Shown: one piece after another, positions 1 to 64,000 of the stretch
Position numbering within the stretch: position 1 is the stretch's first letter
How the letters are laid out: each line of letters opens with the position of its first letter
Translations under genes and position numbers: made by a program
Source of the DNA: Candidatus Bathyarchaeota archaeon
Lineage (GTDB): Archaea; Thermoproteota; Bathyarchaeia; Bathyarchaeales; DTEX01
Direction: 5' to 3'
Length of the DNA: 64,000 nucleotides
NCBI GenBank assembly: GCA_963714275.1
Contig: CAVQNT010000003.1
Span: 88,568 to 152,567, forward strand
Notes under the pieces: generated by a model
The model's input: only the letters and a program-made list of their open reading frames with translations
Told to the model about the DNA's origin: nothing
Databases searched by the model: none

Positions 1-563
1 ACACTTACTACATAAACTTTGTTTCAAGAGCTTCACCAGCAGCTGGTAAACCAGCCTATGGAAACTGGGGAAGCTATAACAATACAAGGGTTGATGCTTT
101 ACTTGACGAAATTGCTAGGACAAATCCAGAAGACGTGGAGACGTTAACTAACCTATATGGCGAACTGCAGTCAATAATATTAAAGGAACTTCCATACATA
201 ACTGGATGGTTCTATGGACCATTTTACATGTATTCAGAAACCTACTGGACAAACTTCCCAAATAAAGACAACTCATATGCAGGCGCAGTTCCGTATTGGG
301 ATGGCTCTCACGGATCCTACCTGATGCTCTTCCGCCTGAAATCAACCATTACCCCCGCACCTCCCGTGATTCCAACGGAAATCATACAGGCTCTCAACCA
401 AAGCATATTAGGACTCCAAGAAGATGTAGCGTCTCTCCAAGGGGATTTGACAACTCTACAAACCAATATGACTAATTTAGTCTACGGATCAATAGCCGTA
501 TCTGTCATTTCGGTGGTAATAGTGATAGTAGCTGTCATAAGATCCCGACGGGTTGAAGATTGA
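1..563 (+). CDS. ABC transporter substrate-binding protein, family 5 (Opp/Dpp type), C-terminal part; 5' end lies outside the window; has a C-terminal membrane anchor
   Basis: The frame is open from position 3 (TYYINFVSRASPAAGKPAYGNWGSYNNTRVDALLDEIART...LYGELQSIILKELPYI), like the C-terminal lobe of SBP_bac_5 proteins. It ends with a coiled segment and a hydrophobic helix (SIAVSVISVVIVIVAVI) followed by RSRR. Two permease genes and two ATPase genes follow directly. Confidence 0.7.
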   Translation, partial: TYYINFVSRASPAAGKPAYGNWGSYNNTRVDALLDEIARTNPEDVETLTNLYGELQSIILKELPYITGWFYGPFYMYSETYWTNFPNKDNSYAGAVPYWDGSHGSYLMLFRLKSTITPAPPVIPTEIIQALNQSILGLQEDVASLQGDLTTLQTNMTNLVYGSIAVSVISVVIVIVAVIRSRRVED

Positions 564-1601
564 CAAAAAAACGCGCAATTCCCCCTTTTTATTTATACTT
601 AATCAAAAAAATAGTATTCTACATCATCACATATTTCGTAGCCTTAACGATTACATTCATGATAGTCAGGCTCATGCCTGGAAACCCCATACAACAGCTC
701 GTAAGTAGATTGGTAGCTGGAAGACAAAGGGGGACAATTTACGGAGTCGACAAATTATATCTTCTTTTTATGGATAAATTCGGGCTTGATAAGCCATTAG
801 ATGAACAATTTATTCTATACATGCAGAACATGCTTACGTTCAACTTTGGATCAAGCATAATGTATTACCCAAGCACAGTATCTGACATAATTGAGGGTAG
901 CCTACCATGGAGCCTCCTTATTCTTCTACCATCAATTATTGTAGGATTTGTCGTTGGGAATCAACTTGGCGCTATTGCTGCTCACAAGAAGAAATGGATG
1001 GATAACATCGTTTTTAACATCTCATTATTATTTTCCAATATTCCATATTACTGTTTGGCTTTGGTTCTTCTCTACTTGTTCGCATTCATATGGCCCATCT
1101 TTCCAATAGGAGGTGGCTATCCGTTTGGCAGAACTGGCTTCTCCTTAACATTTGAATGGATCGCTGGTTATCTTTACCATTACATTCTGCCCTTCCTTTC
1201 TTTGGTTTTAATAAACATTGGGGGGCAAGCAATCGGCATGAGAGTTATGATGATATATGAGTCTAACTCTGACTACTTTTTTTACTCTAAACAGCTGAGG
1301 TCTAGGCGAAAAAAAGCTTGTAAACTACGCTTATAGAAACGCCATTCTCCCCCAGATTACTGGATTAGCCCTATCTTTTGGCTCAATTTTTAGCGGATCT
1401 TTAGTTACCGAGATAGTTTTCAATTATCCGGGCGTTGGTCTCGGATTGTACAATGCGATTCTAAGAGAGGACTATCCCTTAATTCAGGGTTACTTCGCTG
1501 TTATAACACTTACAACATTACTTGCCAACTTCATTATGGATTTGCTCTACATGGTCATCGACCCAAGAATCAGATCTACCTATGCAGGAGAAAAAACATG
1601 A
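560..1601 (+). CDS. Opp/Dpp-type ABC permease (DppB/OppB-like), interrupted by one frameshift near 1298
   Basis: The N-terminal part is the track ORF 560-1336 (multi-TM, MPGNPIQQL...). The C-terminal part reads on in another frame: GLGEKKLVNYAYRNAILPQITGLALSFGSIFSGSLVTEIVFNYPGVGLGLYNAILREDYPLIQG...DPRIRSTYAGEKT, stop at 1599-1601. This is the conserved BPD permease core. It overlaps the next gene in an ATGA. Confidence 0.8.
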
Positions 1602-2431
1602 AACTCAATCACCCTTTGTTAAGGTCAAAAAAGTTTCTTGTTGGAATAGGTACTTTTCTATTTTTCATCATCTTAGCGGCAGTTGGATCATGGCTTATGC
1701 CTAACCCAAAAGCTATGATAGACTTGCCTTGGAAACCTCCGTCATTCGAAAGAATTTTAGGAACTGATCTTTTTGGTAGAGACGTCTTCTCCTTATTTGC
1801 ACATGGTTTGGATATGTCTATAAGAATAGGCGTCATTTCTGGCATCGGAGTTACATTACTTGGGGTCATAATTGGAGCCGTAGCTGGCTATAAAGGTGGA
1901 TGGGTCGACGACTTACTAATGAGCATAACGAATATAATGCTCGTAATACCTAGTTTGGCCTTGCTTATTGTGATAGACTGCTTTTCTTAAGATAAGAAAC
2001 GAAATGTTCTTGGCATTCATGATTGCGATTTTTTCATGGCCATGGACAGCAAGGTCCATAAGATCTCAGACTTTATCTCTAAAAGCAAGGGAATTTGTTG
2101 ACCTACCTCGAATTCGGGGTTGTCAGAATTTGAGATAATAATCCAAGACATATTGCCAAACATGCTTTCCTATGTTTTCATGTGTTTTGTTCTTCAGATG
2201 GCAAGCGGAATACTTTCAGAAACAGGCTTAAGCATGATAGGCTTAGGACCAACGGACATCGTTTCTCTTGGGATGATACTGAGATGGGCTCTTCTTTGGG
2301 AATCTGTAAGATTAGGAAAATGGTGGGTCTTCATTCCTCCCACAATAGCCATAACCCTATTGACAACATCTCTTCTTCTCATAAATACTGCGATGGACGA
2401 AGTTTTTAACCCAAGAATGAGAAAAATGTAA
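1598..2431 (+). CDS. Opp/Dpp-type ABC permease (DppC/OppC-like), interrupted by two frameshifts (near 1985 and in the GGGG run at 2116-2119)
   Basis: Three pieces in frames 2, 0 and 2. The first is 1598-1990 (LGTDLFGRDVFSL...). The middle piece reads IRNEMFLAFMIAIFSWPWTARSIRSQTLSLKAREFVDLPRIRG. The last is 2120-2431 (SEFEIIIQDILPNMLSYV...MDEVFNPRMR). Together they form a typical DppC-like permease. Confidence 0.8.
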
Positions 2432-2446
2432 TGACGAGGGGAGATA

Positions 2447-3415
2447 ATGTCAATATTAACGGCTGAGAACCTAAAAGTCTATTATAAACTTTTAGATGGC
2501 GATGTCAAAGCAGTTGAGGATGCGACGTTCACATTAATGAACGGGGAAATTCTGGGAATAGCAGGAGAATCAGGATGCGGAAAATCAACACTGGCTGCAA
2601 CGCTTTCATTAATTATACTTCCACCTCTTCAATTAATTAATGGAAAACTTTACACCGAAGATGGAAAAGACATATTCAAGCTTTCAGAAAGAACACTTAG
2701 AAGAGACATACGCGGAAAGTACATAACTTTGATTCCTCAAAGCGCCATGAACGCTTTGAATCCTACAAAAAAGATAAAGGACCTTGTCATCGACGCTATT
2801 ATTGCCCATTATCCAAGGATGCACAAGGAGGAAATTCTAAACACATCTAAAAAACGATTTGAAGAAATGGGTTTACCAGTTAGGGTTTTGGAGTCGTATT
2901 CTTTTGAGCTTAGCGGAGGAATGAAGCAGAGAACAATCATAGCCATTTCTTCTCTCCTTAATCCTAAAGTGCTTATAGCAGATGAACCAACTTCAGCACT
3001 TGACGTTTCAACCCAAAAAACCGTTCTCACCCTTTTATTAAAATTGAAGAAGAGTAAGGCTGTTCAAAGCATAGTATTCATCACTCATGATATTGCTGTA
3101 CTAAGACAAATTGCCGAGAGAGTGATGATAATGTATGCCGGAGTAATAGTTGAGATAGGCAACGTCGACGATGTTATTTTTAATCCACTTCACCCTTACT
3201 CTAAAGGGCTCATGCCAACTGTGATTGTGCCTGAACCAGAAATCAAAAAAAGAGTGTCAGCTGGAATTCCAGGAGCGCCACCAAACCTTAAAGATCCCCC
3301 AACAGGCTGTAGATTCCATCCAAGATGTACTCAGGTTATGCCAAAATGCAAACTAGAAACCCCAACACCATCAATAGTAGATGGTAGAACCATTAGGTGT
3401 TGGCTTTACAATTAG
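2447..3415 (+). CDS. Opp/Dpp-type ABC transporter ATP-binding protein (DppD/OppD-like)
   Basis: Walker A GESGCGKST, ABC signature LSGGMKQR, Walker B LIADEPTSALD, and a C-terminal oligopeptide-type extension GCRFHPRC. Confidence 0.9.
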   Translation: MSILTAENLKVYYKLLDGDVKAVEDATFTLMNGEILGIAGESGCGKSTLAATLSLIILPPLQLINGKLYTEDGKDIFKLSERTLRRDIRGKYITLIPQSAMNALNPTKKIKDLVIDAIIAHYPRMHKEEILNTSKKRFEEMGLPVRVLESYSFELSGGMKQRTIIAISSLLNPKVLIADEPTSALDVSTQKTVLTLLLKLKKSKAVQSIVFITHDIAVLRQIAERVMIMYAGVIVEIGNVDDVIFNPLHPYSKGLMPTVIVPEPEIKKRVSAGIPGAPPNLKDPPTGCRFHPRCTQVMPKCKLETPTPSIVDGRTIRCWLYN

Positions 3416-3423
3416 GTGATTCA

Positions 3424-4233
3424 ATGACAAACGAGATTGTTCTAGAAACACAGAAACTAACTAAGATATATGAGTCAGGGCTATTTAGAAAAAGATCCAT
3501 CATCGCTCTCGACAACGTATCATTTCAGCTTAGCAAGAGAGAAGTAATTTCTTTAGTGGGTGAAAGCGGTAGTGGCAAGACCACTGTAGCAAAAATAATA
3601 CTTAAATTACTTCGACCAACTAACGGTAAAGTCCTCTATAGAAATAAAGACATATCAGAATTCAAAAAAAAGAGCGAACATACAGAATATTGGCGGCATG
3701 TGCAGGGCATTTTCCAAGACCCATATGCCTCGTTCAACCTCTTCTATAAGGTTGACAGAGTCCTCAACATGATTTTTAAACTATTTGACAAGCTCCCTAA
3801 CAAAGATGAAAGAAATACAATGGTAAGATCCTCATTAAAAATGGTCGGCTTAAACGCTGACGAAATACTAGGAAAATATCCGCATCAACTGAGTGGCGGA
3901 CAACGACAACGTGTGCTAATAGCTCGAAGCCTGATAGTCAACCCCGAAATCTTAATAGCTGATGAACCTACAAGTATGATTGACGCCTCAACAAGGGTCG
4001 ATATTCTTAAAGCATTTCTTGATCTCAAAGAAAAAAATGGATTATCTATTATATTCATTACACATGACCTAGGTTTAGCCTACTACATAAGCGACAGAAT
4101 TATCGTCATGCAAACAGGCCATATAGTAGAAGAAGGAAAAGCTGATGACATAATAAATAATCCAAGACATGACTACACAAAAAATCTCTTATCATCCATA
4201 CCAACCCTAAGCAAGAAATGGGAAGAGGTTTAA
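3424..4233 (+). CDS. Opp/Dpp-type ABC transporter ATP-binding protein (DppF/OppF-like)
   Basis: Walker A GESGSGKTT, signature LSGGQRQR, Walker B LIADEPTSMID. The ATG at 3424 is preceded by aggtga. The track ORF begins at an upstream GTG at 3397. Confidence 0.9.
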   Translation: MTNEIVLETQKLTKIYESGLFRKRSIIALDNVSFQLSKREVISLVGESGSGKTTVAKIILKLLRPTNGKVLYRNKDISEFKKKSEHTEYWRHVQGIFQDPYASFNLFYKVDRVLNMIFKLFDKLPNKDERNTMVRSSLKMVGLNADEILGKYPHQLSGGQRQRVLIARSLIVNPEILIADEPTSMIDASTRVDILKAFLDLKEKNGLSIIFITHDLGLAYYISDRIIVMQTGHIVEEGKADDIINNPRHDYTKNLLSSIPTLSKKWEEV

Positions 4234-4234
4234 C

Positions 4235-6175
4235 ATGAACCCTATAGAGTTAGGTAAAGACTACTTCATAAAAGGGAAGCGATGTTTCTTTTTAGTCGGT
4301 ACAAATTATATGCCGAGGAAATCCTTCTATCGTATGTGGGAAGAATGGGAACCATCTCAAATTGAAGAAGACTTTAAACAGTTAAAGGATCTAGGAGTTG
4401 AAGCTTTAAGGATTCCGCTTTTTTGGAGTTCCGTTGAACCTGAAGAAGGCGTTATAAGCCCCACATTTTTAGAAAGATTCGACAAATTCCTTGAAATAGC
4501 ATGCAAATACGGCGTGTACGTTATGCCCTTCCTCTTTGTAGGTGTATGTGTTGATTTATGGGACATTCCGTGGAGACAGAGTAGAAACATATACAAAGAC
4601 CCTGAAATGATGAGACTCGAATGCAAACAGGCTGAAATTTTAGCATCTAGATATGCCAATAATCACACTATAATTGCCTGGGACATAAGTGACGAACCAT
4701 ACTATTATGCAGGAGTCACAGACACAGAAACAGCGACTAATTGGGTCTCAAGTATTTATAAAGCAATAAAGTCTTGCGACAAAAACCATCCAGTCACTCT
4801 TGGATTCGATAACAACCACATAGTAGAAGATACAGGATTTCAAATTGAAAAACTGGCTCCATACCAAGACTTCTTCTCCTTATGCGCATACCCAATATAT
4901 GGTTTAAAAACGCCTGAAGCTCACACTTCAACTCGGTCAACCTACTTTACTTCCTTCTTCATAAAATTCAGTGATGTTGGGAAACCGGTTTTACTTTCGG
5001 AAGGTCCAAGTACAACAACAGTGTGGACTTCACTTGAAAGAGCTGGCAACTATTACAAAGTGGTCATGTATTCAAGTTTCATAAACAACTCAATAGGCGT
5101 AATGCCTTGGATACTTTATGACTACAGTACTGATCATCATAACAAATTTCCTCTCGATGACAAACCATTCGAAACCTCCTTTGGGATACTGACAAGCTCA
5201 GGAGAGAAAAAGCCTCCCGCAGAAGAGTTAAAAAAAATTTGCTCAAGTAATAAAAAAAATTGACCTTGAAAAATTTCATTTCAGAAAACCTGAGGCAGGA
5301 TTGTTAATACCTAAAGATTACTACAAACATGTAAAAACAGTCTGGCCAAGACTTTTTGAAGCCTATATCCTGGCTAAGGAAGCCCATATTGAACTGGACC
5401 TAATACGTGAAGGAGTAGACCTCACAAGTTATAAGCTCATTATTATTCCCAGCAGCCTCGTTCTGAGAACCTCATCATGGTATGCCCTTAAAAGATATGT
5501 GGAACAAAATGGAAACCTCTACTTTTCTTATGGTGGCTCATGGATTGGCTCTCCAAATCCTCTTGGCCCATTCTTCAATGAAATATTCGGTGTTCAACTT
5601 CAAGACAGAATCAGCTCCTATGCCATCTGAGCCATTATTGTTCACGAAAGACTGGATGAGTTAAAGGGGAATAAGTTTGAGTATCCAAAAACTGATGGAG
5701 CATCCTGTTTAGAGGTAGAACCCAATAAAGGGCGCGTAATCGCATACGACAGCCATAAAAATCCCGCCATAATAGTCAACAAGCAGAAAGGAAAGGGTAC
5801 AACCATGTTGGTTTCGCACCCAATTGAATCCTATCTCAGCGTTCTCCCGGATGCTTACTTATCGGATAAAACATTTTTGATTTATGAAGCCTTGAAGAAG
5901 GCGGCTAAGTCTCTTGTCCTATTACATGCTATAATCCTTTCATTGAGGCAGGCTGGATGGAGACTGATGACAAAGATGAAGCTGTCATTATCCTGATTAA
6001 CCATGAAAGAGTCAAAATAAAAACATCTATTTTATTGAATCAAGTCTGGCAACTTACATCCTTTCTCAATGGTAAAGGTTTCAAAGTCGGTGCCAAAGAA
6101 AATAAGACATTAATGAGATTGAGTTTTTCCCCCAGCGAAGTAAAAATTTTCCAAGCAATTCGTCGAGACACTTAA
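4235..6175 (+). pseudogene. GH42-like glycoside hydrolase (TIM barrel, trimerisation-type middle domain, small C-terminal domain), disrupted as assembled
   Basis: The N-terminal barrel reads GTNYMPRKS...RIPLFWSSVEPEEGV...IAWDISDEPYY. The middle domain YKLIIIPSSLVLRTSSWYALKRYVEQNGNLYF resembles the GH42 trimerisation domain. Disruptions: a frameshift inside the A7 run at 5231-5237, an in-frame TGA at 5628-5630 (the frame stays open through 5631-5996), and a frameshift near 5950 into 5957-6175. Confidence 0.65.
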
Positions 6176-6193
6176 TTTTGAATTGACATCAAA

Positions 6194-7259
6194 TTGGTGA
6201 ACATAACTATGAAAACTCCTTTTCAAAGTGAGATTGATGAACAAGGAGAAGCCTTACGAAGAATGATTACATTCTACGGGCAAGAAGGCACCAGACTGCT
6301 AAAGAAATGGAAGAAACTGTTAAGTAAAATGGATGGTAACTTACTTTTCGCTGGCATGGGGACATCATTTTTTTCGCCTTTTGTGATCAAACCGTTGCTC
6401 GCATCGAAAGGTATTATGGCTTCTATTTATGAGGCTGGTGAGCTTCTCCATTATGAACTGAAAGCTGTTCACAAAAATGACTTAATTGTGCTGATTTCAC
6501 AATCAGGAGAAAGCATTGAAACATGTAAGGTGGCAGAACAACTGAATAACACCTGCCCAATAGTAGCGATTGTAAATAATGAGAATAGTACATTAGCCAG
6601 ACATGGAGATCTAGTGCTACCCTTGGTGGCTGGAGAAGAGAAGAGCATTACAACAAAAACTTACACCAACACCCTTGGACTCCTAAATATGATGGGAGTG
6701 ACTGCTGTTTCTGGTGACCTAGAAAAGGAACTGAACTCCTTAACAGAGGCTTCATTTCACATGGACAGACTTTCTTGAAAGTCGAGCTGAAGAAGTAACG
6801 CTTGCAGCAAAGAGACTTGAAAATGCTAATGTTATCCATTTTCTTTCGCGAGGTCCATCTATGGCTGGGGCTTTTCAAGGAGCTTTGACATTCATGGAGG
6901 GAGCTCGTATGACAGCTTTAGCTATGCCCTGTGGCAGTTTTCGTCATGGCCCCTTTGAACTTGTTCGTGAAGGGCACCACGCAATTGTTTATGTTCCATC
7001 TTCCCAGAATGGAAGGCTAATCATAAAAATGGTTTCTGAGATGGCTGATAAAGGCAGTCGTATAGTGGCTTTTTCTGCTAACACTAAAAGGATAAAAAGG
7101 ACTGAAGTTTTTGAGATAACTTTCCAAAACATTGATGATAGACACCTTTCTATTGCCGCAGCCACTCCGCAAGAGCTCCTATTGGATAAGATTGCCTCTC
7201 TTCGGGGCTTAACCTGTGGAGTGTTTGAGCACGGATCAAAAATAACAATGGTGGAATGA
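6194..7259 (+). CDS. Double-SIS-domain sugar-phosphate isomerase/deaminase (GlmS isomerase-domain-like, AgaS/GlmD type), one frameshift near 6765
   Basis: The first SIS domain carries LISQSGESIET. The second reads on in another frame (TDFLESRAEEVTLAAKRLENANVIHFLSRGPSMAGAFQGALTFMEGARM...). There is no glutaminase domain. An ATG at 6209 is the likely start. Confidence 0.7.
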
Positions 7260-7263
7260 AAGC

Positions 7264-8112
7264 TTGTACAATCTAGGAATTGATTTAGGAGGCACCAAAA
7301 TAGCAGCAGGAGTTGTGAAAGGCAAATTTAAACTTTTAAGTTTTGTTGAGTGTCCTACGGACGCCTTCTCCTCAAGAGACATAATTCTCAATAACATAGA
7401 AAAAACAGCAAGAATTGCAGTTGAAAAGGCTTACCTAAGGTTCAACGATATTTCATTTACTGGTCTTGCCATACCCGCATGCCCTGAAGAAAATGGCACA
7501 GTTATGCCTGAGTGCCCAAATCTACCAAAGCTAGGACGAGTCAGAATAAGATCAATACTTATGAAACGTTTGGGATGTAAAGTCGCGTTAGAAAATGATG
7601 CTAAATGCTTCATACTCGGGGAATGGCTTGCCGGGGTCGCTAAAAAAACTATGAACATTGTAGGAGTCACTTTAGGAACTGGAATAGGAGTTGGACTTCT
7701 ATTAAATGGACAACTTTACCGAGGCTATCACTGGTATTCAGGAGAAGTTTGGGACCAACCTATGCTTGAAGGAGGAATCATCGAAGACAGAATCTCAGGA
7801 AGAAACTTAGCCAAAAATGCAGGAGCAGCATCAGGCAAGAATGTCGTACAAATGGCTCGTAAAGGAGATCAAAATGCCCTTAAACTGATTGGTTCTTACG
7901 GACGTAATGTAGGTTGGCTCCTATCCTTCATAGGGCGATTGCTTGATCCGGAACTTTTTGTTCTTGGAGGTTCATTAGCAGAAGCCTATGATTTGTTTAG
8001 GAAAGACATTGACATTTTCATAAAGGAACGATGGGAGATTCGTGTAAGTAAGCTAGGCCATAAGGCTCCAGTGATTGGAGTGCTATGCTTTTACAACATC
8101 CGTATCCAGTGA
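7264..8112 (+). CDS. ROK-family sugar kinase
   Basis: N-terminal LGIDLGGTKIAAGVV (ATPase phosphate-1 loop), ENDAKCFILGEW, GVTLGTGIGVGLLLNG. The start codon is non-ATG. Confidence 0.8.
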   Translation: MYNLGIDLGGTKIAAGVVKGKFKLLSFVECPTDAFSSRDIILNNIEKTARIAVEKAYLRFNDISFTGLAIPACPEENGTVMPECPNLPKLGRVRIRSILMKRLGCKVALENDAKCFILGEWLAGVAKKTMNIVGVTLGTGIGVGLLLNGQLYRGYHWYSGEVWDQPMLEGGIIEDRISGRNLAKNAGAASGKNVVQMARKGDQNALKLIGSYGRNVGWLLSFIGRLLDPELFVLGGSLAEAYDLFRKDIDIFIKERWEIRVSKLGHKAPVIGVLCFYNIRIQ

Positions 8113-8324
8113 AGCTGAATAACAATATTTTATAATTGCAGGCTTCCTCAATAATTCTATAAAAAAATTACGAAGATAGGACTGTCTATCCATAATTGAA
8201 TCGATGAAAGAGCCAAGCTGAAAAAGATTGTAGAAAGAGATGGCTGATAAAAACAAAGTTTTTTTCCATAATTTTAAATATTGTTGAGGGTTTGAACAGC
8301 CATTAGTGGATGGAAGACTCCTAA

Positions 8325-9185
8325 ATGATTTCAAAGAAAATTCTTTTTGTTATCCTTACGTTTGTGGTGGTTCTCTCCATAAGTGTCGTGGCAATCAAGC
8401 TCTGGCCTCAAGCTGCGCTCTTCAAGGAGTCCTTTGAGTTCGATGGCCTGACGCGAACCTATTTGGTCAACGTTCCATCAAGATACGACGATAATATGCC
8501 TACACCCTTGGTAATAGTGCTGCATGGATATACAGGAACTGCGGAAGGCATGGAAACTTTGACAGGATTCACCACAAAATCAGATGAGGAAGGTTTCATT
8601 GTAGTCTATCCGCAAGGACTGGTTCAACGTTGGAACGTGGGATTTGGAACCCTAAAATTTGACACTGACGACGTCGGCTTCATCAATGAACTCATTAACA
8701 GGCTAGAACAAAAATACGCAATCGACCCAAACAAAATCTACGTTACAGGATTCTCAAATGGCGCAATGATGGCGTACCTTCTGGGAGCCGCGCTCTCGGA
8801 CAAGATAGCCGCTATCGCTCCAGTCGCAGGCTCAATCGGCGCTATGATGAACAGTGTCCTTGAAATCATACCTGATCCTTCGCAACCAGTGTCCGTAATC
8901 GTCTTTCATGGCACAGCGGACACAAGCGTTCTCTACGAAGGTGACGGGTTCCTTTCAGTTGCTGAGTCAGCAGCTTTCTGGGTCAGGCATGACGGATGTT
9001 CCATAAATCCCCAGAATGAGACTATCTCTAACGGGCAAGTAATCAAGAGCGTCTACAGTGGTGGCACAAACGGCACAGAAGTCGTTTTATACACTATTGT
9101 AAATTTGGCTCACGATTGGCCAACTATGCCAATAAAGGCTACTGACATAATCTGGGACTTCTTCATCAGCCACCCAAAACAATAG
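8325..9185 (+). CDS. Secreted or membrane-anchored alpha/beta-hydrolase esterase (PHB-depolymerase/LpqC-like family)
   Basis: N-terminal signal anchor ILFVILTFVVVLSISVVAI, LVIVLHGYTGTAEGM, nucleophile elbow GFSNGAMM, FHGTADTSV. Confidence 0.7.
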   Translation: MISKKILFVILTFVVVLSISVVAIKLWPQAALFKESFEFDGLTRTYLVNVPSRYDDNMPTPLVIVLHGYTGTAEGMETLTGFTTKSDEEGFIVVYPQGLVQRWNVGFGTLKFDTDDVGFINELINRLEQKYAIDPNKIYVTGFSNGAMMAYLLGAALSDKIAAIAPVAGSIGAMMNSVLEIIPDPSQPVSVIVFHGTADTSVLYEGDGFLSVAESAAFWVRHDGCSINPQNETISNGQVIKSVYSGGTNGTEVVLYTIVNLAHDWPTMPIKATDIIWDFFISHPKQ

Positions 9186-9250
9186 GGGCTCTGAATCAAA
9201 AAAGCTAATTCCGATTCGTATTTAGTAAGTGAAGATAGTTAATTAACTAA

Positions 9251-9500
9251 ATTTTTATTTGTGTTTTTTTTTAGAGAGAGAGTGTATGTATATGTGAGTG
9301 AATGAGAGAAGGAAAGCAAGAGCGTATAAGTGAATTTGTGTGTGGGTGGGGATTAAAATTTAATCTTTCTCTCTCTCTCTCGTCCTGTTACGTTCTATTC
9401 TCTACTGTTCTGTTCTGTTATATGTGCTCTCTACACTCTACTCTACACTACTCTACTCTCACAACAAACAACAAACACAAATATAAAAATACAAAAAGGC
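9251..9500 (+). repeat. Composite low-complexity element, copy A (full length): GT/GA-rich left arm, AT palindromic core, CT/CA-rich right arm
   Basis: The core gattaaaatttaatc lies at 9351-9365. The left arm is almost free of C and the right arm almost free of G. See findings. The track ORF 9302-9511 is a translation artefact of this element. Confidence 0.8.
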
Positions 9501-9535
9501 AAGAAAACTAATTATTTATCGCAGTTCTCCTTATT

Positions 9536-10700
9536 ATGAATGAGATGATGCCATTGGGCTATGATATACACAACATACTCTTCTTTTTTGGTGCTGGAGC
9601 GTCGGCGCCATTCGGAATCCCAACCATGAAGCAATTTGTGGACGATTTTGAACGGTTTCTGTCTGACAATAGTTCACGCGAAGAAATATCTTTCTATAAG
9701 AAAGTGAAAGATACTTTGAACAGTCAACTTAATAGAGATATAGACTTAGAGGACGTTTTTACAGTTATTGACGGATATATCAATTTTAACTTTGAAAAAC
9801 TAGGCGTATTGGCATTATACATTTTTTCTGAGCTTTCAAAACCAAGATCAAAATCTCCAGATTATATAGAGAAAGATTCTAAAATCTGCGAAAGTCTTAG
9901 AGATAAATATCGAAAATTCGTCAAGGATAAGTGTCTAATACCTGACCAATCCTTTGGAAAAATATCAAATGTTTACAAAGATTTTTTTAATAGATTATTT
10001 TTGGAATCTACATCCCCCCGATCTTATGTCGATTACCAGAAAGGAGGTTATTGTTACAGTACGAATTGGACGATTTTCACAACAAATTATGATACATGCC
10101 TTGAGTATTACTTTCGTGAAGTAGCAGGAGTCTCATGTTAACACAGGATTCGTCCCCGATGTGGCATCCCAAAAATATGTAATGGATGCACTGACGCTGT
10201 TCAACGAACCTGCTGCAATAATAAGGCTCATCAAACTTCACGGTTCTGTAAACTGGCTTATTGATTCTGAAGGAACAGTATCAGAGGAGTCAGTTTTAGG
10301 TCAATCATTTTTCGGAAGGAAAATCGTAGGCGAGATGATGATATATCCAGTTCAGCAGAAGGACCTCTATCTAGAACCTTATATTTCCATGTACAAACTG
10401 TTGAACAATAAACTTTCGGAAAAATTAATTTGGATCATTATCGGTTACTCATTCAATGACCCTATCATCCGTGAGATTTTCGTGAGGAACTCGCGTGCAG
10501 ATAAAATTATGGTTTTCGTTCATCCTGACGCTCTAAGAATTGCTGTGGAAAGACTGAAGGGTCTCAAAAATGATGTACGACTATTGAATGAGTGGTTTGG
10601 GCAAGATGGGCATTACAGGAAGGTCAATTATGACATAATAAGTAAACTTATCTCGAATCCGCGATTCGACGCGGAAGAAACACCTGTTTCTCAAAAATAA
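9536..10700 (+). CDS. SIR2_2-family (ThsA-type SIR2 fold) protein, one frameshift between 10119 and 10137
   Basis: Motif blocks FFFGAGASAPFGIPT, TTNYDTCLE, IKLHGSVNW and IIGYSFNDP. The second piece (10161-10700) continues in another frame as ...HVNTGFVPDVASQKYVMDAL... Confidence 0.75.
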
Positions 10701-10839
10701 ATATTCCATTTGCGTGTGTATTAAAATTAGTGAGCTAGCCCAAACCAAAAAGTAGAATCCTATCGCCTTGATTAATAGCGAGATTTTTTCTTATCTAGAA
10801 ATTCATCCTTAAGTCGCTGAACATATACATCATCACTAG

Positions 10840-11676
10840 TCAATAGCTTTCCTTCGGGGATAGCCCTTTTACTATGAAAGATGCTATTTCATGCCGTACA
10901 AGATAGCTTCGGACATTGTTTTTTCCTTTGCATTGTTCATGCATCAAAAAATTGTTTAGTGCTATGTTCGAAATCCTCCTCAACCAACTATGACTTGGAA
11001 ATATCGATATTTGATCGTTAGATATGAAAGCCATTGACATCTTATCTGCAACTTGGCTAAGAGTAGGCAAAGTTCTAGCACCGTGAACATAATCGTTACG
11101 ATAATTATAGTCTTGCTTCAACAACCTTTCAAATAACAAATTGGTGTTCCCACGCTTTCCAAGGAATTCAATCTCACGGATCTCGTATTGTGTGAATCTA
11201 TCAGTTGTAACGTAATTCATAACAAATCTTTTTAGATTTCTCCATTTTCCATTTCTGTAGAGAATATTTGAAATGCTTTCTAAAGAGAAAACGAGCAGGA
11301 CAAACGCAATTGAGTAGTTGTTTTCCTTTGTGATCAAAGACTCGTTAAATGTCTTAGAGCTATCAATGAAAGCATTGAAGAATGAGGAGTCAATGCAGAG
11401 AAGCTTGTTAAATTTTGATTCTACGGCAACTATGTCTCTAAATGCACCATTTTCAATAGAAGCATTGAAAACTATATTAGTTCCATTTATTTTTCTACTA
11501 AGAATCCTCACTGCTTTGTTTGAAAGAAGAGAAACAATATCGGCATATGTTTTAGCTTCAAATTCTTCATTTTCCAGAATAACATATTTAGCAAAGGCTT
11601 TGCTAATTCGAAATTCCGCAGATGATTCACTCTCAGAAGAAAACTTGCATTCTTCCAATTGGATAGAAATTGGCAT
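10840..11676 (-). CDS. Hypothetical protein with an Rx4H HEPN-type motif
   Basis: A 278-aa ORF with ATG start. YNYRNDYVHG sits in the C-terminal third, in a context that reads as helical to me. It is convergent with the SIR2-like gene across a 139-bp spacer. Confidence 0.5.
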   Translation of the reverse strand: MPISIQLEECKFSSESESSAEFRISKAFAKYVILENEEFEAKTYADIVSLLSNKAVRILSRKINGTNIVFNASIENGAFRDIVAVESKFNKLLCIDSSFFNAFIDSSKTFNESLITKENNYSIAFVLLVFSLESISNILYRNGKWRNLKRFVMNYVTTDRFTQYEIREIEFLGKRGNTNLLFERLLKQDYNYRNDYVHGARTLPTLSQVADKMSMAFISNDQISIFPSHSWLRRISNIALNNFLMHEQCKGKNNVRSYLVRHEIASFIVKGLSPKESY

Positions 11677-11773
11677 GATCGTAAATTATATTGACCTATT
11701 ATTTATAGCATGGGAGATTGCTTAAGTCATAAATCAGCAATTCTTGGAATCCATGTTTCACGTTCGCCTCTAA

Positions 11774-11797
11774 GGTAGGTAGGGTAGGTAGGTAGGT
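11774..11797. repeat. (GGTA)n microsatellite-like tract
   Basis: ggtaggtagggtaggtaggtaggt, in the intergenic space between the HEPN-motif gene and the PRC-barrel gene. Confidence 0.8.
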
Positions 11798-12059
11798 TGT
11801 CGTGGGCATCTCAGTACTTTCGCTTGCACTCTAAAACAGAAATCACCGCCATAACTTCACTAAATAGTTCTCTTTTTTTCCTTCAAATAGTGTTAACTAA
11901 GGGAGCGACAGCGAAGTGCACAGACAAAATAACATTTTATTTGGTAACTAACTAGGTAAACATCATTATTCTCTTAAGACGAGATATAATGATAAAGCTA
12001 AACTAACCCTGCGGATAATTTATAAACACTAATAAATATTTTTTATATGGGTATGTTTT

Positions 12060-12338
12060 ATGAATTTAGAGGAATTGATAGGTAAACAAGTTGTAGATAG
12101 CCAAGCGCATATTCTTGGAAAAGTTTTTGGAATCGAGTTTGATACGAGTACGTGGAAGATCATGGATATCTGCATAGATTTAGATAAAATGGTCGTAGAA
12201 ATAATGGGGTTCCAGAAACCAAGGGTCATTGGGAGCGTTAAGGTCAGTATTCCTGTTGAAGAAGTCAATGCGATACACGATATTATAACATTGAAGAAAA
12301 ACACGGTTGAGCTAAAAAGCATAGCTAAAAAAATCTAA
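12060..12338 (+). CDS. PRC-barrel domain protein
   Basis: LIGKQVVDSQAHILGKVFGIEFDTSTWKIMDICIDLD...VSIPVEEVNAIHDIITL is a typical small archaeal PRC-barrel layout. It is a paralogue of the ORF at 14894-15223. Confidence 0.75.
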   Translation: MNLEELIGKQVVDSQAHILGKVFGIEFDTSTWKIMDICIDLDKMVVEIMGFQKPRVIGSVKVSIPVEEVNAIHDIITLKKNTVELKSIAKKI

Positions 12339-12408
12339 GAATTAAATGTACTCCCAGTTAGCTACTAGATAGCCTCTTTTTTTCTTCTTATAATATTAAC
12401 TAGCTAAT

Positions 12409-12480
12409 TGTGTGTGTTTTTGTTTGTTTGTTTGCGTAGAACGTCTGACAGACAGACGGTAGGCGTACGTGTGTGCGTAG
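12409..12480 (-). repeat. Low-complexity element, copy B (right-arm type, reverse orientation)
   Basis: The reverse complement reads ...ctgtctgtcagacgttctacgcaaacaaacaaacaaaaacacacac. This resembles the CT-rich to CA-rich tail of copies A, D and F. Confidence 0.55.
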
Positions 12481-12617
12481 CTCAGCTAGCGTCTAAGAGC
12501 CCAAAATTAGACTGTTCCCCAAACACATAGAACTTCTAATTCATTTTTCTAGAATTTTCTTTCATATATTTTTTGAGATACAAGAGAAGAACAATCAAAA
12601 GAAGGATTTGAATCGGA

Positions 12618-12827
12618 ATGGAAGAACCATTTATGGGAAAATATAAAATTGAGATGGTGAATGAATACAAAGTGTTACCTCCAATGGACGAGAAGGCAGT
12701 CGAAGCAACAATTAATTCCTACGCTATTGATGGTTGGAAAGTCTTCGTTTTTAGTCGCACTACAGATGGCGAATACTATGCTCTAATGTTTAGAGTAAAA
12801 CAGAAAGAACTGAAACCTAAAGGTTAA
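12618..12827 (+). CDS. Small DUF4177-like protein
   Basis: A 69-aa ORF: KYKIEMVNEYKV...INSYAIDGWKVFVFSRTTDGEYYALMFRV fits the DUF4177 pattern as I remember it. Confidence 0.45.
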   Translation: MEEPFMGKYKIEMVNEYKVLPPMDEKAVEATINSYAIDGWKVFVFSRTTDGEYYALMFRVKQKELKPKG

Positions 12828-14181
12828 TTAATTGTGAAAAAATTTCTCTGCTAGCTTTATACCTATTGCCAAAGCTGATGTCAAGATAGACGTAAGGACC
12901 AACATGCCAGAAGAAGCCATCATTAATTGAGAGGCATTCGTAAATTCACTTAAACCCATCAATACTAAACTTACAAGTAAAGGAATTATTAGAACTACAT
13001 ATGTACATCTTTTTACGTTTCCCAGAATACGGACATGCTTATCTAGTAAAGCAATGAGAAACATCATCGGAAGAGAAAAATAAAAGGCTCCTATGAGGAA
13101 GCTTGTAGTTAAAATTGCCATGACCACGCTAAACTCCGAGCTGAATGTAAGAAAGTTTTGTACTGAAAATGATATACGCATAATACCCATCAAAGGGTAA
13201 AGAAAGCCTTTCACAGCCAACTTTGCTGCTTGGTCTTTCGCAATATAATGTGCTACGCTAGGACTGAATGAATAATACCAAACGTTAAATATTTCTGTAA
13301 ATTGACTGCCAACAAATGTTGATTTAACTTGATTGTCTCTGAATTCTCTTATGAATTGCACTTCTCCTTGTAGCTCTGATTTGATGGTAGCCATGGAAAC
13401 TAAACAATCTATTAATTCTGAACCGTTTTCCTGCACCTCTAACAAATACAATCCCGTTTCTAAGCTTACTAACCATAAAATCGACATACTTATAATCGTC
13501 CGGAGTCCATCCCAAAGGATTTCTGTCTCCCGTAGCCTCCACCCAGATCCATCCTGCACCTCTACCATCATCTATGTCCCAGTAAACGTTAGCATTGGGG
13601 TATTCAGGGAGATATATTAAAAGGGCAGCGTGATCAATCGCATCAACAATCGTCACATCGTAGCCTGCAGCAGAATACATCGCCGTGAGAATGAATGCAA
13701 AATCTTCACAGTCCCCATAAGCAACCTCCTGGTTGTTATAAGCCAGATCGATCATATGAGCCATTTCGTCAGGATTCCAGGCCCATTCTTCTTCTATCTC
13801 ATTATTAGTAACTGCGAGAACATAGGGGTTTTCTTCATCATATTTGTATTTTACCATAGATTGTACGAACTTCATTATTTTCTCTGCCCTGGTAACTTGA
13901 TCAGGATATTCAGTTAGAAACCATCTGCCGTACTGATAAGCAAGCTCTCTGTTTTGTCCTAGACTCTCAAAGACTACAGCAGGTAAGTAACCATCATCCC
14001 CTGTTGCAGAGTTTCTGTTAATATCCCAGCTATCGTACCAATAATATCCTTTTTTAGTAAAGCCTTCACTTTGATCAGCAATCGTACTTTGCACAGGATA
14101 CAAGAGTATAAGAATCGAACTAATCAAAAGTGGCAAAGACTTACTTTTCAATTCTCTATTTTCCTCATAGTGGTATAGCAA
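12828..14181 (-). CDS. Transglutaminase-like cysteine-protease-fold protein with signal peptide and C-terminal multi-TM domain, one frameshift near 13455
   Basis: The N-terminal piece (13324-14181) has a signal anchor plus GDCEDFAFILTAMYSAAGYDV...DHAALLIY (Cys and His of the transglutaminase core). The C-terminal piece (12828-13571 frame) has FIREFRDNQVKSTFVGSQFTEIFNVWYYSFSPSVAHYI followed by several TM helices. Confidence 0.65.
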
Positions 14182-14635
14182 GGCTGGAATTGATTACTAA
14201 TCCCATAAAAACTTCGTAGCAGAAAATGAATATACCAACAGCTTTTGGCGACTTGTTTATGTTGTCAAGATCTATCCCTTTAGGTTTCACCTTGGCAAAA
14301 ATATAGTAAAAAAGCCAACCAAAAAAGAGACTTACAAACACGCTTATGATTACAATAAGAAACCTTTGAAAGTTAAAGAATCCCGTATACAATACTGTTT
14401 GACTTAGGAAAATAGGGTTCAGAGAAGTTCCATGGATTACTAGTCCAACAAAAACGAGGAAGCCACCTACAAAGAGAGCAGTAGCATCTGGATCTTTTCT
14501 AATAATTGAGAACTCTTTTATGTCTATAGTTATTCGGTCAAGAGCAGCTATTCCAAAGAAGCCAATTATCACACAGAACGAACTTGACAGAAGCACCCTT
14601 AAATACCACAAAAACATACCCGTTAAGAACGACAA
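14165..14635 (-). CDS. Small polytopic membrane protein (possibly DUF350-like)
   Basis: A 156-aa ORF with four hydrophobic helices. DIKEFSIIRKDPDATALFVGGFLVFVGLVIHG resembles the DUF350 repeat. It overlaps the start of the transglutaminase-like gene by 17 nt, which suggests co-transcription. Confidence 0.45.
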   Translation of the reverse strand: MSFLTGMFLWYLRVLLSSSFCVIIGFFGIAALDRITIDIKEFSIIRKDPDATALFVGGFLVFVGLVIHGTSLNPIFLSQTVLYTGFFNFQRFLIVIISVFVSLFFGWLFYYIFAKVKPKGIDLDNINKSPKAVGIFIFCYEVFMGLVINSSLAIPL

Positions 14636-14893
14636 TATATCTACCTCATTGATGCTCTTAATATTTTTTCTAGCTATGAATTTATATTTTTCCCAATTTT
14701 ATAATAAATAAATTTTGCTTTGTATGTAGTTGAATTTTTTGAAGCAATTTATGTTTGAATCAGCTGTAGTTTTGAGCACGATCTCTTTAAAGAAGGCTAT
14801 TGCTGAATCACATATTGACAGTAGGAATTCCGATTTCTTCGCTACTACAGCTGGAATAGATTGGGTTGAGTGTTATAGCACAAATTGTCAATG

Positions 14894-15223
14894 TTATGAG
14901 GAAGCTTTCTTTATAGATTCTTTTAAACCTTCAACAGTCTTGTTAAGGACGATAACATCACCGATTGTCTCTACAGTGTCTACTGGAAGGAGAACTTCCA
15001 TATGTTTCAGGCCAGGAGCCAACTTTAGTGTTAATCCGAAAGGCTGTAACATTTTGTCAGACAATGCTATTACTAGGTGGATTACTTTCCAAGTTGAAGT
15101 GTCTATTTCAATGGCTGATACTGAGCCCAAATGTCTACCTTCCTTTGATATAACGTTCTTCGAATTTAAATCGTTTGGACGCAATCCTGCAACACCCCGT
15201 TGATGAACGATTATGATTCTCAA
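14894..15223 (-). CDS. PRC-barrel domain protein
   Basis: LNSKNVISKEGRHLGSVSAIEIDTSTWKVIHLVIALSD...LLPVDTVETIGDVIVL, parallel to the protein at 12060-12338. Confidence 0.75.
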   Translation of the reverse strand: MRIIIVHQRGVAGLRPNDLNSKNVISKEGRHLGSVSAIEIDTSTWKVIHLVIALSDKMLQPFGLTLKLAPGLKHMEVLLPVDTVETIGDVIVLNKTVEGLKESIKKASS

Positions 15224-15428
15224 TAATAAATCTTTTATGATTCATTATTTTTTCTGTTAGGTTTACTGTGGTTATGGCTAGCTGATATTTTTTAGCGACT
15301 GGATAGAATTGACAGATTCTAGTGACTATCTGCTCAGGTTGGCAATTCTCTACTTATCCTTTCCCAAATTTTGCTTGATTCCTATGAGCTATTTATAGCA
15401 CACTGCAATATTCCATATTGGTGTCATT

Positions 15429-17112
15429 ATGACGCAGTCATCAACAACCAAGCCTTCATTTCTTTCAGTGCAACCTGTCTCAAGGAAGGTTGGGCTTTAT
15501 GAAAAATTCGAGCTTCGAATCGACTTGAACGCAACATATGCCAATCCTTTCAATCCTGAAGAGATTGACTTACAAGCTGAGTTCACATCCCCCACTGGCA
15601 AAGAATGGAAGATATGGGGCTTCTATAACCATTCAAGCTGGTCTCATCTTTGGATGGTTCGTTTCGCGCCGACGGAGAAAGGGGTCTGGAAATATATCGT
15701 GAAAGTAAAAGACATAGAGGGCACAGCTCAAAGCCAAGCTGACACCTTCGAGGTGATTGACTCGTTGCATCATGGTTTCATCAGGATCTCGCCGAATAAG
15801 CGCTATCTGATGTATGATGATGGCACATCCTTCTATGGTGTTGGACTATGGTACAACGATGGTTATGACCTGTTCAACGAGGGACACATTACAGCAGATG
15901 GACTTGATGAGCTTAAACGTCGAGGTGCTAATTTCATCAGCTTCTTTCACACGCCTCTTGAGACTATGGGCACCGGTTTGGGTCGTTATGACCAGAATCG
16001 GTGTGGTCGACTTGACCAACTCTTTGAATGGTGTGAGAAGCGTAATATCCACATATCCTGGAACATGTGGTTTCACTCGCATCTTTCCCAGGCTGTTTGG
16101 GGTCCTGGTGGAGCACTATACAGACACAATCCCTTTCATCTTGTAGCTGATGCTGTTGACTTCTTCGGTAGTAAAGAAGCCTGGAAGTTTCAAGAAAAAA
16201 TCTGCCGTTACATAATCGCTCGTTGGGGGTATAGCCATGCATTGTTCCTATGGTTCATCATCGATGAAATTAATGGCACCGAAGGATGGCAGGATGGCGA
16301 TAAAGATGTCGCCGAAAAGTGGTGTAGAAAGATGGACGCCTTTTTCAATGAGCATGATCCCTACGGACGCCCTACCACAGGCACCCAAAGTGGGGGCATC
16401 GACGAATGGTGGCCAGGTGGATACAAAATCTTCGATATTGCAGCTCGCGAAATATATGAAGCGCAGGGACATCCTATGCCAAAGACAGGTAAAATCGACT
16501 GTGCCATTGAAAGCCCACTGCAATATAGCCTATCGCAACTACTCTACCCAGATCCATAATCTGTGGAAAGGCTTCAACAAACCCGCCATTATCGGTGAGT
16601 GTGGCTGGGACCATACATATTATGAACCGGGAACGCCAGGATATCTGGCAATGTATCACAATGCCTTATGGGTCAGCCTGACAAATGGTTTATGCTGTAC
16701 ACCATTCTGGTGGGCTTACTCAGATTGGATCAACGATAGTGTTGTTACCAATCAAATGCACCACTTAGCAAACTTCGTTTCAGACATCGATTTCGCTCAC
16801 CATAACCTTAAACCCGCTGAGATCAAGGCAGGTGACTGCGATGCATGGTGTATGAAGAACGACAAAATTATCTTCGGCTGGGTTGTTAATCCGCGTACCA
16901 GTGTTGCCAAAGAATCCTTCACGATCTCGGGGTTAAAAGATGGGAACTATGAAGTACATATCTATCACACATGGCGAGGTCAATACTTGAATGCGAACAC
17001 ACTTCAGTGTCAAGATGGAAAGCTCACCATCATGATTCCAGAATTACAGAGAAGCCAGGACCACGCTTCACACATCGGAAATGACATCGCTTTCAAAATC
17101 GTTAGAAAATAA
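15429..17112 (+). CDS. Glycoside hydrolase, DUF5060-type N-terminal beta-sandwich plus clan GH-A (GH5-like) barrel, one frameshift near 16510-16535
   Basis: N-terminus FELRIDLNATYANPFNPEEIDLQAEFTSPTGKEWKIWGFY. The barrel has WFIIDEINGTEG (acid/base region) and, in the second frame, KPAIIGECGW (nucleophile region). The pieces are 15429-16559 and 16237-17112. Confidence 0.65.
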
Positions 17113-17247
17113 TACCTAAAAAACACATGGAATCGCCTTTTCACCTATTCTTCGCTAGCTGACTAATATATCAAAAATAGAAAACGAAAAAAAATAAAAT
17201 GAATCTTCATCAGCATGCAGTTTGCTGATAACTAGCGTATACTGCGT

Positions 17248-17403
17248 CTAGTATCTTCTTCTACCAAAACTTGACCTTGGGGGTCTTCTCTTGGCAAAGC
17301 ACTCTTGGCAGTATACTGGTCTTGTGCCGTCGGGTTTGAAGGGAACTTCGCATTCTTTACCACAATCGGCGCAAACTGCTTTGTGCATTTCACGACTTTC
17401 CAT
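17248..17403 (-). CDS. Small CxxC...CxxC zinc-ribbon protein (51 aa), absent from the ORF track
   Basis: My translation is MESREMHKAVCADCGKECEVPFKPDGTRPVYCQECFAKRRPPRSSFGRRRY. An aggag sits about 11 nt upstream of the ATG. The CADCG...CQECF pattern with a basic tail matches the conserved CxxC-x17-CxxC small-protein family as I recall it. The overlapping 67-aa track ORF (17232-17435) is in a different frame and looks spurious. Confidence 0.7.
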   Translation of the reverse strand: MESREMHKAVCADCGKECEVPFKPDGTRPVYCQECFAKRRPPRSSFGRRRY

Positions 17404-17934
17404 GCTCTTTTCACTCCTATGCATTTTGTCTGCAAGAATAAAGTCTAGTTCTAGAAGCTTTGCTTCCTGCGCAATCTCAGAGAGACGTTTCCCTCTCTAT
17501 TAAACTTATCCATGACGAAGTTAGAAAACTTAATATGGTTAGCTGAAAACTTACGAATTGTGGATACAATGGCAAGGAATTTTAGCTGAAGCTATCTAGC
17601 CATGCCAGCCAAACAGCACTTAAGACCGTTTTAAGCCTAATTCGCTTTCGCAGGCTAAGCTGACTTTTCTCCTTACTAGATCTAGAGTAAATTCTCTTAT
17701 TCTTTAGACTCTTCGTTAACCAACTTTTCTGCTTCCATCTTTTAAGAGCCCTTTCCTTTCTTTTTCTTTCCTTTGCTACTTTCTTCATTTTTCTTTTCTC
17801 TTTTGTTTTTTTATATTTCTTAGTGGTTCTCGCTTGATTAAAATTTGTTCTCTTCCATCTATCCTAACAAACCTACTTAACTCTTTAGCATCCAAGATCA
17901 TCATGAGAAGGAAAAATGTGGGATGCAATCTTCT

Positions 17935-18040
17935 GTGTGTTTTTTAGAGAGAGTGTATGTATGTGAGTGAATGAGAGAAGGAAAGCAAAAGCATATAAGT
18001 GAAATAGTGTGTGACGGGGATTAAATTTTAATCTTTTTCT
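17935..18040 (+). repeat. Low-complexity element, copy C (left arm plus core)
   Basis: It aligns with 9261-9372 over about 110 nt with a few 1-2 nt indels: ...agagagagtgtatgtatgtgagtgaatgagagaaggaaagcaaaagcatataagtgaaatagtgtgtgacggggattaaattttaatcttttt. Confidence 0.85.
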
Positions 18041-18494
18041 TCTTCGCTGAAAGTGAAAGAATTGACTGGAAGACAAGCCATTATACAACGCAATATCCAA
18101 AATGTTAAGTCAAAACTTTTTTCACAGATAATGCTACCGTAAGCCAATTTGGTGCCGGGCCTGTGGATACTAAGGCTCAATAAAAGATTCGCCGAAAAGG
18201 AAGCAGACTAGAACGCCTAGAATGTGTTAATTCTTCATAAATTGTTTAAGCGCTAAGAAACGATTTTAGGGCATATCTTAATCTAAGAAACGCGGAAAAT
18301 CATCGAGTTGTTCAGAAAAAAAAGACGCAAAGACGAGATAGATCTAGCTGCCGAAACAGTGTTTCAGATTTTGAAGACTGGAGCAAAAAATGTAGAGAAA
18401 CAGAAGGGAAAAAACCATTGAGGAACCTCAATGGGAGAAGCATGAATCCGAAGAAATCACTAAAGAAAAAACAACTATACTACCTTCAAATGAA

Positions 18495-18938
18495 GTGTTA
18501 AAGTTTCTTAATCCAATTGATAGAGATCTTGAAGAGATCGAGAATACTCTAGTAAAGATCCATCCCAAAATTGAATCGATCTCTAAGCTTCTACCAACAC
18601 TGGACCCGTTGAAGGAACTACTACAACATAATATTGCAGAAAATATAAAGGAACTGAAGAAAAAGACTGCTTTTTTACTAGAGCTAAAAAAACAAGAGGA
18701 AGATAAAAATCAAGAGCTTCAAAAAATGCAGCAGATTAAGGAAAATCTGGAAAAAGAGATAAATCAGATGGAAGATGCATTGGTACAAGTACGCAATAAG
18801 ATACCCGAGATTACTGCCGAAAAAGAAAGAATCGAGGGCGATGTAACCCAGCGAGAAGAAAATCTTCGTTTGGTTGAAGAACACATTAGACGTATTCTAA
18901 ATCTTCAGAAAGCCAGCTCAACGCCCCCCACTCACTGA
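18495..18938 (+). CDS. Coiled-coil protein (hypothetical)
   Basis: A 147-aa ORF with GTG start. It is heptad-rich and E/K/Q/L-rich (ELKKQEEDKNQELQKMQQIKENLEKEINQMEDAL...). Confidence 0.4.
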   Translation: MLKFLNPIDRDLEEIENTLVKIHPKIESISKLLPTLDPLKELLQHNIAENIKELKKKTAFLLELKKQEEDKNQELQKMQQIKENLEKEINQMEDALVQVRNKIPEITAEKERIEGDVTQREENLRLVEEHIRRILNLQKASSTPPTH

Positions 18939-19034
18939 AGCCAGCTAATGTCACTGCAGTGACCTGAAACTCGTATTTTTCTTTAAATACTTAACATATT
19001 TTGGAATTCGGTTTCTGTTTGTATAACATGCGCT

Positions 19035-19685
19035 CTAAGTATTGAAGAACAAGTAACTGAGGTATCGATGGTACTTTTTTATTCTCGGAAAAAACATAGG
19101 CACTTTTTCAGCATAGTCCTGATATTCTTTCCCAAACTCCTTTGTTAACTCGTTCTCTTCTTTCTTTGAAATGAGAAAAATTAACAGAATCATCAATGGA
19201 GTGGAAAGTAGAGAGTACCACGCAGAAAATAAAAAAGTGATTCCCACATGAGCTAGTAAACCTCCAAGATATTGCGGATGCCTAACTAAAGAATAAACAC
19301 CCGAGGTAACGATTTTGTCCGCTCGATGGGTTTCAGCCACTTTTAAAGTGGTTCCTTTTACACCTGCAACTCCGAACCAAGCACCTGACAAAAACAAAGG
19401 AACAAAGACTATCAAGTGAACTATTGGAATCGAATAGTTGATAAACGGAAAAACCACAGACAAATTTAAGAGGAGGGAGATAACAAACCTTGGTTGCGGA
19501 GAAACCCAGAGTCCAGCCCAAAAGACGAAGAACCCCCAACCAGAAAGGAAACTGTAAATCCCGCCAATTTGTCTCCCTCTGTCTTGCCCATATTTCTCTT
19601 CAAGTTTAAGATGCTCCACTGATAAAAAATGAAGTGGTATCACAGCAATTATGCCAACCACGCAAATGAAGAAGAAAATGTACAT
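19035..19685 (-). CDS. Isoprenylcysteine carboxyl methyltransferase (ICMT)/phospholipid methyltransferase-family membrane protein
   Basis: Multi-TM, with the C-terminal signature VTSGVYSLVRHPQYLGGLLAHVG...EENELTKEFGKEYQDYAEKVPMFFP. Confidence 0.8.
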   Translation of the reverse strand: MYIFFFICVVGIIAVIPLHFLSVEHLKLEEKYGQDRGRQIGGIYSFLSGWGFFVFWAGLWVSPQPRFVISLLLNLSVVFPFINYSIPIVHLIVFVPLFLSGAWFGVAGVKGTTLKVAETHRADKIVTSGVYSLVRHPQYLGGLLAHVGITFLFSAWYSLLSTPLMILLIFLISKKEENELTKEFGKEYQDYAEKVPMFFPRIKKYHRYLSYLFFNT

Positions 19686-19756
19686 TCTGCTATCATAGAA
19701 TCAATAAAGGCTAACGAAATAAATCATTTCTTATGGATACGTTGCCGACACAGGCG

Positions 19757-20698
19757 TCACTGCGTATTCCATTCTTGCTTTCTTCCGCAATTCGGACAGT
19801 ATAAAGCATCTCCAGGCATCCTTTGTCCACAGCAGATACAGAATTTCAGCTGCCATTTCTGAATCTGAACACGCCTTCTTTGAAGAACGGTTTGAACGAA
19901 AAGACCGATTGCTACGAATGTACAGATTCCTAACATGACCTCTCTGAGAAATATGCCGGTCTCTACCGAAATGGCTACTGTGAGGAAGCCTGTGGCATCA
20001 TACACACCGTGAATCAGCGTAGGTATTAGAAGATTTCCGCCTGAAAGATAATACGTCACCGCCATAGCCATTCCAAAGGCAACCAGATTAGTGAACAAGA
20101 CCAAAGAAGCTACACCGTAAACGAGTCCGTAATAGAGATGCACAGCAGCGAAAAGCACCGACGAAGCAAACGCAAGAACCAACCAGTGACGATTCTTAAA
20201 AATTGCCAACATACCGCCAAAAACGAAACCTCTAAAAAGATACTCTTCAACTGGCCCTACAACTAAAAAGGACACTAATACCATGGTCCAAGCTGCCTCA
20301 GGCGGTATCTGCAGCAACGGATTGGGTCTGTTCAGAAGATCAATTGCCGCTGGATCAAGCGCTAAAAAAGCGATTAGAATTACAACCGTAACGATTATAG
20401 CTAAATCCATGAAAACTCCGAACATGCCTAACCCAAACTTGAGAGCGGAAAAAACGTGGTTGTTGGCACGTCGAATTATGGACTTTCCCCAAAGCAAGCT
20501 TACGGTTATAACGGGTATTCCATAAACCACGATTATCTGCGCGATGGCGCCAAGATCCCCGATAATATACTGGGAGAAAATTGAGAAGCAAATGACAATT
20601 AGCCCGATAAGATATGACCATTTTGTAATCGGCTTTTCCAAGGTTTCGTTCTTTCTCAAAACAGAACCGTCTTTTGCTAGCATTAGTCCAATTCTCAC
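19757..20698 (-). CDS. CPBP-family intramembrane protease (CAAX protease/Abi family) with C-terminal zinc ribbon
   Basis: Motif 1 is GPVEEYLFRGFVFGG, with the His motif FAAVHLYY and a later HGVYD. The C-terminal tail is CICCGQRMPGDALYCPNCG. Confidence 0.8.
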   Translation of the reverse strand: MRIGLMLAKDGSVLRKNETLEKPITKWSYLIGLIVICFSIFSQYIIGDLGAIAQIIVVYGIPVITVSLLWGKSIIRRANNHVFSALKFGLGMFGVFMDLAIIVTVVILIAFLALDPAAIDLLNRPNPLLQIPPEAAWTMVLVSFLVVGPVEEYLFRGFVFGGMLAIFKNRHWLVLAFASSVLFAAVHLYYGLVYGVASLVLFTNLVAFGMAMAVTYYLSGGNLLIPTLIHGVYDATGFLTVAISVETGIFLREVMLGICTFVAIGLFVQTVLQRRRVQIQKWQLKFCICCGQRMPGDALYCPNCGRKQEWNTQ

Positions 20699-20914
20699 AT
20701 CAATGTTTTGACTGGTAAACTGTCGAAAAGGCTTACACTTCCCATCATATAATCCTTAGCTATACAAGGCATAATCTATGAAGTGAACACAAATAGCAAA
20801 GTCCAAGATCTGTCTGTGATATAGGAAAATCAAGGTTTATTATTGATGTTATTCGACGAATGTAGAAATCACTGTCATCTGAGCAGTGTATAATTTGTTA
20901 TTCCTATATTTTGG

Positions 20915-21020
20915 ACAAAATTTAATTTTTTTCTCTGTTTATTCTTCTCACGTGTGTTGTGTGTTGTGCGTTATCTGTTATACGCTCTCTAGCCACGATA
21001 TAGAACAACAAAACAACCAT
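20915..21020 (+). repeat. Low-complexity element, copy D (core-like aaaatttaat plus right arm)
   Basis: acaaaatttaatttttttctctgtttattcttctcacgtgtgttgtgtgttgtgcgttatctgttatacgctctctagccacgatatagaacaacaaaacaacc. Compare copy A: ctgttatatgtgctctctac...cacaacaaacaacaaacac. Confidence 0.6.
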
Positions 21021-21140
21021 TCTAAAATTTATTACTTGCCATTCTTTTTCTTTTTATTTTCAAGCATCTTTTAATACGGTTAAAAAAAATTATAAGGTTC
21101 AACATGCACTAGACCAAACTCTAGACATATCTGGAGTGTT

Positions 21141-22622
21141 CTAGCCGGGCTTGCTACGTCTTCTCATTACGAAAAGCCCTACAATGACAGCAACAGCAGC
21201 AGCTGCTGCTCCAATTATCACGTACATTATTGGGAAGCCTTCTTCCAGTGGAGTCAGCGTGACAGTCGGGTCGAGGTGCACTGTTTCAATACTTGGAATT
21301 ATTGTCGCAACATACTCTAGTCCTTGGTATTCAGGTTCATTGGACCAAAAATTAATTTGAAGTATGATGTTGTGGTCAGATCGTACCGTATGGGTTCCTG
21401 GTTGAGTGAATAAGTAATACGAATCGACCTGAACCGTTTGAGTGAGACCATCGATTGTTAATTGGGTTTCCTCCTTTGCGAAGAAGTATGCCTCAACAAA
21501 TGCTTCAGTGGGCAGATGAATCATGGTATCTTGGTTTGGTTGAATGCCGATAAACATAACTCCATTAGCATACCCCGTGTAAATTCCTCCTAAGGAGGAA
21601 CGTGTTATTTCGATACTTCCGTTATGAATAAACGTTAATGTGATTGGTTTGTCGCTCTGCACAGCAATGGCGTATGCTGTTGGCTGGACTGCAACGCCAG
21701 TTCCTCCTGTTACTGTAAACTTAGTCATCAATTGCTTGGTTTCAAGATCATACACTCTCACTTCAGTATCCTCAGAAGCTAATATTCGGTATCCGTAATC
21801 CCTTTGGTTGTCCCACCCCCATTCCCCCCTCAACGACCTTGTTAAGAAGAATGTTCCCACAAAACCTCCTTCAGCAGAGGGAACGGGAAAACATGTACAA
21901 TCACCACCTCCTACAGCTGGAATTGCGACTGACTGAATCATAATATTGCCTGTAGACTCAAATTTAAAGACCCTAAAAGGACTCAATATTATATTTTTAT
22001 ACGAGTTGGCATCAAGAGGATATTGTTGTTCATCCCCGTCATCTCTAGTCACAGTAACCCTTGTTTTTTCTAAAGCCAGCATTGTGTATTCAGCGTTGAT
22101 TCCTTGGCTAGAACCCATCAAAACGAATTCCTTGCCAACATACATGCCATCTGTAGACAAATAGGAGCCACGTGGTAATGGTCCCTCTCTAGCAGTAGCA
22201 TTAGGAATACTATGATAATTAAGAAGCAAAACAGAAACCTGCTTATCTGATACTACCTTGAAGACTGTGCCATTGGAAAGTAACACAAAATGTTTCTTCA
22301 TGCTATTTATTGTTACTTCCGAAACAAGTCTATCAAGCGTCAGGTCATAGACCATTACGTTTGTGTCGTCCTCTGCAACGCTAATCGCAATCAAGGAGGT
22401 ATTACCAACTGAGCCTGTGTCAAGCCTCCAAACTGAGTTACGATCGTTCGTATCAGTAAGATTAAATCTGTATATTTTAGATGGCACAACACCATAGTAA
22501 GTATAATCCGGGTTTCCTAATGATGGAAAGACATGGAGATAAAATGGGTATATGAGGAAAATTGTGAGTATAGTCACAACCAAATAAAATAATTTAATTT
22601 GTAAGCCTTTCCAGAACTGCAA
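21141..22622 (-). CDS. Hypothetical extracellular protein with N-terminal signal anchor and C-terminal TM anchor
   Basis: A 493-aa ORF with TTG start. N-terminal helix FYLVVTILTIFLIYPF and C-terminal helix YVIIGAAAAAVAVIVGLFV followed by MRRRSKPG. Recurring ED(T)xVxVYDLxxxxL strands suggest a repeated beta structure. Confidence 0.5.
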   Translation of the reverse strand: MQFWKGLQIKLFYLVVTILTIFLIYPFYLHVFPSLGNPDYTYYGVVPSKIYRFNLTDTNDRNSVWRLDTGSVGNTSLIAISVAEDDTNVMVYDLTLDRLVSEVTINSMKKHFVLLSNGTVFKVVSDKQVSVLLLNYHSIPNATAREGPLPRGSYLSTDGMYVGKEFVLMGSSQGINAEYTMLALEKTRVTVTRDDGDEQQYPLDANSYKNIILSPFRVFKFESTGNIMIQSVAIPAVGGGDCTCFPVPSAEGGFVGTFFLTRSLRGEWGWDNQRDYGYRILASEDTEVRVYDLETKQLMTKFTVTGGTGVAVQPTAYAIAVQSDKPITLTFIHNGSIEITRSSLGGIYTGYANGVMFIGIQPNQDTMIHLPTEAFVEAYFFAKEETQLTIDGLTQTVQVDSYYLFTQPGTHTVRSDHNIILQINFWSNEPEYQGLEYVATIIPSIETVHLDPTVTLTPLEEGFPIMYVIIGAAAAAVAVIVGLFVMRRRSKPG

Positions 22623-22968
22623 AATTATACGCTCCTAAATATCCGAACATTATATATATTAATTTATGTTATATTTAATTATAATGTCTGTAACAATCAC
22701 GAGGTTTTTCCATGAAGCTTCTATTAGAGTCCAATCAAAAAATAACCTAGAATAAGCGGTACAGTCTTAAAAGTCACAGACTAATGAAGGCTTTTTGGTA
22801 ATAACACTAAATGTTGTCGGTTACGGCTTCTAATAGTGCTAAGAAGATAGGTGAGATGACTATTCAAGCGTTTAAAGACTTCTTCGCTGGTAGAAAAGTC
22901 AGGAATAACATCAATTTAACTGAATTTGGCATAGCTTAGATGCGAGAATCATTCAAGATCGTATAAGC

Positions 22969-23505
22969 TTAAAAAGAGAACTTCTTGCCAAACTCTTCTA
23001 GGTAAGCTATTTTTTCAAGTTTCTTTCTCGGTCTTATTAAGTGAACCACCTTAGCTGAAATGTCCAGTTTCTCTTTTGGGTAGCCCAAAGCTAAAAGCGC
23101 AATAACCTTCAGGTGACTGGGTAGTTTTAACATTTCTCTAATTTCTTTTTCGTTGAAAACGCCTATCCAACATGTTCCTATTCCTTCGCCAGTGGCAGCG
23201 AGTACAAGGTTTTCCATTGCAATGCATGTTTCACAGGCATACCAGCGTGGAGAAGCTTTCTGATCTCCGCATCCAACAATAACAACGGGCGAATCAGCTA
23301 AAAAATGACCATATCTGCATCCCTTAGCGATTTTTTTTCTTTTATCTGAATCTGTGACTATGATAAAACGCCAAGGCTGAACACTTCCTGCTGAAGGAGC
23401 CAGTCTAGCCGCATCTAAAATCTTTTTCAACTTTGCATGTGGAACCGGCGTAGACTCATAAGACCTAATTGATCTCCGGTTTTGAATAACTTCAAAAACA
23501 TCCAA
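22969..23505 (-). CDS. Nitroreductase-family protein
   Basis: VIQNRRSIRSYES...ARLAPSAGSVQPWRFIIV...IAMENLVLAATGEGIGTCWIG. Confidence 0.85.
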   Translation of the reverse strand: MDVFEVIQNRRSIRSYESTPVPHAKLKKILDAARLAPSAGSVQPWRFIIVTDSDKRKKIAKGCRYGHFLADSPVVIVGCGDQKASPRWYACETCIAMENLVLAATGEGIGTCWIGVFNEKEIREMLKLPSHLKVIALLALGYPKEKLDISAKVVHLIRPRKKLEKIAYLEEFGKKFSF

Positions 23506-23669
23506 CTTAATTCCCTCGATTATTCAGTGAGTTTGTAACTATTTGAAATCACCATCGACTCCCTATTTAAAAAATTTTATTAGCTCAGCTCACTGTAAAT
23601 TAATCTTAAAACTTTTAATGCAAAGATACCAATATAATGGCAAACTGCTTAAGAAAAAGTTGACCAATC

Positions 23670-24915
23670 TTGAATAGACCTGATGTTTACTACATTGAGG
23701 CACATGTACCAATTGAATATATTCCACAGGTCCCCTCCAAAAAATGGTACACATACAGCCTGATATATCAAACAAAAGAGCTTGCAGGAAAAATTTTGTT
23801 AGATACTATTAAACCGGGAGACACTGTTGCCATTAAAACACATTTTGGTGAACGATACTCTCAATATTACATTAGACCAGCCTATGTAAGGAAGGTAGCT
23901 GATAAAATTAGGGAATTAGGTGGAAAACCCTTCGTGTGTGACACGCTTTTTTCTGGTATGGCTGTAGAGAGAGATGAAGCAGACGAACCCTTCCTGACCA
24001 GGAGATCTCTTGAAGAGGGTCTAGAAACTGCAGCTATGAATGGTTTCACCCGTGAAACTATGGGGTGTCCAGTCTTCTTTGCAGATGCTCCAAAGGGATT
24101 AAGATCAATAAAACATCCCTTTAATGGGACATACATCAAAGAGGTTTTTATCGCTTCAGTTATCGCTGAGGCTGATGTCCTATTGAGCCTGGCGCATTTT
24201 AAGGCTCATGACTGTATGTCAGTGGGCGGAACTCTCAAGAATATCGGTGTGGGTTGCTCAGCTAAACAGGGAAAATGGTGGATTCACCACAGTTCTAAGC
24301 TTAAGTGTGGACTTGAAAAAATGCACAGAATGCGGCGAATGCGTATCTTATTGCCCAGTGGACGCAATAGAGATGGTTCAGGGAAAAGCCCATATTATTC
24401 CAGAGAAATGTATCGACTGCGCTGGCTGCATCGACCATTGTAAATCTGCTGCATTTATTAGTAGGACATTTCCAACCATAGAGGAACAAGAGGCTAGAAT
24501 CGCTGAAACTGCTACTGGCATCATTCAGTATTTTAAAGGTAAAGTAGCATTCATCAACTTAGCTGTTGACATTGTGCCCCTTTGCGACTGCGATCCCTTC
24601 CAAGGAGTTCCAATAGTTCCAGACCTAGGCGTACTAGCATCAAAAGACCCAGTGGCTATCGATAGGGCATGCATAGACCTTGTAAACAACTCCTCAGGCA
24701 TCCCTAACTCAATGGCTGAGGCTGCAGGTGTGCTGAAGCCTGGAGTAGAAAAACTTAACACCATCGCTAAAATGAGGTGGAAGGCTACGCCTGGAGCAAC
24801 TCATGTGACACCGGACTGGAGGGTCATGCTTGATACAGCTGAGAAGGTTGGACTTGGAACTCAACATTACAATTTAATTAAAATAAATTTTGGCTATCCT
24901 CCAAAGAAATCATGA
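23670..24915 (+). CDS. DUF362-domain protein with an inserted 2x[4Fe-4S] ferredoxin domain, one frameshift near 24265-24290
   Basis: VAIKTHFGE...KPFVCDT...LAHFKAHDCMSVGGTLKNIGVGC, then in a second frame CTECGECVSYCP and CIDCAGCIDHC, then VPLCDCDPFQGVPIVPDLGVLASKDPVAIDRACIDLVN. Confidence 0.7.
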
Positions 24916-25061
24916 AATGTCTCAAGGTTACGGAAAACATTTTAACTAAAAGTGATCCAGGCCATTAAATTAATAAGATTTTTATAATTGGCGCCTTTTT
25001 GAGTGTATAAAAATCATCGTTTGGTGGAATTGAACTGAGCAAAGTATATTTCCTTAAGGCA

Positions 25062-25970
25062 TTGAGATCCCGATATGACCAATCGGAAAGCTTAGTAAAT
25101 AAGCTTCCTGAGCTGTTGGAAAAATCGGGAATAAATGATATTATTGCCAAAAAAAACTTGGTCGCCATTAAGATGCACATAGGTGTCATCGGTGGATATA
25201 GAACCATTCGACCTCAATTCGTAAGGAAAATGGTAGACACAATTAAACAATGCGGGGGAAGTCCATTTATAACTGACACTTGGGGGATAGGGCACATAGA
25301 GGCTGCATTCTACAATGGATACAGTTACGCAACGGTTAATGCACCAGTACTACCAGCAAACGGAATCAAGGAGAACGATTACAGAATAGTAAAGTTAGAC
25401 GATGGATTCCACTTGAAGGAGGTTAAAGTTGCAGGAAACATTTACGACGCCGATGTTCTCATCAACTTTGCACATGGCAAGGGGCATGGATCATGTGGTT
25501 ATGCTGGTGCCATAAAAAATTTAGCTTTAGGTGGCACAACAGGAGATATAAGAAGTAAAGAACATGCTTTAGAAAGAACAGAGGAAGGCGCCAGAAAATT
25601 CCAAGAAGCCATGGTGGATGTCAATAAGGCGGTTCTAAGCAACAAGAAAGACAAGGCTTTACATATTGCATGGCTATTCGACATCGTTGAACACTGCGAT
25701 TGCACCCCCTTTGGAATGGTTCCTTTCCTTCCCGATTTGGGCATACTTGCCTCAAAAGACATAGTAGCCTTAGAGAAGGCTAGCATAGATCTTATAAACA
25801 AAGCTCCTCCATTACCATGGTCAATTGCAGATAAATTTAACATTGAAGCTGGAGACAACAAGTTCCTAAAAATCCACGGCAAAGATCCTTACATCCAAGT
25901 CTACGCTGCTGAAAAGGCGGGTTTAGGCACAACCCAGTATGAGATCATTGAGTCTGTAAAAGGCTTATGA
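25062..25970 (+). CDS. DUF362-domain protein (paralogue lacking the ferredoxin insert)
   Basis: VAIKMHIGV...SPFITDT...NFAHGKGHGSCGYAGAIKNLALGG...VEHCDCTPFGMVPFLPDLGILASKDIVALEKASIDLIN, collinear with the protein at 23670-24915. Confidence 0.7.
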   Translation: MRSRYDQSESLVNKLPELLEKSGINDIIAKKNLVAIKMHIGVIGGYRTIRPQFVRKMVDTIKQCGGSPFITDTWGIGHIEAAFYNGYSYATVNAPVLPANGIKENDYRIVKLDDGFHLKEVKVAGNIYDADVLINFAHGKGHGSCGYAGAIKNLALGGTTGDIRSKEHALERTEEGARKFQEAMVDVNKAVLSNKKDKALHIAWLFDIVEHCDCTPFGMVPFLPDLGILASKDIVALEKASIDLINKAPPLPWSIADKFNIEAGDNKFLKIHGKDPYIQVYAAEKAGLGTTQYEIIESVKGL

Positions 25971-26910
25971 AATACGAAACTTCTTCTATTGATATAGGGG
26001 GATTAAGGTTGAACCCTTTGGTTCTATGTTTGGACATAAGTGAAAGTATGACCTACGGTGAACCATGGAAGATTAACCAAGCATTCACCATGATAGTAAA
26101 GACCATACAGAGCTTGAGCCAAGACAAACAGGTAGGATTGGTCACCTTCGACGTAACATCTGAAGTTTTGCTGGATCTGCAGCCATTAAACAAAGAAACA
26201 ATTACTACCGAACTTAGTAAAATAGTGCCCAGAGGAGTCAGCTGCATAACGGCTGGATTGGCTGAGGCTGTCAACCTAATTAAAAAAAACGATAAGTTTG
26301 GTGAAGTTCTCCTATTAACTGATGGTCGAGTAAACTTATCCAAGAATCAGATGGAAGGATTTGAAGGCAGCATAGACTTAGAGAAGGAACTCCTAAAGAT
26401 ATCAAGGGATGCTGCGCAAGAACAAATCACGGTTCATTCAGTCGCTGTCGGTGAAGACGCCTTTTCGGGAACTTTGTCCAATATTGCTAAAACAACTCGT
26501 GGCTGTTACTGGCTGGCAGAAGATTACCCTGGACTTAGCATAGGAACATCATGGCCTTCGAGAGTTTTAGAGAGGTATGAGCTAAGTGTTCACAGTTCTC
26601 CAGTTGAGTGCCTTCAGCTCAGCCTACCTGGACAAAAGAATCCCAGTTTATGCATGTTGCGGTTGTCTCTCAAAGCTTTTATGATATCTATTTAGGACAC
26701 CATAAAGCGTTTCTAATTAACGCAGGCAAAGAGAGAGAAGCAAGAACTGCTTTGATCTCCATCGATTCTGATAAGCTGGCTGGTTACAGAGAGAGAAATC
26801 CTAAGATAGCGGAGAGGGTCAAAACTGGAAAAGCTGCACTTCTCGACAAAAGCTACCGTGACTATCTAAACTTGAGTAAAGGTAGTCTCATTGAACTTAA
26901 TATTTACTAA
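25967..26910 (+). CDS. von Willebrand factor A (vWA) domain protein, one frameshift near 26605
   Basis: MIDAS-type LCLDISESM, VGLVTFDV, GVSCITAGL, VLLLTDGRVN. The start overlaps the DUF362 stop (ATGA). The C-terminal part is in the 26608-26910 frame. Confidence 0.65.
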
Positions 26911-26930
26911 AAGCCCACCAGTAGTCAGCC

Positions 26931-26972
26931 AATAAAATTTAATTTTCTCTCTCTTCTTCTCGCGCGCGCACT
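26931..26972 (+). repeat. Low-complexity element, copy E (core-like aaaatttaat, short CT arm, (CG)4-5)
   Basis: aataaaatttaattttctctctcttcttctcgcgcgcgcac. Confidence 0.5.
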
Positions 26973-27203
26973 CGGAATTTCCGTTCATAGAGAAAAGCCT
27001 AGAGAAGTTTCTAGAGAATTTTATTTTAGGGAAGAAAAGGCTGAAGCTAAGACTTGTAAGTTTGAATGGATAGAGGTTAAGGGTCGCCCTCAGATGCGTT
27101 ACCGTGACCTTAAGACGGGTCGTTTCATAAGAAAGCCTGAATAATGAATTCCAAAAAGGAATTTATTTGAAGATCTTAATAAAAATTTATAGCTAACTAG
27201 CTT

Positions 27204-27776
27204 CTATGTTGTTAATGGAGTAAAGTTTTTTTCATGCATTAATATTTTGGATATTTTTATTTCAGCAAAAAATTCTCTTTTCGCTTTGCATATTGGGCAA
27301 ATGTACGGCGGCTCTTCGCGGAAAACCACGTAACCGCACTGTTTACAGTACCAGAATTTGAGTTTCGAACTTGAAATCCCTTTGTTCAATATGCCAAGTG
27401 TATCAATTGGTTTTTCAGTAACTGCCATGTTTATTCCATGATCTCTGGATTGTTTTTCAATAGGTCGACGTTCAGGGATAGGCATTATGGGAGTTTTGTC
27501 TTCAAAGACATCTTTTCTGACGTAAAGTGCGCAATAGCAGTATCCGAACTCAAGAACATCGATATCGCGGTAGTCGCAGGGACACATTATGTCTCTGTCA
27601 AACTCAAACTTTCCAGAGGCAAGCCTGCATGGGCATGAAGGATAACCATAACGTTCTTCATTTTTTTTAAGTCCTTCGAGAAGGTCTGCTAGAAATTCAG
27701 AGTCAGGGTTCAGGAAATAGCCATGGGTTTTTGCATCGCTTTCTGCCCTTCGCCGCACTTTTTCAAATTCTGTCAA
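27204..27776 (-). CDS. Ferredoxin:thioredoxin reductase catalytic-subunit-like protein fused to a C-terminal rubredoxin-type zinc/iron ribbon
   Basis: ERYGYPSCPCRLASGKFEFDRDIMCPCDYRDIDVLEFGYCYCALY is a CPC...CPC...CxC pattern, as in the FTR beta chain. The C-terminus WYCKQCGYVV...YICPICKA is rubredoxin-like. Confidence 0.75.
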   Translation of the reverse strand: MTEFEKVRRRAESDAKTHGYFLNPDSEFLADLLEGLKKNEERYGYPSCPCRLASGKFEFDRDIMCPCDYRDIDVLEFGYCYCALYVRKDVFEDKTPIMPIPERRPIEKQSRDHGINMAVTEKPIDTLGILNKGISSSKLKFWYCKQCGYVVFREEPPYICPICKAKREFFAEIKISKILMHEKNFTPLTT

Positions 27777-28057
27777 ATTTCTAAAACCTCTCTTAGCCTA
27801 TCTTCATAGAAACCATTCATTAAATTCTTATTATCAATGATTATGACGGGATAGCTAGGCCTTCCACCCTTATTTCGAATGTCTTTCTCAATTTTTTCCC
27901 AATCTTCATTACTACATAAATCTACATCTATGTACTCATATTCAAAGTTACTTTTTTTAAGGAATTTCTTTAACATTTTGCACCATGCGCACGTACTCAA
28001 CGTGTACAATAGAATCTTATGTTTTTGGTTTCTGCCTGAAACTTTTATGGTATTCAT
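27773..28057 (-). CDS. Glutaredoxin/thioredoxin-fold protein (CxxC)
   Basis: ILLYTLSTCAWCKMLKKFLKKSNFEYEYIDVD...YPVIIIDNK. It overlaps the FTR-like gene by 4 nt. Confidence 0.8.
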   Translation of the reverse strand: MNTIKVSGRNQKHKILLYTLSTCAWCKMLKKFLKKSNFEYEYIDVDLCSNEDWEKIEKDIRNKGGRPSYPVIIIDNKNLMNGFYEDRLREVLEI

Positions 28058-28258
28058 CTTTTAAACAGACTCTTTCCACAAGCTGGCAATGCCGCATATA
28101 TTTCTTTCTTCAATACATTAAGACATACAAGATGTTCTAATATATTGGTCCTTATAGAGAAGACGTTAAATTGGTTTTTAACACCTCTTAGGGAATTCTC
28201 AGACTTTGAAGAGTAAAATTTCTAACTTATAGTTCATTGCTATTGCACTTTGGATTTT

Positions 28259-28392
28259 GGGATTAAAAATTAGTCTTTTTCTTCTTCTTACTTACTCTTA
28301 CTTACATACTCTTCCGCTTCTGTTTACTCGGTATATCGTGTGTATCGTATATCACACAAAAAAACAAACACAAACAACCAAAAACAAAAAGC
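28259..28392 (+). repeat. Low-complexity element, copy F (core plus right arm)
   Basis: gggattaaaaattagtctttttcttcttcttacttactcttacttacatactcttccgcttctgtttactcggtatatcgtgtgtatcgtatatcacacaaaaaaacaaacacaaacaaccaaaaacaaaaag. Confidence 0.7.
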
Positions 28393-28799
28393 TGACAAAA
28401 AATACTTAGAAGAGTAGGGAATAAATAAGAATTTAAAAAAATATGTAAATTTCTATTGGATAGCTCATCCTATTTATAGAGATATATATAGGAAAGACAC
28501 TGTGCCATATTTCTTTATGTTAAAAAGTTTGAAGAACAAGAAATTTGTTAAACTAAAAAATAACAAAAACAAGCGGTGATAATAGGATTTGAGTAAACTT
28601 GCTTTCATCATTTTCTTTCCGCTTTTTCTTTATTTCAGACTAGTCTTCTGGTTAGCTAGTAGAATGTGAACGAGTAAACCCTAATGACACAAGTTTCGTG
28701 TCTTTTTAACATGTTTTGTGATGCTTCTTCCACACATGAGTGTATGAGCATGAAACATAGAATAAATAAAAGTTATTAGACTAATAATATGTGTTTTAG

Positions 28800-29105
28800 G
28801 TGGCGACAGTCATGGTTACATGTACGAAATGTGGCGTAAAAAATGAAGATGAAGCAAAGTTCTGCATCAACTGTGGAGCTAATTTGCATGGTGGGGAAAG
28901 AAGATATGAAAGAAGCAGAGACGAATGCTTTGGGCTTCCTAATAGTGGCGCAATTGTGGGCATAGTTTTTGGATTACTAATCATTTTCTGGGGGCTATCA
29001 ACGTTCTTCAATTTGGAAATTAATATTATGGCGATCCTAGTGATCATTTTTGGTATACTCATTGTAGCAGGTGCCATCTATAGATTGATTCGAAGAAAGG
29101 TATAG
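28800..29105 (+). CDS. Zinc-ribbon membrane protein
   Basis: CTKCGVKNEDEAKFCINCG followed by two hydrophobic helices. The start is GTG at 28800 or ATG at 28812. Confidence 0.55.
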   Translation: MATVMVTCTKCGVKNEDEAKFCINCGANLHGGERRYERSRDECFGLPNSGAIVGIVFGLLIIFWGLSTFFNLEINIMAILVIIFGILIVAGAIYRLIRRKV

Positions 29106-29392
29106 ATTTTTAGTTTGGGTTTGGGGACAAGCATTCGCTGATACCATTCCATAGTTCAATCAACAGACTCGACTATGAAAGTCGCATACATCCCCCTTTT
29201 TGGCAACTAATTTTACTTTTCTGACATTTCAATGAAAGCCTATATGAAAAAAACGTAATGAGAAAAGTCCATTTCAGAAGCCACAAACGAAAAACTCGCA
29301 AAAGTCATCAGTCGACTAGCAATACTAGCTCAGACTAAAATCTACTGCCATGGCGTAACCCTTCACTCAGAAAAAATGGTTAAATCTGTTTT

Positions 29393-30487
29393 TTAGGGTA
29401 TCTTGGCTTTTGGTCCGATCATGCCAGTTTCGAGCATAGAGATGAAAGGAGAATCTTCGATGTCAAGAGGCAGATAGATTCTTGCCCGTCTTCGGCTGGA
29501 CTCGTAAGTGGCGAAAATTAGCTCTGTTGTTTGAAGGGCTTTTCTTCCGCTTATGACGGGTTCTCTGCCTGTCTTCAAACAGTCAACTAGGTCTCTAACA
29601 GCCAACACGTCTTCCATCTGCTCGCTGCTCTTGTACGGGTAAAGATCGCCAGAAGCATACCTGAGCTCAGGAGTCAACCAGCCCTTCGAATCCTCAGTTA
29701 AGACCCGAAGCAGTGGACCTTCCTTCTTTTCTCCCCAGATCTTGTGGTCCCAGAACATGTCCATCTCAATGATGCCTTTGCTGCCGATCAGCCTGTTTGC
29801 GCACCATCCTCCGGTGTCGCGTCCCGTGACCATGAGCCCGCAGACCCCGTTTTTCCATTTCACGTAGGACAGCCCGTTGGTTTCGATGGGCACACCGAAT
29901 ATTGTATATGGCTTTTCCCATTCGTAGCTGAGCTGGCCCATAACCCAATCCGCAGGCTCGTCGTTATTATAGAAATTGAACATGTCAAACCAGTGCGTGC
30001 CCCAGTCGTAAAGGTTGTGGCAGTAACCCTCAACCCTGTGCAGCTGCCCAATCGTGCCGTTGTTCGCCAGCTCACGAGCCTTAACGAAGAGCGGAGCAAA
30101 CCTGCGCTGGTGAGAAACCGCAAGCATAACCTTGCCGTCCACGCACGACTGGTAAAGCTTCTTGGACTCACCCCACGTGGGAGCAAGAGGCTTCTCGAGA
30201 AAGACGGCTTTGACTCCAGCCTCGACACTGTCCACCACCATCTGAGCGTGCGTCCCAGGCCAAGTACACACGCTGACTATGTCGGGCTTCTCATTCTTGA
30301 GCATCAGCTTATGGTCAGTGTAAACCTTGGACTCTGGAAGGTTCTGTTCCTTCGCCAGCGCGTCAGCATTCTCATTCTTTATGTCCATGCAAGCCACAAC
30401 CTTGGCTTCCGAATTAACGGCGTAGGCTCTTGCGTGACATTTGCCGCGATTGCCTGAACCGATAATGGCAACTTTAAAACCCTTCAT
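29393..30487 (-). CDS. Gfo/Idh/MocA-family NAD(P)-dependent oxidoreductase
   Basis: MKGFKVAIIGSGNRGKCHARAYA (Rossmann GxGxxG) and VFLEKPLA. I chose the start at the ATG at 30487; the track ORF extends to 30583. The gene is conspicuously GC-rich and carries long antisense ORFs. Confidence 0.85.
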   Translation of the reverse strand: MKGFKVAIIGSGNRGKCHARAYAVNSEAKVVACMDIKNENADALAKEQNLPESKVYTDHKLMLKNEKPDIVSVCTWPGTHAQMVVDSVEAGVKAVFLEKPLAPTWGESKKLYQSCVDGKVMLAVSHQRRFAPLFVKARELANNGTIGQLHRVEGYCHNLYDWGTHWFDMFNFYNNDEPADWVMGQLSYEWEKPYTIFGVPIETNGLSYVKWKNGVCGLMVTGRDTGGWCANRLIGSKGIIEMDMFWDHKIWGEKKEGPLLRVLTEDSKGWLTPELRYASGDLYPYKSSEQMEDVLAVRDLVDCLKTGREPVISGRKALQTTELIFATYESSRRRARIYLPLDIEDSPFISMLETGMIGPKAKIP

Positions 30488-30688
30488 ACTGGAATCCACC
30501 GTTTTGCCCCTTAATGTCCACGAAAAAGGATATAATACCATCGCCCAGACAAGACACTCACGATTTATGACAGGAAAAACCAATGTAAAAAAAGATGCAA
30601 AAACTTCAACGAAAAAACATAGTATTATAAAAAAGAATATGTTACCCTTTTTCTGAAACTTCTTTCTTATGATCCTTCAAAATTGTTT

Positions 30689-31609
30689 TTAGTTCATCGT
30701 ATGCCTTTGAAACTTCAGTTTAGTAGCCTCCCTTATAGAGTTGAGTGCTTCTTGGGCGTCTCGTTTGATTCCGAACCTTTTTTGGAAAAATCGCAAAACA
30801 TTCCTAACGTCCCTGCCGAGAAGCATTCCAGCGTTAGGATGATCCTTTCTTACGAACTGCGGCCAATCTATAATGAGAACATGGTAATTAGGTTCTAGAA
30901 TCACATTAAACTCGCTGAGGTCAGCATGAATGATCCCTGCCATGTGATAAGTCCGTTTTACATTTTCTAGGATTTCATCCAAAACCTTGGTTGGTTCAGG
31001 AAGTTCTGGAATGCGATAAAGATCTACTCCCTCAATCATGCCCATAACGACCACGTGGCGGTTTTGGCTAATGGGTTGGGGAACCGAAACTCCGCACGAA
31101 TAAACCAGCTTTAAAGCTTCATACTCTTTTTCAGCAGCCAGTCGAGACTGATAAAGCCAGGAAATGTGCCTTCGGTTTGCGATGTATCCTCTGACACGTC
31201 TAGTCTGCCGGAAGCTTGTCCTACCTAAACGGTGAAATTTTGCAGCAACCCTTTCGCTGTTGGAGGTTAAAGCATCGTAGACATCCGATTCTTTCCCCAC
31301 TCCTATAGGTTTCCCGAAGGCTGCGAGAACGTTAGACTTGACAAGAGCGTTTATGGCCAAACAGTCGTATCCTGCGACGTTTAATGTGTAACCGAAGTAA
31401 GAGCCTACCCAACGTTTAATCAATTTCAATTTGTTCAGTCGACTCAGCCTGTATCCGATTTGCCTATGTGTCTGACCTGCAAGATTCGGAAGATCCCTTT
31501 CAGGAACAAACTCATGTTTACTCATGCCAAGCTCGATGGCCAAAAGTACCCTGTAATCCTCAGGTTCAAGCTTAAGGAACACCCTTACTGCAACATCAGC
31601 TGAAGACAT
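30689..31609 (-). CDS. rio2: Rio2-type serine protein kinase/ATPase
   Basis: N-terminal winged-helix region (YRVLLAIELGMSKHEFV), GVGKESDVY, catalytic IIHADLSEFNVIL, and IIDWPQ. Confidence 0.85.
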   Translation of the reverse strand: MSSADVAVRVFLKLEPEDYRVLLAIELGMSKHEFVPERDLPNLAGQTHRQIGYRLSRLNKLKLIKRWVGSYFGYTLNVAGYDCLAINALVKSNVLAAFGKPIGVGKESDVYDALTSNSERVAAKFHRLGRTSFRQTRRVRGYIANRRHISWLYQSRLAAEKEYEALKLVYSCGVSVPQPISQNRHVVVMGMIEGVDLYRIPELPEPTKVLDEILENVKRTYHMAGIIHADLSEFNVILEPNYHVLIIDWPQFVRKDHPNAGMLLGRDVRNVLRFFQKRFGIKRDAQEALNSIREATKLKFQRHTMN

Positions 31610-31737
31610 TAAGTATAGATATAATAAACAGCCAAAAAGATATTTCTATTAAACAATAACCAGCCCACACAAGAAAACCTTTTAGGCGAAATGAAACAGC
31701 AAACATGAAACAGAGACCAAGAAAAGGAGAAGCAAGA

Positions 31738-32657
31738 ATGACCACCCACAAGTTTCAACCAAAAAAATATTACACAGCCTTCGGTTCGTATGAGCCAGCG
31801 CTAAAGGTAGTTGATGGCGACACGGTTGTTACGTCAACAGCCGACAACGCTGGAAGAGACTTAACAGATAAACAAGTCACTTTTGGTCCAAATCCCCTAA
31901 CAGGACCCTTCTACGTCGAAGGCGCTGAACCCGGAGACACCCTCGCCGTTCAGTCTGACCGACTTTGGCCTAACAGGCAGTTAGGCAGGTCAGCCACGGT
32001 TGTCGCATCGAACGCCGTCGACCCATACTACGTTTCTGAACTGCCGCCAAAACAGCCACGCGTAACAGCAGAGTGGAAGCTTAACCTTGACAAGGGAACA
32101 GCCACCTTGTTAAGCCCAGAAACGAAGCTTGAGCCAGCTTGTTTTGCCCTTGAACCCCATGTTAGGATGCATCGGCGTGGCGCCAGAAGACGGGCAAGCC
32201 ATATCGTCCACGACTTCTGGACCATACGGGGGCAACATGGACTACAGCGGATTAACGTCAGGAGTGACCGTGTATTTGCCTGTTTATCGTTCCCGGTGGA
32301 CTTTTCTTCATCGGAGACGGGCACGCCGTTCAGGGAGACGGAGAAATTGTGGGAACGGGAATCGAGGTTTCCTTTGACGCAAAATTTACATTCAAACTAT
32401 TAAAAAACAAAAGAATCAACTGGCCACGCGCAGAAAACGCGAAATACATTATGACCGTGGGCAACACTCGTCCTTTAGATCAGGCTCTCCAACACGCAAC
32501 GACTGAAATGGTGAGGTGGCTACAGGAAGACCATGGCTTAGATGGTCGTTCCGCCCATATTTTGTTGGGGCAGTGCGTCGAATATGAGGTTGGAAACGTC
32601 TTTGACCCAGCTTACACTATGGTATGCAAGCTTCAGAAAAGATGGTTGCAAAAATAA
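31738..32657 (+). CDS. Acetamidase/formamidase (FmdA/AmdA)-family protein, two frameshifts (near 32130 and 32290)
   Basis: GPFYVEGAEPGDTLAV; the second frame has LGCIGVAPEDG...GGNMDYSGLTSGVTVYLPVY; the third frame has GGLFFIGDGHAVQGDGEIVGTGIE. The ATG at 31738 is preceded by aggag. Confidence 0.7.
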
Positions 32658-32746
32658 ACTGGTTTTTCGTTAGATTAAACCGTTTAATGCGAACCATTGC
32701 TGGATGCTGAATATGTTTTTATGCTTATTAACAGAAATGTTTGTGT

Positions 32747-34012
32747 ATGGATTCCTTGAAGGCTGGTATAGCTAAGGCTGTGATCACTCCGCCTGTCGGT
32801 GTACGGTTATGTGGATATACTGCTAGAACTCAGCCATCAATCGGCGTGCTTGATGACTTGTACGCTAAGGCTCTTATCTTGGATGACGGAGAAAAAAGGC
32901 TTGCTCTTGTAGTATGCGACCTACTGTGGGTAGGAAAAGAGCTCGTGAACGACATCAGGAAAAGAATAAGGGAGCAAGCCGACATCAAAGAAGAAAACGT
33001 CATGATAGCGGCTATTCACACTCATTGTGGTCCCGACTTTGAACATATAAGTGACTCTTACATTGAGAACCTTAAGTCCCAAGTCGCAGGAACCGTCTTC
33101 GCAGCCTACAACCACATGAAAAATGCCAGAATCGGCGTTGCCAGCGGAGAATGCTACGTTGGGATGAATCGTCGAAATCCAAAAAGCCCTTCTGGACCGT
33201 ACTTCCTATATAATTGGCCACAAGGTCTCGTGGACCCTACGGTAATGGTCGCAAGAATCGAAGATGAAACAAGACACGTCGTGGGCGTCTTAGTCAATTA
33301 TGCCTGTCACCCGGTAACCTTGGGTCCGAACGAACTTAACATCTCCAGAGATTATCCAGGTCACACCCTTAGAGTCTTAGAGGACGTTTTTGGCGAAAAC
33401 GTTGTAGCGATGTTTGCGAATGGTTGCTGCGGAAACATTAATCCAGCATGGATTTTTGACCGACCTGACGTTTCGCCTCCTCCACCACGCGTATTTCCCG
33501 AAAGCCTAGAAGAAAGATTAAGAGAAACTAGGCGTCTAGGCCAAATTTTGGGTGGAGAAGCCCTTAAAGCTCTTCAGTCAGTAACCAACCTTACTTCTGA
33601 AGCCAATTTAAAAATCAAACAGTCCGATGTAAGACTGCCAGTAAGGAAGGACATGCCAGAAAATGTGTTTGAGTGGATCAAGAGTACAAAGGTCGGTGAG
33701 CCAGATTACGAGAATCATCAACGCATTCTGAAAGGTGAGGATGTAGTTACTGAAATACAAGCCATCCGACTGAACGATACAGCCATATTAGGGCTCCCCG
33801 GCGAAGTTTTTGTGGAATATCAACTTGAAATAAGAAGAAAATCGCCATTTAAACATACTTTCGTAAGCGAGTTGGCTAACGATTCAATCGGATACGTTCC
33901 AACAACCGACGCCTATAAAGAAGGAGGATACGAACCGAACACGACATTTCTAGAACGCGACGCTGGCTCGAAACTTACACAAGCAGCCATAAATCTTCTA
34001 AAAAAACTGTAA
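32747..34012 (+). CDS. Neutral/alkaline ceramidase-like N-terminal-domain hydrolase family protein
   Basis: AKAVITPPVGVRLCGYTAR...LYAKALILDDGEKRLALVVCDLLWV...AAIHTHCGP...VNYACHPV. Confidence 0.65.
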   Translation: MDSLKAGIAKAVITPPVGVRLCGYTARTQPSIGVLDDLYAKALILDDGEKRLALVVCDLLWVGKELVNDIRKRIREQADIKEENVMIAAIHTHCGPDFEHISDSYIENLKSQVAGTVFAAYNHMKNARIGVASGECYVGMNRRNPKSPSGPYFLYNWPQGLVDPTVMVARIEDETRHVVGVLVNYACHPVTLGPNELNISRDYPGHTLRVLEDVFGENVVAMFANGCCGNINPAWIFDRPDVSPPPPRVFPESLEERLRETRRLGQILGGEALKALQSVTNLTSEANLKIKQSDVRLPVRKDMPENVFEWIKSTKVGEPDYENHQRILKGEDVVTEIQAIRLNDTAILGLPGEVFVEYQLEIRRKSPFKHTFVSELANDSIGYVPTTDAYKEGGYEPNTTFLERDAGSKLTQAAINLLKKL

Positions 34013-34176
34013 AAGACCGATTTGTTTGACTACAATTGACTATGCGTAGATAAAAAAATAAATTTTCTACCCCAATTTTACGAAGAAGCCTTATGAAGTG
34101 TTTGAGCTTCAAAAGTTGTTGAATGTTTCTTGAGAAATCCTATTTCAAATTTAAGTAGCGAACTATATATAATATT

Positions 34177-34500
34177 GTGCAGATATTGAGTTTTAGTTTT
34201 GACGCTGGCGAAGGGGATTTGCCGGTAGACAAGATGATAGAGAAAGCCTACGACCTGATACAGAAAGGAAAGGCGGAACACATAGGTGATGGAGTCTACA
34301 ATGTAGTCGGGGAGCACGGAACATATACGGTTGCACAAAAAATCGACGGCGCAGTGAACTGCAACTGCCCCGGCTTCGTCCGAAGGGGAAGATGCTCGCA
34401 TGCTCTTGCTGTTTTAATGTTAATCCAGCCTGCACTTTTGAGAAGCATCGAAAAAGAAATCAATAAATCAGCGGATAGAACCGAGTCCACGGTTAGATAA
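34177..34500 (+). CDS. SWIM zinc-finger protein (small)
   Basis: CNCPGFVRRGRCSHALAV is a CxC...CxH pattern. The start is uncertain: GTG at 34177 or an ATG near 34234. Confidence 0.6.
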   Translation: MQILSFSFDAGEGDLPVDKMIEKAYDLIQKGKAEHIGDGVYNVVGEHGTYTVAQKIDGAVNCNCPGFVRRGRCSHALAVLMLIQPALLRSIEKEINKSADRTESTVR

Positions 34501-34610
34501 CGTTTTTGGAAGCCTAAATGTTTAATTAGCTTGGTTTAGGTTATTTTGAAACCGAATAAAAGGCAACTACATCTCCAAATTCATGCATAATTTCAAGGTG
34601 CAAAGCAAGA

Positions 34611-35879
34611 ATGAGCCAGAAAAGAACGTCGCTTGAAAGGTTTCGTCTGAAAAGGATACTGGACACGCTGGCCTCGAGGGAGGGAAGAGGCACCCAACTC
34701 GTCACACTTTATGTGCCTTCTGGACGCCAGATAAGCGAAGTTACCCAGATGCTTAAGGAAGAATGGGGCACCGCCTCGAACATCAAATCAAACACGACCC
34801 GAAAGAACGTTCAAGACGCCATAGTAAAGGTCACTCAGCGCCTAAGGCTTTTCAAGACAGTTCCAGACAATGGACTGGTCTTATTCTGCGGAGCAATCCC
34901 CCAGAACGGTCCGGGAAGCGAAAAGATAGAAGGTCCATACGTGGTTGTTCCCCCAGAACCAATCGGAATTTACCTTTACCGGTGCGACGACAAGTTCCAC
35001 ATTGAGCACTTGATGGACTTGCTGAAGGAAACGGAAACCTACGGAATCCTTTTGGTGGATACAAGCGCAGCGACCTTTGCTACCCTCAGAGGGCGCAGAC
35101 TAGAAATCGTTGAAGACATAACCTCAGGCATACCCGGCAAACACCGTGCGGGAGGTCAATCTGCCAGAAGGTTCGAGCGGCTACGTGAAGCGCAGGTTTT
35201 GGGGTTCTTTAAACGCATAGGCGACCATGCCAATGAAGACTTTCTTCCTATACAGAACCTGAAGGGCATAATCCTGGGCGGACCGGGACCCACGAAGTAC
35301 GATTTCGATAAAGGAAGATACCTCGATTACAGGCTTAAAGAAAAAATTGTTGGAACCATAGACACAGCCTACACTGGAGAACAGGGAATTGAGGAAATTT
35401 TTGAGAGAGCTCCCGAAATCGTTAAAAACGTCAGGTATGTTGAGGAAAAAAACATCGTGCAAAAATTCCTGTACGAGATTGGGCACGACACCGGGCTGGC
35501 GACCTACGGAGAAAGGGACGTTAGGAGAGCCTTGAAAGCTGGCTTAGTTGACACGGCTCTTCTTTCTGAGGCTCTTGAGACAACGCGGGTCAGAGTTGAC
35601 TGCACATCATGTGGGCACACTTACTTTCAAACAATGAAGGCGGCTGAGGTTTCTAGTTTCGAACAGTCTCTGGCTGGCTCCCCATGCCCGAAATGCCAGA
35701 TTCCCACGCTTCAGGTCACTGAACAAAAGGACGTGATTGACGAGCTGGCGGAACAGGCTGAACAATCAGGGTCGAACGTCGAAGTGATTTCCACCGAAAC
35801 CGAGGAAGGGCAGATGCTCTGGAAATCTTTTGGCGGAATAGCAGCAACGTTAAGGTATAAGCTGCCGAACCAGCCATAG
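34611..35879 (+). CDS. prf1: Peptide chain release factor aRF1
   Basis: TASNIKSNTTRKN (NIKS), HRAGGQSARRFERLR (GGQ), 422 aa, with a C-terminal zinc-ribbon insert CTSCGH...CPKCQ. Confidence 0.95.
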   Translation: MSQKRTSLERFRLKRILDTLASREGRGTQLVTLYVPSGRQISEVTQMLKEEWGTASNIKSNTTRKNVQDAIVKVTQRLRLFKTVPDNGLVLFCGAIPQNGPGSEKIEGPYVVVPPEPIGIYLYRCDDKFHIEHLMDLLKETETYGILLVDTSAATFATLRGRRLEIVEDITSGIPGKHRAGGQSARRFERLREAQVLGFFKRIGDHANEDFLPIQNLKGIILGGPGPTKYDFDKGRYLDYRLKEKIVGTIDTAYTGEQGIEEIFERAPEIVKNVRYVEEKNIVQKFLYEIGHDTGLATYGERDVRRALKAGLVDTALLSEALETTRVRVDCTSCGHTYFQTMKAAEVSSFEQSLAGSPCPKCQIPTLQVTEQKDVIDELAEQAEQSGSNVEVISTETEEGQMLWKSFGGIAATLRYKLPNQP

Positions 35880-35948
35880 AGACGTAACGCTAATAGTAAG
35901 GAAACGCATTTTTACATTCTAGAACAAGTAAAGGAAAATGGACCTCAC

Positions 35949-36333
35949 ATGTCTGACAGGGAACTTGAATTCATAAGGCGAAAAAGGCTGCAAGAGACTA
36001 AAGAGGCAGTTCGGAAAGAAGACGGAAACAGAAACTAAAGACGAAAAAGCGGAGACCCCGCAGGCAATTTTGAACCGTTTCTTTGTTGACAGAGCATGGG
36101 AAGTCCTTAACGCCGCTAAGGCTCAATACCCTCAGGCAGCAGAATACGTTGAGAAAACGCTTGTTAAACTCATAAGCGAAGGAAAGTTGAGGACCCAAAT
36201 TTCTGGAGAAGAACTTTACGGGCTTTTCCTCCGCCTCGGGTACAGGGTTCGGCTTCAGACAAAAATATCGGTCCTTGAACATGGAAAGGTCAAAAGCCTC
36301 GAAGACAAAATAAAAGAAGAAACCTCACAATAA
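35949..36333 (+). CDS. PDCD5/TFAR19-like dsDNA-binding protein, one frameshift near 35997
   Basis: MSDRELEFIRRKRLQE, then in a second frame LKRQFGKK...PQAILNRFFVDRAWEVLNAAKAQYPQAAEYVEKTLVKLISEGKL..ISGEELYGLF. Confidence 0.7.
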
Positions 36334-36340
36334 GAAACCG

Positions 36341-36607
36341 TTATTGAACGAATTTTCTTACGGTTCTCAGGGCTTCGAGGAACTCTCCTCCTCTGTTCGT
36401 TATCCTGAAAAGTTTTTTGTCGCCTATGTTCACTTCTTTCAGGAGACCCCTCGACAACAGAAACTCAACCACGGTTTTGGTTCGGTCAACCGGAAGCCGA
36501 GCGGCATAAGACAACCTCGTAATCGGGCAGGCGCCTCTACTTCTAACCGTTCCCAGAATGGCAAGGTAAATTTCGTACCTCGTCCGTTTCATCAATCCAT
36601 TCTCCAA
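36341..36607 (-). CDS. Small winged-helix DNA-binding protein
   Basis: 88 aa: YEIYLAILGTVRSRGACPITRLSYAARLPVDRTKTVVEFLLSRGLLKE...FRITNRGGEFL. Confidence 0.65.
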   Translation of the reverse strand: MENGLMKRTRYEIYLAILGTVRSRGACPITRLSYAARLPVDRTKTVVEFLLSRGLLKEVNIGDKKLFRITNRGGEFLEALRTVRKFVQ

Positions 36608-36717
36608 AAGGCACCTTTCGAATTTTCTGGTTCAGTATGATTACTGTGGATGATTTTTCAATTGATTGTTATGGATGATTAGGCTTATATTTTCATATAG
36701 TCCAGCAGTCGGTGAGT

Positions 36718-37404
36718 TCAGTCTGTTGAAAGAAATACAGTTTGTCTCCACCTTGTTCTCGTAGAAAAGTAATAGTCCCAGTCACTGGCAAGCACCTTAC
36801 ATCGTTCTAGACTGTTCACGGTCAAATGGAAATGTTGGCTTTCAACATGGTTATGTATCTCATCAAGTTCGCCTTCCTTCAATTTTTCTACGAAACTGTT
36901 ACTCAGCGAAGTGTCCACAGGTAACTCGAATCCGTAGCCTACGACGCCTTCTTTCGAGATGACTGGTCTAATAGTCCACCTGGCTTCTTTCATGACCAGA
37001 ACCATGTATAGCACGAAGGAACCGATACTTTTTATCCAGACCCCATTTCCACTGTATTCCCATTCCTTCTCTAGTTCGCTGATGTCTCTTTCGAAACCCT
37101 CAGTTTTTGTAACCCTTTGGAACTCTTCAAGTTCTTTTGGGTTAAGCTCCTCGATTGTTGCTCCTGATTCCTGCAATTCCTCTGATAAGAAGATGTCGGG
37201 ATGCAATCTCCTAAGGAGCAGAAGCTTCTCAACGTGCCGATGTCTGGTCACGTAAACGTAGATGACGATTCCTTCTTTCGGTAACTGCTTCCGCACCATT
37301 ATCGAACTGAAGTTCATCTTCTCGAAATTAACATAAAAAGGTGGAACCTCAAGGGTCAGAAAGTTGCTGCCGAGACGAAACTGAATTCTACTAATCTGAC
37401 TCAT
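36718..37404 (-). CDS. Hypothetical protein
   Basis: A 228-aa ORF with ATG start and no motif I recognise. It lies between the bactofilin-like gene and the wHTH gene on the same strand. Confidence 0.5.
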   Translation of the reverse strand: MSQISRIQFRLGSNFLTLEVPPFYVNFEKMNFSSIMVRKQLPKEGIVIYVYVTRHRHVEKLLLLRRLHPDIFLSEELQESGATIEELNPKELEEFQRVTKTEGFERDISELEKEWEYSGNGVWIKSIGSFVLYMVLVMKEARWTIRPVISKEGVVGYGFELPVDTSLSNSFVEKLKEGELDEIHNHVESQHFHLTVNSLERCKVLASDWDYYFSTRTRWRQTVFLSTD

Positions 37405-37441
37405 CTCTCAGCCGCCAATGGTATGCCCTTGAGTTCAATGC

Positions 37442-38775
37442 CTATATCGGAGGCGTTGGAAGATGCGCTGCTTTCACAGGTTCCTTTGCTAAGGTTACTT
37501 CCTGTTCTCTCTTCAACTCCTCCGTGTATTGCAATTCCCCGATGATTCTGCATCCCCTTTCCAAGTGAACTCTCTTAGTGTAGACGTTTCTTGCAGTAGA
37601 CTGCTCTTCCATAACCAGGGACTCGGCATAAATGTCTTCAACTTCAGCCTTTTCTCCAAGTAATACATCTTTTGCCACAACGACCCCTATGATTTTACCA
37701 TTCCTTCCGATTTCAACTTTGGTGGCCTTTGTTCCTTCTTCGGTCTCAATTCTACCACCAACGTCAACTGATGCCTCAAGCTTCAACCCTTCTAGCCTTC
37801 AATGAACCCCCAACACCTATAGACTCAGACTTTTAAGACTTCGCCAGCTTCGGCTGTTCCACCAACATCCAATTTTTTGGTCAATGTGAGATTTTTTTCT
37901 ACAGATAGTTTCCCACCGACATCAATTGATTCGCCTTCAGCATCTCCGCGTATTTCTACAGTGCCACCGACGTCAATGTCCTCGAACTTCAGGTTTCCCT
38001 CGGTCCTTAAGGTTCCGCCAACATCAACCTTTCTTCCTTCACACCCACCAGCAAGTTCCACTTTGCCTCCGACATCAATCCAGTCGAAGGTTAAGGGCTT
38101 ACTTGAAGCAAATGAACCGCCAACGCTTACTCTTCCTTTTACCTCGCCCCCTGCAACTTTAGCTGTTCCCCCGATGTGCAGTTCTTCGACTATGACCTCG
38201 GACTCTGATTCAAATGTGCCTCCGACGTTTATCTTGTCAGCCTTAACCAATCCTCTGCCATAAAACGTGCCACCTACGCTTATCCTAGAGATCGCTGTTG
38301 TGCCTTCTATCTTTGCAGTACCGCCTGCTTCTAATTTTTTGGTTTCAACGTCGCCTTTCGCCTCGAAGACACCGCCAACCTCTATTTCGTCTGCCTTAGT
38401 GTTTCCTCCGACCCATATTTTTCCGCCTACTTCAACTTTCCCTGCGGAAAGGTCCTTCTCAACTGAAACCTTTTTGTCAACTTCAACATCGCCTGCCGTT
38501 AGGTTGCCTCCGACTTCTAAGCTGCCTTCGTAGATTCTTATCGATTTTTCAATCGACAAGTCCCCCTTAACAATGAGGTCTCCATGTTTTCCTCTGATTG
38601 AGTTCGCATAAAGGCTGCACTCGAAGACGCAGTTGCCTTCGTATTGAACGCTACCTGAAACCTCAATTTTTTTAGCATCTTTCGCTTTAACTGTCGCCCC
38701 GTAAGTTAAGTTGAGATCACCGTCTACTCTGTCGAGTGTCTCTACTGATCCAGAATTTACATTTACACTTCCCAT
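37442..38775 (-). CDS. Bactofilin-like (polymer-forming beta-helix) repeat protein, two frameshifts within 37798-37830
   Basis: About 18 copies of an xVGGx turn motif spaced every 17-20 residues (LEVGGNL, VEVGGKI, IEVGGVF, ISVGGTF, INVGGTF, LHIGGTA, IDVGGKV, VDVGGTL, IDVGGTV, IDVGGKL, LDVGGTA). The intermediate frame reads SESIGVGGSLKA and the last frame LEASVDVGGRIE, so the 338-aa and 114-aa track ORFs are one gene. The ATG at 38775 is the likely start. Confidence 0.55.
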
Positions 38776-38970
38776 ATTTTTTCGCCTTGGTGAACACATT
38801 CTCGGATTCATATATAAGGGTAGGGCACCCGATGTGGACACAGGTCGTAATCACAAAATGTTACTAGCTCACTTATGTGTAACAACACTCCAAACGATTC
38901 ATTTTTGTCACTTTTGTGACGAACATAATAGAAAGATTTAAAAGCGTGTTTTGAAACGCATATTTTCTTC

Positions 38971-40113
38971 GTGGCATGTATGTGCCACAGCGCGTGTTAC
39001 GATAAGATGGTTGAAGACTGGGAAAATAGTCTTTCTGAAAGCATAACTAGACCCCATCAAATCCTCGAAAAATTTTCGGTCGATACAAAAGCTCTAGGCA
39101 CCGTTGTCGCAAAATACCCAATGAAAATTTCTCGGTACTACTTTAACCTTATCCAAGAAGTGGGAGACCCAATCTGGAAACAGTGTGTCCCAAGTCCCTT
39201 TGAACTACAAGACCCGTGGGGAACCGAAGACCCTTTGAACGAAGAAGGCGACAGCCCAATATCAGGCTTGGTTCACCGCTACCCCGACAGAGTATTAATG
39301 TGTGTATCAAACAGCTGCGCAATGTTCTGCAGATTCTGCACAAGAAAAAGGAAGGTTGGACAATCCTACGTTAACCTCTCAAAAGATGTCCTTTCAGAGC
39401 AAATAAGGTATGTTCAGAGGACCCTTGGCGTTCGAGATGTTCTGTTGTCCGGTGGAGACCCGCTGATTCTGCCTGACGACAGGATTGAATTTCTGCTTAG
39501 GAATCTAAGAGCGATACCTCATGTTGAAGTTCTGAGAATCGGGACAAGGGCACCATGCACGCTTCCACAAAGGATAACGCCTCAACTGTGTAACATACTG
39601 AAGAAGTATCACCCATTGTACGTTAACATGCATTTTAATCACCCGCGGGAAATAACTGAAGAAAGCTCAAGAGCCTGCGGGCTCCTTGCTGACGCAGGAA
39701 TCCCACTTGGCAACCAATCTGTGCTGCTTAAAGGAATCAACGATGACTCCGAGACCATGAAGAGCCTTGTTCAAAAGCTTCTAAAAATCAGGGTTAAACC
39801 TTACTATCTCTTCCAGATGGACCTTGTTAAAGGCACCTACCACTTTAGGACAAGGGTGGAAACTGGACTCAAAATAATCGAAGACCTCACAGGATACACT
39901 TCAGGCTTCGCTGTTCCACGCTACGTGATAGACGCACCAGGCGGCGGAGGAAAAATTCCGATTCAGCCAAAGTACGTAGTAAGTATTGAAGAGAACCAAG
40001 TCATCATGAAAAACTATCAGGGAAAACAGTACGTTTACCCGCAGATTCCACAGGAAAAGAAGCCTTTGCAACAAATGGAGGGTCCTGTAGAGGTCTCTAG
40101 TGAAAGACGATGA
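38971..40113 (+). CDS. kamA: KamA-family radical SAM aminomutase (lysine 2,3-aminomutase type)
   Basis: CAMFCRFCTRKRKV (CxxxCxxC), LLSGGDPL, NHPREITEES, PLGNQSVLL. The Asp in QMDLVKG and the Asp in VIDAPGGGGK align by eye with the lysine-epsilon-amino-binding aspartates of clostridial LAM. Confidence 0.85.
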   Translation: MACMCHSACYDKMVEDWENSLSESITRPHQILEKFSVDTKALGTVVAKYPMKISRYYFNLIQEVGDPIWKQCVPSPFELQDPWGTEDPLNEEGDSPISGLVHRYPDRVLMCVSNSCAMFCRFCTRKRKVGQSYVNLSKDVLSEQIRYVQRTLGVRDVLLSGGDPLILPDDRIEFLLRNLRAIPHVEVLRIGTRAPCTLPQRITPQLCNILKKYHPLYVNMHFNHPREITEESSRACGLLADAGIPLGNQSVLLKGINDDSETMKSLVQKLLKIRVKPYYLFQMDLVKGTYHFRTRVETGLKIIEDLTGYTSGFAVPRYVIDAPGGGGKIPIQPKYVVSIEENQVIMKNYQGKQYVYPQIPQEKKPLQQMEGPVEVSSERR

Positions 40114-41165
40114 CGCTTAACGTCGGGTTAACTTACAACCTGAAAAAACCAGTTGACATGGTTGCGGGGCAACCGGAAGATTTCTACATCGAGTTTGACG
40201 ATGAAGTGACAGTGGACGCTATAGCAGAGGCTTTGGGGAAAGGCGGATGCGAAGTAATAAAAATTGAAGCAAACGAAGAAGTATACAGTAAACTCTTGAG
40301 CCTAAGACCCGACTTCGTCTTCAACATTGCTGAGGGAATACGAGGTGAAAGCAGAGAGTCACAGATTCCCGTAATGCTGGAGATGCTTGGGATACCATAC
40401 ACTGGTTCAGGACCGTTAACGCTAGCCATAGCATTAGACAAGGCTCTAACTCATCAGGTTCTAAGCGTTAACGGCGTTCCTTCCCCAAACTTTCAGGTGT
40501 TTTCGACGCCTAACCAGAAAAGGCAACGTAATCTTAAATTTCCGCTTGTTGTCAAGCCATTAGCTGAGGGCTCAAGCAAAGGGATCAGAAGCACCTCTCT
40601 CGTGAAAGACGAACAAAGCCTGCGGGAACAACTTTCATGGGTCATAAAGACCTATAAACAACCAGCCATAGTCGAAGAGTTCCTTCCTGGCAGAGAGTTC
40701 ACGGTTGGCTTAATTGGCAATGATGCCCCCTATGTCTTGCCCATAGTAGAAATCCTGCTTGAAAAACTGCCAAGTGGAGCCAGCCCAATATATTCTTACG
40801 AAGCAAAGTGGATCTGGGACGTGCCAGAAAAACCATTGGACATTTTTAATTGTCCAGCTGACATTCCTGACGAGCTCGAAAAGGAAATACGAAAGACAGC
40901 CATTAAAACTTTCAAAGTTCTTAATTGCCGAGACCTATGCCGCATGGATGTGAGACTCGACAAGAGTGACAAACCATGTATACTCGAAGTTAATCCTTTA
41001 CCTGGGTTAATACCTGATCCCGACGCGCATTCCTGTCTTCCTGAAGCTGCTGGTGAAGCAGGTTTAACTTATGAGCAACTTATTTGCACCGTTTTGTGGC
41101 AGGCTCTGAAAAGGTATAATCTTCAACACCTGTTTAATGACCGTTCGCTTGTATGCCTTTTATAA
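40110..41165 (+). CDS. ATP-grasp ligase, D-alanine--D-alanine ligase-like family
   Basis: PDFVFNIAEGIRGESRESQIPVMLEMLGIPYTGSGPL...DKALTHQVL...FPLVVKPLAEGSSKGI...VEEFLPGREFTV...CRMDVRLD...ILEVNPLPGL. It overlaps kamA by 4 nt. Confidence 0.8.
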   Translation: MTLNVGLTYNLKKPVDMVAGQPEDFYIEFDDEVTVDAIAEALGKGGCEVIKIEANEEVYSKLLSLRPDFVFNIAEGIRGESRESQIPVMLEMLGIPYTGSGPLTLAIALDKALTHQVLSVNGVPSPNFQVFSTPNQKRQRNLKFPLVVKPLAEGSSKGIRSTSLVKDEQSLREQLSWVIKTYKQPAIVEEFLPGREFTVGLIGNDAPYVLPIVEILLEKLPSGASPIYSYEAKWIWDVPEKPLDIFNCPADIPDELEKEIRKTAIKTFKVLNCRDLCRMDVRLDKSDKPCILEVNPLPGLIPDPDAHSCLPEAAGEAGLTYEQLICTVLWQALKRYNLQHLFNDRSLVCLL

Positions 41166-41178
41166 TTGAACTGTAAGG

Positions 41179-42210
41179 TTACTGGCTGCATTGCGATGCC
41201 CTATGCAAGGCAAAGTGGATTATTTTTTCGACGAACTGTTCATACGATAATCCAACAGCCTTCAAGGAACGCGAAAAACCTGCTTCCGGAGAAATGTCTG
41301 GGTTAGGGTTAACCTCTAAAATCCACGGCGAATTGTCTCTTAGGCGAATGTCGATTCTCGCATAGTCTCTGCAGTAAAGAACCTCAAATGCCTGTAACGC
41401 AATCCTTTCAACGTTATTTTTTACTGAAGGGTCAAGTAAAGCGGGGCACACGGGCTTGGTTTTTTTGTATTCATCGCTTTCCTTAAACCATTTTGCTGAA
41501 AAGCCCACTATTTTTGGTTCGTCCTTAAAATCGAACGTTATCTCAGAGATTGGCAACGCTCTTGGGTTTTCGTTGCCCAATATCGCAACGTTCAGTTCTC
41601 TTCCAGCAATGTACTCCTCAACCAAAGCAGGCTGCTTGTAGCGATTGGTTATGTATTCAACTTGAGCCTTAAGTTCGGCTTCGTTTCTAACATAGCTTTT
41701 GTTTGATATGCCAATGCTTGCGTCCTCCCTTAAAGGTTTTACAAATAGGGGAAACCCTATGTCGTCCTGCAAATTTTGAGGGTTTTCGAGAACCTTGAAT
41801 TTAGGTGTAGGCAACCCATTTGCTTCCAAAATTTTTTTAGTAAGCCCTTTATTTTGACACATTCCAAGTGCCAAAGGAGGTGAACCAGTGTAGGGTATGT
41901 TTAACAGCTCAAGCATTGATGGTACGTTCAACTCGTGGTGGCTGTTTCCAAAGGCACCTTCACAAAGGTTTATGACCACGTCAGGTCTGTAATTTTTTAA
42001 TGCCTTGATTAAAAGTTCGAGGTCAATTTCAAAAGGCAACATTTGGTATTCGAAGCCCAGTTTATCCAGGGCTTTTTGAACCGATTCTGCTTGTTCCTCA
42101 ACTTCAGCTTCAGCCACGTAGTCAGAATCTTCACCTCTTGGCGGTTCAGCTGGGCGGTTGAAAAGAATACCAACTTTAAGTTTTTTCTTTCGTTTATCGC
42201 TTGTGCTCAT
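41179..42210 (-). CDS. ATP-grasp ligase, D-alanine--D-alanine ligase-like family (paralogue, convergent)
   Basis: PDVVINLCEGAFGNSHHELNVPSMLELLNIPYTGSPPL...FPLFVKPLREDASIGI...VEEYIAGRELNV...ARIDIRL...ILEVNPNPDI. Confidence 0.8.
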   Translation of the reverse strand: MSTSDKRKKKLKVGILFNRPAEPPRGEDSDYVAEAEVEEQAESVQKALDKLGFEYQMLPFEIDLELLIKALKNYRPDVVINLCEGAFGNSHHELNVPSMLELLNIPYTGSPPLALGMCQNKGLTKKILEANGLPTPKFKVLENPQNLQDDIGFPLFVKPLREDASIGISNKSYVRNEAELKAQVEYITNRYKQPALVEEYIAGRELNVAILGNENPRALPISEITFDFKDEPKIVGFSAKWFKESDEYKKTKPVCPALLDPSVKNNVERIALQAFEVLYCRDYARIDIRLRDNSPWILEVNPNPDISPEAGFSRSLKAVGLSYEQFVEKIIHFALHRASQCSQ

Positions 42211-42371
42211 TCTCTTTTCATCCTAAATTACGAAGTAATGAATGTCTTAACATTTAACATTTAATTACTAAATTTATTGGACTTTCTTGAAGATAAGGAA
42301 AAACAAAACGTCAAGATAAAGCTTAAATAATTCCACTTTGGTCTCTTGTTTTATCCCTTTGGAGGGACGCT

Positions 42372-42923
42372 TTGAAACCTGAAATTATTAACGCAAAACA
42401 AACTAAACTTAAAGTTAAAGACATCAAAGCCATCGCTGAAATAGAGTGTCACGAAAAAGTTCGCGGCTGGCTCATTATACGCGTCGAGAACGACGTTGAA
42501 AGAGAGTACCTATCCTATAGAAGATTCTTTCGAAACTTGCCAAAAAACAGAAGAGCCGAAATCCTCGTAGCTAAACAAGATGACAGAGTCGCTGGATTCC
42601 TGGGATTATGGCGGTTGGGAGGATACATGGACCATGTTGCAGCCATAGGTGTCAGCGTTCACCCCGATTTTTGGGGAAAAAAAATCGCCACACACCTCAT
42701 GAAGGCAGCAATCAAACTTGCAAAAAAGAACGGACTTCTTAGGTTAGAAATTGAAACTCGTTCAGACAACACAGCAATGCGGCACGTGGCAGAGAAGTCA
42801 GGATTCAAACTTGAAAAGTTAAGGCGTAAACGAATTCGGAAGAACGGGTCCTTCTTTGACGAAGCCTCATATTACTTACTTATCGACAATGCGGTCCCAG
42901 GGAAACTAAGACGAAAGGAATAG
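42372..42923 (+). CDS. GNAT-family N-acetyltransferase
   Basis: VAGFLGLWRL...IGVSVHPDFWGKKIATHLMKAAIKLAKKNGLLRLEIETRSDNTAMRHVAEKSGFK. TTG start. Confidence 0.75.
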   Translation: MKPEIINAKQTKLKVKDIKAIAEIECHEKVRGWLIIRVENDVEREYLSYRRFFRNLPKNRRAEILVAKQDDRVAGFLGLWRLGGYMDHVAAIGVSVHPDFWGKKIATHLMKAAIKLAKKNGLLRLEIETRSDNTAMRHVAEKSGFKLEKLRRKRIRKNGSFFDEASYYLLIDNAVPGKLRRKE

Positions 42924-43068
42924 ATTTCGGAAACGATTATATTTATATGAAACCAGCAATTTCAATAGTGAATAATTGTTTGCTGGAGGAAAGGTGGTTC
43001 AAACGTTACCGCAACACCGTCATCGCCAAGTACTTTAGCCCATTTTGGGCCTCCCTCTAGTATGATTC

Positions 43069-45582
43069 ATGAATCTTCTTTCCCAACTCGAAAAAATTTA
43101 TTTAAACATCGTGACCGTTATGAAGACTGAAGACTCTCAGATGTTCAAGCCCAGTTTAGTCGTGAAGACTTGGGACCCCAAGATTGAACCAGTCTTGTTC
43201 CAGAAGTGGCAAGAAGAAGGAATTTTCAGGTTTGACGAGGTAAGTGAAAAACCAACCTTTAGCATTGACACCCCGCCTCCATACGTGAACACTCCCGTTC
43301 ACATCGGTCAAGCTTACACGTACACTTGGATGGACATTTTCGCAAGATACAAACGGATGACTGGACACAACGTGCTGTTTCCGATGGGGTTGGACAAGAA
43401 CGGCTTACCAGTAGAGGTTCAGACTGAAAAGATTTTTAGAATTTCCATGCATGAGACTCCCCGAGAAGAGTTCATCGAGAAATGCAGGAAAATACTTGGG
43501 GAAAGCGGAGACAAGTCTCTGGATACTTTCAAAAGGTTAGGTTTGAGCTGCAACTCTTGGTCTCTTGAACATAGGATCGGCGGCAGATACGAGACCGATG
43601 ACCCAGAATACAGGAGGCTCACGCAGCAGACTTTCATTGATTTCTGGAACAAGGGATTCATCTACGAAGACGAGAAGACAACAAACTATTGTCCAATCTG
43701 CGGAACCACAATTTCGGACGCCGAGGTTGAGTATGAAGAGAAAGAAACAGAACTGAATTACGTAAAGTTCAAGATTCAAGAAACTGGGCAAGATCTCGCC
43801 ATAGCGACAACGAGACCAGAGCTCCTGTGTTCGTGCCGAACCGTAATTTATAATCCAGACGATGAACGGTACAAAAACCTCGAAGGCAAACACGTTATAG
43901 TGCCCATTTACGGACACGCAGTCAAGATTCAACCTCACCCTTACGCTAAGACCGAGTTTGGTTCAGGATTAGTTATGATATGCAGTTTCGGCGACTACGG
44001 AGACGTCCGCATTCTGAGGGAAATGAACCTAGACCCAGTTTACGCAATAGACCCGAAGGGTAAAATGAACTCGAACGCGGGCAAATACAGTGGTCTATCA
44101 GTCCGAGAAGCAAAGAAACAAATCATTGAAGACTTGAAAACGCAAGGTTTGCTTTTGAAGACAGAGAAAATTGTGCAGAGGAGACCGATTTGTTGGAGGT
44201 CTAAGAATCCGATTGAGTTTGTTCCGATGAAAGAGATTTACCTGAAACAAGTTGAGTCGAAGGATGACCTTTTACGGATGGCTGACCAAATGGCTTTCTT
44301 TGCACCCGAAAGCAAGCAGATTCTCATCGACTGGATAAACTCGGTTGGCATAGACTGGGTCATCTCGAGGCGTCGTTACTACGGAACCGAAATTCCATTG
44401 TGGTATTGCGTGAACTGCGGATTCGTCTTTGTGCCACAGCCCGGAAGATATTTTCAGCCTTGGAGAGAGAAGCCTCCCATAGACGAATGCCCAAAATGCG
44501 GTTCAACCGAGTTCAGGGGCGAAGAAAGAACGTTCGACACGTGGTTCGATTCAGCCACGTCCGAAGCCTACATACTCGGATTCCTTTGGAACAAAGCGTT
44601 CTTTGAAAAAAACTTTCCGTGCAGCCTTCGCCCTCAGGGAAAAGAGATCGTCAGAAACTGGCTTTACTTCACAATGCTGAAGTCGCATCTGCTCTTCAAC
44701 AAAGCGCCCTTCCGTGACGCTTGGATACACATGCATGTCGTCGACGAAGAGGGCAGAAAAATCAGCAAAAGCGACCCCAAAACCTGGATTGACCCGCAGG
44801 AAGCCATCAACAGGTTTGGTTCCGAAGCCTTCCGAGTTTGGTCAGCCTTAGAGGGTAACATCACCAAAGGCGATATACGGTGTTCGTTTGAAAGGATTCG
44901 GGGGAATTCCAAGTTCCTAACAAAACTTTGGAACATTGCTAGGTACATCTCGTCATTCCCGCAAACATCAGAAGGTTACAGGCTAGCTGCATTGGACCTG
45001 ATGATTTTGGCAAAACTTAACGAACTCGTTGCTGAATGCGTCATAGGGTATGAGGATATGAATGCATTTACTGCAGCAACTGCCATTCGGACTTTCACGT
45101 GGAACCTTTTCGCGGACCATTATGTAGAGGCAGTGAAGTCTCGAGCCTACAACAGAGACGGAGTGTTCGATTCGGAACTTCAGAAAGGCGCATGGTTCAC
45201 TCTGCACAAATGCTTGGAAACAATCCTGAAATTGTTGGCTCCTACCTGTCCATTCATAACTGAGGCTTTATGGCTTGAACTCTATCAAAAAAAGAGCATC
45301 CACGTTCAGGATTTTCCTAAAGAGACCCCTGAATGGAAAAGTGAACTTGCAGAACTGTTTCCAGGACTTGTGGAATTCAATAATGCAGTCTGGCGTTACA
45401 AAAAAAGCCGAGGGCTAGCCCTAAGCGAGGAACTAGCAACATCCATTTATGCGCCATATAAGCTTGGACCCTTGAAAGAAGACCTTAAAGTCATGCATAA
45501 GATTCCGAACCTTGTCTTCGGAAAGCCTGAGAACCAAGAAATATTTGAAGAGTTGTCCGAAGGCATCTTCGTCGCGAAGTAA
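43069..45582 (+). CDS. valS: Valyl-tRNA synthetase (archaeal type)
   Basis: IDTPPPYVNTPVHIGQAY...RYKRMTG, ATTRPELL, GTEIPLWYC, and KISKS at 44758-44772. The true start is probably ATG at 43120 or 43141. Confidence 0.85.
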   Translation: MNLLSQLEKIYLNIVTVMKTEDSQMFKPSLVVKTWDPKIEPVLFQKWQEEGIFRFDEVSEKPTFSIDTPPPYVNTPVHIGQAYTYTWMDIFARYKRMTGHNVLFPMGLDKNGLPVEVQTEKIFRISMHETPREEFIEKCRKILGESGDKSLDTFKRLGLSCNSWSLEHRIGGRYETDDPEYRRLTQQTFIDFWNKGFIYEDEKTTNYCPICGTTISDAEVEYEEKETELNYVKFKIQETGQDLAIATTRPELLCSCRTVIYNPDDERYKNLEGKHVIVPIYGHAVKIQPHPYAKTEFGSGLVMICSFGDYGDVRILREMNLDPVYAIDPKGKMNSNAGKYSGLSVREAKKQIIEDLKTQGLLLKTEKIVQRRPICWRSKNPIEFVPMKEIYLKQVESKDDLLRMADQMAFFAPESKQILIDWINSVGIDWVISRRRYYGTEIPLWYCVNCGFVFVPQPGRYFQPWREKPPIDECPKCGSTEFRGEERTFDTWFDSATSEAYILGFLWNKAFFEKNFPCSLRPQGKEIVRNWLYFTMLKSHLLFNKAPFRDAWIHMHVVDEEGRKISKSDPKTWIDPQEAINRFGSEAFRVWSALEGNITKGDIRCSFERIRGNSKFLTKLWNIARYISSFPQTSEGYRLAALDLMILAKLNELVAECVIGYEDMNAFTAATAIRTFTWNLFADHYVEAVKSRAYNRDGVFDSELQKGAWFTLHKCLETILKLLAPTCPFITEALWLELYQKKSIHVQDFPKETPEWKSELAELFPGLVEFNNAVWRYKKSRGLALSEELATSIYAPYKLGPLKEDLKVMHKIPNLVFGKPENQEIFEELSEGIFVAK

Positions 45583-45608
45583 TCCGAATAAAACAATTTA
45601 ACTGAAAG

Positions 45609-46439
45609 CTAAGGTTCCATGAAACTAGTTAAGTCTGCCTGTTCATTGGGTTTACTAAAGAGGATTTTTTCGGCAAAGGCTATGCGCATTCCGTCCTTGG
45701 CAGCTTTCGTCGTTGTTCCAGTTGATTCCTGTATTAAGGATGCTTCGCCGTCCGGTCCCTTAATTATCATCAGCGTTCCAAGATGCGTCATTACAGCCAT
45801 CTCTGGGCGAACCTCGTTTATGATTTTTACCGCGTCATCAGTTGACATGTGTCCTTTCCACGGTTTACCTGACGGTCTCAGAACCGAGAGAATTAGGAGC
45901 CTTACTCCCTTGAGGGAGTCGCTGATTCCTTCATAATATTCCGAGTCAGGCATGTACGCAAAAGACCCAAAGTTTCCCGTCTCGAACCGGAACCCAACAG
46001 TCTCTGGGTCGGAATGCACAGCCTTGCAGACCTTAACGTTAACATTGCCTATGGTGAAGGTGCCTCCAGCTTTGGCTTCAATGATTCTTTCTGGAAGATT
46101 TAAGTGATAATGGGAGATTGCCTTGTCGCATATTTCGTTCCCGTAAAGGACGCTGTGAGAAGCAGCCAGAAAACCGTGCTTTCTGGTTCCTCCATCAGTC
46201 ATGGCTTCTATCAGAACCGCAGCGTCATTCGTGTGATCTATGTGGGAATGCGACACGATTATCCCGTCTAGTTTCTGTGGGTCGAGTCCTGCCTCCAAAG
46301 AATAGATCAGAGCTCCGGGACCGGGATCCAAGTGGACATTCAGTTCTTCTGAGAGTATGCGGATGCCGCCTGTTCGCAGCTTCTGCGTTATCGTTGCGAA
46401 CCGACCTCCGCCCGTGCCAAGAAAAATTATTTCAAGCAT
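45609..46439 (-). CDS. MBL-fold metallo-hydrolase
   Basis: FLGTGGG...VSHSHIDHTND (HxHxDH). Confidence 0.8.
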   Translation of the reverse strand: MLEIIFLGTGGGRFATITQKLRTGGIRILSEELNVHLDPGPGALIYSLEAGLDPQKLDGIIVSHSHIDHTNDAAVLIEAMTDGGTRKHGFLAASHSVLYGNEICDKAISHYHLNLPERIIEAKAGGTFTIGNVNVKVCKAVHSDPETVGFRFETGNFGSFAYMPDSEYYEGISDSLKGVRLLILSVLRPSGKPWKGHMSTDDAVKIINEVRPEMAVMTHLGTLMIIKGPDGEASLIQESTGTTTKAAKDGMRIAFAEKILFSKPNEQADLTSFMEP

Positions 46440-46599
46440 AGCAATCTTCGCCTTTGATGCAGCCTTAGTTTCTCACATACCTTTATGATGGACGTTTAAT
46501 AGTTAAACAAACCCATAAAGCAAGCGTTCTGAATTGCCACTTGCGGAAAGAGTATGATATTTATACTCAGAAAATCAGAAAGATTGTCTGGTGCAATTC

Positions 46600-47274
46600 A
46601 TGAGAGTCGTCATACGGATTGGCGGTTCAGTTGTCGCTTCGCCGCCAAACCCCCAGCTTATACAGAAATATGCTGAGGTTATCAATCGCTTAAGGGCGCA
46701 AGGTCACGAATTGGTCATAATCGTCGGCGGAGGCGCCCCTGCCAGACAATACATTCAACATGCAAAAGACGTGGGACTGACGGAACAAGAACAGGACGAG
46801 GTCGCAATAACGGTTTCCAGATTGTTCGCCCAATTGTTAGCAATGAAACTGGGAGGTCTAGAATGGAAAAATGTTCCGACGTCGTTAGAGGATGCTCAAG
46901 AGCTGCTTTCAGAAAGGGGAATTGTTGTGATGGGAGGACTAAAGCCCGGTATGACGACTGACACAGTTGCTGCAATGGTTGCCTCGCAGGTGGGCGCTGA
47001 TTTTATTGTTAAATCCACTGATCAAGATGGTGTTTATACAAAGGACCCGAAAAAACACGCTGACGCCCGTAAAATCGACACATTAGGCTTTGATGAATTG
47101 AGTCAGCTCATGGAGCAAGACAGGCACAAAGCGGGAATTCATCAGATAATTGACCCAGAGGCTGTTCGTTTACTTAAAGCGAAACACATAAAGACCTTTG
47201 TCGTCAATGGAGCAAACCCCGACAATCTGATTGCCGTATTGGAGGGCAAAAAAGTCGGGACAACGATCCAATGA
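46600..47274 (+). CDS. pyrH: Uridylate (UMP) kinase, archaeal type
   Basis: MRVVIRIGGSVV...LVIIVGGGAPAR...VVMGGLKPGMTTDTVAA...DGVYTKDPKK. Confidence 0.9.
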   Translation: MRVVIRIGGSVVASPPNPQLIQKYAEVINRLRAQGHELVIIVGGGAPARQYIQHAKDVGLTEQEQDEVAITVSRLFAQLLAMKLGGLEWKNVPTSLEDAQELLSERGIVVMGGLKPGMTTDTVAAMVASQVGADFIVKSTDQDGVYTKDPKKHADARKIDTLGFDELSQLMEQDRHKAGIHQIIDPEAVRLLKAKHIKTFVVNGANPDNLIAVLEGKKVGTTIQ

Positions 47275-47314
47275 TGGATTTGTTTTATTGTTTAAATTTT
47301 TTAAGCTATCATGT

Positions 47315-48652
47315 TTAGGTATGAACTTTTTCAACCTCTCCTTGAAGCACCTTTAAAGCTAAATTGAACGTTTTTTTGGCTAAGTTTGAGATTTGGCTGT
47401 TGTTGTAGCCGACAACGTAGCTTTCCACCCGGTTGTTTAGTGGATCAATCCATTTTTCTGGCAATTTTTTCGCTCCTAACATGACACCGAGGATTGACCC
47501 TGTGGTTGCGCCGTTGCAATCTGTGTCCCATCCGCCCATGACGCTGATGGCTATGCTTTTTTCGTAGTCTCCTTTCCCGTGCAGCAGCCCCAAGAGGACA
47601 AGTGCAGCGTTGTTTATCGTGTGAACTCCGTGGTAGTGACCGTATTTTGCGTTGATTTGTTGCCAAGTGTCTCTCCAGTCATTATTTTTTTTGCTCCAAG
47701 CAACCACGTTCTTCATGGCTTCAGCGAGTCTAGATTTCATTGGTATTTCTGAAAGCCCAATGTCGATTACTTCTTCGATGCTACTGGTTGTGAACGCTGC
47801 GCTGATCATGGCGCTCACGAACATTTCGCCGTAAATCCCGTTTTTCACGTGAGACAAGCTGGCGTCTCTGTATGCAAGTTCAGCTCCCAGTTCAGGCATT
47901 CCGGGCGTCACGTAACCAAACATGTCTGCTCGAATTTGAGCACCAATCCATTCGCGGTACGGGTTCACGTAAGAGGCTGTTTCTGGCGGAACAAACCCGT
48001 TAACGAGGTTTCTGTAGGCTACTCGCTCAGCAGTGTAGACTTTATTGTATGGGAGGTTTTCAAGCCAGTTGTTTCCCACATCCATTGCTGAAAAGTTGAA
48101 TCCTTTGGTTTCGAGAAGGTGAAGGTTAATTATCGGATAATCTATGTCGTCGTCACGCGACATGTGGGTAATGTGCCCCGACAATACTTCCATCCATGAA
48201 GCTCGACGTTTCAGCCAGTCTGGAACAGCCTTAGTTTCTGGTAGATGCGGAAAATAGTCGTTAAGCGGATATGCGTCTGCAAGTTTCAGCCACTCCTCAA
48301 TCTTTTCTTTATGTAAACCTTCAACTGGTTTCCCGAGAAGACAACCAGCGCATCGCCCCAACCACCCACCGTAAATCTTGTCAAAAATCTGTTCTTCAGA
48401 AAGTTTGAGGCCTATTTTTCTTGGACCTTTCGGGCGTTCATCTCTTATTCCTTCAAGGTCTGAGGGTTCAGCGTAAGGAAAATCGGTTCTTGGGGAGAGT
48501 TTAGAGACATTTTTTAATACAGCTTCGAGTTTGGATTGATTTTTTCCTGTAATGTTTTCTAACACTTTTCTGGCTTCTGCGACGTCGCAGCCTTCTTCTT
48601 CTCTCTGGGTGATCTCTTCTTTAACTAGTCCTTCGAGTTCTTCGTACCTCAT
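47315..48652 (-). CDS. ADP-ribosylglycohydrolase-family protein
   Basis: GGWLGRCAGCLLGKPVEG...SVMGGWDTDCNGATTGSILG, 445 aa, with an N-terminal extension of about 90 aa. Confidence 0.8.
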   Translation of the reverse strand: MRYEELEGLVKEEITQREEEGCDVAEARKVLENITGKNQSKLEAVLKNVSKLSPRTDFPYAEPSDLEGIRDERPKGPRKIGLKLSEEQIFDKIYGGWLGRCAGCLLGKPVEGLHKEKIEEWLKLADAYPLNDYFPHLPETKAVPDWLKRRASWMEVLSGHITHMSRDDDIDYPIINLHLLETKGFNFSAMDVGNNWLENLPYNKVYTAERVAYRNLVNGFVPPETASYVNPYREWIGAQIRADMFGYVTPGMPELGAELAYRDASLSHVKNGIYGEMFVSAMISAAFTTSSIEEVIDIGLSEIPMKSRLAEAMKNVVAWSKKNNDWRDTWQQINAKYGHYHGVHTINNAALVLLGLLHGKGDYEKSIAISVMGGWDTDCNGATTGSILGVMLGAKKLPEKWIDPLNNRVESYVVGYNNSQISNLAKKTFNLALKVLQGEVEKVHT

Positions 48653-48752
48653 TGCGGACTCCTCAATATCCTATGTTAGGGGATTGAGGAAATAAATCTT
48701 GGCGGAAACAATTAAAACTTAATATAACATAATTCAGAATGGTGCAAAGAGA

Positions 48753-49856
48753 TTGAGGTCTCGAGCGAATCTAAAGTTCCGTCACAAGTTCATTGACAGG
48801 CACACGATTGTTTCCGGGAACTCTGTTTGTTTGGTCGCCGATTTCAACGGCGATGGCTTCAACGATGTGGTCGTAGGTAGCTACGCGAACCCTCCGACCG
48901 AGGAGGGGTATTTGGTTCTGTACGAGTATCCGAAATGGACGAAACGTTACATTGCTAGGGCAAATTTGGAGGCAGGCAGCGCTGTTATGGATTTGAATAA
49001 TGATGGACGATTAGACATTGTTGCGGGACAGCCATATTACGGTCATGAGCTTTACTGGTTTGAGAATCCTTCTGACCCAACTGAAGTTTGGACACGGCGC
49101 GTGATTGACAACAGCCTCCATAAATACCACGATCAGGCAGTCGGAGACGTAGACAACGACGGAGAAGACGAGATTCTTGTTCCCTCGCAGCTGGCAAAGG
49201 TTCTGGTCTACTACGATGTTCCCTCTGACCCAACGGTTTCTCCTTGGCCTAAGGAGTGCCGCCACCTCATCTGTGGCAACATAAGCATTGAGGGCTTAGC
49301 CGTCGCCGACCTTGACGGAGACGGACTGAACGAAGTTGTAGCGGGACCAAACATTTTCAAGCCGCCAAAAACGCAGAAAGGGAAATGGTCACGCACAATC
49401 CTGAAAGAGTTTCACGCACGAACCTACGCAGGTTTCGTGTTTTCTGAAACTAGGGTTCAGGCAGCTGACGTGAACGGAGACGGCGTCCTCGACCTAGTGA
49501 TGACTGAGGCTGAAAGCGACATCGGAAGGCTAGTTTGGTTCGAGAGTCCAGACTGGAAGATGCATGTTATAGCCGATAATTTGTTTCATCCTCACAGTCT
49601 CGCAGCGGCAGACTTCAACAAGGACGGACGCGTGGACATTTTCGTTGGCGAGATGGGTCTTGGAAGGCGCGAGAATCCTAGGTTGCTGATTTATCTCAAC
49701 AATGGCGATGGCTCATTTACTGAGCACCTTGTCTCTAAAGGAATTCCGACTCACGAAGCGAAGGTGGCAGACTTCGGGAAAAAGGGAAAACTGAGCATCG
49801 TAGGCAAGCCCTACATGCCGCTGACGCAGGTGGACCTCTGGGAAAATGTTTCGTAG
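48753..49856 (+). CDS. FG-GAP/VCBS repeat beta-propeller protein
   Basis: Six or more repeats: ADFNGDGFNDVVVG, MDLNNDGRLDIVAG, GDVDNDGEDEILV, ADLDGDGLNEVVAG, ADVNGDGVLDLVM, ADFNKDGRVDIFVG. Confidence 0.8.
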   Translation: MRSRANLKFRHKFIDRHTIVSGNSVCLVADFNGDGFNDVVVGSYANPPTEEGYLVLYEYPKWTKRYIARANLEAGSAVMDLNNDGRLDIVAGQPYYGHELYWFENPSDPTEVWTRRVIDNSLHKYHDQAVGDVDNDGEDEILVPSQLAKVLVYYDVPSDPTVSPWPKECRHLICGNISIEGLAVADLDGDGLNEVVAGPNIFKPPKTQKGKWSRTILKEFHARTYAGFVFSETRVQAADVNGDGVLDLVMTEAESDIGRLVWFESPDWKMHVIADNLFHPHSLAAADFNKDGRVDIFVGEMGLGRRENPRLLIYLNNGDGSFTEHLVSKGIPTHEAKVADFGKKGKLSIVGKPYMPLTQVDLWENVS

Positions 49857-49925
49857 CACGGAAAACCGTAGAGAGACCTGATTGGAAAAGAATAATAGAA
49901 TCATACATTTTTATTAAACAAACAC

Positions 49926-50064
49926 GCGGGGGTCGCAGAGCTAGGTCAACCCTTTCAAAAAAAGGACCATATGCGCGGAGCAACAGGGCAAAACCCCCAT
50001 GCACGCAGGACTCAAGATCCCGTCCCGAAGGGGTTCGTGGGTTCAAATCCCATCCCCCGCACCA
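49926..50064 (+). tRNA. tRNA-Leu (anticodon CAA at 50013-50015) with two non-canonical introns (about 49950-49970 in the D-loop and 49979-50008 in the anticodon stem) and an encoded CCA
   Basis: Removing the 21-nt and 30-nt inserts gives an 88-nt class II tRNA: GCGGGGG TC GCA GAGCTAGGTCAAA TGC G CGGGA CTCAAGA TCCCG TCCCGAAGGGGTTC GTGGG TTCAAAT CCCAT CCCCCGC A CCA. The acceptor, anticodon and T stems are fully paired, and the long variable arm is typical of Leu. Without the second excision the anticodon stem has an A-C mismatch and the D-stem cannot close. Confidence 0.8.
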
Positions 50065-50118
50065 TTCAATGACCTTTGTATGGTTTTTTACAGAATTTTC
50101 TGATGTGAACGCGAAAAA

Positions 50119-50579
50119 TTATTTGGGAAAAACGAGTTCGAAGTTTTCACAGATCACCAGAAGACCTTCTTTCATCGCAAATCCGAGTTTCTGACCTTTT
50201 CGGGTCCAGTATTTCCAGTGTTCTCTCCTCCGAGATTCTAGGGTGCGGTCGTCTTCGCCCTCGGATTAGGCAAACACTTCTTTAACTTCGTTGAATGGTT
50301 TGACCTCAATGGCTGTGGTACGGAGGACTGCAGCGGGTTTTTCTTTGCCGTCAAGAATAACGTTGCGGTCCCCGACCTTAGGCATTTCCCCTCCTTCTCT
50401 CTCCAGCTCAATAACCAGCGTCGCCGTTCCTGTCTTCTTTCCTGTTAACACCAACCTCAACAGTTCATCAGCCAGTTCAGGACCGTCCCCGAAAGACCAA
50501 GCGTCAACGAAGGACCCTTAACCCCAGTTTCTTTCTGAAAACAGTCCCAGTAATCCACGACCTCTTTTAGAAACTTCAT
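50119..50579 (-). pseudogene. ASCH-domain protein, disrupted (one frameshift near 50510 and an in-frame TAA at 50266-50268)
   Basis: MKFLKEVVDYWDCFQKETGVKGP / FVDAWSFGDGPELADELLRLVLTGKKTGTATLV...VKPFNEVKEVFA * SEGEDDRTLESRRREHWKYW...ENFELVFPK. Confidence 0.6.
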
Positions 50580-50631
50580 TCAGACACCTTATCACACAAA
50601 ACAAACCAAGACATGAAAAACTTACTTTCAA

Positions 50632-50925
50632 TTAAATATAATGTTTATGCGAACTAGCTGAGCTAACCTCGCTCTCTTCCGCAACCATCGCATCAAGCAA
50701 GGCGTTCCTGTACATCTGTTCCAGAGTCAGCGGTGGAGACGGAGTCGGAAAGACGATGCGGAGACCTTCAGACAACCCTAATCCGAGGATGAAACTAGCC
50801 ATGAAAAGCAAAAGAATTGCTACATAGCCTTTATGTACCTTTATGGTAAATGCATCTCCAATTCCCTTTTTCTTATCATCAAATAAATAAATATAACATA
50901 AATTGAGCCAACAAATGGTTCGCAA
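50632..50925 (-). CDS. Small hypothetical membrane protein
   Basis: A 97-aa ORF with TTG start and one hydrophobic helix, YVAILLLFMASFILGLGL. There is no other support. Confidence 0.25.
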   Translation of the reverse strand: MRTICWLNLCYIYLFDDKKKGIGDAFTIKVHKGYVAILLLFMASFILGLGLSEGLRIVFPTPSPPLTLEQMYRNALLDAMVAEESEVSSASSHKHYI

Positions 50926-50996
50926 TAAAAAAATTGACCATTTATGCGTCAGAACTCATCATGCCGAGGTCAAGGCTTTTCCCAATGATGGCTAGT

Positions 50997-53900
50997 TCAT
51001 GCTTGTTGGACACGGATGGTTCTTATTTCGAACGGTCTGAGCGTAAGCCTTATTTTATTTGCTTGAGGCTCAAGGGTTTGTAGCTTTTTCTCCGTCAAGT
51101 CAACTTCTTCGGCTTCTCGAACATTGAATCCAAAGGTTAGTTCCGCCTCTACCCCAGAACCTGTGGCGTCGTAGATTCTGACGATGCAATTTTCTGAGTC
51201 TTCTGCTGAGCTTGACGCAGGACACGACCACATTGTCAGGCTTAACTTGCAGAAAACTGGTTTCCTCAGACGCACACTCTTTCGATACCAATCGATCCAC
51301 GATAACGAAGGCTTTAAGCGGATGATTAACCTCGTAGCCTTTCCTGAAGGTTAAGGCTTCCTTCCAGCTGTTTCTGTGCGGATAAACAGAATACTTTATT
51401 TCGTGAACCTTTAGGTCTGGTCTGGGGTCAGGATTGTAACTGGTTCTGACAAGCGTCATTCTAACCGTGTTGCCTTTAACGTCGAACCCGTACTTAGAAT
51501 CATTCAAAAGGCTGAACCCGTATTCCTCGTCTGAAACGTCGACCCACCTAAGCGCAGGAACCTCCGTGCCATCAGCTGGTCTTTCAATGTACCCGAACGG
51601 AACCTCAAACGATGCTTTAGAATATCCCAAGATTGGAGTGAAAGAAACCTTCAACATGGGTGCCTCGGTTTTTTCGTCGGAAACTTCTTTCCAGTCTACG
51701 ATTGTTTTAAAGTCTAATCTTGGAACGCCTTTACATAAAGAAATGTACTGAACAATCTCGGACCCTCTGAACCTGTGGGTCACTTTAACCGTTGCCCTTA
51801 CGGGTCCAGTCTCGATAGGCTCGGTTTTCGCGCCTCTTATGAGATTCTCCGAACGGCTGATTTCGCCTATGATCCAAGCCGACATATTGTGAGGAAGCTC
51901 GTACAAAACCTGCAGGAGATTACTGAAAACAGGTCTCGTGTATAGATACCTATTTTTTTGGACAACGAACCGTCCAGCAGACTTGTCGTAAAGCGATTTA
52001 ACTGTGCCAGATTCCTTCTCGATTTCAACCCTGAAAAACTCGTTCTCAAGTACGTTATCGCTTTCAGTAAGATTTGTCGAACCTTCTACGCTGCCTTCTC
52101 CCTCAACGAGATAGAAGGTTTTGTAACCCATAGAAGGCACCTTAGCCAAAAAAAGAACTTCGTCGCCATTCACCTGCACAAAATTTTTTTCTCCACCCTC
52201 GGTTGAAACAGCAATTGGGTTCTGCGGAATCAAATTTTTGGGAACTTTAGCTTGAACAACTTCAGCACGGTCCCACGACAAAGGGTTGAAAACAACTATC
52301 GGCACTCCCGATTTAGAAAATTTTATTTTCTCTATAAAGACTTTTAAAAGATGCTATTAGAGTTTCATCTGCAATCTTTAAGGCTTCTTCAGCCAGCTCA
52401 AAAGGATATTCGTATGCTTCTGGGGTTCCACTTCCATCCAGTATATCGTGGAACTGGTTAAAGAGGGCATTCGACCAAGCCTTGCGAAGGGCGTCTCTGG
52501 GATAATTGCCTGAGAAAACAGCGAACTTTTCGGCGTCCACAAGCAGACTTTCACAAAGCCGATTGTAGCGTTTTATGTCGCCGTGCGTAGTGTAACATCC
52601 GTCAAGGGTGAACTGAAGCTCATCCCTGACCACAGGAGCCTTTTTTACACCAGGGTCCTTTTCGAACTCTTCATAAAACCTGTGGGTTGAACTGAAGATG
52701 AGTCAGGGAAAACCTGTTTTTTCTGGAGCTCGAAAGCGGCTTCGAGGTCATCAACCGTTGCTCCTCCACCATGGTTGCCTACCCCGTAAACAAACATGCT
52801 TGTCTTCACCCCGTAATGCTTTACGAGGTAGAGAACCAGCTCCATAATGTTCCTCGGTGTCACAGTGTTGTTGTACAGGCTTGCGAAAACCAGAACTTTC
52901 GACCCGTCGGGTGATTCCCACCAGAAGACAGGTCCTTTGCTACATCTCGTTAGATAGTAGTATCTGCACCTCGACTTCCTCAAAAGTTGCGGCATAGTCG
53001 AGATGTGACCAAAAGTGTCAGGTTCCCAGCATACTTTAGGCTCGAACCCGAACGCTTGCTTAATGTAGCGGTTGGCTTCTAGAAACTGCCTAACCAACGC
53101 TTCGTTTCCGCCCATGTTTAAGTCAGCTTCGACCCACGTGGAAGCGGTGATGTCCCAGTTCCCCCTTTTCACGTGCCTTTTTATCGAGTCAAAGAGGTCT
53201 GGAAACTTTTCCTCAACAACCTTGTACGTGAAGGCTTGACTTTGCGAGAAGTGGAAATCGGGATACTTGTCTAACAATTTAACCATCGTGCCAAAAGTGT
53301 CTTTTATGATGTCCACGGTGTCGGTCCAAGGCCACAACCAATTCATGTCAATGTGTGCGTGACCCACAAGAAAAACCCTGAACTCCTTAGCTTTTCTGGA
53401 AAGAACGGATAACTTGGCTCGTGCTATTTCAATTTCGTCAATTAGCACCGAAGGATGCTTCTCTAAAACCTTCACGTTGAATTCTTTGGACACGTTATCG
53501 GTGATTTTCTTGTCCAGAACAGTTGCGAACCTGAGTTCCTGGATGAACGATTCAAGTTCAAACGCCACTTTTTCAACATTACTGTAAGTTATGCCAAAAC
53601 TAGGTATTCCCACAGGCTCAAACCTAGGAAAGACGTGAACTGCAACGACATATTCCTTTTGGGACTTAGTCTCCTCATCAAGAACTATTCTGGGTCCACG
53701 GAGCTCAGTCCAGTAATCAGCGCCCAAAACCTTCTCAGAATTCACAAAAATCTCTATTTTGTTCATTATGATGCCAGACGGCATCTTTACGGTTGAACCG
53801 GAGACATCTATGCCCAAAATCTCTTTGGGAACCAAAATTCTGGTCCTAAGCCAAGCCCCGCCTTTCCTTGCATCAACGGTCAGGGGGAGCTTAACTTGTT

Positions 53901-54054
53901 CCCAAGCAGAATCGTTAAAATCAGATTTATAGGCGTCTGGAGATTCTCCTTGATAGAACCTCCAAGAAAGGCTTTCGCGGTATCTTGTCAACTCTGTATG
54001 TTTTTCTAGAAGCTTTTGTAATAGAGGCGAGAAGTCATAGTTTTGGTTGTGCAT
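50997..54054 (-). CDS. GH38 alpha-mannosidase, interrupted by at least three frameshifts (near 52640, 52305 and 51275)
   Basis: The N-terminal piece is VFLVGHAHIDMNWLWPW...EPDTFGH (GH38 catalytic domain). The middle piece is DGCYTTHGDIKRYNR...FHDILDGSG. The C-terminal beta domains lie in the 51100-52305 and 50997-51275 frames. Confidence 0.8.
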
Positions 54055-54261
54055 AAATGTGAAAAAGAGAAATGCATTTATATAATTTACTTTTGGCTCC
54101 AGACATGAGTGTTCGCTAAACCTGTTGGTGACAATGAGGAGCCATTTTGTATATGATGAGAAAATTACCTAGTAGAAACCCCGCTTTGAAGTACTATGCT
54201 TAACACCAAGCGAAAAGTTTAGGGCATAGAAAAAGAGAAACGATGATCAGCTAATCCTCTT

Positions 54262-56287
54262 TTAGCACATTATGTCATAGAGAACGTGCCCTTCGCTTTG
54301 AGCGGGCGCAGGAAAGTCAAGCAAATAGGCTAACGTTGGCGCCACATCCACAAGCCATATGGGTTCAGTCCGCAAGTAGCCCTTTTTTACGCCAGGACCA
54401 GATATTACGAATATCGCTTCATTCGAGCATCCTCCCAGTTTCGCAGTAGGCAAGAATCCCGAATGATTGCCTCGTCCAGGTCTTGAGGATATCATCATTT
54501 TTTTCTCTTCATCGGTGTATCGCATTTTTTCAGGCAAAGGAACAGGTCCTGGGTCTCCTGTGTATCCTGGTTTATAGAAATACAGCATGTCTGAAGCTCT
54601 TTCTCCCCAATGACCCAGCATTTTTGCGTCCTCCTTCCGTAAAGCAAGAGCGATGGGGCATCTTCCAGTCTCGGGGTCTTTTAGTCCATAAAGTAGGCTG
54701 AGGGTTTGGTCAATGACATCGTCATAGTCTTGTCCCGGATCAACAATTCCCTGGGGGTCTCGACCCTTCAAATTTACCCAAATATATTCCATTGGGAACC
54801 CAGGTCGGATGTAAGCCTTCGTTCTAGACCAATCTATCTTTGAATACCCAGTTTCCTTGTCAGTCTTTATTGTCAATAATCTAGCTAACTGCAACACTCC
54901 GTTCACTGAAATGGATTTTCTTATTGGTACCGCAGCGTGGTCTGATATTACGATGGTTAGCATGTCTTCGCTCCAGCATTCCTTAACCATTTTTCCAACC
55001 TGCTCGTCCATGTGCTCGTACATCTTCCTGATGATTCCCCAGTGAGCCTTCTCTATCTTGGGGTCATAGCCAGGAGCAGAAGGATTAATGCCATCAAAGC
55101 CAATCTGATGGCCTATTTCGTCCTGTAAATGAAGCAAAGAAAACAGTCCGTCCCAACTGTACTTTTTTTTCAGGTAACGGGCTACGTTGACAAAATAGTT
55201 CAGTTGATGCGACGTGCATTCAAAGTAAATGTCTAAGAGCTTAGGTTTCTCTACGCGAATCGGGTGCCTGTAACCCATGTACGTTTCAAAACCGCCAGCG
55301 TAAATGCCAACATTTTCTACGATTTCTTGGGCCAAATTCGGAGGATAGGTCCATCCGTCCGTCTTGTAGGGGATGGTTCGGAAAATTTCGATTTTGTCGC
55401 CTTTGGGCGATAGCTCGTTCAGTCTAAACTTGAACCCTACCTTAAATCTTTGACTGTCGCTGACAACTTTGTCGTATGTCCAATCGCTCCACTCTTTCAC
55501 TCTAAGATTGGCTATTGAGGTCGCAATGTTTTTTTCACGGCAAACGTAAACTTTGTCGTATCCTTCATTTTTAGAGTCAATTATCAATAAATGATAAGTT
55601 GGGTCCCAAATTGGGTCGCTCTTTTCTTCTTCAGTTTTCCCGTAATGTAACTGTTCCCATTCGCTTTGCCACACGTCTGATGCAAGTTTGCTGCTCGTAA
55701 AATTACTTGGAATCTTGGATTCTAAAGGTTGAGAAAACGATTTTGGAAGGTTTTCCCATCCCTCTGCTTTTTTCAACGAAATCTGGAATTCAAATATGTC
55801 CTGTGTTTCCTTTGAACTGGGAGATTCAGTGATAAAATTCACGGGTACTCCTTTGTTCCACTTAGGCGCACAGCCTGAAGGTGATGGACCACCAACCAAC
55901 ATTCCATTTTTGAAAGTAGGTGGCCACGAGCATAAGTAATTCATAACTAAACATTTCTTTCCCGCCTTTTCCGCTGCATCCCAAAGGAACTCGGCTTTAC
56001 AGAGTCTTTGTTGAGTCTAAACCCACAGTTGACCGCCCAACATCCAATGGGTCGCCTGGAAGATGAATCGTAAAACTTGTTATGCCATGGGTACCAGGCC
56101 AAGCACCCGTAACTATTGTAACCCAATTAGTGGGAGAGTCGACGGGAGGAGCTGGAAGCGCTCGGGAGTATGTCCCCTTTTTGATTAATCGTGCAATATT
56201 GGGCATGTGTCCTTCATGCAGAAATCGGTTAAAATGCTCAGGCATTGCGCCATCAAACCCAAGAATCATGAACTTCTTGGCTTTCAT
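54262..56287 (-). CDS. Alkaline-phosphatase-superfamily protein (type I phosphodiesterase/nucleotide pyrophosphatase-like), one frameshift near 55950-56000
   Basis: N-terminus FMILGFDGAMPEHFNRFLHEGHMPNIARL...PPVDSPTNWVTIVTGAWPGTHGI. The downstream piece has VISDHAAVP and GNHSGF. The ATG at 56287 is the likely start. Confidence 0.7.
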
Positions 56288-56690
56288 AACTCTGTAATAA
56301 TAGGTTTCCAATATAAAAGTTACAATGAAGTACACGCAATAATAAAATTTAAACCCAAATTCGAGAATCCTTTTCTTAATTTGATGTGTATTAGAGGATT
56401 TCAATAAAATGTTCAACTATAAGAAAAATTGTATGTTGTTCATTAAAAGAATGGTCGATTCAGTAAGTGTCGCATGAATTTTTCTTCTTTGAAATGAGAA
56501 ATCGTATATCTTCTGTTGCTGTAATGGTAGGACAATGGGTAATATAACTCGGTTATAATTATAACATATTTAAGCGACTATGATAGTCGTAAAATTAAAA
56601 AAATTATAACAGTGTATGGTAAGAGTTAAAATTCTGAAAAGAAGTTAAAATACCGTAAAGTTAAAACATAGACAAATATACATAAAAAAT

Positions 56691-58763
56691 ATGGAAAGAA
56701 AAGAGGTAATCATGATGGCAAATGAAAAAAGTGAAACAAAACCAGTAACATTGAGAGCGATAATAGTTGCTGTACTCATGTTCGCTATCTTTCTACCAAT
56801 CTCCGAAATTTTGCTCCTTTACAACAGGAACCCATCAACATACTACGGTTTTCCATTAACATTCTTCTGGCTTACAATGATGTTCTACGCTTTAGGCAAA
56901 GTAAGTAACAAGCTTAGACTAAGCGTATCAGAATATGCGTTTGTCTTTGTGGTCGTTAACATTCTAGCAGGCGCTAGAGGAATGAGTATGTGGGCTCAAA
57001 CAGAGAACTTCCTTAGATTCTCAGACGAAGCTGCTTCTATTCTGATTACAGGACTATTCAATACACCCAGCCTATACAATTCTTTGGTTCCGGAAATACT
57101 CTTCCCCGCTGCTCAAAGAGCAGACGTAGTAAACATGGTGATGTTGGGAATTAGTCCAGGACAAATCTTTCCTTGGGCAGCCTTAGCTGTACCTGTGGCA
57201 ATGTACTCGATTTTCACATTCCTCATAATGTCTATTTCTGCGTTCATATCCTTCGCTATACTGAGCCCAGTATGGACTGACATTGAAAAACTGCCCTTCC
57301 CTATCCATGCGCTTTCAGCCATAGAATTTGCTAGAGACGGCATAGAAAAAAGAAGAATCTTTAACCTAAAAGAAGGAGACAGAAAAGTCTTCTGGATATT
57401 CTTCCTGATTGGTGCTTTAGCATCTCTGACGCCAGTATTGCTTGAATTAGTTCCCACGTTGCCTCTACTGAACGCCTTTAACTTCGGAGAAACCCGTGTA
57501 CCAATACTTTCGTCAATATCGTCTGTTCTACCTGGATGGATAGGATACGGATGGTGGGTTTTCCCACAGTTCTTCATAGGCCTAGTTGTCTCTAACGAAG
57601 CACTCATTTCCGCTATAGTAGCATATCTTGTTCATTGCATCTACAACGTCATAGCCGTTCAAGCAGGATGGTACCAGTACTACGTACCTGGATCAGAGGT
57701 AACTGGCGGATACTGGGACTTACCTTCAGGACAATCTCCATTCCCACTACGATACATGATCATGCCAGGCGGTTTCGTCGGTGTAGGCATCATACTCTTC
57801 TGGGCAGCCAGGCACAGAATCAAAAAAGTTGTCAACGCCTTACTTGGAAAAGAAAACGTTGTAGAAGCGGGTCTATCATTACGTTTCGTGAGTTACATCG
57901 GAGTCGCCAGCATTGTCCTATTTCTGGGACTGTTCGCTGTCGTCGGAGTTCCATTTATAATTGGTCTAATGTGGCTAGTGATGTGGATTTGCTTCTATAC
58001 TGCTGCTGCAAGAGCTGCCGCTGTGTACGGTGGCGCAGGTGGAGCTTTGAATTATGGCGACTGGAAAGTGATGTATCCGGTAGGTTCAAGTCTGGGTTAT
58101 TGGCCAGCCGACCCGCCCGGTAACCAAGCATATTTTGTTACAAGAGCTGTTACATATGGATTCGCAGACACAATGGCCAGAGGCGGAGGAATGTACGACA
58201 TGGTTGCGCTGACAGCGTTATGCCATATCGAAAAGTCCTTCAACGTTAATATGAAGCACGTTTACATCGCGGTTCTAGTGGTAGCTGGACTCGGAACACC
58301 TCTAATGTACCTTTCAGGTTATTGGTTCACAGTACACACTGGCGGACTTTATTCAGTAAATTCCATGCCATACTACGACATGATGATGGACTACCAAGGC
58401 GTAATGGTCGCTTACTTCACTGCAGGCGGAAACTTCTTCCTTGAATCAGCATGGTTCGTCACAGGAATCGGGATATCGGTGGGCATTTATGCATTAAAAA
58501 TGTTTGTGCCCATACTTCCAATAGACCCTACTATACTCACAATACTCTTGTGGAATCCTGAGTGGTTCTGGATGACGGCAATTGCTTCGCTGGTAGTAAA
58601 ATTCGTCGCAATAAGAATCGTCGGACAAAAGACCTTCATGGAATACGCAAAAGCAGTCGTTGTAGGATCGATGGCTGGATTCGGAGCGATATTCACACTG
58701 TTGGCTCTTTCCCAATTGGGATTAGTAGCAATACCAAGATTCCTAAGCCTATACACTCCATAG
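56691..58763 (+). CDS. Large polytopic membrane protein of unknown function (possibly DUF6785-like; the name is from memory and unverified)
   Basis: 690 aa, more than 14 hydrophobic helices, and a conserved DIEKLPFPIHA block. It is a paralogue of the partial ORF starting at 63415. Confidence 0.6.
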   Translation: MERKEVIMMANEKSETKPVTLRAIIVAVLMFAIFLPISEILLLYNRNPSTYYGFPLTFFWLTMMFYALGKVSNKLRLSVSEYAFVFVVVNILAGARGMSMWAQTENFLRFSDEAASILITGLFNTPSLYNSLVPEILFPAAQRADVVNMVMLGISPGQIFPWAALAVPVAMYSIFTFLIMSISAFISFAILSPVWTDIEKLPFPIHALSAIEFARDGIEKRRIFNLKEGDRKVFWIFFLIGALASLTPVLLELVPTLPLLNAFNFGETRVPILSSISSVLPGWIGYGWWVFPQFFIGLVVSNEALISAIVAYLVHCIYNVIAVQAGWYQYYVPGSEVTGGYWDLPSGQSPFPLRYMIMPGGFVGVGIILFWAARHRIKKVVNALLGKENVVEAGLSLRFVSYIGVASIVLFLGLFAVVGVPFIIGLMWLVMWICFYTAAARAAAVYGGAGGALNYGDWKVMYPVGSSLGYWPADPPGNQAYFVTRAVTYGFADTMARGGGMYDMVALTALCHIEKSFNVNMKHVYIAVLVVAGLGTPLMYLSGYWFTVHTGGLYSVNSMPYYDMMMDYQGVMVAYFTAGGNFFLESAWFVTGIGISVGIYALKMFVPILPIDPTILTILLWNPEWFWMTAIASLVVKFVAIRIVGQKTFMEYAKAVVVGSMAGFGAIFTLLALSQLGLVAIPRFLSLYTP

Positions 58764-58914
58764 AGTATCCCTTTTATCTGTGGAGTGTAACCTTCTATTT
58801 TGTTTATTATCTATCATGATTATGAAAAAGTTTCTACGAAAATCGAGTGTGGAATGAAATTTGCGAGGTAAACTCCTTAACCCTCATGAAAGCAAATTTG
58901 CCACAAAAATCTTA

Positions 58915-61900
58915 ATGGTGATGCTGTTATTATGCACGATTGGGGTGACGGTGCCTCTAAGCTTCGGTTCAACAAGTGCAGTCTCCAATTTCTCAAACAA
59001 ATTCTAATTTGGATTTTTTTCTCGATGAAAACGTTTACAGTAACGTTCTAGACAGGATAACTTTTCTTTCAAACTTAGGCTCAAGAGTGACGGGGTATGA
59101 AGGAAACTATAGGGCTGCCCAATACATAATCGACGAATTTTCTAAACTTGGGCTTAACGTGCAAGTCCAGAAATTCAATGTAACAGTGCCCATAGACCTA
59201 GGTTCAGACATAACAATCCTTACACCAATCACGGCAACCATAAATGCTTACGCTGTTTGGCCAAACGGCGTTCAACCTTCCCCTGCAAAAGATTTGGAAG
59301 GTCCATTGGTGTACGTGAAGGGTGATTCGTTAGGAAATTTCGACGGAAAAAATATAACGGATTCCATTGTTCTCATGGAGTTTAACTCCAGCTCCAATTG
59401 GCTTTACGGTGTAGATTTGGGTGCCAAAGCCGTAATATTCATTGAACCTTCCGATTCGTCAAGCAGCGAAAGTCTACAAAAATTCGTTGAAGCCCCCGTC
59501 TACTTCCCGAAGTTGTTTGTGAAACATGATGATGGACAAAGGCTTAAAAATTTGGTTCAAAGTTCCCAATCCGAAGTTCGAGTAAAAATAAACCTCAGGA
59601 TGGAATGGAGAACCGTTGAAACACAAAACATCATAGCCATGCTTAAGGGTACGGGAAATCCTGGAGATGTCATAGTTCTTACGTCACATTATGACTCGTG
59701 GTCGGTTGTTCCCGCCATTTCCTACGGCGCTTCTGACGCCACGGGCGTTTCATGGCTTATAGAATTGGCTAGGTATTTTTCGGTTAATAAGCCTGTCAGA
59801 TCCGTTTGGTTTGTAGCCTTCTCTGCTCATTGGCAGGCTATGGCTGGGGAAAGAGAGTTCGTCGATGAAATGTTCTTTAGCAGTCAGGTTCAAAGTGGAG
59901 CGGTCAAACCTTGGGTCTTCATAGGTTTAGGACCTTTCTCCGGAGACTCTTTCAATATCCAGCTATTGGACACAAGCTTTTACGCAGGAGCCTGTTCATC
60001 TGAGCTGATTACCTCCGACCGATTTACATGGATACAAAGACGCATAACCCAATCTTACCTTCTAAACAACGAATTAAGACTGACAATTGAGGAGCTCACT
60101 GGGAGAAATCTTGACCCTACGCTTTTAGTTGAAGAAAGGCTGTCTACAACCTCTATGTGGTGGGGAACAATCCAACAGCCAATCATGCTTGAAAGCGAAA
60201 TTCCCCTTACAGCTGGCTGTATATCCTTTAACATTCTCAGTTCTCCTGTTTACACATACTCCAAGTACATAGGGTCGCCCGTTAACGACTTGGAACTCGT
60301 TAACCTAGAAAATATAAAACCTCAGTTTCTTGTTTCAGGCTTCATTGTTTCATCCATACTTAACGATAATGAATGGTCCCTTAGTTGGGCCAGCGTTAAA
60401 CCTGTCAGAAGCGTGTACGTGGGAAGCAGCATAATTGCTTCACAAAACGCGGGGTTCATCACGTTGAATGGTAAAGTCCTGTTTTTTAACAATAGTTTAG
60501 GTTGGTATGAACCTATTTCCCACGCACTAGTTCAAGTGCAAATGACGACCATGAATAATCCCTTAGCAAAGATAATTACGATGGCTGATGAAAATGGAAG
60601 CTTCCAAATTAGGGGCATAACACCCTACACTCTCACTTATAACAAGGGCGGATGGGAAACCAAAGCTTGGATTATCGATAAAGAAACCGGGAATATACTA
60701 TATGCTCCAGACCTCGGAGTTCAAGGCGGCAGAGTTTTTACAAGCACAATCTTTCCTATGAGTCATCCTGCGCAAGTGTCTGCTGTGGTTGCAGAACTCC
60801 GAGCTATAACAGTTTTTAACCTGCTGGACCCAAGATACGACAGACCACTGATGGTTTTGGACCAAAGGTTTTCCTCGCTTGTCTCAAGCGACATATTTGT
60901 ATCAGTCAGCGGGTTCATACGCCCCATCGAATTTTCGTCTAAAAGCGATTTTCTCACTTATGGCGCTTATTATAATCCTTGGGAAACTGTGGGAATAGTT
61001 TTTGTCCCGCCGTCCTCAAAAAGTGCTATTTTATTGAAAATGGGAGGCACAGGAGCATCTTCGTTAAGCTGGCCCATGTTTCTTACTAATTCGACTGATG
61101 AAGAACCTGAAGGGGCAGGAGTTACAATGTCTAACGACTCAATCACGATTCCCTTCTCAATTTACGCTTTTGCCTCTGACATGTTCAGAGCAACAAAATC
61201 CAGATACGAAAAGTTAACGGCATACAATGTGAGAAGCCTCAGCATAGAAAAAGCGCTTGATGAATCCCAAAAGAACTTAGCATTGGCTGAAAGCTTGTTT
61301 AACAGTAAAAACTACAGCGAAGCTTATAGTTACGCTACTTTGTCCTATTCTTGGTCAACCCGAGCTTACAATGAAGTTATGGCTATAATTAACGAAGCAG
61401 GCACAAGCATAACGACACTTTTTATCCTTGCCATAATAGTTTCCTTCGTAGTGGAGCGAATATTGGTTCAAGCCACGAAAGGTCTTGTAAGGTTACTTTT
61501 CATAGTAGGATTCACGGTACTCTCCATTATCACGATGAGCCTCATACATCCAGCTTACACGGTCATGAGCAACGCGATCATAGCGAATATTGGTTCAGTT
61601 CTGATGATAATGTTCGTTATAAGTCTGGGAATACTGGCCATTGAAGCGGAAAAAATGTCAAAAGCCCTTTCTGTACGGTATCTTGGTACGCACAGTATTG
61701 AGAAGGCTCGATTGGGCGTCGTAGCCCTAGCTTCCTCGATATCTGTTAACTTCATAAGAAAACATCGTCTCCGGGCTGTGCTAACGTTCCTAACAGTTTT
61801 CATAGTCAGTACAGCCATCACGTCAATTACTTCCATGGCACCATTCATAGGTGTCAAGATTTCGCCAAAGTCACTGGGAACATTGGATTTACTTTATCCG

Positions 61901-63422
61901 ACGCAGTTGTTCTTAAAGAATGGTCAAGGTTTGCCTCAAAATGACATTTTCTCAGCACAAGTCGTTGAAGTCCTTAATCAGGTTTTGAAGGACAAATTCG
62001 TAATATTGCCTAGGGTCGTTTACTATCCTCAAACAATATTCAGATACGGCGTTTATCAGGGAATATCGTCTCAAACTCAGACAAGTTACTTAAGGGCTAT
62101 TCTGGGAGTGTCACCTGCAGAATCTGTCTTCCAGCAAAACTTGACATCTGGAAGATTCTTTTTAGAAGACGATTTTCAAACATGCATACTGTCCTCGGCG
62201 CAGGCTGAGGCGTTAAATGTAAAGGTAGACGACAAGATTAGCACCGGCGAGCTACGAACTAGTTGTCGTAGGAATCTTTAATGAAAGTACCTTCAGACAA
62301 TTAAAAGAACCGAACGGTATTCAGTTTGGAGTTCCAGACCCCTCCTATAATTCCTACATTGCTAAAGACATGGCTCAGCCTTTGAATCCTGGAGTTACTA
62401 TTCCTCTACTTTCATGGGAATTTGTCTTGGTGGTTCCACAAAGATTTGCTCTTAGCCTCGGAGGGTTTGTCCAATCAATAGTCGCTGTACCCGTGTCGTC
62501 CGAGGTTTCAAGCAGTGAAATTCGAATAATCGCGAGTAATTTAGCTTTAACTCTGGATTTGAACATCTCGTTCGTTATTAACGGCTTAATTTCATCAGCT
62601 TCAAGATTACCTTCGTACGTTACTTTCGGGTTCGAGTCCCTAATGGTTCTTGTTGTCATCGCAGCTCTAAACATTGCTGTAACAATACTTTCGAGCATAA
62701 GAGAAAGAAACAGAGAGATTCAAGTTTTCGCAGTGACAGGATTGACGCCTCTGGGCTCCATGTCCATGTTTATTTTGGAATCGGAGATTTACGCCATCAT
62801 CGGAGGGTTCCTAGGATACTTCGCCGGTTTTGGACTTAATACTGCCTTCCGCAATTTTGGATTGTTGCCCTCGGAGATACCCTTCAATCACATTTCTTCA
62901 ACCACAATGCTCACAATTGTCATAATTTTGGTGGTCAGCTTTGTCACGTCTTTGTGGCCATCTTTTTCAGCAGGCAAATCCGTTACACCTTCACTTCTTA
63001 GAAAATGGGAGTTCACCACCGAGCCAGGACAAGATGATTGGGAAATACCAATACCTTCAAGAGCCTCATCCAAAGAGGAAGCGATAAGCATTCTTAGATT
63101 CCTGAAAGAATTTTTTGACGGTGCCGGCAACGTGGGACACATGTTCATGATTACTGAAACAAAGAACGTGATGGCAGAAGACGCCACGATAAGGTTTGTG
63201 ATTAGGCAAGCTCCCTACGAACTGTTGATTCTTTCAGACGTGGAAATTCGATTCGTAGCGGACACTGAGGGATACTCAACACAAGTGTATCTGAAAAGAA
63301 CATCGGGAGATAGAAAAGCGTGGATCGTCTCAAGCTACTATTTCGTGGACTCCCTGAGGAAGCAATTATTGCTTTGGAGAAGCCTTGCGGTTGCTGATCG
63401 TAGGAAGTTTTTGAATGACTAA
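58915..63422 (+). CDS. Giant fusion protein: signal peptide, M28/PA-like (probably non-catalytic) ectodomain, extra TM helices, FtsX/MacB-type permease module, C-terminal soluble domain; two frameshifts (within 58976-59005 and near 62250)
   Basis: The signal MVMLLLCTIGVTVPLSFGSTSAVS lies in a frame that overlaps the start of the 58976 ORF. M28-like blocks are TSHYDSW and GASDATGVSWLIELAR. FtsX-type TM1 is RLRAVLTFLTVFIVSTAITS. The MacB-PCD-like region has ...LSSAQAEALNVKVDDKIS and, after the shift, YELVVVGIFNES. The FtsX core is SSIRERNREIQVFAVTGLTP followed by 3 TM helices. Confidence 0.6.
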
Positions 63423-64000
63423 ATCTGTGCAGGAAAATGCATCGTCTCTTAAGCCTGGACTAACTTGGAGAAGCTTTATTGCAATGCTGACAGCAATCCT
63501 AATCTTTTTGCCAGCATCCATATATATGAACTTGACGTCAGGAGCCGGCACTTTAGGCGTAGCAGCATCCTTCGTTATCGCCATCATATTTAGCGAAATA
63601 ACAAGGTACTTTGGGAACCCTCTTACAAAACAGGAACTTTTCATTATGTTTTCCGTGGTTTCAGCGGTATCCAGCCTTGTTACGCCCTATTATGGTCTTA
63701 TTTGGAGAGTCTACTTTTCAACTCATCCCGTGTTCTCCCACGTAATGCTTTACGGCGAACCCCTGATTAACCTTATTCCTTCATGGTTTGTTCCTAAAGA
63801 TGCCAGTGTCCTGCAGTTGCGAACCTTTTTTGTCGCGGAGTGGTTCCAACCAATCGCCATAGTTCTTACAATGGTTATCTTGTCTCTCATCCAATCGGTT
63901 TCTATAGCACTGTTCTGCTCTCATCTATTCATAGACGTTGAAAAGTTAGAGTTTCCATTCGCCAAGATTCAAAGCAGCCTCGTTCAGGTACTGTCTGAGA
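63415..64000 (+). CDS. Large polytopic membrane protein, paralogue of 56691-58763 (3' end outside the window)
   Basis: The ATG at 63415 overlaps the preceding stop by 8 nt. The frame is open to the window end: MTKSVQENASSLKPGLTWRSFIAMLTAILIFLPASIY...FIDVEKLEFPFAKIQ, collinear with LRAIIVAVLMFAIFLPISE...DIEKLPFPIHA. It is absent from the ORF track because no stop codon is reached. Confidence 0.6.
   Translation, partial: MTKSVQENASSLKPGLTWRSFIAMLTAILIFLPASIYMNLTSGAGTLGVAASFVIAIIFSEITRYFGNPLTKQELFIMFSVVSAVSSLVTPYYGLIWRVYFSTHPVFSHVMLYGEPLINLIPSWFVPKDASVLQLRTFFVAEWFQPIAIVLTMVILSLIQSVSIALFCSHLFIDVEKLEFPFAKIQSSLVQVLSE

Follow-up and report, generated by a model that had tools for sequence, protein, structure and literature searches.

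The intergenic element at positions 9252-9498 of the window, by which we mean the whole stretch of DNA that was analysed (64,000 nucleotides), is a two-armed member of a family of intergenic repeats specific to Bathyarchaeia; we call it element 1. We show that the unit of this family is an invariant AT-rich palindrome, GATTAAAWTTTAATC, set in a conserved block of about 40 nt, together with an arm that extends outward from this block, and that the sequence of the arms evolves fast while their composition stays constant. The family is apparently undescribed so far, and by kind it is a dispersed intergenic repeat: the core motif found no match in the literature searched, and no Rfam family matches it. 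The palindrome may be bound symmetrically by a protein, and among the readings weighed below we tentatively prefer that of a bidirectional promoter module of the BRE/TATA type with G-poor outward transcripts.

In sediments, peat and soil, few uncultured archaea are more abundant than Bathyarchaeia; to our knowledge, almost nothing is known of their cis-regulatory signals, their non-coding DNA or the mechanisms of their genome plasticity. The family offers a precise handle of 40 nt for mapping transcription starts in metatranscriptomes, for searching for the binding protein, and for finding variable, cassette-like regions in MAGs. Arms that conserve their strand composition, and not their sequence, are unusual among prokaryotic repeat families and, if true, transcripts of G-less arms, or slippage synthesis primed at the site, would be a new mechanism. 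On the practical side, the repeats likely break short-read assemblies, and they yield spurious calls of low-complexity ORFs.

Element 1 and the other copies in the window

A preliminary description of positions 9251-9500 listed a number of sequence features, all of which we found in their places in a letter-by-letter check. It spoke of a mirror-image strand composition around an AT-rich core, and the numbers bear this out: GC skew passes from +0.88 (9250-9349) to -0.59 (9400-9499), and the strongest skew switch of the 64 kb, at about 6 SD, is the interval 9252-9498, centred on the palindrome. The difference in skew between the 100 nt to the left and the 100 nt to the right of a position peaks at 1.5 at position 9363, the maximum of the 64 kb, for a standard deviation of 0.24 across the window. 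The interval 9218-9322 contains at most one C per 50 nt, and the window has no longer tract of that kind; the interval 9425-9498 contains at most one G per 50 nt, and is thus almost G-free.

The 20-nt conserved core, GGGATTAAAATTTAATCTTT, occupies positions 9349-9368 of the plus strand and contains the palindrome GATTAAAATTTAATC at 9351-9365. The location of the palindrome had been given correctly, but it is not a near-palindrome: it is a perfect one, of the form 7-1-7. Right at its end starts an 18-nt homopyrimidine tract, TCTTTCTCTCTCTCTCTC, of the form TCTTT(CT)n (9364-9381, plus strand). The left arm (9252-9348, minus strand) has a C-poor, purine/T-rich top strand, and is G-poor when read outward from the core; its landmarks are a T9 run at 9264-9272, in the T/G-rich outer end, and (AG)5 at 9273-9282. 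The right arm (9369-9498, plus strand) is G-poor and C-rich, and proceeds from (CT)n to CTGTT/CTCTA repeats and then to a CA/A-rich tail at 9460-9498. Tandem Repeats Finder sees in the element only short decayed microsatellites (GTTCT, ACTCT, ACAACAA).

The statement that the arms are not a base-for-base inverted repeat needs correction, since they are so in part: the outer 60 nt or so form a significant inverted repeat, gapped and imperfect. The local alignment of 9252-9308 with the reverse complement of the outer right arm, 9427-9487, has a score of 40, where shuffled arms score 17.6 +/- 2.8 and none of 1000 shuffles reaches 40.

Element 1 is adjoined by an esterase gene and a SIR2-like gene. 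The ATG of the latter, at 9536, lies 37 nt past the element, close to the 35 nt announced, and the gene has a TATA-like sequence of its own at about 9503-9520. The view that the region has no credible ORF also stands: the 69-aa ORF at 9302-9511 covers the core and the right arm, and the right arm is absent from the closest relatives, so this ORF is an artefact and one of the spurious calls mentioned above.

The core, GGGATTAAAWTTTAATCTTT, appears again at positions 18017 and 28259, which makes three copies in the window where 0.03 are expected by chance. Element 2 (17934-18036, plus strand) consists of a left arm and a core (18017-18036, one mismatch), has no long right arm, and sits in a non-coding gap of 1.07 kb; it is 86% identical to the left arm and core of element 1. 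Just before it, at 17836-17887 of the plus strand, a core-like site is found in degenerate form, GATTAAAATTTGTTCTCTTCC, with a short tract free of G behind it. Element 3 (28259-28400, plus strand) is the converse: a core (28259-28278, two mismatches) with a right arm that finishes in a CA/A-rich tail, and no left arm, 76% identical to the core and right arm of element 1. The window therefore holds one copy with both arms, one with only the left and one with only the right; the non-coding gap around each is unusually long and lies between unrelated genes. A fourth copy, element 4 (20915-21063, plus strand), has a degenerate core, ACAAAATTTAATTTTTTTCTCT, at 20915-20936 and a G-poor arm.

A family of repeats and the unit that is copied

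We scanned the GTDB representatives, one genome per species, with GGGATTAAAWWTTARTCTTT, and obtained 71 matches: about 50 are exact cores in about 37 MAGs of Bathyarchaeia, and the remaining 21 are single chance matches in unrelated bacteria. The MAGs that bear the core come from peat, bog, fen, soil and enrichment cultures, and each representative genome has between one and four exact cores, with two in one complete chromosome of 3.05 Mb. The esterase of the window, for its part, has named homologues in Bathyarchaeota/Bathyarchaeia, which makes this class the most likely origin of the window; an exact look-up of the esterase found no record.

Around the core, the matches in Bathyarchaeia, and only these, share a context of about 40 nt: (TTTGGG)n-TTTG, the core, and YTCTCTCTC, with runs of (TTTGGG)n to the left of many cores. 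In the anchored family profile the core is invariant, and the centre of the palindrome is A or T in about equal proportions (50:50). The pyrimidine run beside the palindrome is conserved family-wide, with consensus YTCTCTCTC and a median length of 14 nt; the first purine after it comes 6-13 nt beyond the core. In some copies the palindrome is lengthened to 11-1-11 (GGTTGGATTAAAWTTTAATCCAACC), and at three loci, L063, L062 and L024, it is fully symmetric and has no arms.

Beyond this block comes an arm of 50-180 nt, G-poor and C-rich, with an A-rich end. In the family profile, G falls to 8-15%, from a baseline of 19%, and C rises to 30-34%, from a baseline of 18%, up to about +130, after which the profile is A-rich; in the 21 matches outside Bathyarchaeia, taken as a control, the flanks have neither asymmetry nor extended context. 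The arms of the family have a common progression, from (CT)n to CTA-type and then CA-type repeats, and finally to a run of A, and some arms in other species contain a second conserved island, CGTGCC-TAATGTCTGTC. Element 1 fits this description: positions 9341-9378 match the family profile with 42.3 bits (E = 2.4e-11) and an exact core, and both its arms, 9369-9498 and, read on the minus strand, 9252-9348, are outward arms of the family type. The core and the order of the arms are thus conserved, contrary to what randomly placed simple sequence would give, and the remark that the element could not be assigned to any repeat class is superseded, since it belongs to a definable family specific to Bathyarchaeia.

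The cores are intergenic in 52 cases out of 54. Their right neighbours are co-oriented in 27 cases and convergent in 18 (n = 45), their left neighbours 24 and 24, and genes converge on 7 of 41 elements; co-oriented genes start at a median distance of about 300 nt from the element. The 110 genes that neighbour cores fall in 86 Pfam families, none of them recurring, and no transposase, integrase, RAYT or toxin-antitoxin gene was found among these 110 neighbours or among 10 cassette genes. With the degenerate copy at 20915 included, at least four copies lie within 19 kb of the window and none in the other 45 kb; about 40% of the 8-kb loci hold additional degenerate cores, and some have cores every 0.8-1.2 kb, between small, mostly ORFan genes. 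The family is thus clustered, in the window and elsewhere, and its clusters fall in variable parts of the genome. A viral, phage or plasmid origin of the family can be set aside: in searches of viral, phage and plasmid collections the only matches were two in IMG/VR, both by chance.

What is copied can be read from an all-against-all comparison of the loci: long similarities start at the core (-10 to 0) and reach +140 to +190, and do so rightward only. The most striking case is that of L006 and L060, two loci of one genome that are 98% identical over -4 to +148, and which show no target-site duplication and no terminal repeat. These comparisons show that core plus arm is the unit copied to new loci. 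The unit is found in both orientations. At the position orthologous to element 1, the relative L072 has a shorter arm with an (AG)n run abutting the palindrome (GAGAGAGAAAGATTAAAATTTAATCC), which is the canonical unit in reverse orientation; L019 and L041 have divergent pairs of units, and L035 a convergent pair. Element 1 is in turn shown to be two outward units, head-to-head on one shared core, and its mirror-image composition follows from the fact that the two units share one palindrome.

To compare the window with close relatives, the orthologous loci of L072, L073, L074 and L075 were located through the esterase gene. L075, whose flanks are 93% identical, is without element 1: its match to the window stops at 9218 and resumes at 12489, and a LarA gene takes the place of the interval 9219-12488. 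Bordered by element 1, this variable segment comprises a SIR2-like gene that is split in two (9536-10141 and 10161-10700), ORFs of 278 aa (minus strand) and 97 aa, and a tract poor in C. That tract, of low complexity and at 12400-12488, is followed by a core-like GAGCCCAAAATTAGACTGTT at 12497-12516, at the right edge of the segment, and the whole (12400-12516, plus strand) is possibly, and tentatively, a decayed "left arm plus core".

In L073 and L074, with flanks 93-95% identical, the left arm is kept and the core has decayed, and homology with the window stops at 9356, inside the palindrome. The homology of L072 stops at its own core, and in both L072 and L073 the core is followed by an AP-endonuclease gene, not by the content of the window. 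The break points between relatives that are 93-95% identical, 9356 and 9316, are inside or at the core. L073/L074, at the orthologous locus, as well as L081 and L082 have the left arm of element 1, and in this population it is joined to three different right sides: that of element 1, that of element 2 and L081, and that of L082. Two orthologous-looking pairs, L028/L036 and L013/L022, have an identical core followed by different types of arm, and element 4 lies within a 1.9-kb segment missing from the relative L081. These alignments show that copies coincide with the points where close relatives lose homology; break points at cores, and an arm joined to different sides, indicate that the elements mark the borders of exchangeable segments. 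Single cores can decay, as in L073 and in L081, where the orthologue of element 2 has a mutated core, while the consensus of the family stays invariant.

Readings of the palindrome

Of the options proposed in the preliminary description, that of a promoter-type region is the most plausible. In the reading that we tentatively prefer, the palindrome would be a symmetric protein-recognition site, usable as a BRE/TATA-type promoter either way. In each direction, ATTAAA would fit a BRE and WTTTAATC would be TATA-like, with a purine run ahead, GGGG or, on the other strand, (GA)nAAA, and a pyrimidine run behind, after which the first purine comes 6-13 nt beyond the core. Transcription would run from the core outward into the arms, both the transcripts and their direction being predicted ones, and the arms would serve as leaders without coding function or as short non-coding RNAs. 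The lack of G in the arms is proposed to leave their RNA unstructured, with few start codons and few Shine-Dalgarno-like sequences; on the outward strand, start codons are indeed 35% rarer than in control flanks (3.06 versus 4.75 per 100 nt). The repeated block of about 40 nt could also serve as homology, or as a specific site, for recombination, which would bring units to the borders of exchangeable gene cassettes. There are precedents: the intergenic repeats of halovirus HF2 turned out to be promoters (PMC8707807), and families of "promoter reuse" are known (PMC3575422).

The core itself agrees with the BRE/TATA consensus of Sulfolobales, RNWAAWTTTAWATR (bioRxiv 10.64898/2026.06.17.732947), in 12 of 14 positions, and the matching strand is set by the central base alone. 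Matches to RNWAAWTTTAWATR that are equally good number 103 in the window, for about 85 expected by chance, so that the match is not discriminating. A promoter profile anchored on start codons gave no positional TATA signal, the genes having Shine-Dalgarno-type leaders; tRNAs, as another anchor for a consensus of Bathyarchaeia promoters, were only one in about 400 kb. A literature search on Bathyarchaeota and "TATA box" brought nothing on promoters of Bathyarchaeia.

Several observations go against a promoter. Neighbouring genes have no preferred orientation, and some elements lie between convergent genes; the co-oriented genes are distant, and a TATA-like sequence of its own precedes the SIR2-like gene. 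A palindrome of the form 11-1-11 exceeds what TBP and TFB need, and is typical of a dimeric sequence-specific protein. Finally, in archaeal promoters transcription typically starts about 27 nt downstream, at a pyrimidine-purine step, with an AT-rich proximal element before the start; here, the stretch from the core to the predicted start is (CT)n. We also considered the idea that the arms are devoid of outward T-run terminators, and rejected it: there are 9 outward T-runs in the arms for 8.5 expected from composition, hence no sign of selection against outward termination. Inward-facing T-runs are in excess at the outer ends, as expected at any mid-intergenic position.

Part of the same evidence can be read in another way, to which we give a smaller, though real, chance: the palindrome would be a site of recombination or transposition, at which a recombinase or transposase encoded elsewhere moves or exchanges the units. 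These would then be mobile elements that are not autonomous, or elements at cassette junctions, and the arms would be passenger DNA or slippage filler that need serve no function for the host. Core and arm are duplicated, with sharp edges, into unrelated loci; arm types differ behind an identical core in L028/L036 and L013/L022, and one left arm goes with three right sides. Homology ends at or in the core, a variable segment of 3.3 kb is bordered by element 1, and element 4 is part of an indel. The clustering of cores among small ORFan genes, and the decay of individual cores under an invariant consensus, point the same way, and the core sites of recombinases typically are extended perfect palindromes whose AT centre is symmetric. 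However, the 110 neighbours of cores include no transposase, integrase or RAYT, the single-armed units have no target-site duplication or terminal inverted repeats, and viral contigs, phages and plasmids have no copies beyond chance matches. Between species only the core is kept, and the constant composition of the arms points beyond mobility; moreover, ordinary homologous recombination between any dispersed 40-nt repeats could give the same break points.

A more specific form of cassette exchange, which we regard as unlikely, takes the palindrome GATTAAAWTTTAATC as the crossover or entry site of an undescribed system in which a postulated dimeric recombinase or nuclease would swap what lies on its two sides. 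The arms, the telomere-like (TTTGGG)n included, would then be laid down by slippage-prone or template-poor repair synthesis. In a variant, the core would fire divergent G-less transcripts, which would provide new cassettes with translation-silent, structure-free leaders.

Somewhat less probable, in our opinion, is that the palindrome is the site of a dimeric DNA-binding protein outside the basal transcription machinery, either a global regulator or a chromosome-organising or insulator protein, with arms that would keep the site accessible or insulated. The motif ATTAA-AWT-TTAAT fits the type abcdeWWWedcba of Lrp/AsnC-family proteins; the palindrome is perfect, 7-1-7 and sometimes 11-1-11, and its central A and T are evenly balanced, as symmetric recognition predicts. 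The sites are purely intergenic, indifferent to the orientation of genes, of moderate copy number (1-4 exact copies per genome), and invariant in about 37 species, as with a co-evolving conserved protein. This reading accounts neither for the copied arms nor for the asymmetric flanks, which have (TTTGGG)n to one side and TTT(CT)n opposite; for the operators of a regulon, duplication along with 150 nt of flank would be unusual. Lrp/AsnC-type genes are only 2 of the 110 neighbours, which is no enrichment.

The preliminary description had further suggested H-DNA or Z-DNA, and an origin-like or unwinding element. An action through non-B DNA, be it H-DNA, Z-DNA or a cruciform, or a role as unwinding element or origin, now appears very improbable. 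The homopyrimidine mirror tract of 18 nt (9364-9381) is a conserved trait of the family, and reaches the length asked, as a sequence criterion only, of a homopurine/homopyrimidine mirror repeat that forms H-DNA (about 15 nt or more); with a conserved tract of median 14 nt beside the palindrome, a potential for triplexes is still conceivable, and the H-DNA half of the suggestion holds to that extent. The alternating purine-pyrimidine runs on which the Z-DNA half relied are not conserved in the family. The (TTTGGG)n beside many cores is a G-quadruplex-type motif, but the copy in the window has only two G-runs and cannot form a G4. The AT-rich perfect palindrome could extrude a cruciform; single-strand folds, for their part, are no better than shuffles: the z-scores of element 1 against dinucleotide shuffles are -1.5 and -0.4 for the two RNA strands and -1.0 for single-stranded DNA, by which a long hairpin of RNA or ssDNA was also discarded.

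An archaeal oriC lies beside orc1/cdc6, in one to a few copies per genome, and has an AT-rich unwinding element flanked by inverted ORB repeats. Here, at least four copies lie in 19 kb, and elsewhere there are several per 8 kb, a number and a clustering incompatible with origins; element 1 is flanked by the esterase and SIR2-like genes, with no orc1/cdc6 near and no ORB-like repeats. The polarity is also wrong: the top strand goes from G-rich to C-rich, the opposite of the classical origin switch. We therefore dropped oriC as a candidate.

That element 1 is an assembly or polishing artefact, or meaningless random simple sequence, is suggested by its low complexity and by several window genes that look frameshifted, as in an error-prone assembly, but can practically be dismissed: arm and core are reproduced in independent assemblies from other samples and platforms, at the orthologous locus, independent assemblies from ENA and JGI have the same left arm (L073, L074/L083) and such assemblies carry it in two other contexts (L081, L082), and the core is found with the same context in about 37 genomes.

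Comparison with known systems

A search of the window and of 141 kb of related loci against Rfam gave no match at gathering score, and, at E up to 5, only sub-threshold noise; the element contains no tRNA. The G-poor arms call to mind the bacterial rut sites, which are C-rich, G-poor and unstructured over some 80-150 nt on the RNA-like strand; the analogy is one of composition only, and we know of no Rho in Archaea. The motif (CTAG)n / TAGCTAACTAA was tried as a target-site motif and rejected: 9 of 31 matches are near cores, for 8% of the bases, but this enrichment is confounded, since motif and cores are both intergenic. The motif is rare in the window.

MITEs (PMC11602168) share with the family that they are small, non-coding, multi-copy and intergenic, and the copy in the window has imperfect inverted ends. 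The typical unit of the family is, on the contrary, single-armed, has neither terminal inverted repeats nor target-site duplication, as L006 and L060 illustrate, varies greatly in length, and is conserved in its centre, the core, and not at its ends. The break in L075, at 9218, does not coincide with the inverted outer ends of element 1, being about 35 nt outside their start at 9252. On these grounds we rejected a classification as MITE. No related IS or transposase was found among the 110 neighbours of cores; Bathyarchaeia are absent from the text of the large survey of prokaryotic MITEs cited above.

The REP, BIME and REPIN repeats and those of Correia type (PMC3733652, PMC8049555, PMC3184786) are also short intergenic palindromes, single or in inverted pairs, and lineage-specific; they are hot spots of rearrangement, sometimes with promoter or terminator activity. 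REPs are GC-rich imperfect palindromes of 20-40 bp, with GTAG/CGTC heads, and depend on RAYT. The palindrome of the family is AT-rich, perfect and devoid of a tetranucleotide head, with no RAYT among the 110 neighbours, on which grounds the REP/REPIN class was rejected; moreover, its core is common to many species and not specific to one, and its arms are long, strand-asymmetric and of low complexity.

The attC sites of integrons and CALINs, archaeal ones included (PMC9668308), and the VCRs of Vibrio offer a closer parallel in layout: clustered palindromes about 1 kb apart, with small ORFan genes between them, and, in integron arrays as in the family, a cassette content that varies and a homology between relatives that breaks at the repeat. 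However, element 1 lacks the R''/R' motifs of attC (RYYYAAC/GTTRRRY) and has no significant single-strand fold (z = -1.0), the cassette genes of the family are in mixed orientation where integron cassettes mostly point one way, and no IntI-type or other tyrosine recombinase was found among the neighbours. For these reasons an attC/CALIN identity was rejected.

There remain the repeats that act as promoters ("mobile promoters" or promoter reuse, PMC3575422; HF2, PMC8707807). The family, for which a promoter role is predicted, differs from them in that it is also found between convergent genes, in that its core is a long perfect palindrome, and in that its arms of 50-180 nt, conserved by composition, are without counterpart there. 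In both cases, however, homologous non-coding units with an AT-rich, TATA-like core stand before unrelated genes and are conserved within a lineage, and the repeats of HF2 include a bidirectional arrangement.

Motifs beside the core and within the arms

Directly upstream of the conserved 20-nt core, runs of (TTTGGG)n with up to five G-tracts are found at L021:~560-615 and at many other loci of the family in other genomes. These runs are, judging by their sequence, telomere-like and of the G-quadruplex type; the window copy has only GGGTGGGG in their place.

Some arms hold a second conserved island, CACGCACCCGCGTGCGTGCC-TAATGTCTGTC, followed by (CTGTCAGT)n, whose first part, CACGCACCCGCGTGCGTGCC, is a small GC-rich palindrome. 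This island lies about +75 to +100 from the core in seven loci of other genomes (L010, L014, L026, L028, L032, L055 and L001), and a reverse complement-like version occupies 12436-12480 in the window.

The outer ends of left-type arms are adjoined by (CTAG)n / TAGCTAACTAACTAA motifs, which produce stop codons in every frame, and which are present at "empty-site" junctions as well. They occur at 12392-12410 in the window, at L082:~170-190 and L073:~1990-2005 in other genomes, and at 2959-2975 and ~4400-4415 of L075, the relative that lacks element 1. They seem enriched near cores, but this is confounded, since cores and motifs alike are intergenic. The variable segment also contains an intergenic (AGGT)6 microsatellite at 11773-11797, adjoining a 278-aa ORF of unassigned function.

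An indel, possible nested elements and apparently split genes

L081, a relative with 94% identity, lacks a segment of 1.9 kb (20711-22647) that contains the degenerate element 4 and a minus-strand ORFan of 493 aa; its junction reads CTG-CTAGCTAGCTAG-CAG (L081:105-118).

Element 2 lies in a non-coding gap of 1.07 kb (17425-18494), together with a pyrimidine-rich tract (17700-17835) and a degenerate core at 17836 with a short G-free arm: the arrangement looks like nested or serial elements.

Several genes of the window appear to be broken into two ORFs that differ in frame and either lie side by side or overlap. The SIR2-like gene seems to be divided into 9536-10141 and 10161-10700, its SIR2_2 Pfam match being confined to the second part; the other apparent splits are 12828-13571 with 13324-14181, 15429-16559 with 16237-17112, and 23670-24443 with 24208-24915. 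Such pairs suggest homopolymer errors of long-read assembly, or else true pseudogenes located in a variable region.

Copies in other genomes

One contig labeled Heimdallarchaeota (L005, JAEOTE010000031.1) has the full family context, TTTGGGTTT-core-TTCTCTCTG, with a C-poor left arm that resembles the left arm of L058, another locus of the collection. Possibly the contig belongs to Bathyarchaeia and was mis-binned; alternatively, it would be a sign that the family reaches beyond the class.

In three further loci, cores recur every 0.8-1.2 kb (L024:968/1873/2919, L055:2129/3076/4135 and L062:3574/4782/5564), some of them as extended palindromes without arms, GGTTGGATTAAAWTTTAATCCAACC. The intervening genes, one or two at a time, are small and mostly ORFans, and the layout of these loci resembles a cassette array.

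What the first reader, a model, noticed from the sequence alone, without database searches (positions are those of the whole stretch)
9536..11676. Convergent SIR2_2-like gene and HEPN-motif gene: a candidate two-gene defence module in a repeat-flanked, AT-rich pocket
The ORF at 9536-10700 carries four blocks I associate with the ThsA-type SIR2 (SIR2_2) fold. They are FFFGAGASAPFGIPT, TTNYDTCLE (catalytic Asn block), IKLHGSVNW (catalytic His block) and IIGYSFNDP. Tail-to-tail with it, 139 bp away, is a 278-aa ORF (10840-11676, minus strand). Its only recognisable feature is YNYRNDYVHG, a perfect Rx4H HEPN signature with the usual polar residue after the Arg. SIR2 NADases (Thoeris ThsA, DSR1/2, SIR2-HerA, SPARSA) and HEPN RNases (Abi systems, toxin-antitoxin, CRISPR ancillary nucleases) are both established abortive-infection effectors. 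I know of no described system made only of a stand-alone SIR2_2 protein of about 390 aa plus a HEPN protein of about 280 aa. The neighbouring genes (an esterase and a PRC-barrel gene) have no obvious functional link. The pair is bracketed by unusual low-complexity elements at 9251-9500 and at 11774-11797 and 12409-12480. Caveats: the genes are convergent, so they are not one transcript. The SIR2-like gene is frameshifted between 10119 and 10137 as assembled. The HEPN call rests on a single short motif.
Basis: partly seen in the sequence, partly recalled or inferred. Interest (0 to 1): 0.72.

Follow-up and report, generated by a model that had tools for sequence, protein, structure and literature searches.

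The report
Two unlinked defence-like genes, adjacent
An archaeal chromosome carries a stand-alone SIR2-type (NAD-degrading) gene next to a gene of an undescribed family that bears the catalytic hallmark of HEPN RNases, but the two never occur together elsewhere and the 'frameshift' is a sequencing artefact, so this is two independent, probably defensive, genes rather than a new two-gene system.

Summary
Both ORFs and all quoted motifs are real. The SIR2 call holds: once repaired, the 387-aa product scores 46.7 bits on Pfam SIR2_2 (cut-off 24.5), and it has 394 database relatives; the 120 best listed are almost all full-length, about 350-390 aa. The frameshift is an assembly artefact. Five frameshifts in the window sit at AGCT sites. 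Restoring AGCT rebuilds a 1519-aa and a 290-aa orthologue-matched ORF, the SIR2 ORF, and the missing C-terminus of the second gene, which is really 301 aa (10771-11676). That second protein belongs to a rare, unannotated family: 66 clusters among 1.84 billion representatives. R193 and H198 are the only invariant columns. A confident AlphaFold model puts them at the end of a long helix, with a conserved Glu in the preceding hairpin, which is HEPN topology. No HEPN profile or Foldseek match is significant, so HEPN is probable, not proven. The pairing fails its own test. Eight other contexts of the HEPN-like family lack SIR2, and four contexts of the SIR2 clade lack the HEPN-like gene. Each gene sits alone near integrases, prophage genes or toxin-antitoxin modules. 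Verdict: two independent single-gene defence candidates that happen to be adjacent. Modest interest.

The parts
9536..10700 (+). Stand-alone SIR2_2 (SIRim-type) gene. It gives one 387-aa ORF once the spurious T at about 10131 is removed. Catalytic Asn184 is at 10085-10087, Asp186 at 10091-10093 and His235 at 10239-10241.
10127..10137 (+). Artefactual frameshift site. GGAGTCTCATG is read for GGAGCTCATG (AGCT to AGTCT).
   Evidence: The same lesion type is validated against orthologues at about 8080, 58981 and 62249.
10771..11676 (-). Gene of an unannotated family of about 300 aa: an N-terminal alpha/beta domain (residues 1-95) plus a helical HEPN-like domain. It is 301 aa after repair; as assembled the ORF is 10840-11676 (278 aa).
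10864..10880 (-). Artefactual frameshift site in the HEPN-like gene. The plus strand reads TTTTACTATG for TTTTAGCTATG. Repair restores the conserved tail FIAKRAIPEGKLLTSDDVYVQRLKDEF...
11083..11100 (-). Codons of R193-N-D-Y-V-H198, the invariant Rx4H motif. They lie at the C-terminal end of predicted helix 176-199.
11278..11280 (-). Codon of E133, at least 90% conserved, in predicted helix 121-139. It is the candidate HEPN helix-2 acidic residue.
9251..9500 (.). Low-complexity, microsatellite-like spacer upstream of the SIR2 gene. It is not specific to this locus.
11773..11797 (.). (AGGT)n tract upstream of the HEPN-like gene.

Best explanation
Two unrelated single-gene loci sit tail to tail in a small AT-rich pocket of an archaeal chromosome. 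They lie between a sugar/peptide-uptake cluster and a PRC-barrel gene. Both are of the kind found in defence islands and on mobile elements.

Gene 1 encodes a stand-alone SIR2_2/SIRim protein of 387 aa with an intact NAD pocket (GAGxS loop, catalytic Asn and His). By inference it depletes NAD+ once activated, probably through self-assembly, since it has no fused sensor and no conserved partner.

Gene 2 encodes a 301-aa member of an undescribed family. It has a small N-terminal alpha/beta domain, inferred to act as sensor or regulator, fused to a helical domain with HEPN topology. An invariant Rx4H motif plus a conserved Glu would form a metal-independent RNase site, by inference across a dimer. 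The protein would act as a single-gene abortive-infection or toxin effector, in the manner of ApeA.

Both genes are intact in the organism. The apparent frameshifts are systematic sequencing and assembly errors at AGCT sites. The two genes are neighbours by island clustering, not a co-evolving module.

Shown: identities, motif conservation, predicted fold topology, absence of co-localisation, and the artefact. Inferred: NADase and RNase activities, a defence role, and activation mechanisms.
For: SIR2 gene:
- Pfam SIR2_2 scores 46.7 bits against a cut-off of 24.5.
- PADLOC Aga_SIR2 scores 82.9 bits, and SIR2 model PDLC04084 scores 80.6 bits over residues 10-353.
- There are 394 relatives, and the repaired product aligns colinearly with full-length ones of about 375-385 aa, with the catalytic blocks invariant.
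- The closest solved structures are 8w9l and 8j4u, deposited only as 'SIR2-like domain-containing protein', E about 3e-7. From memory, these are SIR2 subunits of SIR2-HerA systems.
- Homologues sit beside MNT-HepT and ParE modules, an integrase and a D5 primase, or in blocks of small unknown ORFs, with no shared neighbour.

HEPN-like gene:
- There are 12 close and 66 remote cluster representatives.
- R193 and H198 are the only invariant columns among 53 sequences; E133 is at least 90% conserved.
- The AlphaFold2 model has pLDDT 93.5 and pTM 0.91. It shows helices 97-116 and 121-139 (carrying E133), an insert, and helix 176-199 ending in Rx4H followed by a loop. This matches the published HEPN description: motif at the end of helix 3, acidic residue in helix 2, insert between helices 2 and 3 (PMC3710099).
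- Weak hits are confined to single family members but fall on four different HEPN models: HEPN_Apea 0.0049, Csx1/Csm6 5e-4, Cas13d 0.02, and RiboL-PSP-HEPN 0.15. The last spans the RNSFVH motif.
- Relatives lie next to integrases (L005, L015, L022), at the edge of a terminase/ParB-methylase block (L019/20), or next to a kinase-STAND protein (L001).

No module: only L013 (the same locus as the window) holds both families.

Artefact: restoring AGCT at three sites gives a 1519-aa ORF with 1415/1519 residues identical to P0234, and a 290-aa ROK ORF matching P0209. The same repair fixes both target genes.
Against: - No HEPN profile (Pfam, PADLOC, NCBIfam) reaches significance for the window protein or for family consensus sequences.
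- Foldseek against the PDB and BFVD gives nothing below E = 0.02, with TM at most 0.26.
- hhalign against single HepT and HEPN sequences is null.
- The residue after Arg is Cys or Ser in many relatives, not the typical N/D/H. The acidic motif is Ex3N/S, not Ex3[KR].
- The defence role of this stand-alone archaeal SIR2 clade is inferred from homology and context only.
- The sample of contexts is small: 8 and 4.
- No mobile-element gene flanks the pair in the window itself.
- L013 shares the SIR2 frameshift. The artefact reading for that one site therefore rests on the AGCT pattern, not on independent reads.
Confidence: 0.65

Rival explanations
1. This is a genuine two-gene defence system. The SIR2 NADase and the HEPN RNase would work together, for example with one sensing and the other executing, or as dual effectors.
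For: - The genes are adjacent in the window and in L013.
- Both are AT-rich relative to the window.
- Two of four SIR2-clade contexts also have a different HEPN-superfamily gene nearby: PF05168 in L006 and MNT-HepT in L007.
Against: - The genes are convergent, so they do not form one transcript.
- None of 8 other HEPN-like contexts has any SIR2 gene, and none of 4 SIR2 contexts has the HEPN-like family.
- L013 is the same locus, not an independent occurrence.
- HEPN-MNT modules are very abundant in archaea (established knowledge), so proximity is expected by chance.
Confidence: 0.06
2. Both genes are decaying pseudogenes. The frameshifts would be real, and the pocket would be a graveyard of formerly mobile cargo.
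For: - Both genes are frame-disrupted as assembled.
- The SIR2 frameshift is also present in the Logan contig L013.
Against: - All five frameshifts examined lie at AGCT. These include three in genes with orthologues about 93-94% identical, and restoring AGCT repairs each one exactly.
- L013 differs from the window only at three AGCT sites, and in garbled ways, so it suffers the same error mode.
- Apart from the single indel, neither gene has a stop codon or has lost a conserved residue.
Confidence: 0.08
3. The 301-aa protein is not an RNase. The invariant Arg/His/Glu would serve another chemistry or a binding role, and the family would be mobile-element cargo of unrelated function. The SIR2 protein might also have a housekeeping or regulatory NAD-dependent role rather than a defensive one.
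For: - No HEPN profile or fold match is significant.
- The A1 profile weakly hits an HD-domain protein, 2cqz, at E = 0.026.
- Many archaeal SIRim proteins are not in known systems (10.1101/2024.09.18.613514).
Against: - The motif spacing, its position at the end of a helix, the upstream conserved Glu and the all-alpha domain all fit HEPN.
- The 2cqz alignment does not pair R/H with the HD residues, and the family has no HD doublet.
- The only recurring theme among the weak hits is HEPN, with four different models.
- The patchy distribution and mobile-element contexts argue against a housekeeping role.
Confidence: 0.2

Closest known systems
SIR2 subunit of SIR2-HerA (Nezha) systems; chains 8j4u and 8w9l
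   Same: These are the best solved-structure matches to the SIR2 family profile, E about 3e-7. The chains are of similar size (381-415 aa), are SIR2_2-type and have no fused sensor domain. The assignment of these entries to SIR2-HerA is from memory; the depositors' name is only 'SIR2-like domain-containing protein'.
   Different: No HerA or other ATPase gene is adjacent in the window or in four homologue contexts. Similarity is limited to the core, about 140-210 residues.
Argonaute-associated SIR2 effectors (PADLOC Aga_SIR2; SPARSA and long-B pAgo systems)
   Same: This is the top PADLOC model: 82.9 bits, E = 5e-24.
   Different: There is no APAZ domain and no pAgo gene nearby. The hit covers only the C-terminal half of the protein as its best stretch.
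ThsA (Thoeris) and vertebrate FAM118B / SIRim sirtuins
   Same: It belongs to the same SIR2_2/SIRim subfamily and has the catalytic Asn/His and no CxxC zinc module. FAM118B is likewise a stand-alone SIR2_2 protein of about 350 aa that becomes active by filament formation (PMC12700824).
   Different: It has no SLOG or Macro domain and no TIR partner. The ThsA model hit is only E = 1.6e-4 over about 40 residues. It is not in the vertebrate FAM118 clade.
ApeA (single-gene HEPN anti-phage tRNase; Pfam HEPN_Apea)
   Same: Both are single-gene and have non-HEPN N-terminal domains fused to a diverged HEPN with an insertion between H3 and H4 and the active site on H3 (10.64898/2026.01.26.701840). One family member weakly hits HEPN_Apea at E = 0.0049.
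   Different: ApeA is about 580 aa with N, Mid and HEPN domains of about 250 aa. This family is about 300 aa with a beta3-alpha-beta2 N-domain of about 95 aa. No match is above threshold, and no Foldseek hit was found.
HepT/HEPN-MNT toxin-antitoxin modules
   Same: They share the Rx4H catalytic motif at the end of a helix, metal-independent RNase chemistry is inferred for both, and both are abundant in archaeal variable regions.
   Different: There is no MNT partner, the protein is twice the size and has an extra N-terminal domain, and hhalign against a HepT sequence is null.

Membership tests
SIR2_2 / SIRim sirtuin subfamily | Match to Pfam PF13289 above the gathering score | tested here: met
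   The repaired 387-aa protein scores 46.7 bits against a cut-off of 24.5, E = 4.5e-12. As assembled, the C-terminal fragment scores 25.1 bits.
SIR2_2 / SIRim sirtuin subfamily | NAD-pocket residues: the GAGxS loop, the catalytic Asn (TTNYD) and the catalytic His (KLHGS) | tested here: met
   All are invariant in the 11-sequence alignment: G19-S23, N184/D186, H235.
SIR2_2 / SIRim sirtuin subfamily | No zinc-binding CxxC module, unlike canonical sirtuins | tested here: met
The criterion is from PMC12700824.
SIR2_2 / SIRim sirtuin subfamily | NAD+ hydrolysis | not testable with these tools
   This needs a biochemical assay.
Thoeris (ThsA + ThsB) | SLOG or Macro sensor domain on ThsA and a TIR-domain ThsB gene alongside | tested here: not met
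   The protein is 387 aa with the SIR2 domain only. The neighbours are an esterase, the HEPN-like gene and a PRC-barrel gene.
SIR2-HerA | Adjacent HerA-type ATPase/helicase gene | tested here: not met
   None is present in the window neighbourhood or in homologue loci L006, L007, L009 and L012.
SPARSA / pAgo-associated SIR2 | APAZ domain and an adjacent Argonaute gene | tested here: not met
   There is no extra domain and no pAgo among the neighbours.
DSR1/DSR2 | Single protein of about 1000 aa or more, with a large C-terminal sensor region | tested here: not met
   The protein is 387 aa. The Dsr1 model hit is only E = 0.022 on the N-terminal fragment.
HEPN superfamily | Conserved Rx4-6H motif | tested here: met
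   R193 and H198 are the only invariant columns in 53 sequences of 15-50% identity.
HEPN superfamily | Polar residue (N/D/H) directly after the Arg | tested here: inconclusive
   It is Asn in the window protein, but mostly Cys in close relatives and Ser or Cys in remote ones.
HEPN superfamily | Motif at the end of core helix 3 running into the loop; acidic residue in helix 2; insert between helices 2 and 3 | tested here: met
   The AlphaFold2 model (pLDDT 93.5) has H121-139 carrying E133, an insert at 144-175, and H176-199 ending in R193..H198. The criteria are from PMC3710099. Three-dimensional proximity could not be measured because no coordinates were available.
HEPN superfamily | Significant profile or structural match to a known HEPN family | tested here: not met
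   Only sub-threshold hits on single members: HEPN_Apea 0.0049, Csx1/Csm6 5e-4, Cas13d 0.02, RiboL-PSP 0.15. Foldseek against the PDB and BFVD finds nothing. PDB sequence profiles find nothing.
HEPN superfamily | Metal-independent RNase activity | not testable with these tools
   This needs a biochemical assay.
ApeA | HEPN_Apea (PF18739) match above threshold, and an N-Mid-HEPN architecture of about 580 aa | tested here: not met
   One of 53 members hits at E = 0.0049, below the cut-off. The family is about 300 aa.
Two-gene defence system (SIR2 + HEPN) | Conserved co-localisation of the two families in other genomes | tested here: not met
   tblastn of all family members against 23 loci finds both families only in L013, which is the same locus.
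Two-gene defence system (SIR2 + HEPN) | Co-directional, operon-like arrangement | tested here: not met
   The genes are convergent, with their stop codons 70 bp apart after repair.

The most novel reading that the evidence does not exclude
Stand-alone archaeal SIR2_2 genes may be functionally coupled to HEPN-superfamily RNases of interchangeable families. Three of five SIR2-clade contexts have some HEPN-type gene within two genes: the Rx4H family here, PF05168 in L006 and MNT-HepT in L007. That would make a modular 'SIR2 plus any HEPN' defence architecture. Separately, the Rx4H family of about 300 aa would be a new single-gene abortive-infection RNase with a novel sensor domain.
Probability: 0.08. 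Interest if true: 0.6.

Novelty: new member of a known kind. Interest (0 to 1): 0.3.

Why it matters
The proposed novelty, a SIR2 plus HEPN two-gene system, does not survive testing, so the main value is negative. Three smaller points remain.

1. A rare family of about 300 aa has no model in Pfam, NCBIfam, PHROGs or PADLOC. It has an invariant Rx4H/Glu triad, a confident predicted structure and mobile-element contexts in both archaea and bacteria. It is a reasonable candidate for a new single-gene HEPN-type effector, and defence in these archaea is poorly charted.

2. The stand-alone SIR2_2 clade of about 380 aa is widespread in these archaea and has no partner gene. That raises the question of how an unaccompanied SIRim NADase is triggered; filament-activated FAM118B is a comparison.

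3. The AGCT-linked indels show that gene calls in this assembly, and probably in its sister long-read MAGs, are systematically broken at one motif. This affects any pseudogene or 'split gene' inference drawn from them.

Tried and rejected
- **HD-domain reading of the 278-aa protein.** The A1 profile hits 2cqz at E = 0.026. Rejected: the alignment does not pair the conserved R/H with the HD residues, and the hit vanishes with the deeper profile.
- **N-terminal domain as a Hjc-like nuclease.** 1ob8 scores E = 0.41. Not significant, and there is no catalytic signature.
- **Foldseek of the confident model** against the PDB and BFVD. Only kinase and topoisomerase noise, TM at most 0.26.
- **hhalign of the family** against single HepT and HEPN sequences from L007 and L006. 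Null, but with little power.
- **Consensus sequences of the family against Pfam**. No HEPN hit.
- **NCBIfam and PHROGs scans of all 53 members**. Noise only.
- **tblastn of a remote member against plasmids and phages, and IMG/VR scans for both families**. Nothing found.
- **Conserved partner next to the HEPN-like gene.** The upstream genes in L022, L023 and L005 are unrelated.
- **Conserved partner next to SIR2 homologues.** An all-against-all BLAST of neighbours gave no hits.
- **Flanking direct repeats as att sites.** The only candidate is a 31-nt low-complexity pair at 77% identity, 9242 and 12395. Not convincing.
- **L013 as an independent check of the frameshift.** Rejected: it differs from the window only at AGCT sites, so it shares the error mode.
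- **RNA genes.** Rfam and tRNA scans of the window are empty.
- **First AlphaFold run with 12 sequences.** The C-terminal domain was unusable, pLDDT 55.8.
Full report
**1. What is in the sequence**

The ORF list confirms a 201-aa ORF (9536-10141, +) and a 179-aa ORF (10161-10700, +) in different frames, and a convergent 278-aa ORF (10840-11676, -). The flanking genes are a ROK sugar kinase and an alpha/beta-hydrolase esterase upstream, and a PRC-barrel gene downstream. Further out lie oligopeptide ABC ATPases, a GH5-like hydrolase and a SIS-domain gene. The window also holds aRF1 and a class-I aminoacyl-tRNA synthetase. It is therefore a piece of archaeal chromosome, from a 286-kb contig held by NCBI and ENA. 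No tRNA or Rfam family is present.

**2. The SIR2 gene**

The two fragments each hit SIR2 models in PADLOC, and the C-terminal one hits Pfam SIR2_2. A fused translation finds 394 relatives. The 120 best listed are almost all about 350-390 aa and all carry PF13289. The fused product aligns colinearly with full-length relatives, with no gap at the junction. The GAGxS loop, TTNYD and KLHGS blocks are invariant.

After repair (section 3) the 387-aa protein scores 46.7 bits on PF13289 against a cut-off of 24.5. It scores 82.9 bits on PADLOC Aga_SIR2 and 80.6 bits on SIR2 model PDLC04084, the latter over nearly its whole length.

The nearest solved structures are 8w9l and 8j4u, E about 3e-7. They are deposited only as 'SIR2-like domain-containing protein'; from memory they are SIR2 subunits of SIR2-HerA systems. 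The protein belongs to the SIR2_2/SIRim subfamily, which includes ThsA, DSR1/2 and vertebrate FAM118B (PMC12700824; 10.1101/2024.09.18.613514). It lacks every partner or extra domain that defines Thoeris, SIR2-HerA, SPARSA or DSR.

**3. The frameshift is an artefact**

A Logan contig (L013) covers window 9353-11997 at 99.7% identity and shares the SIR2 frameshift. However, it differs from the window only at three places (10730, 10872, 10906), each at an AGCT site.

Cluster look-ups showed that other window genes are also broken. Cluster members of the 1101-aa ORF at 58976-62281 are 1519 aa, and those of the ROK gene are 289 aa. tblastn showed the large gene split over three frames and the ROK C-terminus out of frame.

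In each case the break lies at a corrupted AGCT: AGCT read as AGTCT at about 58981, a G inserted before AGCT at about 62249, and AGCT read as AGT at about 8080. Restoring AGCT yields an ORF of exactly 1519 aa, with 1415 of 1519 residues identical to P0234. It also yields a 290-aa ROK protein whose tail matches P0209.

The SIR2 break is the same lesion: GGAGTCTCATG for GGAGCTCATG. Repair gives ...FREVAGAHVNTGF..., the same length as the homologues.

The 278-aa ORF is affected too. Its conserved C-terminal tail sits in another frame. Restoring AGCT at about 10872 gives a 301-aa protein ending FIAKRAIPEGKLLTSDDVYVQRLKDEFLDKKKSRY, which matches the family consensus FKAKRAIQKGQxLxExxVYLQQLxDDF.

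AGCT occupies only a small fraction of positions: 274 sites in 64 kb. Five of five breaks at AGCT is therefore not chance. My inference, from general knowledge of nanopore assemblies, is a modification-dependent basecalling error at methylated AGCT. I could not inspect reads.

**4. The second protein**

It has no hit in Pfam, PADLOC, NCBIfam or PHROGs. It has 12 close relatives of about 300 aa. A profile search of 1.84 billion representatives finds only 66, at E up to 0.001.

In a 53-sequence alignment spanning 15-50% identity, R193 and H198 are the only invariant columns. E133 is conserved in at least 90% of sequences.

With this alignment AlphaFold2 gives a confident model: pLDDT 93.5 and pTM 0.91. 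The 12-sequence run had failed for the C-terminal domain. The model has:
- a beta3-alpha-beta2 N-terminal domain (residues 1-95);
- helices 97-116 and 121-139, the second carrying E133;
- an insert at 144-175;
- helix 176-199, ending in R193..H198 and followed by a loop;
- a short helix and a beta-hairpin;
- helix 229-246.

This is the HEPN arrangement described by Anantharaman et al.: Rx4-6H at the end of helix 3, an acidic residue in helix 2, and an insert between helices 2 and 3 (PMC3710099). The insertion between H3 and H4 recalls the ApeA HEPN.

Formal support is weak. Only single members touch HEPN models: HEPN_Apea 0.0049, Csx1/Csm6 5e-4, Cas13d 0.02, and RiboL-PSP 0.15 across the motif. 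Foldseek against the PDB and BFVD finds nothing, as do PDB profile searches. I rate an HEPN-type RNase as probable, about 0.6-0.7, not established.

**5. Are the two genes a module?**

No. The contexts are as follows.

| Family | Locus | Neighbourhood |
|---|---|---|
| HEPN-like, close | L001 | next to a kinase-AAA-TPR protein |
| HEPN-like, close | L004 | small unknown ORFs |
| HEPN-like, close | L005, L015 | next to an integrase |
| HEPN-like, close | L017 | between an Lhr-like helicase and a permease |
| HEPN-like, remote | L019-21 | end of a terminase/ParB-methylase block |
| HEPN-like, remote | L022 | integrase element |
| HEPN-like, remote | L023 | no annotated neighbours |
| SIR2 clade | L006 | block of small unknown ORFs |
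| SIR2 clade | L007 | beside MNT-HepT and ParE |
| SIR2 clade | L009-11 | near a conserved fibrillarin/Nop5 region |
| SIR2 clade | L012 | integrase and D5 primase |

A tblastn of every member of both families against all 23 loci finds both families only in L013, which is the window's own locus. Neither family has any conserved neighbour. The genes are convergent, with 70 bp between their stop codons after repair.

**6. Surroundings**

The low-complexity tracts are real, but similar ones occur at four other intergenic places in the window. The only flanking direct repeat is a weak, low-complexity pair. The two genes are moderately AT-rich, at 37% and 34% against 42% for the window. That fits acquired DNA, but no integrase or tRNA marks the pocket.

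**7. Conclusion**

These are two independent single-gene candidates of the defence or abortive-infection type. One is a partner-less SIRim NADase. The other is a member of an unannotated HEPN-like family. They lie side by side in a small variable pocket, and both are probably intact. The proposed two-gene system is not supported. The novelty lies only in the unannotated Rx4H family and in the open question of how stand-alone archaeal SIR2_2 proteins are triggered.

Noticed in passing
window about 8080, 58981, 62249, 10131 and 10872; L013 at positions matching window 10730, 10872 and 10906: Every frameshift examined lies at an AGCT site (AGCT read as AGTCT or AGT, or with a G inserted before it). 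Restoring AGCT repairs a 1519-aa gene, a ROK kinase gene and both target genes. This looks like a systematic, probably methylation-linked, basecalling and assembly error that will break many gene calls in this MAG.
   Followed up: yes
window 12828-14181 (-), 15429-17112 (+), 23670-24915 (+), 6194-7259 (+): Four further pairs of ORFs on the same strand, three overlapping and one (6194-7259) only abutting, look like split genes. Each interval that is open in both frames contains AGCT or AGNCT strings. No orthologues were available to confirm the repair.
   Followed up: partly
window, whole: GGCC is strongly under-represented: 46 observed against 154 expected from a Markov model. GATC and CCGG are at about 0.6 of expectation. 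This suggests restriction-avoidance pressure. AGCT itself is not depleted.
   Followed up: no
L006 7826-8251 and L007 5173-5915: Two of four SIR2-clade contexts carry a different HEPN-superfamily gene within two genes of the SIR2 gene: PF05168 HEPN in L006, and an MNT-HepT pair directly upstream in L007. This is probably the general abundance of HEPN-MNT modules in archaeal variable regions, but the recurrence was not tested statistically.
   Followed up: partly
L001 9090-12746: A homologue of the HEPN-like gene is followed, on the same strand, by a 1218-aa Pkinase-AAA_16-TPR (STAND-like) protein. This may be another defence-type gene in a variable region beside the dihydroorotate dehydrogenase genes.
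   Followed up: no
L001 76-4359 versus L009 9430-13158: The same conserved block (NTPase_1, RNase HII, PDDEXK_19-HTH, fibrillarin, Nop5) lies near a HEPN-like homologue in one archaeal contig and near a SIR2 homologue in another, on opposite sides. Both flanks of this core region seem to be variable insertion zones.
   Followed up: no
L019/L020 5641-7939: A remote member of the Rx4H family is the last gene of a prophage-like block (ParB-N6/N4 methylase, terminase). It lies immediately downstream of a 438-aa metallo-beta-lactamase/RMMBL (beta-CASP-like) gene.
   Followed up: no
window 17750-17774, 20952-21060, 28283-28390: Microsatellite-like low-complexity tracts (CCTTT, GTGTGTT, TTCTTT and A/C-rich repeats) recur in other intergenic regions. 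They appear to be a trait of this genome, and their function is unknown.
   Followed up: partly
window 11700-11707 and 9512-9519: TATA-like boxes lie upstream of both genes. TATAAATA on the minus strand is 24-31 nt upstream of the HEPN-like ATG, and TTATTTAT is 17-24 nt upstream of the SIR2 ATG. This suggests separate archaeal promoters with short or absent leaders. It was read by eye only.
   Followed up: no
window 47315-48652 (-): A 445-aa ADP-ribosylglycohydrolase family protein (PF03747, E = 4e-52) lies in the housekeeping part of the window. It is unrelated to the finding by position.
   Followed up: no
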